Positions 1 through 64,000 of a stretch of DNA of 64,000 bases are shown here, in pieces. The stretch is from Malacoraja senta. Its lineage: Eukaryota. A program made the position numbers and the translations under genes. The stretch's first letter is position 1. Every line of letters begins with the position of its first letter. The notes below the pieces were generated by a model. It was not told where the DNA came from. It was given only the letters and a program-made list of their open reading frames with translations, and did not search any database. Location: positions 8,372,001-8,436,000 of the forward strand of contig CM075990.1 in the NCBI GenBank assembly GCA_038087875.1, in the 5' to 3' direction.

Positions 1-28
1 TTCAGGTTTCCTAAGTGGGACAGGGGCA
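1..28. mobile_element. Right terminus of a MITE (AGTGGGACAGG-type TIR), truncated by the window edge
   Basis: AGTGGGACAGGGGCA followed by TAA resembles the termini at 10045-10059 and 26384-26398; it abuts a SINE. Confidence 0.45.
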
Positions 29-247
29 TAACTCTATCCTACGCACACTAGGGACAATTTACAATGATACCAAGCCAATTAACCTACAAATCTGTACGCC
101 TTTGGAGTGTGGGAGGGAATCAGAGCATGCAGAGAAAACCCAGGCAGGTTACGGGAAGAATGTACAACATCCATACAGATAGCACCCGTAGTCAGGATCG
201 AACCCGGGTTTCTGGCGCTGTAAGGCAGCAACTCCACCGTGCTGCCC
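29..247 (-). mobile_element. HE1/V-SINE-like tRNA-derived SINE (5' part)
   Basis: Reverse complement has the GGGCAGCACGGTGG head, GGTTCGATCC B-box and the family core. Confidence 0.85.
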
Positions 248-584
248 TCTACTGGCAGTGAGGTTGGAGATGGACCCAATCATGTTCCTAGACATCTTGT
301 TCAATTTGCCGAACTGGTTGGATGATGCACATTATGTATCTGCCACCCTTCCTCCAGAAGAACGTGGACTAGTGTACATTCGACAGTGGCACCATCAGCT
401 TGGGCCTCGCGCCTGATCAACCATGATATTCAGCGATCTGAACTGATGTAAGAAAGTAGAACAGTAAATGATCATGGTAGCACTTCCATTTGGGCATATC
501 TGGTGAGATCATGCTAACTCCTGTCTTGTTTCTTGGTTTAGCCCACATGGCACAGGTCTTAACTATCAGCTCCGTATTGATGGA

Positions 585-890
585 TTGATTGAACGATACA
601 CCATTGAAACAGGTCCTTTGGCTCACCGAGTCCACGCCCACCAGCAATCACTCGTTCACACAGGTTCTATGCTATCCCACTTTTGCATCCACTCCCGACA
701 CACTAGGGATAGTTCACAGCAACCAATTAACCTCCAAACCTGCCATCACTGGGATGTGGGGGGAAGTCAGAGCACCTGGAGGAAACCCACATGGTCACAG
801 GGAGAACATGTAAACTCCACATGGACAACCCCCGTGGTCAGGATCAAACCATCTCTGGTTCTGTGAGGCTGCAGCTTTGCATCTGTTCCA
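585..890 (-). mobile_element. Degraded HE1-like SINE
   Basis: GAAACAGG...CCAATTAACCT...CAGGATCAAACC colinear with the intact copies. Confidence 0.7.
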
Positions 891-969
891 GTGTCGTTGC
901 TTTCCAAGGCTTCCTGCCCACTTTGATGTAAAGAACCTGCCTTTAAGGGACAATTTGAACCACTTTTTA

Positions 970-1366
970 TTTTAGTTTAGTTTAGTTTAGTTTACTGTCA
1001 TGTGTACCGAGGTACAGTGAAAAGCTTTTTGTTGCATGCTAACCAGTCAGCGGAAAGGCAATACATGATTACAATCGAGCCATTCACAGTGTACAGATAC
1101 ATAGTAAGGGAATAACGTTTAGTGCAAAATAAAGCCAGTAAAGTCCGATCAAAGATAGTCCGAGGGTCACCATTGAGATAGATAGTTGTTCAGGACTGCT
1201 CTCGAGCTGCGGTAGAATGGTTCCATTGCCTGTTAACAGATGGGAAGAAACTGTCCCTGAATCTAAAAGTGAGCGTTTTCATACTTCTATACCTTTTGCC
1301 CGATAGGAGAGGGGAGAGGAGGGAGTGGCCAGGGTGTGACTCATCCTTAATTATGCTGCTGGCCTT
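970..1366 (-). mobile_element. Rex1/Babar-type LINE 3' end
   Basis: Minus strand translates KASSIIKDESHPGHSLLSPLLSGKRYRSMKTLTFRFRDSFFP; (CTAAA)n tail. Confidence 0.8.
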
Positions 1367-1776
1367 AAGATATTTACATCCCAGCCAGAAATACTGGGAC
1401 TGTAATACGTGGCCCCTCCACTATCCCCTCAGCTGCTGAAGACAGACAATGTTTGGGAGTGTCACTTTAAGGCATAGAATGGAGTGTGTTCGTTACAAAA
1501 CTAGAGTTGTTAGTAATCACCATGAGAACTGTGTCCCTTATTAGGAAGTACAGACTCATGAGAATAGTCATTTGCATTGTGATTTAAAGCCATGATCTTT
1601 TGCATCATCATGAATCAATGCAGGTTAACCACGAAATAAACATTTTATTATTCCCATTGACAAAAGAAAGACTCATCAATGCTAATCTTTTAACAAAGCC
1701 TCTCAGTCTACCAAATGACACAACACATTTTCCTCAGATGTCCAAACCATTGTTTACTTTCTACCTATAATACCAA

Positions 1777-2218
1777 CCCTCGCTCCCTCTCTCCCTCTCT
1801 CCCTCTCTCCCCCTCTCCCCCCTCCCCCTCTCCCCCTCTCCCCCTCTCCCCCTCTCCCCCTCTCCCCCTCTCCCCCTCTCCCCCTCTCCCTCTCTCCCTC
1901 TCTACCCCCCCTCTCCCCATCTCCCCTCCCTCCTCCCCTCTCCCCCTCTCCCCTTCCCCCCTCTCCCCCTCTCCCCCTCTCCCCTCTCCCCCTCTCCCCC
2001 TCTCCCCCTCTCCCCCTCTCCCCCTCTCCCCCTCTCCCCCTCTCCCCCTCTCCCCCTCTCCCTCTCTACCTCCCCTTCTCCCCATCCCCCTCCCTCCTCC
2101 CCTCTCCCCCTCTCCCCTCTCCCCCTCTCTCCCTCTCTCCCTCTCTCACCCCCTCTCCCCCTTCCCCCCTCCCCCCTCCCCTTTCCCCCTTCCCTTTCCC
2201 CCTTCCCCCTTCCCTCTC
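1777..2218. repeat. Polypyrimidine (CCCCCTCT/CCCTCT)n low-complexity tract
   Basis: About 440 bp of almost only C and T on the + strand. Confidence 0.97.
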
Positions 2219-3544
2219 ACTTTTTTTGCCATTTAATCAAAATTTCATATCGGAGCTCGTAATGCCCTGCCTTATCTTTGAGGTAATATTTATGATTTAC
2301 TTCATGAAAGCCTCTAAAGATTTTATAAACCAGCAAGGTTTAAGAAATGAAGCAGCTGGAACCTTTTTTCATTCTCAGTGACCATTCAATATTGAAACTC
2401 TTTGAAGACTGCAGAATCTGCTGTGGCATTGAAAATGGATGCCATCAATAAGAATTGATTTTTACATTCCTTTTTAGTGCGTATAGGTCAGGCATCTATT
2501 CCAAAGGCAAAGTCGATTTATATCCTTGGTGCTTCAAAGATCCAGTTTGAAATTGTACTGCCTTGTTGGAAATTGAATTAGCGGGATAGAAGATCAATTT
2601 CCCTGTTTTTTCATTGGGAAAAATGGCCGTGATCAGGTCAATTTAACAGAAGTTATTAAAAGAGTTTATTTCAGTGACCTCCGGGAGAAGCCACATCTGC
2701 GTTGGGCTTGTTCATGACTCCATGAACACCGTGACAATGTAGTTTGGTTCCTTGAGCATTGTGATCAGATTCAAGTCATGCTTTGCAACCCTGAGCGTTC
2801 TTCATTATTATGCAAACTGCTTTCATTACCAATATTTACCAACTGTTCAGTTAAGCAATTTTCGCTTGATGTTAAACCAGTTAAATCAGTTAAACCATCC
2901 CTGAGTGAGCCAGGGTCTAGAATCCAAGGCAAGTTTCTGCAGCAGGTACCTGAACTCACTCAATGCCAAACAATGAAATGAGAAGCCACTGTCTCCAGAG
3001 AGGATCAGAGTGCCAAAGTGATCACACAGCTCTGCGCTCGCATATCCTTTCCAGCCTAACACTGAGCCCACAAGGTTTTTGTTGGCTAATGTGACAAGGA
3101 TCCTGGGGCAAGGTTGGGTAAATGCAGCTGATGCTTAGAACAGCCGGGGTTTAATCGAAAGATGGATCAGACTGGAAGACTGATGGGCTCCTCTCTTCCA
3201 AAGTACTGTACATCCTCCTCGGGCAGAGCTGACGTTACACTTAGGCTACAAGATGGAATTGACTTCATTCGGAGGAAATGAGAATGAGAAGCAACGCTCG
3301 AGCTTTAGTGCTTTGTTCACAGTCTCACGGATGTTTAACTGTTTATGACTTGGTGCGATATGTGCAAAGGCTCAACAGAGCCGACAGATTGTATGCCTCT
3401 CTACTGCAACAGCAAAATGTGTGCCCACCAAAAGAGAGATGTAACATTGATATGCACTTGGTGCTTGGGTTCACAGATTTGAAAATTGATCTGTTCCCTG
3501 CTTAATTAAGTTTACAAATCAGGCACTTATAATACTGGGGACTA

Positions 3545-3948
3545 CATCCGAAGGTTCAACTCCAGAGCCAACAAGATCATGGGGGACCCCTTCCACCCCA
3601 GCAACAGACTGTTCCAGCTGCTCCGGTCAGGCAAACGCCTCCGTTGCCATGCTGTGAAAACGGAGAGGATGAGAAGGAGTTCCTTCCCAGAGGCCATTAT
3701 GACTGTAAACTCCTCTCTCACCAGGGACTAACTTTACTGAACCAATCTACTGTTGTGTGGTGTCTTTTTAAAATTGCTGTTTTTTCCTCCCCCCCCCCCC
3801 CCCCACAAATATGTAATACGTGAATATGTGACTGTTCCATTCTGGTTTGTAGTTTTTTTGCACAATCCACAAGCATCGCCACTTTTAATTTCACTGCACA
3901 TCTCGTATATGTATGTGACGAATAAACTTGAATTGACTTGACTTGACT
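3545..3948 (+). mobile_element. Rex1/Babar-type LINE 3' end (second subfamily)
   Basis: Translates RANKIMGDPFHPSNRLFQLLRSGKRLRCHAVKTERMRRSSFPEAI; ends AATAAA + (CTTGA)n. Confidence 0.75.
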
Positions 3949-4154
3949 GTTGCCGGGAAATGGGCTTCATTTGTTCTTCTATCCATTTCACACCATGTCT
4001 ATAATCTCTACCCTATACTCATTATCTCTTAATACTCTTTCGCATCCTATGCTGCAATCTTTTTTATCCTGTTGCATTGGTTTTTCTGTGCTATTTTTAT
4101 GTTTAGCCTGTTTCTCTTTGTTCAACCTTCTGTGTAGCAAAGTCTTTTAAAGTT

Positions 4155-4372
4155 CCTAAATTCTAGGAACAGAATTAAGCCATTTGGCCCATCAAGTTTA
4201 CTCCGCCATTCAATCATGGCTGATCTCTCTTTCCCTCCCAATCCCATTCTCCTGCCTTTGCCCCACAACCCCTGACTCCCATACAAATCAGGAATCCGTC
4301 AATCTTCACCGTAAAAATATCTATTAACGACCTCCACAGCCTTCTGTGGCAGTGAATTCAACAGATTCACCA
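4155..4372 (-). mobile_element. CR1-type LINE 3' end
   Basis: Matches the CR1 3' region at 51400-51627 in reverse orientation. Confidence 0.75.
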
Positions 4373-5442
4373 ACCTTTTCCGCTTTTCTATATTAATAAC
4401 TCTTATAAACAACCTGGAGTGAAGCCAAGCTCCTGAAATTATGCGACACAAACATATAATTGTGAACACTTAAAATTCAGACATTTGATATGTTAAGGGA
4501 GATTCTTTGAAATGAGCTCCAATTTGTTTTAACATCATTTACATGGCTCAACAAATATTATTCCGAAGCTGGGTATTGCACCTCCTTCTGTTTCCCAAAC
4601 TATGTGATCTCTGAATTTACCAGTCTGATAAGTTTCTTGTGACTAAAGATGAAAGGAAAACTGCAGATTTTGGAAATCTGAAATATAACCCAATCAGTTC
4701 GAATGAAGGGTCTGTGATCTGAGGCATTACTAAACAATAGGTGCAGGAGTAGGCCATTCAGCCCTTCAAGCCAGGACTGCCATTCACTGTGATCATGGCT
4801 GATAACTGTTTCACTACCCTTGAGTGTTTACGGCACTTTCTGGTTATATTTAATATTTCTTGAGAACCCTCTTCAGAGAAACCTAAAACATAACTGTGCA
4901 GCAGTAATCCCGACAGACTGTAATTTCATTAATTGCGTGTTGATTTGTTGTATTTTCTGCTGAAAATGTAATCTGTTCTATTCAAGGATGGTATGAGAGG
5001 CTGCTAAGTGGGGAAACAAATACTTCTGAGACTTTAATAAGCCTGTAAGGAATGGAAGAACTCAGTAAGACTGATTGATCTTGGCTTCAACTTCACTTGT
5101 CATAGAGTCCCACAGCACAGAAGCAGGCCCTTTGGCCAATCTGTCTGTGTTGACCATTGCACCCATCTATACTAATCTATATACCTGCGTTAGGTCTTTG
5201 ACTTTTATACCTTGGTGATTCGTGTTGGTCTGGATGCTGCTGCCTCCACCACCTATTGGTGCTTCTTTATTTTAGAAATGCAGCATGGAAACAGGGCCTT
5301 CGGCCTACCGACTCCATGCCGACCATCAATCACCTGTTCAAACTCGTTCTATGTTATGGCGCTTTCTCACCCATGCCCTACGCACTAGGGGCAATTTACA
5401 GAGACCAATTAATCTACAAATCTGCATGTCTTTGTGATGTGG

Positions 5443-5668
5443 GACAGGCAGCATCTCTGGAGAGTAGGCATGGGTGACGTTTTAGGTCGAGTCCCTTCTT
5501 CAGATGATCCTATTAAAGCCTGATGTTTCGAGTCGAGAACCTTCTTCAGTCTCGACCTGAAAAGTCACCTATTCGTTTTCTCCAGAGATACTGTCTGATC
5601 CATTGAGTTACTCCTGATTTTTGTGCCTATCTTTGGTTTAAATCAGGATCTGCAGTTCCTTCCTACAT
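5443..5668. mobile_element. Penelope-derived hammerhead-motif repeat, inverted arrangement
   Basis: Minus arms ending CTTCTTCAG followed by a plus arm TCTCGACC...CTGCAGTTCCTTCCTACA. Confidence 0.7.
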
Positions 5669-5742
5669 TTATCAATGATCAATGAGAAAGGAACCTGATT
5701 AATTTGCATTCTGCTCAATATTTTCATGGAACATTTTATGTG

Positions 5743-6190
5743 AATAGGAAATGTTTGGAGGGATTTGGCTTAAATGCTGGCATGTGGGACTAGTGTAATA
5801 GGAAATGTTTGGAGGGATTTGGCTTAAATGCTGGCATGTGGGACTAGTGTAGATGGGGCATGTTGGTGAGGGTGGGACTAGTGTAGATGGGGCATGTTGG
5901 TCAGGGTGGGACTAGTGTAGATGGGGCATGTTGGTCGGGGTGGGACTAGTGTAGATGGGGCATGTTGGTCGGGGTGGGACTAGTGTAGATGGGGCATGTT
6001 GGTCGGGGTGGGACTAGTGTAGATGGGGCATGTTGGTCGGGGTGGGACTAGTGTAGATGGGGCATGTTGGTCGGGGTGGGACTAGTGTAGATGGGGCATG
6101 TTGGTCGGGGTGGGACTAGTATAGATGGGGCATGTTGGTCGGTTTGGGCAAGTTGGGCTGCGGGGCCTGTTTCCACATTGTATGACTCTA
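5743..6190 (+). repeat. CR1 3' UTR with a 54-bp duplication and a 34-bp minisatellite (8 full units plus the original)
   Basis: Unit AGATGGGGCATGTTGGTCGGGGTGGGACTAGTGT starts at 5851, 5885, 5919, 5953, 5987, 6021, 6055 and 6089, then runs into the normal CR1 tail. Confidence 0.95.
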
Positions 6191-7529
6191 CGAATCTGCT
6201 GGTTTAGATGTTTATTGATGCACTGAATTCTGCTTCTCGAGTCAGAGAAGTACACCATGGAAACAGGCCTTTCAGCCCATCGTGTCTGCATTAACCTTCA
6301 ACTATCCCTTTACGTTTATCCAACCTTAATCCTATTTTCTTTTCCTTCCCATTCTTATCAACTCCCTGTCAGATTCAATCACTCACACATATACTGGGGT
6401 AATTTACCATGGCCAATTAACCCACTCATCATCATGTCCTTGTGATGTGGGAGGAAAGTTTCCACTGCAGGGGAAACCCACGCAATGTTGTGCTTCAGAT
6501 ATTTGCTAACAATGTTTGAGGGAGTGAAGGATTTGTCTCTGCAATTCTCCGCCAATTTCACCTCTCTGCCTCTGTGCTGTCAGAAGATTCTTCAGCAGAA
6601 AACCCCTTTACCTTAACAGAGATAGAAAATGGTGTGTGAACGAAACAGGTTGGTCAGCATACATGGGGAGAGAAATTGCTGACATTTTGTGCTTAGGACC
6701 CTTCATGGGAATTGGAAAAGTGTGAGGAGAGCTGTGTTATACGTTGCGGGGAGGGGGAGGGGGAGGGTGGACAGAACCGAGCGCCTGTCAGTGGTCGGCT
6801 AGAGCCTTTATCTTTCATTGTCAGGTTTCTGTGCTTCACACAAGTGGCCATTGCTCTTGGCATCAACAAAGCAAAGGCTCTGCTTAATATATCGGCAAAA
6901 CTAATCAGGGAAGAGACATGGTTTAATTAATGAGAGCCAGAGATACCTTTAAATCGATTCAATTCCCTTGCCCAGATGCAGCAATGCTGCCCAATGGCCA
7001 CCTCATCCCTCTTGTAACGTGCTCTCGGGTAAACCATTATGTTACAGCACCAGGAACATTGCTCGTATCACTTGTGTGTGGCCTCAGTTCCCACGAGGAC
7101 GCGTTGAAAGGGAAGGAGGGTTTATCTTAGCTTCTCTGGGGGAGCTTGTGTGCGTTGGGTAGGAGCAGAGGTTAATATTCTTCAATACAATGTGCGATGA
7201 ACACTCCAGAGGCTTGTATTTCTCCATGTACAAGTGCATGAACATCCCTTAGTTTTCTTTATGTGAGGCTAGTAGGGATTTGATGTTATTAAAGGGCACT
7301 TGGTCTTGGTTGCACTGGGGACTTGAGGATTTATTTTGACACTTAAATTTTTTTTTTAATGTATTTAACTTTTTTTCTGTTTATTATGTTATCTATGAGT
7401 ACTGTGTTTATAGACCAAATACAGTTCTCAAGTAATAATTTAATCTGTTTTTGATACATATGACAATTAAAGACTCTTGACTTGCATGTGCATGTGTGCC
7501 TGTATGTATGTGTGCATGCATATTTGTGT

Positions 7530-7760
7530 TTAGTTTATTGTCACATATACCGAGGTACAGCAAAATGCTTTTGTTGCCTGCTAACCAGTCAGCAGAAAGA
7601 CAATACATGATTACAATCGTGCAATCCACAGTGTACAGATACATGATAAAGGGAATAATGTGAATAACCTTTAGTGCAAGATAAAGCCAATAAAGTCCGA
7701 TCAAAGATAATCTGACGGTCTCCAATGTGGTAGATAGTAGTTCAGGACTGCTCTCTAGTT
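7530..7760 (-). mobile_element. Rex1/Babar-type 3' UTR fragment
   Basis: Colinear with 985-1205. Confidence 0.75.
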
Positions 7761-8575
7761 GCATGTGTCTTTACGAATGTGTGTATGTGTATCTCTGTGT
7801 GTGCTTACATGTTATTGCAAGTGTGTGCACTATTACATGTGAGTGTGTGCCTTTATGTGTATGTGTGCCTTTATGTGTGTGTGTACACGTGTTTCACCCA
7901 GGCAACGTGTATTTATACCTGAACATGTGAGTAAAAGAGAGATGTGCTCTTAGAGGAATGGTATTGGTGAAACTGAAAATGACAAGGTAACGCAGGAGTC
8001 AGAGACAACACAGCTAAAAAAAATATATATATACAAAGTTGATGTGGTTAGCAGGGCCACCAGCTTTGGGAGTGGTACTGATTTATACAGTAAGGAAAAA
8101 TAGGGGAACATTGAAGCTATTTGCATACGATCAGAAAGAGAAAAAGCGGCAGCCATTTACCACTTGAATTTCTCCACCATTTAATAAGTTCATGGCTGAT
8201 CTGATTATCGGTGCACTTCCATGTCCAATGATTCTATAACCCACGATTTCATTACAATTTTTTTTTTTAAATGTACCTTAGCCTTGAATAAAGATTCCAG
8301 AACCCTAGGTTGGAGGTGATTGAGGTTTGCACTTTCCTTGCCATTTTTAAAGAGACTCTTTTCATGATGGAAGAAGCAGGGAAGAAATATTGGCATTTAA
8401 AGATATTAAAAACAAATTGCTGGAGGAACTCAATGGGCCAGGCAGCATCTGTGGAGAGAATGGTTAGACTACTTTTCAGGTTAGGACCATTTTTCAGACA
8501 GAAGAAGTGTCCTGGCCCAAAATGACGCCTGGTCATCCCTTCCACAGATGCTGCATGACCTGTTGAGTTCACCTG

Positions 8576-8603
8576 CTGAAGAAGGGTTTCGACCCGAAAC
8601 GTT
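8576..8603 (+). ncRNA. Minimal type-I hammerhead ribozyme motif inside a Penelope-derived repeat
   Basis: CTGAAGA-A-GGGT-TTCG-ACCC-GAAAC-GTT: both conserved core boxes flank a UUCG-capped stem II. Confidence 0.6.
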
Positions 8604-9754
8604 GCCTATTTCCTTCGCTCCATAGATGCTGCTGCACCCGCTGAGTTTCTCCAGCATTTTTGTGTACCTGAGTTCATCCCACATTTGTCTTTTGCTCAAG
8701 GCTCAAGCACCTGCTGTTTTTTGTGCCTCTATTGGCTTTTACATTTGCAATAGCAGGTTAGGTATAGTGGGACACATACAGATATATAAATGAAGCACAG
8801 CAGAAGGCCATTCAGTCCCTCCAGTGAATCTAATGGCAGCGTCAACTGAACCTATGGTTATTTTACACCCTTTTTCTTCTCAACTGTCTATCCAGATAAA
8901 TATATTCAAGAGGTCTGGTTCCATTATCTTTCAGGACGTGGTCTCCAAAGGTTAACAACATTCTGAGAGAAAAGAAAAATGCCTCATCTGTGCTTTTACT
9001 TGGGTGACCTTTATTTGAATGCAGTGAACTCTAGTGTAGACAATTCCACCAAAGGAAACATCCTCTCCACGTTGACCTCGAGGATCTTGTATGCTTCAAT
9101 TAACTCTGCTCGACTAGTAGGACTGTGGACAATAGGAGCAGCTGTGGCCATGGAGGAATTGATGAATAAGAATGTTATGATTGAGATGCAACTATAGGTA
9201 ATTGAGGTGGATGGCCAATGCAGTGCTTTTACAGAGTGTGAGTAGGAATAGTGCAAACAGTCTCTAAAGCCTGATCTCATGCAATTATGTCAAGGCTGAC
9301 TTGATCTTTGAATTCCTCTTCCACGCAATCCCTTGTTTGGATTCGGGGATCCGAATCCCTGGTTCAGCCTCAAATGGTGTTCATGGTGTTGATATTTGGT
9401 TCCCCCAGGATCACCAGCACCGGGACCAAACTGTTTCCTCCAGCCGTGTTCTGGGGTGCAGTGTTCCACTGGGAGGTTGACTCCTGGCACATCAGTGGGA
9501 TCTCTTTGAAAGCCTGCTACCCAATGTCCAAGCTCACTTGCTATTGAAGCTGTCAACAAAGTTGAACGCTTATGAATGCCTTTGCCCTCGCTGTGACACC
9601 AAGCTGAACTTCAAATCATGTCTCCATGCCATTAGTCTGAGTCGGAAGAACGGTTCTGACCTCAGATATCACCCATCCTTTTTCTCCAAAGATGCCGTCT
9701 GACCTGCTGAGTTTGATTTTGTTCAAACTTACCACGAGTTTGATTTTTTTTTTA

Positions 9755-10059
9755 ACTGTACGAGTTCATTCAAGAGCTCTCCCGAGTTTAAAATAAAAAT
9801 CAAACTCGTGGTAAGCACATAGAATGTGCGTTGCGGGTACGTCGGAGCTCGGGACGTCTCTTAGCGGCTCGTAACGCTAACGGCAGGTACACGGGAAATG
9901 CGGTAAGCTCGGGAAGACTCGTGAAGATTTTTCAACATGTTGAAAAATGTCCACGAGAGCCCCGAGTACCTACGAGCGGCCATTACCATAATTCTCCGAG
10001 TTCGAATCGGGGAAACTCGGGAGAACTCTAGAATTAACTCGTACAGTGGGACAGCCCCA
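9755..10059. mobile_element. MITE with long TIRs, probably PIF/Harbinger-like; left tip rearranged
   Basis: ACTGTACGAGTTCATTCAAGAGCTCTCCCGAGTTT pairs with AAACTCGGGAGAACTCTAGAATTAACTCGTACAGT; the right end is followed by TTA and the host repeat resumes. Confidence 0.75.
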
Positions 10060-10520
10060 TTACTCCAGCACTTGGTGTCCATCTCCATGCTATTAGTCAG
10101 ACTATTTATACTATCATATCATTATCCATCTCAGCTCCTTTGCTGCTAAAATGTGCATCAAACCATTGGCCGTTTTAGAATCAATGCATTCCAATAAACA
10201 ACTGGCTGACTGGTCTCCCTCAGTCTACCCTTGGTAATGAGCATAAGTAAATCACACTAAATCATCTCCCCATCTTGGGCAGATGCATAAGCAACCACAT
10301 CATCTGGACAATCTTTGGTCTCCATCCTATCAAGGGCCTCAGTTCTCTTAACCCTTCCACCACTCTACAACTTAGAACAGGCTTGTTTTCCAGTTCTCTT
10401 GAAAGATCATTGAACTGAAACATTGTCCTTTTTCTCCCCCCCACCAATGCTGCTTGGTCAGCTGAGTGTCTCCTGCATTTTCAGCTTTTGTTTCAAATTT
10501 CCAGCATCTGCGGTATCTGC

Positions 10521-10727
10521 GTAGGAAGGAACTGCAGATGCTGGTTTACACCGAAGATAGACACAAAAAGCTGGAGTAACTCAGCGGGACAGGCAGCATC
10601 CCGCTGATAGCAGGAATGGGTGACGTTTCGGGTCTGAAGGAGGGTCTCGACCCGGAACGTCACCCATTCCTTCTCTCCAGAGATGCTGCCTGCCCCGCTG
10701 AGTTACTCCAGCATTTCATGTCTGTCT
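10521..10727. mobile_element. Penelope-derived hammerhead-motif repeat, inverted pair
   Basis: GCTGGAGTAACTCAGCGGG...GTGACGTTTCGGGTC then its reverse complement. Confidence 0.8.
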
Positions 10728-11399
10728 GCAGTATCTTTTGTTTTTCAGCAACTAACTCTCTGTTGCCTTTATCCAAACTTACAAGTCAAAGTTAAACAAA
10801 GTCAAATAGAATGATGGAAGGCTAAAGTAGATTGAGAGTTATGATAGTGAATAAACAGTAGGAGACAATCCCCATGATTCAATCTTCCGTTCAAAGATAA
10901 GTCACAACTGGAAAATGTATCCATATGTGGCTAGCTAAATCAGTTTGGATGGTATATTGAAAAAAAGGTTATGAAGGAATTCCATTTTTTCCATATGACT
11001 TTTAAGGAGGACATTTGGTCCATCAAGTCTATGCAACCCCACCATGCAATGCTATCCTCTACAGATTATTCCTCCGATCTCTTCTCTCCACATTGTGATC
11101 GATCCTACCACTCACCTTCATACTTGGTGCAATTTACAGTGATCAATTATCTTAACCAACCCACATGTCTTTGGGAGGAAAGTTGAACAACTGGGGCGAA
11201 ACACAAATGGTCCCAGGTAGACCGTGCAAACTCCACACAGAGCCTGGGCCACTGCAGCTGAGGCAGCTGCACTACCCGCTGCACCACTGGGCAAAATTGT
11301 GACGGATAGTGATGGGCATGATAGGTTGGCAGAATTTTAGGGGGAAAAAAATGAAATGTCTAAAAATGACAAAGAGGGGGGAAATAAAACGTGAGCATT

Positions 11400-13490
11400 A
11401 ATTATCAAGAAAGATAAAAACAGATTGTGAAGCTTCTGCAGGAGAATAAAGTGGAAGGGAAGAGCAGCTGGCCTGTCAGAACTGGAACAGGGTAATTAAT
11501 AATAGGAAATAAGAAAATGGCAGAGAAATTAAACAAATATTTGGAATCTGTCTTTGCAGAAAAAGATACTGAGAGCATGCAAAAAATGCTGGCTATTGTG
11601 GAATGAACGGGAGGGAGGAACGAAGCAATTTTTATCATTAGAGAGAGAGAAATAAAGAGAGAGAGAGAGAGATAGAGAGAGGGAGAGAGAGAGAGGAGGG
11701 GGAAGAGGAGGGAGAGAGATGGAGAGATTGGGAGAAAAATTATGATGTGAACTGATGGATGATAGATGGTCTGGACCTGATAGTCTATATGCTGGGAAAC
11801 TAAGAGAGATGGGTCTCGTGAGTCAGCGTACTGATTGTCATCATTTATCATTCCCTAGAATTTGGAAACAGCAAATGCAACATCAGTGAAATAAGGGAGA
11901 GAGAAAACTGCAGACTAATTAGCTGACATCAGTTGGCGTGAAGAAAGCTGGAATCCATTAAGGATAACCGAGCACTTAGAAACGTATCACACAATTAAGA
12001 AGACACAACATTTTATTATGAAAGGAAAATAATGTTTAAAAATTGATGAGGGTTCTTTGAGATGTAATAAGCATGATAATTAAGGAATGCCAGTTGATAC
12101 AGTGTCTTTGGAATTCTAAAGGCATTTGACAGAGTGATGCACAAGAGGTACACCTTAAATGGTAAGAGCTCACAGGGTAAAAGATAAAAGGTTGCTTTGG
12201 GAAAAAGAATGGTTATCAGACAGAGAGTAAACTATAGGAGAAATCAGGTCATTTCAGGTCCGCAATTCTCAGCAATTAATGCTGCATTATTGATTTAGAT
12301 GAAGCAACCAAGTGTATAATATCCAATTTCATTGAAGATACAAAAGTATTTTTGTTTAATTTTTAGTTCAGAGATCCAGCATGGGAACAGGCCCTTCGGC
12401 CCATTGATCACCCGCTCACACTAGCTTTATGTTATCCCACTTTAGTTTAGTTTATTGTCACGTGTACCAACCAGCGCGTGCTAACCAGTCAGCAGCAAAG
12501 CAATACATGATTAAAATCAAGCCACAGATACATGCGGCCAATTAACCCACAACCCACATATCTGGGGAATGTGGGAGGAAACTGGAGCACCTGAAGGAAA
12601 CCCACACGGTCACAGGGAGAACCACAGCACGGGTCAAACCCGGGTCTCTGGTGTTGTGAGGCAGCAGCTCTACCAGCTGTGCCACTGTGCCACATTTGTG
12701 AAAGTAATGTGAGGATATCATTGGAATTTAACTGAGTTAAAATGGGACGACTGAAACAGCAGATTGATCGTAATGAGGGAAAATGTAAGGTTATCCACTT
12801 TGGCAGAAGAATTGAAGAAGGGAGCATCATTTAAAAGGTGCCAGACTGTTCAATGTTGGTTTTCTGAGAGGTCTGAGCAATTTTGTGCAATAATCATTTC
12901 AGAGTAGAATGCAGAGGCATTAAGCATTCAAGAAGTCCAAAAGGGCTGGAACACAAGATTAAGGGTCTTAAAACAAGAGGGTGTTGTTTTAAAGTGAGTG
13001 ATATGAGATATAAATGGGATATTTTCTTTTTTTTGTTGCATTGAGAGTGGCTGACATCAGGAACATTTTACCAGAGAAGGTGATAGTATCAGAAGCCATA
13101 CCCGTGTTTAAGAGACAAGGATATTTAAAAAGGCAAGGCATTTAAGAGAATGGTTCTAACGCTGTAGGGCAAATGGGATTTGTGTAGATGGGTAAAATAG
13201 TGAGCATGGAACGACTGAAGAGCCTGTTTCTGTGATGCTTAACTCTATGACTCTAAGTTTTTGTGCAGCAATTAGGACTTTGGTGAGACAGCAAGGACAA
13301 TTTGTGCGATCTTACCAAAGTTCAGTAGTGCTCGGCATATCTAAGGAAGGATAACTTTTGCTTCAGAGATGATGAAGCAAAGGCTCACAAGGTTAACCCT
13401 TGGTATGAGGGAGTTGTTTTATGAGGAAACATTGCGCGGAATGGACCTGTGCACTCCATAGTTTATAAGAAGTGGTCTTCTTGAAACACA
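11400..13490 (+). mobile_element. Old, heavily decayed CR1 LINE ORF2, interrupted by a GA-rich tract and SINE/LINE tails
   Basis: Remnant motifs GNKKMAEKLNKYLESVF, KAFDRV, EDTK and KCKVIHFGR in order, with stops and frameshifts. Confidence 0.7.
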
Positions 13491-14475
13491 TATACCAATT
13501 CATTCATTGGTTCCATTTTTGGAGCATGAAATCATCCTTGCAGGGAGTGGGAGATGCTTTCTTAAATCTGTCCTTTGTACTCCATCAGAGGTCAAAATGG
13601 AATTGGTGAATGTAATAAGGCAGTCAGTCCAGTCAAGTTGAGTTTATTGTCATTTTCCACAAGTATGGTGAGGTACAGGACAGGTACATGGAAACCTTGC
13701 TTCCAACCACACCACAGGTACAAGCAATCAGAACATGCACAAAAACATCAATTATGCACAGTCACTCCAGCACTTTGCGAAGCTCGCAAGATTCCAGCAT
13801 CTGCAGTTCCTTGTGCCCATTCTGAAGTAGGGTCCTGACCTGAAACGTCACCTATCCATCAGCTGCAGAGATGCTGGCAGACCCACTGTGTTCCACCACC
13901 GCTTTGGGTTCCATGCAAGATTTCAGCATCTGCAGTTTGTTCATCATTGTCAGCAAAGTCTCAATGGGCTGAAAGGCCTGTTTCCGTGCTGTGTGACTCT
14001 GTGGCTATGGCTCATGAAACTGGATCTGTTTGTTGCTCCTTAGGTAAAAGTGCAGATGCCACGTGATGTGAAGCATGAGACAGTGTGATTTGCTGCCTAA
14101 TTCGGTGCTTAGAGATACTGAGTAGATGCCATGTTAATGCAGTAAAATAATTCATGTTGGATCAAAGTCCTTCATTTATTATTGAAGCTAATTAAGCATT
14201 ATTCTCATGTCAAACAGCTAATTGTTTCTCATTAATGCCATAGTCAGCACAAGCTTCGGTAAAAGACTCAGGGCATTTGGTATTTAGCCCCATCAGACTT
14301 GCTTCACCAGTCAATGTGATCAAGGTTGACTAGTGAACTTGTTCCACATGTCTGCATTTGCTCTATACTTTTTCGTTAACAAAAAAAACCTCACTATTAA
14401 AAGTTACACTACCGTGACACCAATTACCATTAGGATTGCGGATTCCATGCACACACAAACCAATTTATTCTTCGT

Positions 14476-15535
14476 TTTTGGTTTAGTTTAGAGATACAGA
14501 GCGGAAACAGGCCCTTCAGCCCACCGAGTCCACACCGACCAGTGATCCCCGCACATTCACACAACCCTGCACACACTGGGGACAATCAATATTTATACCA
14601 AGCCAATTAACCTACAAACAATCACAATCACAATCACAATCACGCTTTATTGGCCAAGTATGTTTTGCAGCATATGAGGAATTTCATTTGCCAAGTCAGT
14701 CCTTTGCCAAAAGCAACGGGACACACAAAACACATTTTAACATAAACATCCATCACAGTGACTCCTCCACATTCCTCACTGTGATGGAAGGCAAATAAAA
14801 GTTCAATCTCTTCCCTTTGCTCTCCTGTGGTCGGGGCCCTTGAGCCCTCCGATGATGGGATGATCTTGACTCCGCGTTGAAGCGATCAGTTCCTGCATCG
14901 GGGGGGGGGGGGGAGGATGTCAGCTCCCCCGGCGCCGGACGATCGAACCCCACGTCGGGGCTGGTCAACCTTCCACGATATGGGAGCTCCCAACATCCAT
15001 GGCCTCTCCCGAAACTGCGAGGTATCGATGTAAAGTGCGCAGGCCGCGGTTAGAATGATCCCAGGCAAGGGATCGACTCCGATGTAACTCCACGCCCCGC
15101 GATGGGGACCAAGGTCAGTCCGAGAAGGCCTCCAGCTCCACCGATGGTAGGCCGCAGAGTGACCGGAGAATGCGATCCGAAAATTAATCGCATCTCTGGC
15201 AAGGTAGGAAACTGAAAAAAAAGTTTCCCCCCACCCTTCCCCCTCCCCCCACAATAAAACAAACCAGAAAACATTTACATAAACTTATAACACACACTAA
15301 AAACTTTTTAAAAGGCAAAAAAACAAACAGACTGTTGGCGGGGCTGCCAAAACCTGTATGTCTTTGGAGATCTTTGGAAACCTGTATGTCTTTGGAAACC
15401 GAAGATCTCAGCTAAAATCCACGTGGTCGCGGGGAGAACGTACAGACTCCATACAGACAGCACCCCGTGTCAGGATCGAACCTGGGTCTCTGGTGCTGTA
15501 AGGCAGTAGCTCTACCGCCACGCAACTGTGCTGTC
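14476..15535 (-). mobile_element. HE1-like SINE split by an insertion at ~14618-15349
   Basis: SINE 3' half at 14476-14618; the 5' half resumes at AAACCTGTATGTCTTTGG. Confidence 0.8.
14618..15349 (-). mobile_element. ~730-bp non-coding retroposon (unclassified), copy 1
   Basis: On minus: begins TGGCAGCCCCGCCAACAGTCTG, ends AATAAA + (GATTGT)n; homologous to 20321-20988. Confidence 0.7.
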
Positions 15536-15779
15536 CCGTGTGACTGATACCTTGGCTTATCGGTTGTGTGATCTCCACACAGATGTTCACACTTAGAGTG
15601 TGAACCTTAGACTGTGGTTGTGCGATTACATCCACGTGTGTTGTTGTTCACACATGGAGTCACTGTTCACGGGACTGCAGTTGGTGATCTGTATACACTA
15701 GTCTCTGATCCTGATGAAATGGTGAAATCTCTGGTCATGTCAGGTGGTCAATGATGCAGCCTCAACAGACATTTCCAAC

Positions 15780-16275
15780 TGGAAAAGGGTGCAGAGAAGA
15801 TTTACAAGGATGTTGCCAGGACTAGTGGGCCTGACCACTAGTCGTGGGGAGAGGTTGAGCAAGCTAGGACTCCCTTTCTTGGAGCCCAGGAGGATGAGGG
15901 GTGATCTTATAGAGATGTACAAAATCATGAGATGAATAGATCGGGTAGATGCAGAATCTCTTGCCCAGAGTAGGGGAATCAAGAACTAGAGGGCATAGGT
16001 TTAAGGTGAGGGGGGGGGGGGAATTTAATAGGAACCTGAGGGGTAACTTTTTCACACAAAGGATGGTTGGTGTATGCAAAGAGCTGCCAGGGGAGGTAGT
16101 TGAGGAAGGTACTGGCACAACATTTAAGAAGCATTTACGGGTACATGGTTCGGACAGGTTTAGAGGGATATGGGACAAACGCAGGCAGGTGGGACTCGTG
16201 TAGATGGGACATGTTAGCCGTTATGAGCAAGTTGGGCCGAAGGGCCTGTTTCCACACTGTCAGGGTATATCACTC
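15780..16275 (+). mobile_element. CR1/HER1-type LINE 3' end
   Basis: RVQRRFTRMLPG...RRMRGDLIEMYKIM...FFTQRMVG; tail GGGCCGAAGGGCCTGTTTCC shared with the SINEs. Confidence 0.9.
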
Positions 16276-16974
16276 CTTTGCTGTATTAGAGAATATTCTG
16301 GCAATGTTGCAGTGTTCTCACCTCTCAGAGCCAGGTGCAGTGCTAAATGTGGAGCTTGATTCTTTTTATTGTGATTTCCCCATAGGTTATGAATAGATGC
16401 TCTATATGTGTATCTCTGTTATCACTTGATGGGATCCTTTGAAGCAACAGCATGTTGATAAATATGATAGGCCATAAGTTGACCGATATAAACTTTTTCT
16501 TTGTGTGGGGGTCTATTTCTGCCTTCAGTTGGTGGAGTAGGGAAGGAGGTGACCTGGTGGAGTAACAGGTGCCTCATCACATTATCATATCATTGATATC
16601 ATTGAGTCAGTAGGTCTGACAAACCACTGTCCAACAGTTGGAGCAACTCAGCGGGTCAGGCAGTATTTCTGCGGAAAGGGAATAGGTGGCGTTTTCGGGC
16701 CGAGACCCTTCTTCAGACCAGGTCCAGGTCTAAGAAATGTGGATGAACAATTATTCAATGTGGTTCATTAAAGAAATAATAATATTAACTTCCTAGGACA
16801 GTCTTAGTATCTGAAACATCAACCTAAGACAAGCAGAACAAGCAGCTAGGCTTAATTGTCTCCATTGACCAGACCTGTGTTTTCTCTCCCACAATAACCC
16901 ATCAACCTTGACTCTGGTTCTAGATTCACATTAAGGAAATGATTCACTAGTTAATCAGGAGGATTCAAGTGTTA

Positions 16975-17232
16975 GAGCCATAGAATCATACAGCATGGAA
17001 ACATGCCTTTAGGCCCAACTTGACCCCAAGCTGCCCCATCTACGTCCCATCTGTCTGCCTGCTATCTTTCCAAATGTTTCCTATCCATGGACATGTCCAG
17101 AAGTTTCGTTAGTGTTGCGATAGTCCCTGCCTCAACTGCATTCACTGGCAGCTCGTTCCAGATAGGCACCACCCTTTGTGTGAACAAATTGGCCATCATG
17201 TTCCTCTTAAATCTTTCCCTTCTCCTCACCTC
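16975..17232 (-). mobile_element. CR1 3' end
   Basis: LFTQRVVPIWNELP on minus, plus the tail. Confidence 0.8.
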
Positions 17233-17964
17233 ACCAGAGGAAGTTTCCAGCACCAAGCCCATATAGAGAAATATTGCTTTGGTGCACTATGGCCCAAGGT
17301 TGTATCACTTAGGACCCACACCAACCTTTAGGCCACTTGTGTTTATGCTCCAATTCAATGGCCATTGATGTAACACAGTTGTGAGACTCAACTCATAAAT
17401 AATGAGTTGGAAACGTTTAAACACTCAACTTGTGTTGAACGATTATTTTCATTGATGTTACTGGTGGAATGTTACCCTTAAATGTAGCAATGAAAGGCTA
17501 GAGATTATTAAAAAAGAAATCAACCCTGAGGAAATGGGAAATAGTACAAATGAAAACTGTTTTATAAGATGGTCTGGCAAATAAATCTTGAAAGGGTTCC
17601 CATTTAAATTAATAGAGCGAAGTATTCTTGCCTCATCAATGATTTAAAAAAAAAAACAGAACAAAATCCCATCTTGTGGTTTGGACAGTGTTGTTTTGGA
17701 GCTACCGTGTAATATTCTTCTGCGCATTTCAAATACACGTCCAATTTATAATCTATTTCGTACATCCCCATCCAGATTCCTGCTGAGTAGCTCAACATAA
17801 CCTATGAGTTTCTGCCAACAAATTGTAAATGCTACTCAAATAAGTTTGTCGGTCATGGAGAAGATGATATTGTGATTGCAAACCACCAATTCTTCTAATT
17901 GAATTTAATCTCTCTTCGCCCTTCAGCTTCTTTTTCATCCCTGACACATCTGGAACATTGAAAT

Positions 17965-18580
17965 AGAACACCAAATGCTGGAGTAACTCGGCAGGTCAGG
18001 CAGCATCACTGGAGAATTGGAATAGGTGACGTTTCGGCTCGGAACCCTTCTTCAGATCTCCCTCCCTCGTCAGTAGACAAAAGTGCTGGAGAAACTCAGC
18101 GGGTGCAGCAGCATCTATGGAGCGAAGGAAATAGGCAACGTTTCGGGCCGAAACCCTTGGTTGCCTATTTCCTTCGCTCCATAGATGCTGCTGCACCTGC
18201 TGAGTTTCTCCAGCACTTTTGTCTACCTTCGATTTTCCAGCATCTGCAGTTCCTTCTGAAATCCCTCCCTTGTCATCCTGCTAGTTCCACTGTTTGTATC
18301 CTCTATCCCTCCCATCAGCTCATCTTCCCCAGCCAACAATGGGCCTTTATGGACTCCACCCTTCCTGAGGTCATCTGTTGCCGGCACTGATTTGTTCTTG
18401 CCTTTTCTCACTTCCAGTTTCCTCCTCCCCTCCCCCAGCTCCCCCACCTCTATCTTTCCGTCTGAAGAAGCGTTTCGGCCCGAAACATCGCGTATTCCTT
18501 TTGTCCAGGATGCTGCCTGATCTGCTGTTACTCCAGCTTTTTATGCCTATCTTCAGAATGAACCAAAATCTGCAGTTGCT
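17965..18580. mobile_element. Cluster of Penelope-derived 3' UTR/hammerhead repeats, including a near-perfect hairpin at 18073-18226
   Basis: Hammerhead cores at ~18027-18055 (-) and 18462-18486 (+); inverted arms of ~66 bp. Confidence 0.75.
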
Positions 18581-18582
18581 CA

Positions 18583-18860
18583 GTTAGTTTAGTTTAGAGA
18601 TACAGCGTGGAAACAGGCCCTTCGGTCCACCGAGTCCGCGCCGACCAGCGACCCCCGCACACTAATACTATCCTACAAACACTTGGGACAACATACATTG
18701 ATACCAAGCCAATTAACCTACAAACCTGTACATCTTTGGAGTGTGGGAGAAAACCCACGCAGATCACTGGGGAGAACGCACAAACTCTGTACAGACAAGC
18801 ACCTGTAGTCAGGATCGAACCCGGGTCTCTGGCGCAGTAAGGCAGTAGCTCTACTGCCAC
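18583..18860 (-). mobile_element. HE1-like SINE
   Basis: Nearly full-length match to the family. Confidence 0.9.
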
Positions 18861-18967
18861 TGTACTGCCTTTCCTATACATTGAAATAGAACAGTACAGC
18901 ACAGCAACAGGTCCTTCAGCTCACAATATCTGCGCCGAACATTATGCTAAATTAAATGAATCATCCC

Positions 18968-19170
18968 AATGACCACGTGGGTTTTCTCCAAGATCCTCTG
19001 TTTTGTCCCACACTCCAAAGACGTACAGGATTGTAGGTTAATTAGCTTGGTGTAAGTGTAAAGTGTCCCTAGTGTGTGCAGGATAGTGTCACTGTGCGGA
19101 GATCGCTGGTCGGCGCGGACTCGGTGGACCGAAGGGCCTGTTTCCACGCTGTATCTCTAAACGAAACTAC
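18968..19170 (+). mobile_element. HE1-like SINE, 3' two-thirds
   Basis: Core plus CTGTATCTCTAAAC tail. Confidence 0.88.
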
Positions 19171-19379
19171 ACTTGGGACTCAAGTGGAGGTGTGCATGGA
19201 AGTAGGATCTGTGTTCATATACTGTACATATGTGTGTTGCTATAAATGAAAGCAATCAGATACATATCTTTACTGTGGGACCATGGAGATTTGGGATCGA
19301 GCAGTGATTTCTTGAGTGGGGAGGGAGGGGGAGGGGGAGGGGTGGGGTGAGTGAGCAGGTAACCCTGCAATGGAAGTGA

Positions 19380-19600
19380 CCGAAGATAAACACAAAATGC
19401 TGGAGTAACTCAGCGGGACAGGCAGCATCTCTGGAGAGAAGGAATGGGTAACGTTTTGGGTCGGGACCCTTCTTCAGACAGTCTCGACCCAAAGTGTCAC
19501 CCATTCCTTCTCTCCAGAGATGTTGCCTGTCCCGCTGAGTTACTCCAGTATTTTGTGTCTATCTTCGGTTTAAACCAGCACCTGCAGTTCCTTCCTCCAC
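19380..19600. mobile_element. Penelope-derived hammerhead-motif repeat, inverted pair
   Basis: Long reverse-complementary arms around CCCTTCTTCAGACAGTCTCGACCC. Confidence 0.8.
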
Positions 19601-20320
19601 AATGGAAGGGACAGACCGATTGAACTTATTCTGGCCAGTTTTGAAATGGAGTTGAGAGATATAATCAGTTAAAAGCTGTCGAAACTACCCTTTTGAAATT
19701 CTCCTGATATTCACATGCACATCTAATGCCTGCTGCTTTAACATACATTCATCTGTTAATTTAAAGCCAGTTCCTACATTATAATTGCAAGTAAGAAATG
19801 ATGCCTGATGTAGTAAATATTAATAATCATGCAGCTTAATTTCATGGCCGTAACATCCACCTGTCCCTCAGAGCTTCTCTCTGAGCAGTAGGATCTTATA
19901 GCTTGTTTTCTTTAACAGACCGCTTGTATTTATTTAATTACTAGGTCACCAAAGAGCTTGAGAGTTCAGGAAATTTCCTGCTCGATAATTTATTCCAAGT
20001 CCTTTCTGTCACTGGGATACTTTTCTCTTTGGCTGTGGGACGAGAGTGGAGGCAGAGAGCACAATAAATTAATTGCTATTTTAATTACGGTTAAATGCAT
20101 TGGTCCTGTGGTAGCGAGAACAGCTTGTGGACAACTTGACTCCTCCTAATGAGCTCTGCGCTCCTTCAGTTCACCACTCATTGCACATATAGTAATGGAG
20201 TTTTGCTTCTCATTTATAATACCCTGTTAAATAAGGGAGCCAAGCATGAACGATATGATCCACAACAGCTGCATCAAGCTTAGGACGGATGTCATAGAAA
20301 AATAGAAAATAGGTGCAGGT

Positions 20321-20988
20321 GGCGCCGACGATGGCTGCCTCGCCAACGGTCTGTCTCGTCTTTTTCCTTCTTTGTTGTTTTTAGTTTGTTGTAAAATGCA
20401 TGCTTTAGTGTACTTTTAGTTTTGTATTATGTTGGGGGGAGGGTAGGGGAAACATTTTTAATGTCTTTCCTCGCCGGAGATGCGACTTTTTCTGTATCGT
20501 ACCTCCGTCCGCACTATGGCCTAACATCGTGGAGCTGGCGGCCTCTTGCTGGGGACCGACTTCGGGAGCTCCAACTGCGGGAGCCTGCAGGACTTAACAT
20601 CGCGGAGCTTATGATCCCTTTGCCAAGGATTGACCTCGTAGCTCCAATCACGGGAGCCTGCGGACTTTAACGTCGTGGAGGTCGTGGTTTCTGGTTAGGG
20701 ACTGGCTTCGGGAGCTCCAAGGCGCAGCGGCTTCAATCGCCCTGACGCGGGAACTTCGATCGCCCCACCTGTGGATGGCTCAACTTCCCCGACCACGGGA
20801 GAATAAAGAGGGAAGATTAGACTTTATTGCCTTCCATGACAGTGAGGAATGTGGAGGAGCTGCTGTGGTGGATGTTTATGTCAAATTTTACGTAGTTGTG
20901 TGTCTTGTTGCTTTTTTGGTATGACAGTATGGCAAACCTAATTCCTCGTATGTTGCAAAACATACTTGACTAATAAATTATGACTATG
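20321..20988 (+). mobile_element. ~670-bp non-coding retroposon (unclassified), copy 2, inserted in a CR1 tail
   Basis: Starts GGCGCCGACGATGGCTGCCTCGCCAAC, ends AATAAA-TTATGACTATGA; host GGTGCAGG/AGGAGTAGCCATTC resumes. Confidence 0.7.
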
Positions 20989-21821
20989 AGGAGTAGCCAT
21001 TCAGCCGTTTGAGCCAGCCCTGCCATTCAATATAATCATGGCTGATCATCCAAAATCTGTACCCCGTCAAGACCCTGGTGCGGATGCTGAGTCGTTCGAT
21101 AAGGTTAGAGAAACAAAATAAAGTATTTTGTACGATCAAGCAGACATAAAATATACGTCCTCTGGCAAGTCAGTCATTTAGCAGAGATCGGAGATTTGAA
21201 ATGGTTCGCATCAGAACTGGGAGGAAAGAGAGGAGGAATTTCTTTATAAATTGGTGGCTGTCTGGAAAGCAGTGCCTGAAGGATGGTGGAATCAAATCCA
21301 GAGAACATTTGAAAGGCAATTGAGCACGTACTTGCAAATAAAAACAGTTTTGAGAGAAAGATAAGTTCCAGCACTAAATTAGTAAACTCTTTCAAAGAAT
21401 CAGAATAAACCCCGCAGATTAAAGTGGATGGCTTTCAGGCTGTGATATTTTATGATTCCGTTTGTAATGAGTCTGACTAGAATAAGGAACAGCTTCTTCC
21501 GCTTTTTTATCAGACTTCTGAACAGTCCTTCCATAGGCTAGGGCACTGTCCCAATCCAACCTACCTCATTGCAGGCAATGGCTTCTGTCTCTGGAACTAT
21601 TATGCTACAATCACAGAGTTATATTCTGCAGACTGATTTATATGTGACTCCGGGGAGCTCATCTTTCCATTTTCTTTACCTATTATATTGAGATTGACTT
21701 GATTGTATTTATATATAGTCTTATCACAATTGCAAATGTGATGAGATAATGAAACACAGTTTCAAATAATAGGCAAGTTCAATGCTGGTGTTACAAAGTC
21801 CTCGAAGGCTGTGTTAAAACA

Positions 21822-22122
21822 GGGTGGCACGGTGGCGTGGCGGTAGAGCTGCTGCCTTACAGCGCCAGAGACCCGGGTTTGATCCTGACTACAGGTGCTT
21901 GTCTGTGCGGAGATTGTATGTTCTCCCCGTGACCTGCGTGGGTTTCCTCCGAGATCTTTGGTTTCCTCCCACACTCCAAAGACGTGCAGATTTGTAGGTT
22001 AATTGGCTTGGTGTAAATGTAAAATTGTGCCCAGTGTGTGCAGGATAGTGTTAATGTGCGGGGATCGCTGGTCGGTGGGATGAAGGGCCTGTTTCTGCGC
22101 TGTATCTCTAAACTTAACTAAA
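21822..22122 (+). mobile_element. HE1-like SINE, full length
   Basis: tRNA-like head with A/B boxes, core, CR1-derived tail. Confidence 0.9.
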
Positions 22123-22817
22123 AAAACAGTGCCACCATTAATTGTCCATCCCTAATTGCTCCTGAACTGAAGAGGCAATTAAGAATCAACCACATTGGTG
22201 TGTCTGGAATCAAATATGAATCAGACTGGGTAAAAGTGGCAGATTATGGTGAACCTTGTATACACGTCAGAGTTTCACGGCCACCATTACTGGTACTAAC
22301 TTAAACAAAAATGTCAGTATCCATGCGGAGTAAATCTCCTCCTACTCCACTCAACCACCACAATTCAGCGAGCTAAGATACAAGATGAAATAACTTCTGC
22401 AATAACCCATTAAACTCATTTATGGCAGGTGCACCTTCAGGATTCGTTACAGAATAACACTCCCTCTAGATAGACACTAAATGCTGCAATAACTCTGTAG
22501 GACAGGGAGCATCTCTGGATAGAAGGAATCTCTCCATAGATGCTGCCTGTCCCACTGAGTTACTCCAGCAATTTGTCTATTTTCGGTTTAAGCCAGCTTC
22601 TGCAGTATCTTCATACACAAAGCTCTCTCTAAATTAGATATAGAGTCATTTTTTCTCTCCAGTCAAAGATAGGAATGGTTGTAGCCCAGTCTGAAGCTAG
22701 TCTAATATGTCCATGTGACATATTTAGTTCTCATTCCTGTCATTTCACAGGCTTCCTGAGTTTTGAGGGACACGGATTCTCCGCTCTATTTTGTACAAGA
22801 GATCTTTGCAAGTTTTC

Positions 22818-23045
22818 TTTAGTTCTGTTTATTGTCACGTGCACAGAGGTACAGTGAAATGCCTTTTTGTTGCGTGGTGTCCAGTCGGTGGAAAGATTAT
22901 ACGTTGTTCATCGTTGTACATTGTTACAATCAAGCCGCCCACAGTGTACAGATACAGAATAAAGGGACAAATGTTTATTGCTAGATATAGTCCATAAAGG
23001 TCAAATCAAAGATAGTCCGAGAGTCTCCAATGAAATCGATTAGTG
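22818..23045 (-). mobile_element. Rex1/Babar-type 3' UTR fragment
   Basis: TTTATTGTCACGTGCACAGAGGTACAGTGAAA colinear with 985-1180. Confidence 0.7.
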
Positions 23046-23089
23046 ATAGGATGGCTGCAGAGTTTGGAAATGTCTTTGCTTTTTATAAA

Positions 23090-23381
23090 GGGGCAGCACA
23101 GCGGCACAGCGGTAAAGTTGCTGCCTTACAGCGCTAGAGACCCGGGTTCGTTCCTGACTTTGGGTGCTGTCTGTACGGAGTTTGTGCATTCTCCCCTTGA
23201 CTGTGTGGGTTTCTGGTGCTCTGGTTTCCTCCAAAGGCTTGCAGGGTTGTAGATTAATTGGCTTTGGCAAAGATTATATATTGTCGCTAGGGTAGCGCTA
23301 GTGTGCGAGGGATCGCTGGTCGGTGGGGACTCTGTGGGCCGAGGGGCCTGTTTCTGCGCTGTATCTCTAAAACTAAAACTT
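23090..23381 (+). mobile_element. HE1-like SINE, ~180 bp upstream of the exon
   Basis: Head, core and (CTAAAA) tail. Confidence 0.88.
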
Positions 23382-23561
23382 AATGTGGTCTGGAATCAAA
23401 TTGTGGTGAAGGGGAAGAGAGAAATGCAATGAAGGCAACAAAATGAAATGCAACGTAACGCAACTAATGCTGGCCACATCCTGATGGAGAACTGGCGATC
23501 ATGCATTTGATACTGATTGCATTCTTGGAGATGAATATTGTCCTTTTCTTTCTGCCACCAG

Positions 23562-23846
23562 CATGCGACCTGATGACTCAAGGGATCCTGGCGCTGGTGT
23601 CCTCCACTGGCTGCACCTCTGCCAGCGCTCTCCAGTCGCTCACGGACACCATGCACATTCCCCACCTCTTCGTCCAGCGCAGCAACGGGGCCACGCCGCG
23701 CACCGCCTGCCAGTTCGTCCAAAACCCCGACATTGAAGGCTACACGCTGCCCGCCAGGCCTCTCATCCGCATCGGCGACGTCATGCTCAGGCTGGTCAAC
23801 GAACTGCGGTGGCAGAAGTTCATCATTTTCTACGACAGCAACTATG
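23562..23846 (+). CDS. GRID1: Internal coding exon (equivalent to exon 3) of glutamate receptor ionotropic delta, GRID1-like, amino-terminal domain
   Basis: Encodes (A)[39 protein letters not shown]...[23 protein letters not shown](D); pyrimidine tract and CAG acceptor end at 23561; GTGAGT donor at 23847; 285 nt, phase 1/1. Symbol chosen by closer resemblance to GluD1 than GluD2. Confidence 0.92.
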
Positions 23847-23865
23847 GTGAGTGACTCCCACGGAA

Positions 23866-24745
23866 GATTTAGGGAGCTAGTTTTAGCTCTTCGGGTTAAA
23901 GGTATCATGGTATATGGGGAAAAAGTAGGAATGGGTTACTGACTTTAGACGGTCTGCCATGATCATATTGGCTGGCTCGAAGGGCTGAATGGCCTACCTC
24001 TGGTAGACAAAATTGCTGGAGAAACTCAGCGGATGCGGCCCGAAATGTTACCTCTTTCCTTCGCTCCATAGACACTGAGTTTCTCCAGCAATTTTGTCTA
24101 CCTTCGATTCTCCAGCATCTGCAGTTCCTTCTTGACCTACCCCTGCACCAATTTTCTATATTTCTATGTTTCTATGATATGACAATAAACTCGACTGGAC
24201 TGCCTATATTACATTCACCATTTCTATTAATATGATACAAAATTATGTGATAGAACTTTAATTATCCCAGGAGGGAAATTCAGGACATAGGCTCATAAGG
24301 AATAGGAGTAAAATTAGGCAATTTGGCCTGTCAAGTCTACTCCACCATTTAATCATGGCTGATCTAACTCTCCCTCCTAACCCCATTCTCCTGCCTTCTC
24401 CCCATAACCTCTGACACCCGTACCAATCAAGAATCTATCTATCTCTGCCTTTAAAATTTCTATCCAGAGTTGCTGCCTGTCTCGCTGAGTTACTCCTGCA
24501 TTTTCATAAGATCATAAGTCATAGGAACAGAATTAGGCCAATCAACCCATCATGTCTACTCCGCCATTCACTCATGGCTGATCTATCTCTCGCTACTAAC
24601 CCCATTCTCCTGCCTTCTCCCCATAACCTCGGACACCCTTATTGAACAACAATCTATCTATCTCTGCCTTAAAACTATCCACTGGCTTGGCTTGGCCTCC
24701 AATTACTTCTGTGGCAAAGAATCCCACAGCTTCACCACCCTCTGA
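23866..24745. mobile_element. Cluster of CR1 3' tails (one +, two -) with hammerhead-repeat fragments
   Basis: Tails at ~23866-24178 (+, interrupted at 24003-24135), 24290-24460 (-) and 24508-24745 (-). Confidence 0.7.
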
Positions 24746-24990
24746 CTAAATTGGTCTGCCAAAAATCATAAAACACGACAAGGTACATGAAACATGAAAT
24801 TAAAGTGATGAGTGGAAAGGATTGGGGATGTGCAAAGATTCGGGGGGGGGGGGGGGGGGGAGTCCGTCTACCCCATGACAGGAGGGAGAGGAGTTGTACA
24901 GTTTGATAACTGCAGGGAAGAAGGATCTCCTGTGGCGTTCTGTGCTGCATCTTTGCGGAACCAGTCTTGGTGGACCACCAACCTTGGTGG
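24742..24990 (-). mobile_element. Rex1/Babar-type LINE 3' end
   Basis: RLVPQRCSTERHRRSFFPAVIKLYNS on minus. Confidence 0.7.
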
Positions 24991-26066
24991 AACTGGCGCA
25001 AGTAACCAATCTAAAGGATGCGTAGTGAGCCATTTCTCCATAGAACGCCTTCAATCAAAAGCCCTAGTCCATGCGTAAGATTTATACCAACACTTTGCTT
25101 TCAAAAGCTCAGCTTGCCACTATGGTCAGATCAATTCAGCACCACAGGAGCTATTAAAAAGAGCTCTTAACAGGTTGGAGACTCCAATACAAGATTGTTA
25201 TTGCAATAATTATCAGTGTGAAAAGCAAGGTTGCAGTGGCAGCTTGATCAGAACCTCAGCTTTGAAGAGTACCTCGTTTTGGGCAGGTTGGGTATCAAAG
25301 TGGCATGCATGCATTTGCATAATTGGGTCTTGTGTTGCACAGGATGGCACACTATTGAGAGCACCGGCACATCTGCACTAAACATTTGCTGGAGTTAGAT
25401 GGTGAAATCAATCACTGTGCAATGCCAACTTAGTCTTTTGGAACTCAAAGCTCCAGGCTGAGCCTCTCACGGCTAAGCATGCACACAACAGCAAGGATTC
25501 TAGATTCTTGATTAGTACGGGTGTTAGGGGTTATGGGGAGAATGGGGTTGAGAGGGAAAGATAGATCAGCCATGATTGATTAGCGGAGTAGACTTGATGT
25601 GACGAATGGCCTAATTCTGCTTTTAGAAATTATGAATGTTTGAATTGTCCTATTGAATTGAAGGGAACTACTGCATATAGGTTCATTACTGTTTCCGACC
25701 TTGTCGTTGCTTGACTTTGGGGCTTTTCTGGGCTTATTCATGTTATATAAACTCCAAACCGCCGGGTGCTAACTTCAAGACTTTTACCCCGTATCACTTT
25801 GTTCCAAACATAGAATAATGTTGCTAGTTATTTCCCTTGAAATACAGGGGCTCGCTGGAAATGGAAGATCTGACCCATGGAAGCATGATTTTATACAAAT
25901 TCCTCCATAAATTTTCAAACAAGTTAATTACCGAAATGAAAACGGGTGATCATCAACAACTGAATTCAGCATACGTTTAATTACCGGCAGTGTTGAACAA
26001 TGATGGTGTTTAACGAAATGAAATTATATGATGAACAAAAATGAAATTCAATGAAATGTTTACAAG

Positions 26067-26787
26067 CTTATTGTCACGTGTACGATGTACAGTGAAAATC
26101 TTTCGTTTGCGTGCTTTCCAGTCAGACTAAACATACAATATTACAATTGTCATTCACAGTGCACAGATTAAAGGGCCTGTACCACTTTCACGACCTTATT
26201 CACGACCTCTGCTGAGTTTGCCCTTGACTCATACTCGCAGCATGGTCGTCACGAGGTCGTAGGAGGTCGTAGGTAGGTCGTGATGCTAATCATAGGTACT
26301 CGTGGCATCAAGTAGGCCGGGGCGTTGTTCTAGCCTGATGAAAAATGTCCACGAGTAGAAAAGGTCGTGCATTAGGTCGTGAAAGTGGGACAGGCCCTTT
26401 AGAGATAAAGTCCAATTAGAGATAGTTTAAAAGTCTCCAATGAGGTAGATGGAAGGTCAGACTGCACTCTCGCTGATGTGAGGACCATTCAGTTGCCTGA
26501 TAACAGCTGGGAAAAAATCTCCTTGAATCTGATGGTATGTGTTTTCAAACTTGTGCACCTCTTGCCTGATGGGAGAGGGGAGAAGAGGGAGTGACTGGGT
26601 GAGACTAGTCCTTGATTATGCTGGTGGCCTTGCCGAGATGGATTAAATGGAAGGGAGGTCAGTTTTCATGATGGTCTGGGCTACGTCCACAACTCGATCA
26701 TTTTTGCAGTCTTGAATAGAGCTGTTCCCAAACCAGGCTGTAATGCATCCTGATAAAATGCTTTCTATGACACATCTGTAGAAGTTA
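26067..26787 (-). mobile_element. Rex1/Babar-type LINE 3' fragment interrupted by a MITE
   Basis: NFYRCVIESILSGCITAWFGNSS...AQTIMKTDLPSI, plus a 3' UTR matching 970-1366. Confidence 0.85.
26172..26398. mobile_element. Complete ~227-bp MITE with ~36-bp TIRs
   Basis: AGGGCCTGTACCACTTTCACGACCTTATTCACGACC vs GGTCGTGCATTAGGTCGTGAAAGTGGGACAGGCCCT; flanks TAA and TTA. Confidence 0.85.
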
Positions 26788-27389
26788 AGGCCGTGTCTTA
26801 CCTGTTTGCGGTCATCGGCGGTGAAGCGCGGTGTAGACGGTAGCGAGGACCGCGCGGCAACGGCGAGAGCGTCGAGCCTATCCACCGGAGCGCCGCACGG
26901 ATGTTGCGCGGGGGCCGAGTTAATTCAAACACGGCGGGTCCCACGTGCTTGCGGTAAGTAAAAAAGGGCGGGCCGACTGCGATGACGTCGGCCCCCCGCA
27001 CGTGACTCACCAGCGGCGGCTGTGGCGGCGGCCATCCTGATCGCGGCGCTGTAGCGGTGGCTGTGCCTGCGGCCGCGCAGCACACGTGCCTCACTGGCGG
27101 CGGCACGTGCGTCACTGGCGGAGGCTGTGGCAGAGGAGGTTTGACGCACGGCGCTCGACCCACACTGGCGGCGGCCCGTGCGAGCGGCCGTGCGCACTCG
27201 TGCATCACTGGTGGAGGTTGTGCGGTGAGTATAGTGTTTTCGACATTGTCGATTTTATTTTTGCACCGCATGGTGTTGGGAACACCGTCGCACGGCCCGG
27301 GAATTGTTCTTTCTCACGAGTGCGCGGTCTATGGCGGCAGATTCTTCCCGTTTCGCCGCCAATGACCGCAGATTCGTGAGACAGACCTT
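26788..27389. mobile_element. ~600-bp GC/CpG-rich non-autonomous TIR element
   Basis: Imperfect ~38-bp TIRs (AGGCCGTGTCTTACCTGTTTGCGGTCATCGGCGGTGAA / TTCGCCGCCAATGACCGCAGATTCGTGAGACAGACCT); TTA on both flanks; sharp GC boundaries. Confidence 0.7.
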
Positions 27390-27390
27390 T

Positions 27391-27720
27391 TAGAGTCATA
27401 GAGAGAATCATAGAGTGATACAGTGTGGAAACAGGCCCTTCAGCCCAACTTGCCCACACGTGCCAACATGTCCCAGCTACACTGGTCCCACCTGTCAGCA
27501 TTTGGTCCATATCCCTCCAAACCTGTCCTATCCATGTACCTGTCCAACTGTTTCTTAAACGTTGGGTTAGTCCCTGCCTCAACTACCTCCTCTGGCAGCT
27601 CGTTCCATACACCCGCCACCCTTTGTGTGAATAAGTTACCCCAGAGATTCCTATTAAATCTTTACCTCTGGTCCTCGATTCACCTTCGTGCTCTGCTCTG
27701 TGCATCAACCCGATCTATTC
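27391..27720 (-). mobile_element. CR1 3' end
   Basis: Reverse complement of the 15940-16275-type sequence with a (TCTATGAC) tail. Confidence 0.85.
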
Positions 27721-28109
27721 ATCAAGTTGGTGAAAGAATTATGAGAATGAAAGAAAGAAAGATCCTTAAAGAAATACAAGAAACACATTCAGAGTGATAT
27801 AGTCTAATGAATTGATAGTATGTGGGGCAAATTTATTCTGATAATGGATTTCAGACCCCAATCCTATTTAATTATCTTTTTTCTCAAACCTGGTCTTGTG
27901 GGCGAATTATTGCATGGGTTTCTAAAAATCTACCACATTAGTATCAATAACAAATCATTTTTTAATGCATTAAGGAACAAATTGGCAGTAGCTATATAAA
28001 CTCAAGGTCGTTTTGCATTGTTATATATATTAAAATGTAGTATTGCTTTAAGATTGATACAAAACCAATACCCTGCTATCGACATTCCATCTCACACCTT
28101 AGTCCCTCT

Positions 28110-28386
28110 TTTTAGTTTAGCTTAGAGAGTACAGTGCAAAAACAGGCTCTTCGGCCCACCGAGTCCGCGCTGACCAGCGATCCCCGCACATTAACACTAT
28201 CGACATACATCAGGGACAATGTACAATTTTACCAAGCCAATTAACCTACAATCCTGTACGTCTTTGGAATGTGGGAGGAAACCGGAGATCCGGGGAAAAA
28301 CCCATGCAGGTCACGGGGAGAATGTACAGACTCCGTACACCCTTAGTCAGGATCGAACCCGGCTCTACCGCCGCGCCACCGTGCCA
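28110..28386 (-). mobile_element. HE1-like SINE with a small internal deletion
   Basis: Family match. Confidence 0.88.
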
Positions 28387-28889
28387 CAGCGACTCTTTTG
28401 CCAGTCATTTCTGCGCTCGCTGACTTGCACTGCCTTAAAACAAAGTAAGTTCATGGAGAGAGCTCTCAGGAACAGGAGTCTCATGAAACCCAGGGGCTAG
28501 TTGTAATGGATAACAGGGAGAATGAGCAGAAGGCACACCAAGCAGCATCAAGTGTTGGAAGAGAAGGAGAAAGCTTCCAGACAGAGACTGTACTCACAAG
28601 GCCATTCACGGAGACACTGAGCTGTTCTGCAATATAACAATGGGTGAGAGTTCTGTCAAAAGAGATTCTTACTGAAATCTTCCCTTACTGCAGCCACAAG
28701 TGTAACCACGAAGCGGGGCAAGATGTTGCAACTATCTCTCGCTCCTACCAGAAGATGTCAGGAACAGAAAAGTATTTGCTACATCTAACTTTATGCTGGT
28801 GATGCAATCTTACTTAAATTCTAGATTTATCCAGCATTTGAGCTTTAACTAAGAATCCAGTGGTATTCGCTACCAGACTAAAAGCAGGG

Positions 28890-29332
28890 GTGTAGGAAGG
28901 AACTGCAGATGCTGGTTTACATCGAAGATAGACACAAAATGCTGGCGTAACTCAGCGGGTCAGGCAGCATCTCTGGAGAAAAGGAACATAAGACGTTTTG
29001 GGTCGAGACCCATCAGACTTAAAAGCGGGGCTTACTGAGGTACAGCACTCAAGCAAAACCTGATTATTATTTATTCTGTCTCAATAGAGAGAGAATATAT
29101 AGCTTTAGATAGACACATAAAACTGGAGTAACTCAACAGGTCAGTCAGTATCTCTGGAGAAAAGGAATCGATGACGTTTCATGTCGAGACCATTCTTCAG
29201 ACTGAAGAAGGGTCTCGACCCAAAACATCATCTATTCCTTTTATCCAGAGATGCTGTCTGACCCGCTGAGTTACTCCAGCTTTTTGTGTCTATTTTCAGT
29301 TTAAACCAGCATCTGCAGTTCCTTCCGGCACA
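28890..29332. mobile_element. Penelope-derived hammerhead repeats: single arm 28890-29018 and inverted pair 29109-29332
   Basis: Junction TTCTTCAG-A-CTGAAGAAGGGTCTCGACCC. Confidence 0.8.
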
Positions 29333-29891
29333 AGTATATAGCTTTGCTATATTACAGGCTTCTTTGCCATAGACTGCACGCACATTATACTGCACTCACA
29401 TTATTTGCCCAGCTCTGAATTACAAATGGATTCCAGTCCACAACCTGGATCAGGTGTGTGAGCTCAGGTGGTGAATCCCGCAGGTTTGGGCCAGCTATCC
29501 TGGCTGCGTTCCGCATGTCTTCATTCACCAGCAGCTGTTGCACCAGCTGCATTCAAGCCTCCAGTGGCCTACTTACTGCTTGTCAGAAGATGTTTGCTAA
29601 CAATATGGGTGAGGACTCTGGTGCACACCTTTGAGCACAGGTGGGGACCACCTATGGACACAGTGAAATCCACGATACTGCGCTTGATATCTGACAGAGC
29701 ATGGTAATGGTTGCAGACACTGTGCTTCCACAGCCTGATCCACACCTGGTACACCGCAGAGCGCTTGCCAACCTACCCAGCAGAAGCGCAGGGTACTTCC
29801 AGGTGTTGAGGAGTAGGAGAAAGAAAGCAATCTAGATAGGCCATGAATCCATGAATTAATTTGCCCTCTATCACTATCACTATAGCCCTAT

Positions 29892-30186
29892 GGGCAGCAC
29901 GGTGGCGCAGCGGTAGAGTTGCTGCCTTCCAGCACCAGAGACCCGGGTTGAATCCTGACTACGGGTGATGTCTGTACTGAGTTTGTACGTTCTCCCCGTG
30001 ACCGTGTGGGTTTTCCCCGGGTGCTCTGGGTTTCCTCCCACGTTCCAAAGATGTACAGGTTTGTTGGTTAATTGGCTTCGGTGAAGATTGTAAATTATCC
30101 CTAGTGTTAGTGTACGGGGGCCACTAGTCGGCGCGGACTCAGTGGGCCGAAGGGCCTGTTTCCGCATTGTATCTCTAAACTAAACT
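29892..30186 (+). mobile_element. HE1-like SINE, full length
   Basis: Family match. Confidence 0.9.
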
Positions 30187-31129
30187 GGACGTATGCTCCA
30201 AATGATCTCAGTAGCTTGCCTTTTCTCTGCCTTTGACCATCACATTGTCCACTGGGCCATGCACAATCCGCTATAAAGCAATGATTCAATCTAATATCAG
30301 TAAAAAATAGACATAAGGAACTGCAGATGCTGGAATCTTGTTTAGAACACAAAGTGTAGGAGTAACTCAGCAGGTAGTGGGTCCAGACTCTGCTGCTGTG
30401 TTTGAAGCAGAGCAGTGCACGGAATTATCAGCAGCCGAGGACTGCACGTTTGATTAAAGAGCTCCAGATCCCTAAAATGGCACAATGTGCTGCAATAACT
30501 TAGCAGCTCAGGCAACATCTGTGGAGAACATGGATAGGTGATGTTTCGGGTCGAGACCCTTCTACACACAGATTGTAGTGGGGCAAAGAAAGCTGGGAAA
30601 GGGGAGAGGGAGGGCAAAGCGTGACAGGTAATAGGTCCAAAATGCTGGAGTAACTCATCAGTACAGGCAGCATCTCTAGATAGAAGGAATGGGTGGCCTT
30701 TTGGGTCGAGACACTTCTTCAGGGATGCTGCCTGTCCCACTGAGTTAATCCATCAGTTTGTCATCTTCGATGTAGAACAGCAACTGTAGTTCCTTCCTCC
30801 AGTTAATCGGTCACATTAGGTTAATCGGTTAATAGGTAAAAGCTCCAGATCACCTGCTTGAAGGGTTGTCTCTGGCATGGCTGCAGTATGGGGCAGGAGG
30901 GCAGTATTGGTCTGGCTTACTCTTTTATAGCTGGCATGGACTTAATGGGCTGAATGGCCTTGGCCTGTGCTGTAAATCTAAAAGAGATTGCCCTTCCAGA
31001 TCAGGCATAGAAACATGGGGAATCGAATAGTGCCCAGCTGGTAGATCTACTGCCTGGCAGCTGCAGGCCTTGACTTCAATCCTGACTCGTGTGCTGTCTG
31101 TGTGGAGTTCGCACGTTCCCCCTTTTTTC

Positions 31130-31385
31130 CCCTTCTTAACAAGGGCGTTATTCAGTATTTGCACTTCACAGTGTACCAAAAGGTGCAAAGACTTGCAATA
31201 GTCACATTACATCTGGCGATCATTATAACACAATAATGGCATTTTTATCTACAATACGCTCCCCTCGGCGACCAGCGTTCACGGAAGGCCTCCAGAGTCC
31301 CCGTGGACACCGCGTGTTCCCTCGCCAGGGACACGCGAGCCCGGACATAGGCCTGGAAGAGGGGCAGGCAGCCGACACGGGTGTG
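31130..31385 (-). mobile_element. L1-Tx1-type LINE 3' end
   Basis: Minus strand translates CLPLFQAYVRARVSLAREHAVSTGTLEAFRERWSPRG, resembling Tx1 ORF2 C-termini. Confidence 0.6.
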
Positions 31386-31975
31386 ACCCAAGTGTATCTA
31401 CCCATCTATTCCTCACATGATTTTACACACATTCTTGAATTGCTGAGGCTCTTTGGCCAACCACTCATTTGTACACATCCTACTCTTTATTTTACTTCCC
31501 CCCCCACATGTTCCCACATGCAGATTATATCACTGACCGACATGTTAGGAGAAATTTGCAGTGCCCTTGCAACCTATCATGTTTCATTCCTGCACATGTC
31601 GTTTTATACAGTGAATGCTCAGAGGCCTTTATTGTTACACTAAGTATGACAGAAATTCTTGAGCTGGGAAATGTGCCTTCTTTTGAGTTTATTTGACAAA
31701 TATTTTTCCGCAACCAAACCGGTTACAAAGTGAGCCTAGAGGGTTTGAATCTGACAAGACATTTCACCTCCATACAGAACTGGATTGGAGTTATTAATCC
31801 ACAGCGATAGCTAGTTATCCCGATATTGGACATTTCCAGAAACTTGCTGAAGTAACCCTTGTAGCTAAATCATTGCCCTGTGATTAGCACTAATTGGGTA
31901 ATTAAACCATTTGGATTTCTGAAAATTCTGCAATTTCAGTAATTTAAAGGGTTGCGTATTTCTAAATCTAGAATA

Positions 31976-32425
31976 GGGGCGACACGGTGGCGCAGCGGTA
32001 GAGTTGTTGCCAGAGACGGGGTGGAAGATTGCAACCTTCACGTGGTTCGTGAAGCTCTGTTTCGACGAATGCAATCAACCAAATAATCAAATAACATCAA
32101 ATAGAACAAGTTGTCCTACAACTTTAGGCTGTGCACGCCACACGCAAGAAGAAGAAGTAGCACCTGGGTTCGATTCCTGACTGCGAGTGCTGTCTGTACG
32201 GTGTTTGTACGTTCTCCCCGTGACCTGCGTGGGTTTTCTCCGAGATCTTCGGTTTCCTCCCTCTTTCCAAAGACGTGCATGTTTGTACAATTATGCATTG
32301 GCTTGGTAATTTGTCCTTCGTGTAGGATAGTGAAAATTTGCGGGGATTGCTGGTCCGCGCGGACTCGGTGGGCCGAAGGGCCTGCTTCTGAGCTGCACCT
32401 ATAAAACCCAAAACTAAAACTAAAT
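31976..32425 (+). mobile_element. HE1-like SINE interrupted at 32018-32157
   Basis: Head stops at CCAGAGAC and resumes at CCTGGGTTCGATTCCTGACT. Confidence 0.85.
32018..32157 (+). mobile_element. ~140-bp short retroelement with an HDV-like ribozyme head (P1 3' strand damaged) and a (GAA)n tail, copy 1
   Basis: GGGGTGGAAGATTGCAACCTTCACGTGGT...GTTTCGACGAATGCAATC...GCTGTGCACGCCACACGCAAGAAGAAGAAG. Confidence 0.75.
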
Positions 32426-33025
32426 CTAAGTAGGCAAGACGTTAGGAAAGCATCAATATCTAATGCATGGGACTGGTTAATTGTGGCTGATATTTGAAAA
32501 TGCATTCATAAATTTAACGTAATTATCTGCTATTGATATCATTGCTTTTATCATTCAGAACATGTGTTGGAAACTCATTGCTGGATTTAATCTTGAATGC
32601 TGTTATATTCCATACGGGGAAGTGCTGGGTTTTTTAAAAAGATCTTAAAATGTCTGCAATATGACCCTGAGCAATCTCTGTCAATCAGGATAGATACCTA
32701 ACATTCATATGCCTCACTGCAGATTCACTCACTTACTGCTATAAATCACATCTCTCAGATTGCCTACGTGACCAGCTATTTGACCGTGACGGGCATAACA
32801 CCCGAATACATGGCATAGCTCTCACTGCCACTCTTCCCACCCACTTGCATGACAAGTGGAGCACTGCAGATGCCACAGGAGTATAAGAAACAAACTGCAC
32901 GGAAACATGTTCCTTTTACACTAATCCTACCCTAACTCATTTTATTCTTCCCCACATTCAATGGATATTTGTTAAGGCAGAGATAGATAAATTCTTGATT
33001 AGTATGGGTGTCAGTGGTTATGGGG

Positions 33026-33276
33026 GGGGGGTGGGAGATTGCAACCTTCTCGTGGTCCACCCTGTTTCGACTAATGCAATCAACCCAACGTGCACAAGCA
33101 AAAGATCAAATGGGGTCTCGAACCAAAGAAGGGTCTCGACCCGAAACATCACCTATTTATTTGCTCCATAGATGCTGCCTCATCTGCTGAGTTTCCCCAG
33201 CATTTTTGTCTACCATCAAATAGAACAAGTTGACCTACAGCTTTAGGCTGTGCACGCCATATGCAAGAAGAAGAAA
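33026..33276 (+). mobile_element. Same short retroelement, copy 2, with TSD TGGTTAT(GGGG), interrupted by a hammerhead-repeat fragment
   Basis: TGGTTAT at 33015-33021 and 33277-33283; the inner insert is flanked by ATCAAAT (33105-33111, 33215-33221). Confidence 0.8.
33028..33081 (+). ncRNA. Compact HDV-like self-cleaving ribozyme (predicted)
   Basis: P1 GGGGTGG/CCACCCT with a G1-U wobble; P2 GATTGCA/TGCAATC; P3 ACC/GGT; L3 TTCTCGT; rudimentary UUCG P4; J4/2 CTAA with candidate catalytic C33071. Confidence 0.78.
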
Positions 33277-34787
33277 TGGTTATGGGGAGAAGGCAGGGGA
33301 ATGGGGTTGAGAGGGAGAGATAGATCAGCCATGATTGAACGGCAGAGTGGACATGATGGGCCAAATGGCCTAATTCTGCTCCTATAACTTATGAACTTAT
33401 TCCCATTAACGCACCCACCTTTTACAGTGGCCAGTGATCCTACCGACCCATCATCTTTGGGATGTGGGAGACAATCTAAGCTCAGGAGGGAATTGCACGA
33501 TGTCATAGGGAGAACCTGCCAACTCCATAAAGACAGAACTTGAGGTTAGAATTGAACCCGGGTTGCTGGAGCTGTGAGATGGCAGATCTATTAGCTGCAC
33601 TTAAAGGGGAACAAGAGAGAAGCATTTCATGGGGATTGCTGATCCTGTGATTATGGCAGGCAGAGGGATGATAAACATTGAAGCCATGAGCTTCAACACA
33701 CAAGGTGGCCGTATCTGGAAAGTGCTTCTCGGTGAAGTCATCGAAGCAAATACATTTACAACTTTCAAACAACGTTCAGGACGATATATGTGGAGACCAT
33801 GTCAACGGATATCTTTAAGACGGACATTGACAGATTAGTACAGGTATCGGTGGTCATGGGGAGAAGGCAGGAGAATGGGGTTGAGAGGGAAAGATAGATC
33901 AGCCATGATTGAATGGCGGAGTAGACTTGATGGGCTGAATGGTCGAGTGGACTTGTTGGGCAGATTGGCCTAATTCTTCTCCTACAATGAACTTAGGAAC
34001 TTATGAAACATTTAAAGGAATATGTGTAGGAAGGAACTGCAGATGCTGGTTTAAACCGAAGATAGACACAAAAAGCTGGAGTAACTCAACAGGACAGGCA
34101 GCATCTCTGGAGAGACGGAATGGGTGATGTTTCAGGTCGAGACCCTTCTTCAGACAGGTCTCGTACAAGTGCCAAGTACAGCCGAATGGGACTAGCTCAA
34201 CAGTTTCAACTTGGTCAGCATGGACAAGGTGGACCGAAGGGCCTGTTTTCATACTGTACAGTTCTATTATTCAATGACACACAGGCTGAGAAGTGCAGGA
34301 GCAGCAACAGGCAGTGATAAGGCAAACACAAGCCGCTTGATTCCTCATCTGCAACCTCCAGCTCAGATCACGAGGCGCCCTGTGTAATCCAGGGCCAAGC
34401 ATGGAGGTGGCAGCTGCTTGTTGTTCACCAGACATGTAGCCCCTAGCCTGGGCAAGGGGAAGAGATGGCGTAGGAGTTAACTCCCAGGGAATGAGGAAGC
34501 GCATGAGCCCTGGTGCTCGGGACTCCGCTGAGTTTTTTAACGGAACAGACTGCAGGCAAAGGCTAACTTATTTGCATGTGAAAAGCTCTGGTGCATTGGG
34601 AAGGCAGCCAGCAAGCTTGCTCCATGTGGAGGAGGGCAGAGGGTTCTGGCTCCAGCCTGTCACCGGACTTGCTCAAGTGTGGAGCCCATCTAGTGTGGTT
34701 CCAGGTGATTATCAGGATAGCTGTGGCACTGCCTGGGGTTAATAAGACACGACCCTCCTGCCCTCTCTCAGAACAGCTGTACTGCGT

Positions 34788-35540
34788 TTTAAGGTGAGGG
34801 GGGAAAGATTTAATAGGAACCTGAGGGGGTAACTTTCTCACGCAAATGGTGGTAGGTGGTATGGAACGAGTTGCCGGAGGAGGTAGTTGAGGTAGGTACT
34901 ATTGCAATGTTTAAGAAACATTTACACAGGTACATGGATTGGACCGGTTTAGAGGGATATGGGCCAAATGCAGGCAGGTGGGACTAGTGTAGATGGGACA
35001 TGTTGGCCGGTGTGGGCAAGTTGGGTCAAAGAACCCATTTCCACGCTGTAAGACATAGAGTCGACTGACCATTTATCTTCCCTCTCAGTCCCAAGTGGTG
35101 AACCTCGCTTTGACCAATTCTAGACCATGGAGAAAAGAGCTGCTTTTGGGTGATTGAAATCTCAATGATTTTTCGAACCCATGGTTATGGGTTCGAAAAA
35201 CATTTAAAACATTTAAAACATTTTATTCAGGATAACCCAGAGTAGGGGGATCAAGAACTAGAGGATATATGTTTAAGGTGAGAGGGAAAGATTTAATGGG
35301 AATCTGCGGGGCAATTTTTTCACGCCCAGGGTGTGGGAGTGGGGGGGAGGGGGGTTATAGAATGAGCTGCCAGAGGAGGAAGTTGAGGGAGAAACTATAA
35401 CGACATAAAAAAAACCCATTTGAACAGGTACATGGATAGGAAATGCGTGGAGGAATATGGGTAAACATGGGCAGGAAGGACTAGTGTAGATGGGGCACCT
35501 TTGTTGGCTCGGGCAAGCTGGGCTGTACCACTCTATGATA
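34788..35540 (+). mobile_element. Two tandem CR1 3' ends (34788-35050 and 35235-35540)
   Basis: Both match 16000-16275. Confidence 0.8.
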
Positions 35541-36428
35541 AGAAAAGTTTGGACTGTCTAACATTTCTTCATAAGCCAACCCATCCATTTCAGGTATTAG
35601 TCAAGAAAACCGTCTATGACCTGCTTTCAAGACATTAGCACCTTTCTATGGAAGCAAATGGTTTGCGTAGATACCTGAATTTCCTCATCACCTGGCTCAC
35701 CGCATTCCTAAAACTACTACAATCTGAAACTAGTATAGAAAGCTCTTGAGGAGTCAGCAATAGGTACAAACAAGATGGCCCCTTTTAATAACATGGGCAG
35801 GGGTGGTCTCCCTGTTAATCCATAGATGTTCCACCATGTATTGTTAAAGATAGAGCATTAGCTGCAACACTTGAATTTCGACATGGCACTACTTCTGTCA
35901 AGAAATGCCCTGAGCACTATTGGCTATGATGTGCTGCCTGTTCTGCATTTTCCCAGAGGCTGTTGCATACCAGTACCTTAATGGTATGTTGTTTGTCGGG
36001 ATTCATGTTGCATGGGTACGCACACACTGTCGACCACGCTTTTAGTACTCAGATTACATCTGTGTCATCCAAAAATGTCTGTCATCATTGTGATGATTGT
36101 TGCTGAGGTTTTTAGCTGACAATGGCGCAGATTTTGCACTGATATCATTTACATTTCCTGAATGGACAGATCTTCTCCGTTCCTTGATACAAAGCCAGAA
36201 TTCTGGCAACTGTTCCGCTAACTACAGTTAATTCCCCATTGGGATCATTGATATTCATATCATGCCAACTGCATCTCTTGAGTGCTGGAAACAGCCCAGC
36301 AAAGTGTCCAGAAAACCTGAGATAGACCCAAGAGAGATGAAATTTTGTTTCAGGGATATTTCAGTGTGGAGGCACACCATGTGGAAATGATCCAAAAACA
36401 AAATGATCTCAGCGTTGGTCTGAAGAAA

Positions 36429-36725
36429 TGTGTAGGTAGGAACTGCAGATGCTGGTCTAAACCGAAGATAGACACAAAAAGCTGGAGTAACTCAACTCGA
36501 CAGGCAGCATCTTTGGAGAGAAGGAATGGGTGACGTTTCGGGTCGAGACCCTTCTCCAGAACCGACGCGAAATGTCATCTATTCCCTCTCTCTAGAGATG
36601 CTGCCTGTCCCGCTGAGTTACTCCAGCTTTTTGTGTCTATCTTCAGTCTGAAGAAGGGTCCGTTCCCTCCACAGATCCTTCCTGACCTGCCGAGTTCCTC
36701 CAGCATTTTGTGTTCTGCTCATGAT
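36429..36725. mobile_element. Penelope-derived hammerhead repeat, inverted pair plus an extra arm
   Basis: Arms GAAGATAGACACAAAAAGCTGGAG / CTCCAGCTTTTTGTGTCTATCTTC. Confidence 0.78.
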
Positions 36726-37574
36726 CTCAGCATATCCAGAAGCTGTCGACAGTGTAGTTCAGGAGCTCAGGACCACTTCCATTGCTGGAACAACTTATGT
36801 TGCTGATGCATCCCAGAGGAGTTACTGCAACAACCCAATTAGGTCCCGCCATTCATTATTCTTTAATGTCTAATCTCCACATTTATGGAAGATTTTCAAG
36901 AATCTCTATTAAGTGTACCAAATTGTTTTGTGGTATTGTCAATGGGATATAATCATGCTATTATGAGATGTTGCCATGGCAATACCATCTCACTAGACTT
37001 CCTTTCATTTTGCTGATTACTTTCCACAAACCACATAACAGACTATAATTTGTTCTACATCCCTTGAACGTGAGGTTTTGTTGAATTTGTTCCTTGTTTC
37101 AAGCAGCTCCATCACTGCTAATCTACACTGCAGGCACCTTCTCATTGACTAAGACCCCACTCCACGTGACACCTTCAATTTCCAGAGTGGTGGATCCTAT
37201 AATTCTGGTCCTGGATTCCTGTCGGTCAATCAGTTGAATTCTTTAATCAGTGGAAAATAAACTTGGTCTTCCAATGGAACACCTACTTGAAAGACGTGAA
37301 GGTGCAAGTTACTATGCCAGGCCAATTGCCGATTGTTTCCTTAAAGACTGAGGATCTCAGGAAAAGGAATACACAGGACAGTGCAGCACGGGAACAGGCC
37401 CTTCAGCCCACAATGTCTGTACTGAACATGATGCCAAGTTAAACTAATCTTCTCTGCCTGTACATGATCCATATCCACATCAGATGGAGGTTTTGGCACT
37501 TGTACACTTTGGGACGACAGGCCATATAAATTGTTTTCTTAATTTTCAGCTCTTTGTTTTCAAATACATCTTAC

Positions 37575-38000
37575 CTCTTCCTTGGCAGTCCCTCTGGATC
37601 GAGGGAGACTTGCTCCCACTCTGATTCTGTGGGCTCTAAGGTGCCAAAGAGCCAAAATGGGACTTATCCACAGATGGGGCAGGAGGTGACTGGTGGCGTG
37701 GATGGGTGGGTTGTGAGGTGGTGCTGCACTTCTATCAAGGTCTTCTGTCTGCATACTCCTAACACGTGGACCTGAGGTCCTTAGTCCCTTCCTAAATGCT
37801 CCTCCTCCATTTTGAGCAGTCAGGGGTGACGGGTTGCTGGGAATCAGAGAGGATCTTTCATTTTCTTCACGGTGCCTTTGAGAACATCCATAAGTCTCCT
37901 TCTATCTCCTGGGTAATCTCTTCCCTTGACAGAGCTTGCAACACACTGTCGGTTTTGGGAGTCTGTGTCGTGGAGTGTCCAGCCGAGTTGACAGAGTTTA
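37575..38000 (-). mobile_element. Degraded RTE-like LINE 3' end
   Basis: Minus translation ...LWHLRAHRIRVGASLPRSRGTAK resembles RTE C-terminal HLRTH motifs. Confidence 0.4.
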
Positions 38001-38269
38001 ACTGAGACATCAGTGCTGGTGCTATTGATCTGGAAGGGGATGTAAGCTCACTTTCTCTTGTTGTGAATTGTGAGAGGTAAAACTAGGCCTATCTGAAGCA
38101 CAGGCTGCATCCCTTTTATAGATGAGATTGGAAACATTGTGCATTGCACAGGCCTGCTTCTCAGTTTGCTCTAGTATGCAACATGGCAAAAGGCCCACTG
38201 AGTCCACAATGACCAATACGAAAGGCCTTTGGCTACCAGCCTTGCACCTCAACCTATATTGATTGATTG

Positions 38270-38600
38270 ATAGATTGATTGAATTGATTGAATGGTACAG
38301 CATGGAAACCGGCCCTTCAGCCCACTGGGTCCATGCTGAACAGCAATCACCTGTCACATTAGTTCTATGATATCCCACTTTCTCATCCACTCCCTCCACA
38401 CTCGGGGCAATTTACAGAGGCCAATTAACCTACAAAGCAGCGCATCTTCCAGATGTGGGAGGATACCGGAACACCGGGAGGAAAGCAATGCAATCGCAGG
38501 GAGAACGTGCAGACTCCGCACAGACAGCATCCGAGGTCTTGACCAAATCCGCGTCTCCGGCACCGTGAAGAAGCAGCTCTATTTTGCTGCACACTGTGCC
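38270..38600 (-). mobile_element. Older HE1-like SINE with a (TCAA)n tail
   Basis: Colinear with the family. Confidence 0.75.
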
Positions 38601-40960
38601 GCTCTAATTCCTGTGTAAGTCCTGGCCAGTCACGGGCCATTAATGGTCAGCCTTTGCACAAGTGTCTCCCAGAGTGTATCTATTCTGCTCTTGATTGAGA
38701 GAAGTCATTTGTGGCATGACTGCATGGATCACTTGGTGAATTGTGTTCACAGGTACACTGTGATTCACTTATGGACACAAAACTACAACATTCTCTAGCC
38801 AGGAGGGCACATACATATATGTTTGTGCATGTAAGTTTGTGTGTGCGTGCATGTGTGTATCCATGAGTTGTGTCTGTCAGCGTGATAGGCATGTGTGTGT
38901 GTGTGTGTGTCTGTGTTTATCTGTCTGTGCCCCTACACTGTAAGGTGGTGCTTGCTAGAAAATAGGAGATTAATGTGGAGAAAGGATCCTCAAAGCAGAA
39001 CATGAGGGAAGAAATTCACGGATTTCATGACTTTCTTTATTCACAAGCTTTTTATAGAAATGTGAACATCAACATGAATTCTGCAATAGAATTTGTAGGC
39101 AAAGTTTTTTTTAATGAATCACGATCTATGATTGTTATGATGAGTTCTGAAATTTCTGTTGGAAGAGAGAAAGGCAATTCAAGGTGAAATTGTTGAAGAC
39201 AATTGTTGAAGAAATGTTTCAGCGGTGAGTTATGTGAGGTGAAACTGTGTTTCTGGCTCCTCACTGCTGCTGCAGCTGATTGATCTGAGTCCAAGACAAA
39301 ATGGCTATGTGTGCCTGCCCCCCGCGGAATGCCCTGGCAAGTGCAGCCCTTGCTCCTGGCTCACTATTCACTCCACTCATCCAAACTGAGCTGCCTTGAT
39401 ATTGGCCGTGGTCCATGATCGCATAACAGAAGTCTCCTTGTGGTCTACGGACAACTAGGCCCTTGCAGGCTCAGGCTCATTCAAGGGGATTCTGCAGCTT
39501 ATTCACATAGCACCTGGGCAGAGGCCATTGGAATCTTTAATGCATGGTGCAGTTAGACCAGCCTGAATGAGAAAGGGGTAGGTCTGTGCATGTGTTTGTG
39601 CTTGTATGTTTGCGAGTTTGAGTGAGCGTGCATGCATGCGTGTGTGTTTGTGTATGTCTGTGAGTGCGTGTACATGCGCCTGCGCACACATGGCAAGTCT
39701 GTATCCATGAATGGTGTCTGTGAGTGTGTGTCCACAATTGAATGTACGCGTGTAGGGAAACATCCGTGAACAAGTGGCTGATTGGCGTGTACGTCGGTGA
39801 CTGTATGTTTCTTTTGTGCATTTGTCACCCATTTAAGAGCCAAACCAAAGCAAGGAATAAATCCCAAAATGAGCTGCATTTGAAATCGATTCAAGGTGCA
39901 TCACCCTTTTCCTGTCTAAAGCTCCCTTTGAGGGGCTTCTACACTGTATACATGGGTTGAAGACCGCTGTGTGATTTGTTTTCCTCTTTGCTGCTGTCAT
40001 ACTCCACCTGTTCACTTGCCGTGTTCACACACGTGCACTGCCAGGGATAGGGTCTGATAGTTGTTCTGATGTCCCGTATGTTATGAAGTGGCGGGGGTAT
40101 AGACCCTGCCCATGAACTGCTGCTCCCATGTGGACAACTGATGCACAGTCGGTACTGATGGAGTGGTTTTAAACAGCTGCCCTGGTTCATGGAGTTCAAA
40201 GAATCATAGAGACATGGTCCGTGGAAGCAGGCTCTTCAGCCCAATGACACCATGCCAACCATATACACTAATCATATGTGAAGGAAGGAACTACAGGTGC
40301 TGGTTTACACCAAAGGTAGACACAACATTCTGGAGTAACTCAGCGGGTCAGGCAGCATCTCTGGAGAATATGGATAATTGGAGGTGACATTTTAGGTCGA
40401 AACCCTTTTCAGTCTCAGTTGACTCTGAGTCTGAAGAAGGGTCTCGACCCGAACTGTCACCTATTCCTTTTCTCCAGTGATGCTGCCTGACCCGCTGAGT
40501 CACTCCAGCCTTTTTTCCCCACATAAATCCTATACTCGTCCCTTGTGATTCACCCCACATTCCCATCAAACTCTCCAAATTCTACCATTCGCTTACCCCA
40601 CAGGTTAAATAGTCCCTGTGACTAGGGACTATGTACAGCTTTCAATGAACCTGTTTGTCTTTGGGATATGGGAGGGAACCAGAGCACCATGGGGACATCA
40701 AGACAGTCACAGGGAGAGCATGCAAACTCCAAACAGACAGACAAACTCCATACAGACTCCAGACAAATCAGAGGTCAGGATTGAACCCATGATGATAGAG
40801 CTGTTAGCAGCAGTTGTGCCACTCCGTGGGTAAGTCGACGTAGAAAATCCCCTCAGAAGGGAATTGCTCACAAACCAGAGGCACTTGTTTATCTCACATC
40901 GCTGTTTGTGTTGTATGTATCAAGCCTTTGGTGACTGCAGAATCTGACACGACTGAGGCA

Positions 40961-40962
<2 letters not shown>

Positions 40963-41004
<42 letters not shown>

Positions 41005-41065
41005 CCCTCTCTCCTCCCCTCTCTCCTCCCCTCTCTCCTCCTCCCCCTCCTCCCCCTCCTCCCCC
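40963..41065. repeat. (CT)n microsatellite grading into CTCCTCCC repeats
   Basis: Direct reading. Confidence 0.95.
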
Positions 41066-42270
41066 AAAGTGCTGTGGAGACGTCTCCAGCTCATCATCTT
41101 GTGCCCTTTTCCTGCACTGTTGCCTTGATTTTGCATCTCCTTGTGCCAACATAGGTCAGCCTGATAACACACCAGACAAATGAACTTGCAATCTACCATT
41201 CCTGACCTGAATTGTCTCAACCCGAAACATCACCTATTCCTTTTCTCCAGAGATGCTGCCTGACCCGCTGAGTTACTCCAGCATTTTTGTCCCTATCGTT
41301 GGTGTAAATCAGCATCTGCCGTTCATTATTACACATTGCAATGCGCCATTCTGTGAGAGACTCTTGGGTCCCGATCACTGATCTACCTGTCCCTTCCCAA
41401 CGTGTAAACATGCGTTGTCACTTTTCATTTCCACACTCCATTGATTAACACCACTCACAAACCATGGAGCTGCTCCCTCTGCCATCTGATGAATCAGTCT
41501 TGCCTCTGGAGATAGCAGAAAGATAGGAAAGTTATAGATGATAAAACACAGGCAATTGGGATTGTTATTGATAGCCTGCACAAGTTGGGACAGTCATGAC
41601 TCCATGAATTGAAGGTTTCACAAGAACAATTGGCAACATGGATCTCAGAAACTGCTGTGGCTGAGTCCACGCTTCCTGTCACATATCATTTTTACATTTG
41701 ATTCAATTATTATTCTATTTTAAGTGCATTAGTCAGGCTGTGTCATCTCCACATCTGCAGTTCCTTCCCACACCATGGATTTTCAGACCATGGTAATACA
41801 TTAGGGGATGTGTACTGTACTTTTCTATCTCAGCTCCTCTTCCAAACAACCTTCAGACATCCAGGCCATGGTTGAAATTCACGTCTGAGGAGTTTCCGGG
41901 GTCCGTGTGTGGGATCATGGAGTCATTCAGCACTGAAACAGGCCCCTCATGTCAAGTCCCTACCGATTATCGAGCACCCATTGATACCATATCTAAAATA
42001 CACCAATCCCACTTTGTTCTTCCCCACATCAACGACCCTCATATTCAACCACTATCGCGACGCTCACATACACACTTGGGGAATTAACAATGGCCCGTTG
42101 ATCTACCAATGCGCACATCAGTCACAGGGGGAGCATGCAATGCTGACACACACAGCACTGGAGTTGAGGACTGAACCTGGCTCACTGGAGCTGCACCAGC
42201 CACACCACTGTGCTGCCGTGGGGTCCAAGGACTGGGGCTCACCGTCCAAGGGCTGAGGTCAGAGAACTTA

Positions 42271-42588
42271 GGGTGGCACAGCGATAGAGTTGCTGCCCCA
42301 CAGCGCTTGCAGCGCCAGAGACCCGGGTTCGATCCTGACTATAGGTGCTTGCCTGTACGGAGTTTGTACATTCTCCCGGTGACCTGCGTGCGTTTTCTCC
42401 GGGTGCTCCGGTTTCCTCCCACACTCCAAAGACGTACAGGTATGTAGGTTAATTGGCTTGGTAAATGTAAAAATTGTCCCTAGTGTATGTAGGATAGTGT
42501 TAATGTGCGGGGATCGCTGGTCGGCGCGGACCCGGTGGGCCGAAGGGCCTGTTTCCGTGTTGTATCTCTAAACTAAATTAAACTAAAC
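42271..42588 (+). mobile_element. HE1-like SINE, full length
   Basis: GGGTTCGATCC B-box, core and (CTAAA)n tail. Confidence 0.92.
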
Positions 42589-43074
42589 ACCTTGTGTCCA
42601 GAGACCTTGAGTTGGTGTTTGCCGTCTATGAATGTACTGGAGCTCATAAACTCTTGAGAAATGTGTGAGACTGATTCTGTGAGGCAGGATTGATTTTGCT
42701 TGGACTTATCGCGGGTGGATTTGAGTGGCAGACATTCCCTCTGCAATGACCCGGGAATAACCGATTGGCAAACTGGTGCTGGCTCTGTGATATTCAATGT
42801 TGCTGTTGAACACAGCAGTGCCCAGTGTATTTCTGCACTGCTGTACATCTTTAGCATCTCCATCCTTCATTGATTCTCATCCTGGGATGATCGAAGAGCC
42901 ACATCCAGTGCTCCCATTTCTGTCTGCAGAGGGTGGATGGTTATGAAGGCAGATCCCAACCTTCATTGATGGCCTCATGTTGATTAAAGGTTGAGATTGG
43001 GCTCGCAGAGGTTTGGCCCACGCGGACGTGCTTCACACTAACCCAACAACACTAGTGGATGTTCGACCACATGG

Positions 43075-43615
43075 AACATGGAACAGTACAGCACTGGAAG
43101 AGGACATTCAGCCCACAATGTCTGTGCCAAACATAACGCCAAGACCAGCTCTTTGATCTGCCTGCACATAATCCATATCCCTCCATTCCCCACATATACA
43201 GGTGCCTGTCCAACAATATCTTAAATGCCACTGACTTCTACCTCGCCCACCACCCCAGGCAACACATTCCAGTCACCACCCTCTGTTTTAAAAACCCTGG
43301 CCTGTATCTTTAAACGTTGCTCCCCTCACCTTAGAGCTATGCCCTGTGGTATTTGTTATTTGCCTTCTAGAATAAAGTTCTGACTGTCTAACCTACCTAT
43401 ACCTCTTATAATTGTATTTACTTCTTTCAGGTCTTCCCGCAAACTCCGGCGTTCCAGAGAAAATAATCCAAACCAGTCCAACCTACCCCTCTAGCTAGAT
43501 AACCAGAACTGCATGCGATACCCCAGATGTGGCCTAACCAAAAGTCGTGTATTACGATTTCCTGCTTCTTTTACTCAATGTCCTGACCACAGAGGCAAAC
43601 ACATCATATGCTTTT
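43075..43615 (-). mobile_element. Degraded CR1 3' region
   Basis: Reverse-strand similarity to CR1 ORF2 end and tail. Confidence 0.65.
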
Positions 43616-43619
43616 ATTA

Positions 43620-43945
43620 TAGATACAAAAAGCTGGAGTAACTCAGTGGGACAGGCAACATCTCTGGAGAGAAGGAATGGGTGACGTTTCAGGTCGAGAC
43701 CCTTCTTCAGTCTGTCTCGACATTTCGACCCGAAACATTACCCATTCCTTCTCTCCAGAGAAGCTGCCTGTCCCGCTGAGTTACTCCAGCTTTTTGTGTC
43801 TATCTTCGGTTTAAACCAGCATCTGCATTTCCTTTCTACACATATGCTTTTGTTATTCTGAGAAAGGGTCTCGACCCAAAAGGTACCCCATTCCTTTTCT
43901 CCAGAGATGCTGCCTGACCTGCCGAGTTACTCCAGCTTTCTGCTT
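43620..43945. mobile_element. Penelope-derived hammerhead repeats; intact core on minus at 43683-43710
   Basis: Reverse complement reads CTGAAGAAGGGTCTCGACCTGAAACGTC. Confidence 0.78.
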
Positions 43946-44128
43946 TTGTTCCCACTCTATCGACTTGTGTTGCCACTGGGTGGTCAGTCAGTTGTACAAT
44001 CAATCCCACATCTCAGTCTGAGGGGGTGCACCTTGCTTGTGAGAGGAGAGACCCAGTTATAAGGAGTCTAGAACTACAAAGCCACACTTAACTTTAACGT
44101 GAGGCTGCTTGCAGTTGTTGTCTTTAAA

Positions 44129-44490
44129 CTTTTTTTTTATATTTCAAAATAGACTTTATTCAAGTAAATAAATATATACAATACAGGAACCATGCAAAAA
44201 ATTCATCCGACATTCTCGGAGGCTATACAAACATTCAATACTGTTTACCCAAATCACAATTTTACCCCGCACCCTTGCCACTCATGTGGCCGACTGGCGT
44301 GAAATCTCTTCCCTTATTTCGAGGGGCGTCTCCACCACACCCTGCCCCCCAATATCCAGCAGCGGAAGGACCCTAGACTGTGGTCCTCCCCCACAGAGCC
44401 TTGGCGTTGGCTGCACCGAGCTTCAGTGCGACCCTCAGCATGTACTCCTGCAGTCTGGAACGGGCCAGTCGGCAACATTCCCCTTGCCCC
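44129..44490 (-). mobile_element. L1-Tx1-type LINE 3' end with an A-rich tail
   Basis: ECCRLARSRLQEYMLRVALKLGAANAKALWGRTTV-stop, then AATAAA and poly(A) on minus. Confidence 0.65.
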
Positions 44491-44942
44491 CCGCCACGCC
44501 CTGTAGTATTTAATATTTCCTACTGAGAAGCGGGAGGTGAGTCCTTAACCCAGGCACTGGTTGTCTAGGCTGGAACAGAGACGTTCAGCCTTCTCATGGT
44601 TAAAAATCTATGCCTTGACAAGCATGGAATTCACCTTGACGAAGGTGAAGGCCGACAGTTCTGCTGTGTGACTGGGTTCTGTAGGAGCGAGACGATAATG
44701 GCATTGAGAGACCAAAACGGATGCAAAGCTATTGGATTTTAATTAAGACTTTCCATGGTCTGTCACTCATCCTGCCTGTCACCCAGATATCATCTCCTGC
44801 AGTGTGTACACAGCTGTAAGTGGACCACACTGTTGGGCTTTAGTTGTAATCTGTTAATTATTCTCTGGAGAGGTCAAGCCATGGTTTATTCAAGCTGTCA
44901 GTGGGAATAGCAGTTTACATGCCGGACCGGTGAAATGCTAAG

Positions 44943-45135
44943 AGGGAACCGCAGATGCTGGTTTAAACCGAAGATAGACGCAAAAAGCTGGAGTAACTCA
45001 GCGGGACCGGCAGCATCTCAGGAGAGAAGGAATGGGTGACGAAGAAGAAGGGCCTCGACCCGAAACGTCACCCATTCATTCTCTCCAGAGATGCCGCCTG
45101 TCCCGCTGAGTTACTCCAGCTTTTTTGTGTCCATT
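44943..45135. mobile_element. Penelope-derived hammerhead repeat, inverted pair
   Basis: Arms around GAAGAAGAAGGGCCTCGACCCGAAACGTC. Confidence 0.78.
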
Positions 45136-45490
45136 TCCAGTGAAATGGCACCTGCTCCAAAACTGGCTTAAAGAACACCCTCCTTCCTCGCACATGTTCC
45201 TTTTGGCCATTAATCCATCTCATCTACCTTTTCTTGGGGGTTACGGTTGACTTGCTTCCCCTACAGATCTGAGGAGTGGGAGATCCTGAGCACTACCCCT
45301 CTCCATAATGACCTGCGTTAAAATCCTGATTAGATTTGGTCACCCTGCTATAGGAAAGGATGTCATTGAGCTGGAAGGAGTGCGGAGAAGATTTATGAGG
45401 ATGTTGCCAGGATTCAAAGGCCTAAGCTACAGGGAGACATTGGGCAGGCTACAACTTTATCCCTTGGAGTGCAGAAGGATCAGGGGTGAT

Positions 45491-46362
45491 CTGGATAGGC
45501 TGGGTGAGTGGGCAAATGTTTGGCAGATGCAGTATAATGTGGATAAATGTGAGGTTATCCACTTTGGTAGCAAAAACGGGAAGGCAGACTATTATCTAAA
45601 TGGTGGCCGATTAGGAAATGGGGAGATGCAGCGAGACCTGGGTGTCATGGTACACCAGTCATTGAAAGTAGGCATGCAGGTGCAGCAGGCAGTGAAGAAA
45701 GCGAATGGTATGTTGGCCTTCATAGCAAGAGGATTTGAGTATAGGAGCAGTGAGGTTCTACTGCAGTTGTACAGGGTCTTGGTGAGACCACACCTGGAGT
45801 ATTGCGTACAGTTTTGGTCTCCAAATCTGAGGAAGGACATTATAGCCATAGAGGGAGTGCAGAGAAGGTTCACCAGACTGATTCCTGGGATGTCAGGACT
45901 TTCATATGAAGAAAGACTGGATAGACTTGGCTTATACTCGCTAGAATTTAGGAGATTGAGAGGGGATCTTATAGAAACGTACAAGATTCTTATGGGGTTG
46001 GACAGGCTAGATGCAGGAAGATTGTTCCCGATGTTGGGGAAGTCCAGGACAAGGGGTCACAGCTTAAGGATAAGGGGAAAATCCTTTAAGACCGAGATGA
46101 GGAAAAACTTTTTCACACAGAGAGTGGTGAATCTCTGGAACTCTCTGCCACAGAGGGTAGTTGAGGCCAGTTCATTGGCTATATTTAAGAGGGAATTAGA
46201 TGTGGCCCTTGTGGCTAAAGGGATCAGGGGGTATGGAGAGAAGGCAGGTACGGGATACTGAGTTGGATGATCAGCCATGATCGTATTGAATGGCGGTGCA
46301 GGCTCGAAGGGCCGAATGGCCTACTCCTGCACCTAATTTCTATGTATCTATGTATCTACGTA
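45491..46362 (+). mobile_element. Young 5'-truncated CR1 LINE (ORF2 C-terminus open) nested in an older CR1
   Basis: DLDRLGEWANVWQMQYNVDKCEVIHFG...VRPHLEYCVQFWSP...RGDLIETYK; (TATGTATC)n tail; the host resumes at TATAAAGGTGTTTAAA. Confidence 0.93.
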
Positions 46363-47099
46363 TCTTATAAAGGTGTTTAAACTCATGATATTGGTGAATA
46401 GGCAGAGTCTTTTATCCTGGGTGTTGGAATGATGAACAAGAGGACATCATGCATAGGAAGGAACTGCAGATAGACACAAGTCTGAAGAAGGGTGTCGACC
46501 CTCCCTGAGCTTTTCCAGGAGAGATCCACGGATTCAGGGCTTTTCCCAATTGCATTTTTCTTCCATCTTATTTTCCCGTTGAGAATTATTCTTTTTATGG
46601 GTTCACTCGAAGTGGAGATTTCAAGCAATGCACACAAATATTGTCCATTCCTGATTGCCCCTCAACTGAGGAACCAGCAGGGAATCAACCACATTGATGA
46701 GTCTGGAGTCTGGAGATCCAGACTGGATCAGCACAGCTTATTTTCTCCCCTGTTAGTAAACAAGATGGACACAAAAAGTTGGAGTAACTCAGCAGGACAG
46801 GCGGAATCTCTGGAGAGAAGGAATGGGCGACGTTTCAGGTCAAGACCCTTCTTTAGACACTTGACATTTCCGATATTGGAAAATATCACCCTGTTCAGCA
46901 GCAAATGTAAACAGAGAGATAGTATGGATTTGTACCACACCTGCACCAGACATGTATATTGAGATTGTCATTATTTTGTCTGAAGAAGGGTCTCCACCTG
47001 AAACGTCACCCATTCCTTCTCTCCAGGGATGCTGCCTGTCCTGCTGAGTTACTCCAGCCTTTTGTGTCTATTTTCGGTTTAAACCAGATCCTTCGTACA

Positions 47100-47300
47100 C
47101 AGCAAACAAGATGGATCTTAAATAGAAATCCAGTGGTTTCATGGCTATGCCCATGGAGATTCGCCTTATTTTAGGTTCCATATTTTATTTAAGTGCTCGA
47201 ATTTAAAATTCCCAGCTGCCATGGTGGGATTTGAACTCGAGCCGTTGGATCGATTATGCACAACTCCTGCTGCTCTTCCAGTACCTTAGCCACGGTGTGA
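47100..47300 (-). mobile_element. Older second tRNA-derived SINE family (relatives near 22140-22300, 46645-46730, 55290-55510, 61540-61870)
   Basis: Minus strand GAGTTCAAATCCCACCATGGCAGCTG B-box-like motif and shared downstream blocks. Confidence 0.5.
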
Positions 47301-49278
47301 CTGTGCCATGTTTTCACACAGCTATTGATCTGCATGCAGTGGGTGGCTGGTGATGGAGCCAGTGTGACTTCCACAGCCTCAGATTGATCTACCGTCAATT
47401 GAGATGGGCTTTCTATCTGCTCACTGCGCAGAGAAGGCTTGAAACTATCGCTCAAATGCAGCAGCAAATGTAAACAGATAGATAGCATGGATTTGTACCA
47501 CACTAACATGGGACTTGTGTAGATTGAGTTTGTTACCTCATTATTTTGTTTCTTCTAAAGCAAAATTCAAAGTGCTGCATTAACTCATCGTGTCAGGTAG
47601 TGTCTGTGGAGGGAAGGGATAGGCGACTCTTCAGGTTGGAACCCTTCTTCAGGCTGCCAGTGTTCCTGTCTGAAGAAGGGTCCTGACCCAACCCAAAATG
47701 TCGCCTGCCCATTCCCTCCACAGATGCTGCCTGACCCATTGAGTTACTCCAGCATTTTGTATCTTTTTTCAGATTCCAGCACCTGCGGTTACTTGTGTCC
47801 CCCATTTTGTTTGTTCTGTTGCCTTGCAGTCGAACTAAGGGTAGAGAGATGTCCTCGGAAAATATAAAGTCATAAAGAGTTACTGGCACACGGAGCACAG
47901 AAACAGGCCCTTCTGCCCCCCTGAGTCCACACTGGCGATCAGCTCTTGTGACGCATCTCACATCGGAGGCAGTAGTGCTTGCACATAGATTTTAGTGCAG
48001 AACTCATGAATTGATGTCCGCAGTGTATATAGTGAACAAGAAAGGATTCAGAGATGTTTACATAGCCCATGCAATAAGGATAATGTAAAGATGATGAAGC
48101 GTTCCATATCTGAATGAAAAAGGATGGTTGTGATTGTCATTGGCAATCACAGTGTGCCTGCCCCTCTCTAATGTCCCGTCTCACCACCATTCAATATGAT
48201 CATGGCTGATCATCCAAAATGATACCCCGTTCCTGCTGCTTTCTCCCCATATCCCTTGATTCCTTTAGCCCTAAGAGCTATATCTAACTGTATCTAATAT
48301 TGGAAGAGTCCCACCTTTAATTGAACAGTTTTGCAATTTATTCCCAGGGTTTATCGCAGAGCCTCTGGAGCAGAGTAATGTGTTGGAATTAGAATAAATT
48401 GGACATGTTAGTCATCATGACAATGAAATGTTTATCAGCGCCATTATCCCTGGTGATGGTGGTGTGAACAGACATTCGACAAAGCCGTTCCTGAGACTCC
48501 ATAGTGAATCCCCGACCAGGGGACTGCCTAATTAACCAAATGTAAGCAGAGGCAAGGGGAACAGCATGGAAAGAAAATGGTTTGTTCAATGTTAATCTGC
48601 CCGAGTTAATTGGGCAATTAAAGGGACCGGAAATACAAAGTGATGGTCTTGTGATCCTTGCACAAAGTATGGTTGCCAGATTGAGAAGGAGCAAACAGAT
48701 GGGCTTGTCTCAGCTTCCCACAGAGGCTGCATTCAATTGAAGAGAGTGAGGTAAATATTGGAGCTCAGAGAACAATGGTGAGGGAGAAAAAACTCCGTAA
48801 TTATCATGGTGATAGCTGCCATCATCAGACACTCTCCTGTTGTGAAAATGGCTTGGCAGTTTTACTGGGTGGATCTCTTAGAATTTAGATTCAGAAATGG
48901 CCATGGTCTCTAATATGATAAGTATAATTATGTTATATTCTGGAACTAAGGTGAATTTGCAGTTCCTGACATCCCCATCAGATTTTTTTTTAGATAGATT
49001 AATCATATTTATACAATAATAACAGATTTGCACTCGTTTCCAAAGAATCACCATATGAACCAGTTCAGTCTAGTTTATTGTCATGTGTATAGTGGGAGGC
49101 TTTTGTTGCGTGCTAACCAGTCAGCGGAAAGACAATACATGATTACAATCGAGCCATTCACAGTACACAGAATAGAGATTTAAAAGTGTGGAGCGATTGT
49201 AATGTGTGGTTGTAGTTCCGCTTCTGGGACGAGCACCGAAATAGTCGTCTGGCATGGCTGCCATCTTGGAAGTGTCAG

Positions 49279-49492
49279 TCACGGTGGCACAGCGGTAGAG
49301 TTGCTGCCTTACAGCAAAATGCAGCGCCAGAGACCCGGGTTCGATCCCGACTACGGGTGCTGTCTGTATCCAGTTTGTACGCTCTCCCCGTGATCTTCTT
49401 GGGTTTTCTCCGAGATCTTCGGTTTCCTCCCACACTCCAAAGACGTACAGGTTTGTAGGTTAATTGGCTTGATAAAAATGTAAAATTGTCCA
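49279..49492 (+). mobile_element. HE1-like SINE, 3' truncated
   Basis: Family match. Confidence 0.85.
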
Positions 49493-49736
49493 AGTTGATG
49501 ATATGCAGAGTATAGCTGTGCCGACTACAAAATTCAGAAGGTCCAGAAGGTTCAGAAGCATGTGAAGCAGTCCAAGAACAAAATATTACAGTTCGAGAAA
49601 GTCTGAGAAAGACCATAAAGTTCTGGTAATACGTGCAGGACAGGCAGCATCCACGGAGAGAGAATCAACGTTAATCCCTCATGTTAAAGACTATCATCAG
49701 AGCTGTCAGAATGTTCTGATGACAGTTCATCATTAC

Positions 49737-50063
49737 GGGGCGGCACTGTGGAGCAGCGGTAGAGTTGCTGCCTTACAGTGCCAGAGACCCGGGTTCAATC
49801 CTGACTACGGCTGCTGTCCGTATGGAGTTTGTATGTTCTCCCCGTGACCTGTGTGGATTTTCTCTGGGAGCTCCAGTTTCCTCCCACACTCCAATGACGT
49901 ACAGGTTTGTAGGTTAATTGGCTTGGTAAAATTGAAAAATTGAAACATTTCCCTGGTGTGTGTGTGTGTGTAGGATAGTGTTAGTGTGTGGGGGTCGCTG
50001 GTCAGCACGGACTCGGCGGGCCGAAGGGCCTGTTTCCGCGTTGTATCTCTGAACTAAACTAAA
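49737..50063 (+). mobile_element. HE1-like SINE, full length
   Basis: Family match. Confidence 0.9.
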
Positions 50064-51033
50064 CCTGAAAAGTTGACTCTTTTACTATCTCCACAGATGC
50101 TTACTGACCTGCTGAGCATCTCTTTATTTGTGTATGAAGTACCTGGTGGCATTTTGAGAGACATGAACTGGTGCTGTGTAACTACAAATTGCACCAGTTC
50201 TTCCACTTAGAAACGTACGGTTGATCTTGGAGCAGCCAGCTGCTCGCTACGTAACTGGCCAGAGGATTGGGGCTCCTGAATGCAGCTTCTTTCTCGGCTG
50301 TTCCGTGATCCCAGACACTTGCGCTGTGCTTTTGGACTTCTCAGGGAGTCCATTGTGTGTTCCCGTCACAGTTCCTCAGATACCCCAGTGCCTGGGTTGG
50401 GAAGACTGGCTGCTGAGCACGGCATCGTTCCAGGGTTTTCGGTCGGAAAAGAAAAACAATGAGTACAAATTAATTTCCCGCGACAACACACTGTATATAT
50501 TAAAAACTACCATGGTTTAAGTTTATTATTGTCAGGTGTACTGAGGTACAGTGAAAAGCTTTGTTTAGTCTGCTATCTAATCAGATCGGATAATACTATA
50601 CATAAACACAATTTAATCAAACTCAAGTGTAATGTTCATAAGAAATAGGAGCAGAATTAGGCTATTCTACCCATGAAGTCTACTCTGCCATTCAATCATG
50701 GCTGATCTATCTCTCCCCCCTAACCCCATTCTCCTGCCTTCACCCCATAACCCCTGACACCCGTACTAATCAAGAATCTATCTACAGTATATCTGCCATA
50801 AAAATATCCATTGATTTGGCCTCCGCAGCCTTTTATTGCAATGAATTCCATGACTAGATAGTGTGAAGAGGGAGATACAGAGTGCAGACTACAGTTCTCA
50901 GCAATATAGTGCCCCAGTTCTGGACACAAAGTCCAATGACCACAATGGAGGAGAGGTGAATCGAACTGTACCCCGGCTTATGGAAGGACCGTGCAGAACT
51001 CAGATAACTGAGGGGAAGAAGCTGCCTCTGTAA

Positions 51034-51627
51034 AATGTCATGCTGAGGCTCTATAAGTCACTGGTCAGGCCGTGTTTGGAATATTGTGAGCGATTTTGGG
51101 CACCATATCTGAGGAAGGATGTGCTGGCTCTGGAGAAGGTCCAGAGGAGGTTTACTAGAATGATCCCAGGAATGAGTAGGTTAACAGATGATGAGCTTTT
51201 GACGGCACTGGACCTGTATTCGCATGGGGTTTAGAAGAATGAGGGGGGACCTCTTTGAAACGTGCAGAATAGTGAAAGGCTTAGATAGAGTGGATGTGGA
51301 GAGGATGTTTCCACGAGAGGGAGAGTCTAGGATTAGAGGTCATGGCCTCAGAATTAAAGGAAGTTCTTTTAGGAAGGAGATGAGGATGAATTTCCTTAGT
51401 CAGAGGGTGGTGAATCTGTGGAATTCTTTGCCACAGAAGGCTGTGGAGGCCAAGTCAGTGAATATAATTACGGCAGAGATAGATAGATTCTTGCTTAGTA
51501 CAGGTGTCAGGGGTTACGGGCAGAAGGCAGGAGAATGGGATTAGGAGGGAGAGATAGATCAGCCATGATTGAATGGCGGAGTAGACTTGATGGCCTAATT
51601 CTGCTCTTATCACTTCTGATCTTATGC
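51034..51627 (+). mobile_element. CR1 LINE 3' end (frameshifted)
   Basis: MLRLYKSLVRPCLEYC...VQRRFTRMIPG / RRMRGDLFETC...QRVVNLWNSLPQ. Confidence 0.9.
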
Positions 51628-52335
51628 CTTTAAGAAATGTATTGCAATAAATTCCATCTGGTACAATATATCTTTATTCGTCTGAAACCCTTTTTCCAAA
51701 CAGCCAAGTGTCATAAAGCCAATAGTGATCCCTTGTGGAATGAGTGTGCAGGGGCCTGTCCTTTACTATGGTGTCTCTGACGAAAGGCATCAACTCTTGT
51801 TTCTCTTCCACAGATGCTGCCTGACCTTGCGGAGTATTTCTGTGATTTCCTGATTATATTCATTACAATTGGCAGGGACTATCGGGGTTGGAGATTTATT
51901 TTACTTTTTGTAAGGAATCAGAATTCACTCTAAAAATATCAGTTTAACCAAGTGACGCGAAACAGAGGAATTGCAAAATGTGGCATGTTTCAGAAGTAAT
52001 ATTCAGCTGTAGTTAATAATGCATGCACCATTACATCAAATATTTATAACCTCCCTACATTTCAACATTTACAGAGTGTTGAAATATTGTTAATTAGTAG
52101 TTGCAATAGATTCTTATTAAATTTACGTAAATTATTAACAGTCTAGCTCTAAAATGCTTTAGTATTAGGTATCGTGGAGTTTCAGGAAATAACAAGCCTT
52201 TTTTAGTGCTGAATATAGTTTTGATCAATAAGGCCAGAAGAGTTCACTCTTGAAGTCACACAGCATGGACACAGGCCCTTCAGCCCATAAAGTCCATGCC
52301 ATTCAACAAGCACCTTCTTAGACTAATCCCGTTCT

Positions 52336-52635
52336 ATTTAGTTTAGTTTACAGATACAGCTTGGAAAGGGGCCCTCTTTCCCACCGAGTCTGTGCCGACC
52401 AGCGATCCCCATACTCTTGTTCTATCCCACACCTTAGGGATGATTTACAAAAGCCAATTAACCTATCAATCTGCACGTTTTTGGAATGTGAGACGAAACG
52501 GGAACACACCTGACCCACGCGGTCACAGAGAATGAATGTCCAAACACCGTACAGAAAAGCACCCATAGTCAGGATCGAACCCGGGTCTGTAGCGACAGAA
52601 GGCAGCTACTTTACGGCTATGCCACTCTGTCACCC
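52336..52635 (-). mobile_element. HE1-like SINE nested in an older SINE (52255-52875)
   Basis: Family match; older copy on both sides. Confidence 0.75.
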
Positions 52636-53759
52636 CAAATATTCTCTCCGCGTTCCTGTCCATTTCCCCCCTCATTCTACCAGTCATCTACAGACTGGGG
52701 GGTCAATTTACAATGGCCAATTAACCTAATAAGCCCGATGTCTTTGGAATGTGGGAAGAAACTGGAGCATCCAGGGGATATCCCTGCAGTTGTATGGAGA
52801 ACATGCAAATTCCACGGAGACAGCACTGGAGATGCAAGGCAGTAGCTCTACCTGCGATACCACTGTGCTGTCCTCAGGCTTATTTGAAAATCGTCATGCT
52901 TCCAGGGCAGCCACGTTCCATAATAGTGAGCAGCTGTCATCCATAGATCAACCATGATTGAATGGCGGAGTAGACCTGTTGGACCGAGTGGCCTAATTAT
53001 GCCCCTATAACTTGTGATCTCATGAACATTTCCTGCTTCCAAAAGAAATGTTGATAGGATGCTAAACTGTCTTAAACCTTGGGAGATAATTGAAGACCTT
53101 TGTAGCAGGTCGGCACTCTGGAGACGAGGCAGAAGTCCCGGACTTTGGAGAGTTGTTTGTCCTTCCCGCAATCACGGAGGGAGCAGCAACTTCCCAGATT
53201 CCCAACACCGGAAATACCTGCTGGCTGAGTTGCACCAGGTCCTCCTGGCACAGGTCTTACAAGTCCAATTAATTTCACTTGTAAAACTCCTGCACAGGGA
53301 AGTGTATATGTAAGGTGATTATCTTTTTTCACATTTAATTAGGTTGCTTCAAATATATTTCATTGTTTTTAATTATTTCCAAGTTTTTAATTGGTTCTTG
53401 TGCCTTATTAAAGTGTTTCAAGTGAATTTCGAACTGCATTTGTCAAAGACAGTCAACATCCTAGGCAACATTGACATCCAGGTTATTTGGACCTGAAAGC
53501 TGCTTCTCGGGCTGAGCAAGGCCCCAATACCATACCAGCCTGACCCATCAGCTGGCACTGCTATTCTGGGGCAGGATGTGACTGGTGAACAAGGTGGCTG
53601 CCAGTATAGAGAGATTCCATGCACATGACCTTACAAGATGCAGCACATTGCCAGCAGCAGTGTTGTCACTTGCTCTTCCATTTGTCCTGTCTTCAACTAA
53701 TACGGGTGTCAGGGGTTATGGGGAGAAGGCAGGAGAATGGGGTCAAGAGGGGAAGGTAG

Positions 53760-54517
53760 ATGGTGGCCGATTAGGAAATGGGGAGATGCAGCGAGACCTG
53801 GGTGTCATGGTACACCAGTCATTGAAAGTAGGCATGCAGGTGCAGCAGGCAGTGAAGAAAGCGAATGGTATGTTAGCTTTCATAGCAAAAGGATTTGAGT
53901 ATAGGAGGAGGGAGGTTCTACAGCAGTTGTACAGGGTCTTGGTGAGACCACACCTGGAGTATTGCGTACAGTTTCGGTCTCCAAATCTGAGGAAGGACAT
54001 TATAGCCATAGAGGGAGTGCAGAGAAGGTTCACCAGACTGATTCCTGGGATGTCAGGACTTTCATATGAAGAAAGACTGGATAGACTTGGCTTATACTCG
54101 CTAGAATTTAGGAGATTGAGAGGGGATCTTATAGAAACGTACAAAATTCTTATGGGGTTGGACAGGCTAGATGCAGGAAGATTGTTCCCGATGTTGGGGA
54201 AGTCCAGGACAAGGGGTCACAGCTTAAGGATAAGGGGGAAATCCTTTAAGACCGAGATGAGGAAAAACTTTTTCACACAGAGAGTGGTGAATCTCTGGAA
54301 CTCTCTGCCACAGAGGGTAGTTGAGGCCAGTTCATTGGCTATATTTAAGAGGGAGTTAGATGTGGCCCTTGTGGCTAAGGGGATCAGGGGGTCTGGAGAG
54401 AAGGCAGGTACGGGATACTGAGTTGGATGATCAGCCATGATCATATTGAATGGCGGTGCAGGCTCGAAGGGCCGAATGGCCTACTCCTGCACCTATTTTC
54501 TATGTATCTATGTATCT
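53760..54517 (+). mobile_element. Young 5'-truncated CR1 LINE nested in another CR1 tail
   Basis: ~98% identical to 45600-46357; host tail GGAAGGTAGA...TAGATCAGCCATG resumes. Confidence 0.93.
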
Positions 54518-54980
54518 AGATCAGCCATGATTGAATGGCGGAGTAGACTTGATGGACCGAATGGTCTAATTCTGCTCCTATCACATGAATTTGTGAATAG
54601 CATAGATAGGAGATGGTGATACATGGATCTACAAGTACTAAAGTCTTGAGCAGAGCACAAAATGCCATGTTATTCAGCAGGTCAGGCAGCATCTGTAGAG
54701 GAAATAAAAAGGCAACGTTTCTGGTCAGACCCCTTTTCAGACAGGAGGTGCATTACTTTCCCTAAAAGACCTTGGATCCAATGACTGAACAAGATACAGG
54801 TGTGCTTATGAACCCATCCACTTTGGAGTTAGATTTGCTGATTTATTTTTGTACAAACACTAGACATGGACGTCACTGGCAACTTATTCACCATTTCTCT
54901 TGGACTGGGGAGATAGTTAAGAGGTAGCTAACACCTGGGCAGTATTGGGTAAGAATGGCAGATATCTTTCCCTGAAGGAA

Positions 54981-55288
54981 GACACAAAATGCTGGAGTAA
55001 CTCAGCGGGCCAGGCAGCTTCTCTGGATAGAAGGAATGGGTGATGTTTCGGGTCAAGATCCTTCTTCAGACTGAGCGTCAGGGGAGAGAGAGTTACAGAG
55101 ATAAGGAAGCGTAAGAGATCAAAAGAGATGCAGATCAAGGAAAATGTAGAATAGATCGTTGTTAGCTGGGAGAAGCTGACAACAAAGCAAACAGAGGTAC
55201 AATGTAATCAGGGGGACAGTCAGACTGGTCGGAGAACTGGGCAGAGGGAGGGATGGCAAGAGAGGGAAAGCAAGGGTTACTTGAAGTT
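54981..55288 (-). mobile_element. Penelope-like element 3' end: ORF stop, 3' UTR, hammerhead motif
   Basis: On minus: AACTTCAAGTAA (NFK-stop), a pyrimidine-rich UTR, then CTGAAGAAGGATCTTGACCCGAAACATC. Confidence 0.65.
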
Positions 55289-58200
55289 AACATTAGTGAA
55301 CCAGGTGGGTTATTTTTTATTTCAATCATCTGGTAATTTTCTGGCTTCTGTGATTGATATGTGCCTTTTTTAAAAAAAAACTTAAATTGCATACTTTATG
55401 CGTTTACTTGAATTTAAATTCTTCAGCTGCCATGGTAGGATTTGAATTCATATTACTTTGGATCGATGTGTCAGAACTCTGGCTGCTGGCCCAGTAACTA
55501 TCCTGTTGCATCCCATTGTTGTGTGCAGGAGTTGCCCATTGTGTACAAGGACGTTTTATGGAGATGAACGTCCCGATGTTAGAGAAGGTTTATAACAATA
55601 ACAGGGGATGTCAAACTACAGTGGTCCTCTGAGGAAAGGTGTGCATGACAGGGTGAACCACACACAATAGTTCACGGAAGATAGACGCAAAATGCTGGAG
55701 TAACTCAGCGGGACAGGCAGCATCTCTGGAGAGAAGGATTGGCTTACGTTTCGGCTCGAGACCCTTCTTGGTCTGTGAGTGAGAAATGTTATTTCTCAGA
55801 CCAATGAAGTTGAACATTAGTCTGTAGAAGAGTCCCGACCCAAAACACCTTCTATCCATGTTCTCCTGAGATGCTGCTCGACCCGCTGGGCTACTCAAGC
55901 ACTATGTGTCTTCAGGTTGAAATGGAGCAAGTGGCTATATATACTGTTGCCATCTTTTGGTGGGTTTCCTTCCAAAGCAATTGGCCATGCCGTATCTCGG
56001 GGAAGAACGTTGACTGAGAGAGAGTGAACACTGCACTGTTGGGTTGAGAGTATTGTATTTTCTCCGACAATATTCCGCTGTTGGCCTTGGAATCATCTGA
56101 AATACTTTAACCAGTTCGCGAGCCCCAGCATCGCCGGCTGCTGGTGCAGTTCATTTGTAGTCACAGCCTGCACAAGTGAAAGGAATGACTTCCTCCCATG
56201 TGCACAGTACAGAGCGTCAGATCTCCCCGTGTCCCCAAGCCTCCTTAACACACAGCCTTCACGTCGAAGGGAAGGTTTCAACCACCCCAGATTACGTTGA
56301 TTAAGAATGATTTTGATCACCTGCAGTAAATCAATACAGACATCGGCCAATTAAAGGAAAGACAATTATGGTCAGATGTGGCTCGGAGAACTTGCGATCT
56401 ATCTTAGTTTCAATTACTAGCCGGGGATGGTCATTGATCAAGGCTGCGGCCTCCAATGCTCATTAACTCGCACAGTGTTTTGCATCCTTTAAGTCGGCTT
56501 ATTGCAAGGGAGTGACGGTTACTTGCAATTACTGGTGGCTTGTTGAAGGGTGATAAAGCAGAGCCGCAATGGACCTAGGCAGTTGTTTGTCATTGTGTAT
56601 TTGTTTGGATCTTAGGCAGCAGTGAGGTTAACACAGCTCTGCATCTATCTACCTTTTTATTTAATGGTCCCAGTGGTTTTTCTCTGCATTGGTGAAAAAT
56701 AATTGTGCTTCCATGAGCAGAGGGCGAACACTGGGTGTAAATCCTCATTTCCACCCCCCCCCCCCCCCCCTCTATGATCTCACTCCAGGATGCCTGTCAC
56801 AGGGACTGAGCCTGTGTTTCAATAGATGCTGAAATTTGAAAGACATCAGATGCTGGAAGTCTGAAATAAATCCTGAAAATTCAGTTAGACTTAAGACTTT
56901 CAGACTTTAGGGATACAGCGGGGAAACAGGCCCTTCTACCCACCAAGTCTGCGCCAACCAACGATTGTCCCGTACACTAACACTTTGCTACAAACTAGGG
57001 ACAATTTACGATTTTACTGAAGCCAATTAATCTGCAAACCAGTACGTCTTTGGAGTGTGGGAGGAAACCGGAGTACCCGGAGGAAGCCCTGTCAGGATCC
57101 CAGCCATCTCTTCCACCCACCCCCCCACCCCAAAAAAAACAAGTGCTGGTGTAACTTTGCAGATCAAACACTTCTTCAGAGTCTGAAGAAGGGTTCTGAC
57201 CCAAAATGGCACCTATCCATGTTACGCCTGACCTGCTGAGTTACACTGGCACTTTGTGTCTTTTTTTGTAAACCAGCATCTGCAGTTCCCAGAACCTCTT
57301 CCCTACTTCCCTTCACAATTAGTGAGCCTTAAAAGTGGTGGGAGAAATGAGGGATTTCGTGGCCATGTGTGAGAGAATAAGTATGAGGGAAATAAGGGAA
57401 AAATGTGAGCTAGCAGAGGCAACGGGCTGAATGGTCTTCAGTGTTGTAAGGCAATATGAACTTGGTGCTGGCTCCAAACAAGAGATTAGGTTTTCCTTAA
57501 CATGACATTGCACAAGGAATGACATCTCTAGCAGAGATGAATAGATTTTTAGATATTACGGGAATGAAGGGAAAGGGCAGGAAAGTAATGCTGAGGTGAA
57601 TAAATGTTGCAAAAATGACCCTGAAACCATTGCTATCGCATTTAACTGGAAATAATCGATTGTTAATGGTTCAACACTGAAGCAAACAGCCGTACATTGA
57701 ACCTGTAGGCCTGTATATTTGCAGTACGAGTGGGAATGAAATTATAAAAAGGTGGTCAAAACAATCTAACTGCTCTGAGAGTCAATGTATTAAGTTAGAC
57801 TGAAAACAAGTTTATTTCAGGGTGATGTTTTGGCTTAAATTTCTGGAGGAAATGCAGCTCTGCCTTCAAGGTCTGGAGCTAAGAGATGAGATGTGGCCTG
57901 TGCAGAGGCGATGTTTATGAAAGACTCACATGGTGATACAAACTGCTTCTGTGTGTGGTTTCTGACCAGCACTTTGATGGGGCGGTGAGAGTATGTGCTC
58001 GTGTCTGATTCACTTCAGCATCATTCTCCTGTACCAACCCTTTGCATTCCCTTCACATCCTATCCCTGGCCTGCATCTGTCCACTGGTTCAGCCTCCACA
58101 GCCCTCTTGGACAGAGAGTTCCACTGATTCATTCACCTCTGAGGGAAAGAAATACTTACTGTATTTCAGTCTTGAATTCTGACATGCAGCCATCTTTGCA

Positions 58201-58451
58201 GCATCTGTCCAGGGCAAACATTATTCCTATATCTAGCCCATCAGGCACAATGAGAATTTGTCTCCCCCTGTCATTGAGATCACCAGTCATTCTTCCAAAC
58301 TCAAGAGAGTATAGTCCTTCTCAAGGAGGGTCCTGAAAAGGAAAACACCTTTTACAGAATGTTCAAGTGACCAGGGCTATGGGGATATAGGAACTGACCA
58401 GTCATCAGCCTGGCCAGAAGCACATATCAATGTGACTGCTATAAACAGAGG

Positions 58452-58890
58452 TTTAGTTTAGAGATAGAGCGAGGGAACAGGCCCTACCGAGTCCGCACAT
58501 TAACACTATCCTGCACTAGTGAGGAGGTGCCTGGTAGACTCATTGTGGTGGATGTTAAACTGTGTTCATTGTGTGTTCGGTTATTTTATTCTCTGTCATG
58601 ACTGCAAGGCATGTAATTTTGTTCAAACCAAAAGTTTGAATGACAATAAAGGATACTTTATAGTTTATACTTATACTTTATAGGAACCATTTTTACATAT
58701 ATACCAAGCCAGTGAACCTACAAACCTGTACGTCTTTGGTGTGTGGGAGGAAACCGAAAATCTCAGAGAAAACCAACGCGGTCACGGGGAAAACGTACAA
58801 ACTCTGTGCAGACAAGCACCCATGGTCGAGATCGAACCCGGGTCTCTGGCGCTGTAAGGCAGCAACTCTACCGCTGCGCCACCGTGCCGC
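58452..58890 (-). mobile_element. HE1-like SINE interrupted by a + strand retroposon tail (58517-58682)
   Basis: SINE halves flank an insert ending AATAAA + (TATACTT)n. Confidence 0.75.
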
Positions 58891-59059
58891 CCGTGGTGAA
58901 TTGTCTGCACAATAACAGGTCTCCCTCCAAAGGTGGATTTGGTGTCAGGTGTTGGCTTGTGGCTTTCACCCCGTACAGAAGTGGGGGCCAGGACCTTGCA
59001 CGTAAAAGCAGTGAAAGTTAGGCTTTCTCACCGTTCGAAATGATTCAACGCGGAAGCAC

Positions 59060-59200
59060 GTACATACACAAACCCCCCTCTCTCTTCCTCAAACACACTC
59101 GCATACATCCTCACATTCACCCTCTCACACACATAGACTCAGTCAGGCAGACACATGCTCACACATACTCACTCTCTCTCACATACTTACAAACTTACTA

Positions 59201-59239
<39 letters not shown>

Positions 59240-59560
59240 CACATTCATTTACTTCCACACTTCCACAAAAGCGTTCCACGCAAACTTTCTCACACACTTT
59301 CATATTCAAGTTCTCTCACAAGTACTCATGCGCAAATTCTCTTGCACATTTTCTCACTCATGCACTAACTCACTCACACACATGCTTAAAATCCCTCTCC
59401 CCCTCTTCCCCACTCCCACTCTTCCCCTCCATCTCCATCCGTCTCTCCCCCTCCCCATCTGCCCCCTCTCCCTCTCTCTCTCCCTCACCCTGTCTCTCAC
59501 CCCCTCTCTCTCCCACTCTCTCCCACTCTCACACACACACGCTCACATAAACGCACACGG
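59060..59560. repeat. CA/CT-rich low-complexity region with (CA)n
   Basis: Direct reading. Confidence 0.9.
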
Positions 59561-61067
59561 CACTCCAACAAGACCTGCTGTGTTGAAAAAGACTCATGAG
59601 AATCTCTGTCAATCAAACCTTAACTCACAACCAAATTTTGATCAGAGCTTCTGATAGATTCATGCAGTGACCTCACCAAGCATCATTTCAACTCATTAGT
59701 GGCAACTACTTTAGTGAATTAAACGAGTGTCTCTTTGTATTAGAACGAGGTGGTTTATTTTATAGGAAGAGTAAGGAGACTTCCTGCTGCTTGAATACCG
59801 AGTTTAAATTGGGCAGAGGAGCAAAGAAAAACGTGGAAAGTACAGATCCTCACATCATTAAAGGTACCAGAGCAAGTTAATGAGGCCTTCAGAACACAAA
59901 CTAAGCTGCAAGGATCACAGACAGAAGGATAGAATTGAGAAGCTAAGAGCTTATGAACAATCCATGCTTCGACTGCTTCGATATTATTTATAAAAATGGC
60001 ACGGAGGAAATGGACAATATAAAACAAAAAGTAGATAGATTCACAAGAAGTGAGAGTTTATATTCAGAGTAAAAACATTCATAGTCTCTGGTTCCTTTAG
60101 ACGTCTAAAACCTGACTGACACCCTTTTAGACAATCACAGAGTCGATCTCGCGGAGGAGAAGACGTTTCCGTTTGTGGGGGCTCTAAAACTGGAGATGAC
60201 AAACGGAAATAGTCACTAATACACCCAATTGGGAATATCCAGCAGAGGTTGAATCAGAGGTGGGCTGACGTGCACAAATATAGACGACAGCTCTTTACCT
60301 AGAGATTAATTAGAGAGGGAAACTCACTGCCTCGATGAGCAGTTATGCAAAATAACATTGGAATGAGGGGGCTGCAGAGTCGTTGAATATTTTTTTAAAG
60401 CACAGGTGTATAAATAAATGTTATCACAGGTAGCTGTGAAAGGGGAATTGATACTAAAATTGAATCAGCCATCAGTTTGTTACATGGCAGAACAGTTTGG
60501 GTGGGTAATATGGCTAACACTGTTCGTATGTATGTTTGTGAGCTCTTGTGGAAGCCAGCTACATTTATTGAAGGGGGAAGGAATGGGTGGATACATTGAT
60601 CATTTTTGATTAAGGGGTGGCTCGGATGGAGCAGTAACAAGTTGCTTTTATGCATCCTAATTTCTAATTTCTAACAATTAATTTCTTTAATTAGAATTAG
60701 AATCTAATATCTTTCCCAGTTGGACCACAACCACAATCTCTCTACTCTGTCCCAGCTCCAATGCCCAGACCTCTCTACACGAATTCCACAAACACAAATA
60801 TATACAACACACATCCTTACAAACTCACCTGTACACTTACACTCCCTGTATCAATCATGCACGCTTGTTCACCGCCCACCATGAATGAATGAATCACTCA
60901 GGGACCTCATGTGAATGCACGCACACGCACACACCCACACACGCACGCACACACCCACACACATTATCAGTCACATCCCTACATTATAGATATATCACAA
61001 TCCCATTCACATACACACGATGCACACTCATGTAAACACACACACATTCATAATTCCTGAATCTTAG

Positions 61068-61452
61068 AATCCTAGAAACATAGAAAATAGGTGCAGGAGT
61101 ATCCATTCGGCACATCAAGCCAGCACCGCCATTCAATATGATCATGGTTGATCATCCAAAATCAGTACCCCATTCCTGCTTTCTCCCCATATCTCTTGAT
61201 TCCATTAGCCCTTAGAGTTATATATAACTCTCTCTTGAAAACATCCAGTGAATTGGCCTCCACTGCCTTCTGTGGCAGAAGAATGGTCTCGTCCCGAAAC
61301 GTCACCCATTCCTTCTCTCCAGAGATGCTGCCTGTCCCGCTGAGATACTCCAACTTTTTGTGTCTATCTTCGGTGTACACCAGCATCTGCAGTTCCTTCC
61401 TACACATTCCACAGATTCACGTATCTCTGGATGGAAACGTTTTTCCTCACAT
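61068..61452 (-). mobile_element. CR1 3' tail with a + strand hammerhead-repeat arm inserted (61280-61405)
   Basis: Host TGTGGCAGA...ATTCCACAGATTCAC resumes after the insert. Confidence 0.8.
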
Positions 61453-62232
61453 CAGTGGCATGCCCTGTATATACAAGACATAAATCTCATATACACCCGT
61501 ATGTTTCTTCATTCACGTGTTCACAGAAAATTGACTTACTGGCAACACCAGCATTTATTGTCTAAAGTGCCCTAAACAAAGATGTTGGTGAAGTCCAGCA
61601 ATGCAATGTTTTGCTTTTCTGTTTTTATTTAAGAATCCATCATATTGATGAGTCTACTCACACATGGGCCGTACCGGGTGACGATAACATATCTTCCCCC
61701 TGATGAACATTAGTGACCAGACTGGGTATATAACAAAATGAAAGCTTCATGGCCACCATTACTGCTTTCAAAACAATTTTTTTCCTTGATTATAAATTCC
61801 GCAACTGCAGTGGTTTGAGCAGCGCCAACTCAAATTCATGTCTCTGGAACAGTGGTCCTTTGGTTTTGCACTATCATGGTCTGGTTCACTTAGAATAACT
61901 GATAATTTCTTGCATATTTATTGTTGTTGGTGCATCGAATGTGCCTGTGAAGCTGCAGCAAGTAAGAATTTCATGGTTCCGGTCGAAGTGACAAATAAAC
62001 ACTCTCGATTCTTGTTTTTTGATTCAGGTTGTTCATTCTGTAATTTAATCATTGTTCCCTGTGCAATAAAAGCGTGGTATATAAATAATAGAATACACTA
62101 ATCCCACAAGCTGTGGCTTGCCAGCACACCGATATATGAATTACACACACAGACACACACAATATATATGAATCACACCGAGTATCAGTCATACTAACAC
62201 TTAGCCTCAACCACACAACAAATACATCAAAA

Positions 62233-62234
<2 letters not shown>

Positions 62235-62320
<86 letters not shown>
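62235..62320. repeat. Perfect (AC)n microsatellite, ~43 units
   Basis: Direct reading. Confidence 0.98.
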
Positions 62321-62322
<2 letters not shown>

Positions 62323-62954
62323 TTCCAACATTGCAACAAGTACTCTTTCTTCCTCACTTTTAGCCAGGGTCGATGAGATCAAATGTGTGTGTGCAGACGC
62401 GCCCTTTAGGGTTAACTTTAAGGTGCCGCAGTGGTAGAGTTCTTGCCTCACAGCGCCAGAGCCCCGGGTTTGATCTCGACTATGGGTGCTGTCTTTACGG
62501 AGTTTGTACGTTCTCCCTGTAACCCGTGGCAGAGCCTACTAGACACCCACCGCCCTCTCTCTCTGCAAAAGAAAACTGCTCCACACATCACCTTTAAGCT
62601 TTGCTCCTCTCCAAGCTTAGCCCCCTTGCCTTTGACATCTGTACCTCGGCACACGTGACAATAAGAAACCTGAAACCTAAACTATTTTTCATTACCTTAT
62701 TATAGACAATAGACAATAGACAATAGGTGCAGGAGTAGGCCATTCAGCCCTTCGAGCCAGCACCGCCATTCAATGTGATCATGGCTGATCATCCACAATT
62801 ATTGCGTACACCTTTGGTCTCAACCCTAACGGAAGGAAGTGGTAACAATAAAGGGGGTAATGAAGGGATGCACAACACTGTTGCCTGGAATCGAGGGAGG
62901 GTGGTATTAAGAAGAGATTAGCTGAGCTGGGTTTATTCTCATCAGAGTATAAGA

Positions 62955-63154
62955 NNNNNNNNNNNNNNNNNNNNNNNNNNNNNNNNNNNNNNNNNNNNNN
63001 NNNNNNNNNNNNNNNNNNNNNNNNNNNNNNNNNNNNNNNNNNNNNNNNNNNNNNNNNNNNNNNNNNNNNNNNNNNNNNNNNNNNNNNNNNNNNNNNNNNN
63101 NNNNNNNNNNNNNNNNNNNNNNNNNNNNNNNNNNNNNNNNNNNNNNNNNNNNNN
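62955..63154. other. Assembly gap (200 N)
   Basis: Run of N. Confidence 0.99.
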
Positions 63155-64000
63155 GGGGTGGGGAGAAGAAAGGGAAAAGGCGGAGGAGGAGCCCGAGGGC
63201 TGAGGGATGGGAGGAGACAGCCAGAGGGCTGAGGAAGGGGAGGAGACAGCTAGGGTTAGCAAAATTGGGAGAATTCAATGTTCATGCCCCAGGATGCAGA
63301 CTGCCCAAGCGGAATATGAGGTGCAATTCCTCCAATTTCCGGTGTTGCTCGCTCTGGCCATGGAGGAGACCCAGGACAGAGAGGTCGGATTCGGAATGGG
63401 AGGGGGAGTTGAAGTGCTGAGCCACCGGGAGGTCAGGTTGGTTATTGCGGACCGAACGGAGGTGTTCGGCGAAACGATCGCCAAGCCTCCGCTTGGTCTC
63501 ACCGATGTAGATCAGCTGACATCTAGAGCAGCGGATGCAATAGATGAGGTTGGAGGAGATGCAGGTGAACCTCTGTCGCACCTGGAACGACTGCTTAGGT
63601 CCTTGAATGGAGTCGAGGGGGGAGGTGAAGGGAAGAATTGACAAGGGAGTTACGGAGGGAGCGGTCTTTGCGGAAGGCAGACATGGGGGGGAGATGGGAA
63701 GATGTGGCGAGTGGTGGTCACGTTGGAGGGTGGCGAAACTGATGGAGGATCACTTGTTGTATGTGACGGCTGGTGGGGTGAAAGGTGAGGACTAGGGGGA
63801 CTCTGCCCTTGTTGCGAGTGGGGGGATGGGGAGAGAGAGCAGTGTTACGGAGTATGGCAGAGACCCTGGTGCGAGCCTCATCTATGGTGGAGGGGGGGGG
63901 GGGGCAACCCCCATTCCCTGAAGAATGAGGACATTTCGGATGCCCTGGTGTGGAACGCCTCATCCTGGGAGCAGATGCGGCGTAGACGGAGGAATTGGGA
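63155..64000 (-). mobile_element. Penelope-like retroelement: RT C-terminal linker plus GIY-YIG endonuclease, disrupted
   Basis: FTCISSNLIYCIRCSRCQLIYIGETKRRLGDRFAEHLRS...VAQHFN...E...IFRLGSLHPG(MNIEF); upstream RVPLVLTFHPT; frameshift near 63290 and a break near 63640. Confidence 0.9.

Follow-up and report, generated by a model that had tools for sequence, protein, structure and literature searches.

A short element inserted in a tRNA-type SINE

The window, which is the whole stretch of 64,000 nt from Malacoraja senta that was analysed, contains an exon of a glutamate receptor delta-1 (GluD1/GRID1)-like gene on the plus strand (23555-23848, E 2e-43), and two copies of a short non-autonomous element lie downstream of it (Table 1). 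Given this position downstream of the GluD1-matching exon, both copies probably lie in sense orientation within an intron of the GRID1-like gene, the next exon of which was not located. The first copy sits within a tRNA-type SINE and separates its A box (one mismatch) from its B box (exact). A sequence-only reading of this DNA had proposed that the insert starts at GGGGTGG, as G1 of helix P1 of an HDV-like ribozyme, and a sequence check confirms this start at 32018 on the plus strand. As that reading had also stated, the insert keeps P2, P3, L3, and J4/2 (7/7 pairs in P2, TTCACGT in L3, and CGAA at 32066-69), and it contains no A or B box with one mismatch or fewer on either strand. The box search used the generally known A and B box consensi.

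Table 1. Positions of the two element copies, the predicted fold, and the host SINE in the window
Feature	Position	Strand	Remarks
Host tRNA-type SINE, 5' part	31976..32017	+	A box 31988-99
Short non-autonomous element copy	32018..32157	+	5' end plus 3' end of Vingi-type LINE; family length ~141 nt
Predicted HDV-like fold without P4	32018..32076	+	59 nt here, 54 nt in intact copies; predicted cleavage site just 5' of 32018
P1 5' strand	32018..32024	+	G1 is the element's first base
P2 5' strand, P3, and L3	32027..32046	+	P2 5' strand 32027-33; P3 32034-36 / 32044-46; L3 32037-43
P1 3' strand	32047..32058	+	interrupted by copy-specific 5-nt insertion, about 32050-54
J1/4, P4 remnant, J4/2, and P2 3' strand	32059..32076	+	J1/4 GT; 5-nt remnant replacing P4; predicted catalytic C 32066 in J4/2; P2 3' strand 32070-76
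Remaining LINE-derived 5' part plus linker	32077..32110	+	5' part to about 32093; ~17-nt linker unmatched to LINE (alignment)
LINE 3' end	32111..32157	+	last ORF codons, TAG stop 32125-27, short 3' UTR, (AAG)4 tail 32146-57
Host tRNA-type SINE, 3' part	32158..32400	+	B box 32168-76
Second family copy	33028..33275	+	intact 54-nt fold 33028-81; 11-bp target-site duplication

The 3' strand of P1, described earlier as scrambled, turned out to be the family strand carrying a 5-nt insertion (its placement is ambiguous) and two C>T changes, and alignment to intact copies shows that both changes preserve G.U pairs. The copy is also missing about 6 nt downstream of the fold, in the LINE-derived 5' part of the alignment. 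With P1 interrupted, the nested double pseudoknot is not found in this copy, and the C that comes first in J4/2 (32066) is present. The 5-nt insertion in the P1 3' strand is unique to this copy and likely leaves it catalytically dead. No target-site duplication is detectable around it, unlike most family members. P1 of the second copy is fully paired, and this copy is itself interrupted by a nested insertion that is about 100 nt long and accompanied by a 7-bp duplication.

Other repeats are also present in the window. Two near-identical 3' fragments of one LINE ORF, which we take to be CR1-like, lie at 45290-46261 and 53582-54421, and reading frames at 63204-63749 presumably resemble the GIY-YIG end of a Penelope-like element.

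The short family and its partner LINE

At least 3,247 exact matches to a 26-nt pattern across the internal junction of the 141-nt element were found, compared to 0 for the reversed control, and this number is a lower bound on the copy number. A similarity search with the 140-mer gave 846 candidates, 40 of which were scored. To sample 5' ends blindly, we took the first 30 junction-pattern matches along one contig (C1), two of which form a duplicate pair. The element starts at the G1 position in 28 of these 30 copies, some with the first base changed or missing, and the other two are 5'-truncated. Copies reaching upstream of GGGGTGG, which the sequence-only reading had named as the contrary outcome, were not seen in this position-ordered sample (0/30). 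A similarity search with the 3' half of the element likewise gave 28/30 copies that start at the G1 position or no more than 1-2 nt off. Target-site duplications flank 26/30 of the sampled copies, compared to 27/870 mismatched flank pairs (3.1%), and a set of 73 distinct copies comprises 65 with a duplication, 5 without one, and 3 that are truncated. In the 65 copies, the duplication is 7-15 bp long (median 11); it directly adjoins G1 in 30 copies, shares 1-2 nt with the element start in 17, and in the other 18 is separated from G1 by 1-6 nt. The 30-copy sample, the 3'-half search, and the 73-copy set all place the 5' end of the element at G1, and both the G1 start and the duplications prevail among the sampled copies.

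Since a lone extra G is found at the 5' junction in just 3/65 copies, there is no steady cap-type G at the junction. A missing extra G is a weak sign of an uncapped template. The mean divergence from the majority sequence is 3.9% (27 copies). The family is present at depth in the contigs of sequencing runs X19, X20, X21, and X1, the 4 examined of 24 listed runs. The element has no ORF, and it shows the many dispersed copies, variable duplications, and simple-repeat tail that characterize bipartite non-autonomous LINE elements.

A long element sharing both ends with the short one had been predicted, and it exists as a single-ORF APE-RT-CCHC LINE of about 3.1 kb without RNase H. A pattern for the C-terminal CCHC motif, which is typical of Vingi, gave 2,250 matches compared to 0 for the control. 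One CCHC family has the final 47 nt of the short element at its 3' end, ORF stop codon included, and a 5'-inverted copy shows that the same LINE opens with the ribozyme region followed by the APE start. A search with the LINE 5' region returned 33 matches; among the 10 fetched, 4 carry both ends in order (L193-L196), 4 are 5' inversions, and 2 are partial. The short element matches the LINE (L193-L202) at 88-92% over nt 1-77 and at 89-97% over nt 95/100-141, and the linker of about 17 nt between these shared ends does not match it. Duplications flank L194 and L195. Pfam detects RVT_1 (E 1e-25) and Exo_endo_phos_2 (E 2e-8) in the partner, and the C-terminal CCHC lies upstream of the shared 3' end. 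All four long copies L193-L196 are interrupted by stops or frameshifts, and every genomic copy seen is broken. The best database homologue (P0001) is intact, encodes 1,019 aa with 72% identity, and lies on a 3,344-bp contig; no RNase H family was detected in it at E<=1. Vingi elements have been described in the accessible part of one report as compact, with a single ORF that contains APE and RT and no RNase H (PMC13708176), and the partner fits this description because it has a single APE-RT ORF and an intact homologue without RNase H.

The partner RT scores 260-352 bits against those of the sister families and 127 bits against the RT of a two-ORF I-group element. Its score drops to 47 bits against an RTE-type (DUF6451) RT encoded in the same genome, to which it is 26% identical over 129 aa with the motif G.PQGS versus G.KQGC. 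An RT tree joins the partner with P0001 (100/99), with outgroups that are long and unresolved and with no named Vingi protein included, and two sister families (D and G) are tied at the DNA level to Vingi-2_Gav through its printed 5' end. By sequence comparison, the partner is Vingi-type and not RTE. Of the mobilisers that had been put forward, an Ingi/Vingi-type or an RTE-type LINE, the first therefore agrees with the partner and the second fails on the pairwise RT scores. A single ORF and bipartite derivatives are found in RTE elements as well, according to the parts of PMC5786205 that were available. Nevertheless, in addition to the low RT score, the RTE-type elements returned by a DUF6451 search do not share their ends with the short element, and the sole match to it in 11 such loci is a whole-length copy (nt 1-137) and not a shared end. 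Together with the reading of the element as an ordinary Pol III SINE, which is opposed by the lack of boxes in the insert and by the assignment of the nearby boxes to the host SINE, an RTE-clade mobiliser is largely refuted, and we give the pair almost no weight. From the ends shared with the LINE, we infer that the short element would be mobilised in trans by the partner protein.

Two-ORF I-group elements, which were returned by a PF14529 search, were rejected as the partner, as 0/30 fetched loci matched the element. These elements (L074, L078, L423, and others), presumably Nimb-like, have many intact 1,277-aa frames, which suggests recent activity. By the CCHC region, about ten distinct Vingi-type families are present in the genome (G000), most of them ending in (GAA)n. 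The reading frame of the partner LINE is open through the ribozyme region (L193:198-1463, L194:510-881, and L195), with the first ATG at the J4/2-P2 junction and a second Met 20 codons later. Inversions of the 5' part are frequent in Vingi-type copies that keep their heads, occurring in 4/10 of the fetched copies plus L121 and in 3/4 copies of family G (5'-inverted loci L121, L197, L199, L200, L202, L328, L329, and L331).

A predicted P4-less HDV-like fold

In intact short copies and in the LINE, the first 54 nt can be arranged as a P1 of 7 bp (G.U first), a 2-nt J1/2, a P2 of 7 bp, a P3 of 3 bp, and a 7-nt L3, followed by GU, a 5-nt remnant at the place of P4, C-N-A-A, and the partner strand of P2. 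This is a nested double pseudoknot in which J1/4 could form P1.1. Of the 30 sampled copies, 9 have fully intact folds and 4 more are intact save position 1 (the first pair). Other Vingi-type families in the genome show the same head layout with different helix sequences. When 10 related families were compared (one copy each, leaving out family G and F copies and L361), 166/170 helix cells pair and 58 compensatory cells fall in 15/17 columns, counts that lean upward because the parser took the best-pairing register and the permutations did not re-optimise registers. None of 5,000 strand permutations reaches either the pairing or the compensatory value. The C and A of J4/2 were required by the parser, so these two letters are not independent results.

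The motif was also searched for upstream of related ORFs in metagenome contigs, using the 21 regions (of 80 loci) in which the match started no later than residue 100. It is present in 6/21 regions, representing four distinct elements, compared to 0/21 on the reverse strand and 0/42 in internal stretches. Replacing the catalytic C in the descriptor with T, A, or G gave 1, 0, and 2 of 21 regions, compared to 6/21 with C. The 15/21 regions without a descriptor match include several that are truncated or decayed, and a fifth element was found with a looser L3. A Vingi-type head upstream of position 612 in L333, with a long hairpin in its core, was missed by the descriptor and appears HDV-like by eye.

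The fold could instead be a non-catalytic remnant, with the 5' end inherited from a master copy and the stems kept for protein binding. The reduction of P4 to 5 nt is consistent with this, and so is Rfam, which gave 0 hits at gathering in the window and no ribozyme hit for the flagged family on 4 loci (E<=10) or on L194 and L251 (E<=0.05). Nearest-neighbour folding of the first window copy is also unremarkable (z -1.5), although pseudoknots are beyond the method and the copy itself is damaged. Against a remnant, P4-less ribozymes are active in vitro, as reported in the available part of PMC10879173, and the long LINE lacks P4 in the same way. In addition, a second short family (family E; L218, L233-L238, L243, L309, and L312), about 170 nt long and with the same tail type, is likewise without P4 and repeats the geometry of the fold with helices of different sequence. 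We consider a non-catalytic remnant very unlikely and favour a functional P4-less ribozyme fold.

The predicted fold has close relatives among known ribozymes. In the parts of PMC10879173 available to us, minimal P4-less HDV-like/theta ribozymes likewise keep P1, P2, P3, L3, and J4/2 in 54 nt. Those ribozymes come in nearly 99% of cases from phages, often beside tRNAs, and the eukaryote set of that study consists of human, mouse, and protists, whereas here the form stands at the start of a vertebrate retroposon that numbers thousands of copies. The CPEB3 ribozyme (RF00622; PMC8233481, accessible in part) shares its L3, J1/4 GU, and J4/2 CGAA with the flagged family, which differs from it in P1, P2, and P3 and in the absence of P4 and of an Rfam hit. 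The CPEB3 ribozyme is a single conserved intronic copy, whereas the flagged family has thousands of copies.

Origin of the element and of the CPEB3 ribozyme

Starting from the observed shared ends, copy number, fixed 5' end, duplications, partner APE-RT-CCHC frame, and covarying fold, we regard the element as most probably a non-coding descendant of a Vingi-type LINE that has lost the interior. It would keep the first 77 and last 47 bases of the LINE, its first 54 bases would form a P4-less HDV-like ribozyme that cuts before G1, and it would be copied through self-cleaved read-through RNA and the LINE protein. A Pol II transcript reading through an intact copy would allow the ribozyme to fold and cleave itself, which would release an uncapped RNA starting at G1. 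The LINE protein would bind the shared 3' end of this RNA in trans, and target-primed reverse transcription would then integrate the full-length sequence, creating a duplication of 7-15 bp. The flagged copy would have landed in the tRNA-type SINE within the GRID1-like intron and later gained 5 nt in P1. Read-through, self-cleavage, capture, and target-primed reverse transcription are drawn from analogy with L1Tc/NARTc (PMC3383444) and from reviews (PMC6765202), both as far as accessible, so both the self-cleavage itself and a host read-through precursor rather than an internal promoter are presumed from that system.

The analogy with RIME-like elements made in the earlier reading holds, and it extends to NARTc, since the short element and the LINE share both ends in each case. 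From what could be consulted of PMC3383444, NARTc/L1Tc and RIME/ingi likewise have the initial 77 nt and a short 3' portion in common between element and LINE, and the HDV-like ribozyme of L1Tc/NARTc cleaves just upstream of +1, matching the layout predicted here. In contrast to NARTc/L1Tc, the element described here has a vertebrate host, a partner without RNase H, no P4 (L1TcRz has one), an (AAG)n tail rather than poly(A), and a ribozyme that is a predicted fold.

According to the available part of the same article, the first 77 nt of L1Tc (Pr77) double as a promoter that starts transcription at +1 and overlaps the ribozyme, which means that this 5' end does not require cleavage. The 5' end of the element described here could likewise be set by an internal Pol II promoter starting at +1, with the fold secondary, as a protective or translation signal, as in the Pr77/L1TcRz case. 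Thousands of copies would be easier to make with an own promoter, and the open LINE frame through the fold, with its first ATG at the J4/2-P2 junction, also suits this explanation. However, helix sequences vary between families and the pairs are kept, which fits an RNA structure more than a DNA motif, and the extra junction G is as scarce as noted above. Such a promoter is also compatible with cleavage and does not exclude it. Overall, we judge a promoter-defined 5' end unlikely, if less so than a non-catalytic remnant, and retain self-cleavage from a read-through transcript as the preferred origin of the 5' end.

The sister families were compared with the CPEB3 ribozyme model of Rfam (RF00622, gathering score 35). 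Families D, E, and G pass this score, with seven scanned loci at 37.2-59.7 bits (L317 59.7, L323 51.4, L324 50.6, L308 47.7, L217 44.0, L325 39.2, and L309 37.2), and two loci lie below it (L310 34.4 and L312 30.8). No RF00622 hit was obtained for L204, L214, or L278, families B and C are without a hit, and the flagged family does not reach 35 bits. Heads of family D are located on near-complete ORFs, and in family G 4/4 heads were found joined to pieces of one Vingi-type LINE, with three inversions and one internal deletion. Sister Vingi-type loci with CPEB3-passing heads (D and G) are L308, L323-L325, L317-L321, and L217.

Counted by eye on printed alignments, L323 agrees with the CPEB3 consensus at 54/64 positions with one compensatory P2 pair, and both P4 strands of L325 are identical to the consensus, a P4 stem shared by family G. 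The metagenome element L368, also by eye, agrees at 45/49 positions outside P4. Similar agreement is seen in the portions of the PMC5786205 supplement that were accessible, where the printed 5' end of the gharial Vingi-2_Gav matches the consensus at 52/54 positions outside the P4 interior and the alligator SINE2-1_AMi matches at 57/66, including all 14 P4 stem bases. In the same accessible portions, the CPEB3-like Vingi head of SINE2-1_AMi is preceded by a tRNA head and has two changes in L3 and a P1 gap, which would be expected if cleavage had to be lost for the promoter to persist.

Because P2 and P4 vary freely among families, the identity between the CPEB3 and Vingi heads points to common descent over convergence, and the CPEB3 ribozyme is likely, from this sequence comparison, a Vingi relic that probably began as an element end. 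Counting against such descent, the motif is short and constrained, and the comparison covers the aligned heads. The human genome carries Vingi traces (X12_LINE; PMC5753468, accessible in part), and amniote HDV ribozymes have been said in general terms to be likely co-opted (PMC7761336, in the part available). The function of the CPEB3 ribozyme is under study (PMC10919898). A term search of the whole text of PMC8233481 found no discussion of CPEB3 ribozyme origin, and CPEB3 is not mentioned in the main text of PMC5786205. No published statement of a CPEB3-Vingi link was found in the open-access literature searched.

Two-ended Vingi derivatives, ribozyme-headed NARTc/RIME elements, and a two-ended LINE derivative with a ribozyme in trypanosomes and R2 are already known. 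As reported by Kojima (2011) and cited in the accessible part of PMC5786205, derivatives of Vingi-1_EE likewise retain only the two termini of an APE LINE that is about 3.1 kb long, has a single ORF, and lacks RNase H. The same source gives a length of 3,128 bp for Vingi-2_Gav, the element whose printed 5' end matches sister families D and G. Vingi is absent from the list of ribozyme-bearing clades in the available part of that paper. Against the open-access literature searched, the predicted ribozyme on Vingi, the P4-less form in a vertebrate, and the specific CPEB3 donor would be new.

Taken as a whole, the Vingi clade probably begins with HDV-like ribozymes, the mammalian CPEB3 ribozyme being a domesticated Vingi 5' end. 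The flagged family would then be the active, P4-less 54-nt end of this series, at thousands of vertebrate loci, with intact sense intronic copies cutting host pre-mRNAs. Vingi-1_Acar with its native 5' UTR serves as an RNA gene-writing tool, as the accessible part of PMC13708176 describes, and a ribozyme in that 5' UTR, if true, would bear on template design. The predicted ribozymes would place Vingi among the LINE clades that carry HDV-like ribozymes at their 5' ends, would give the P4-less form, to date described almost exclusively from phages, a source in eukaryotes, and offer a concrete, testable candidate donor for the CPEB3 ribozyme.
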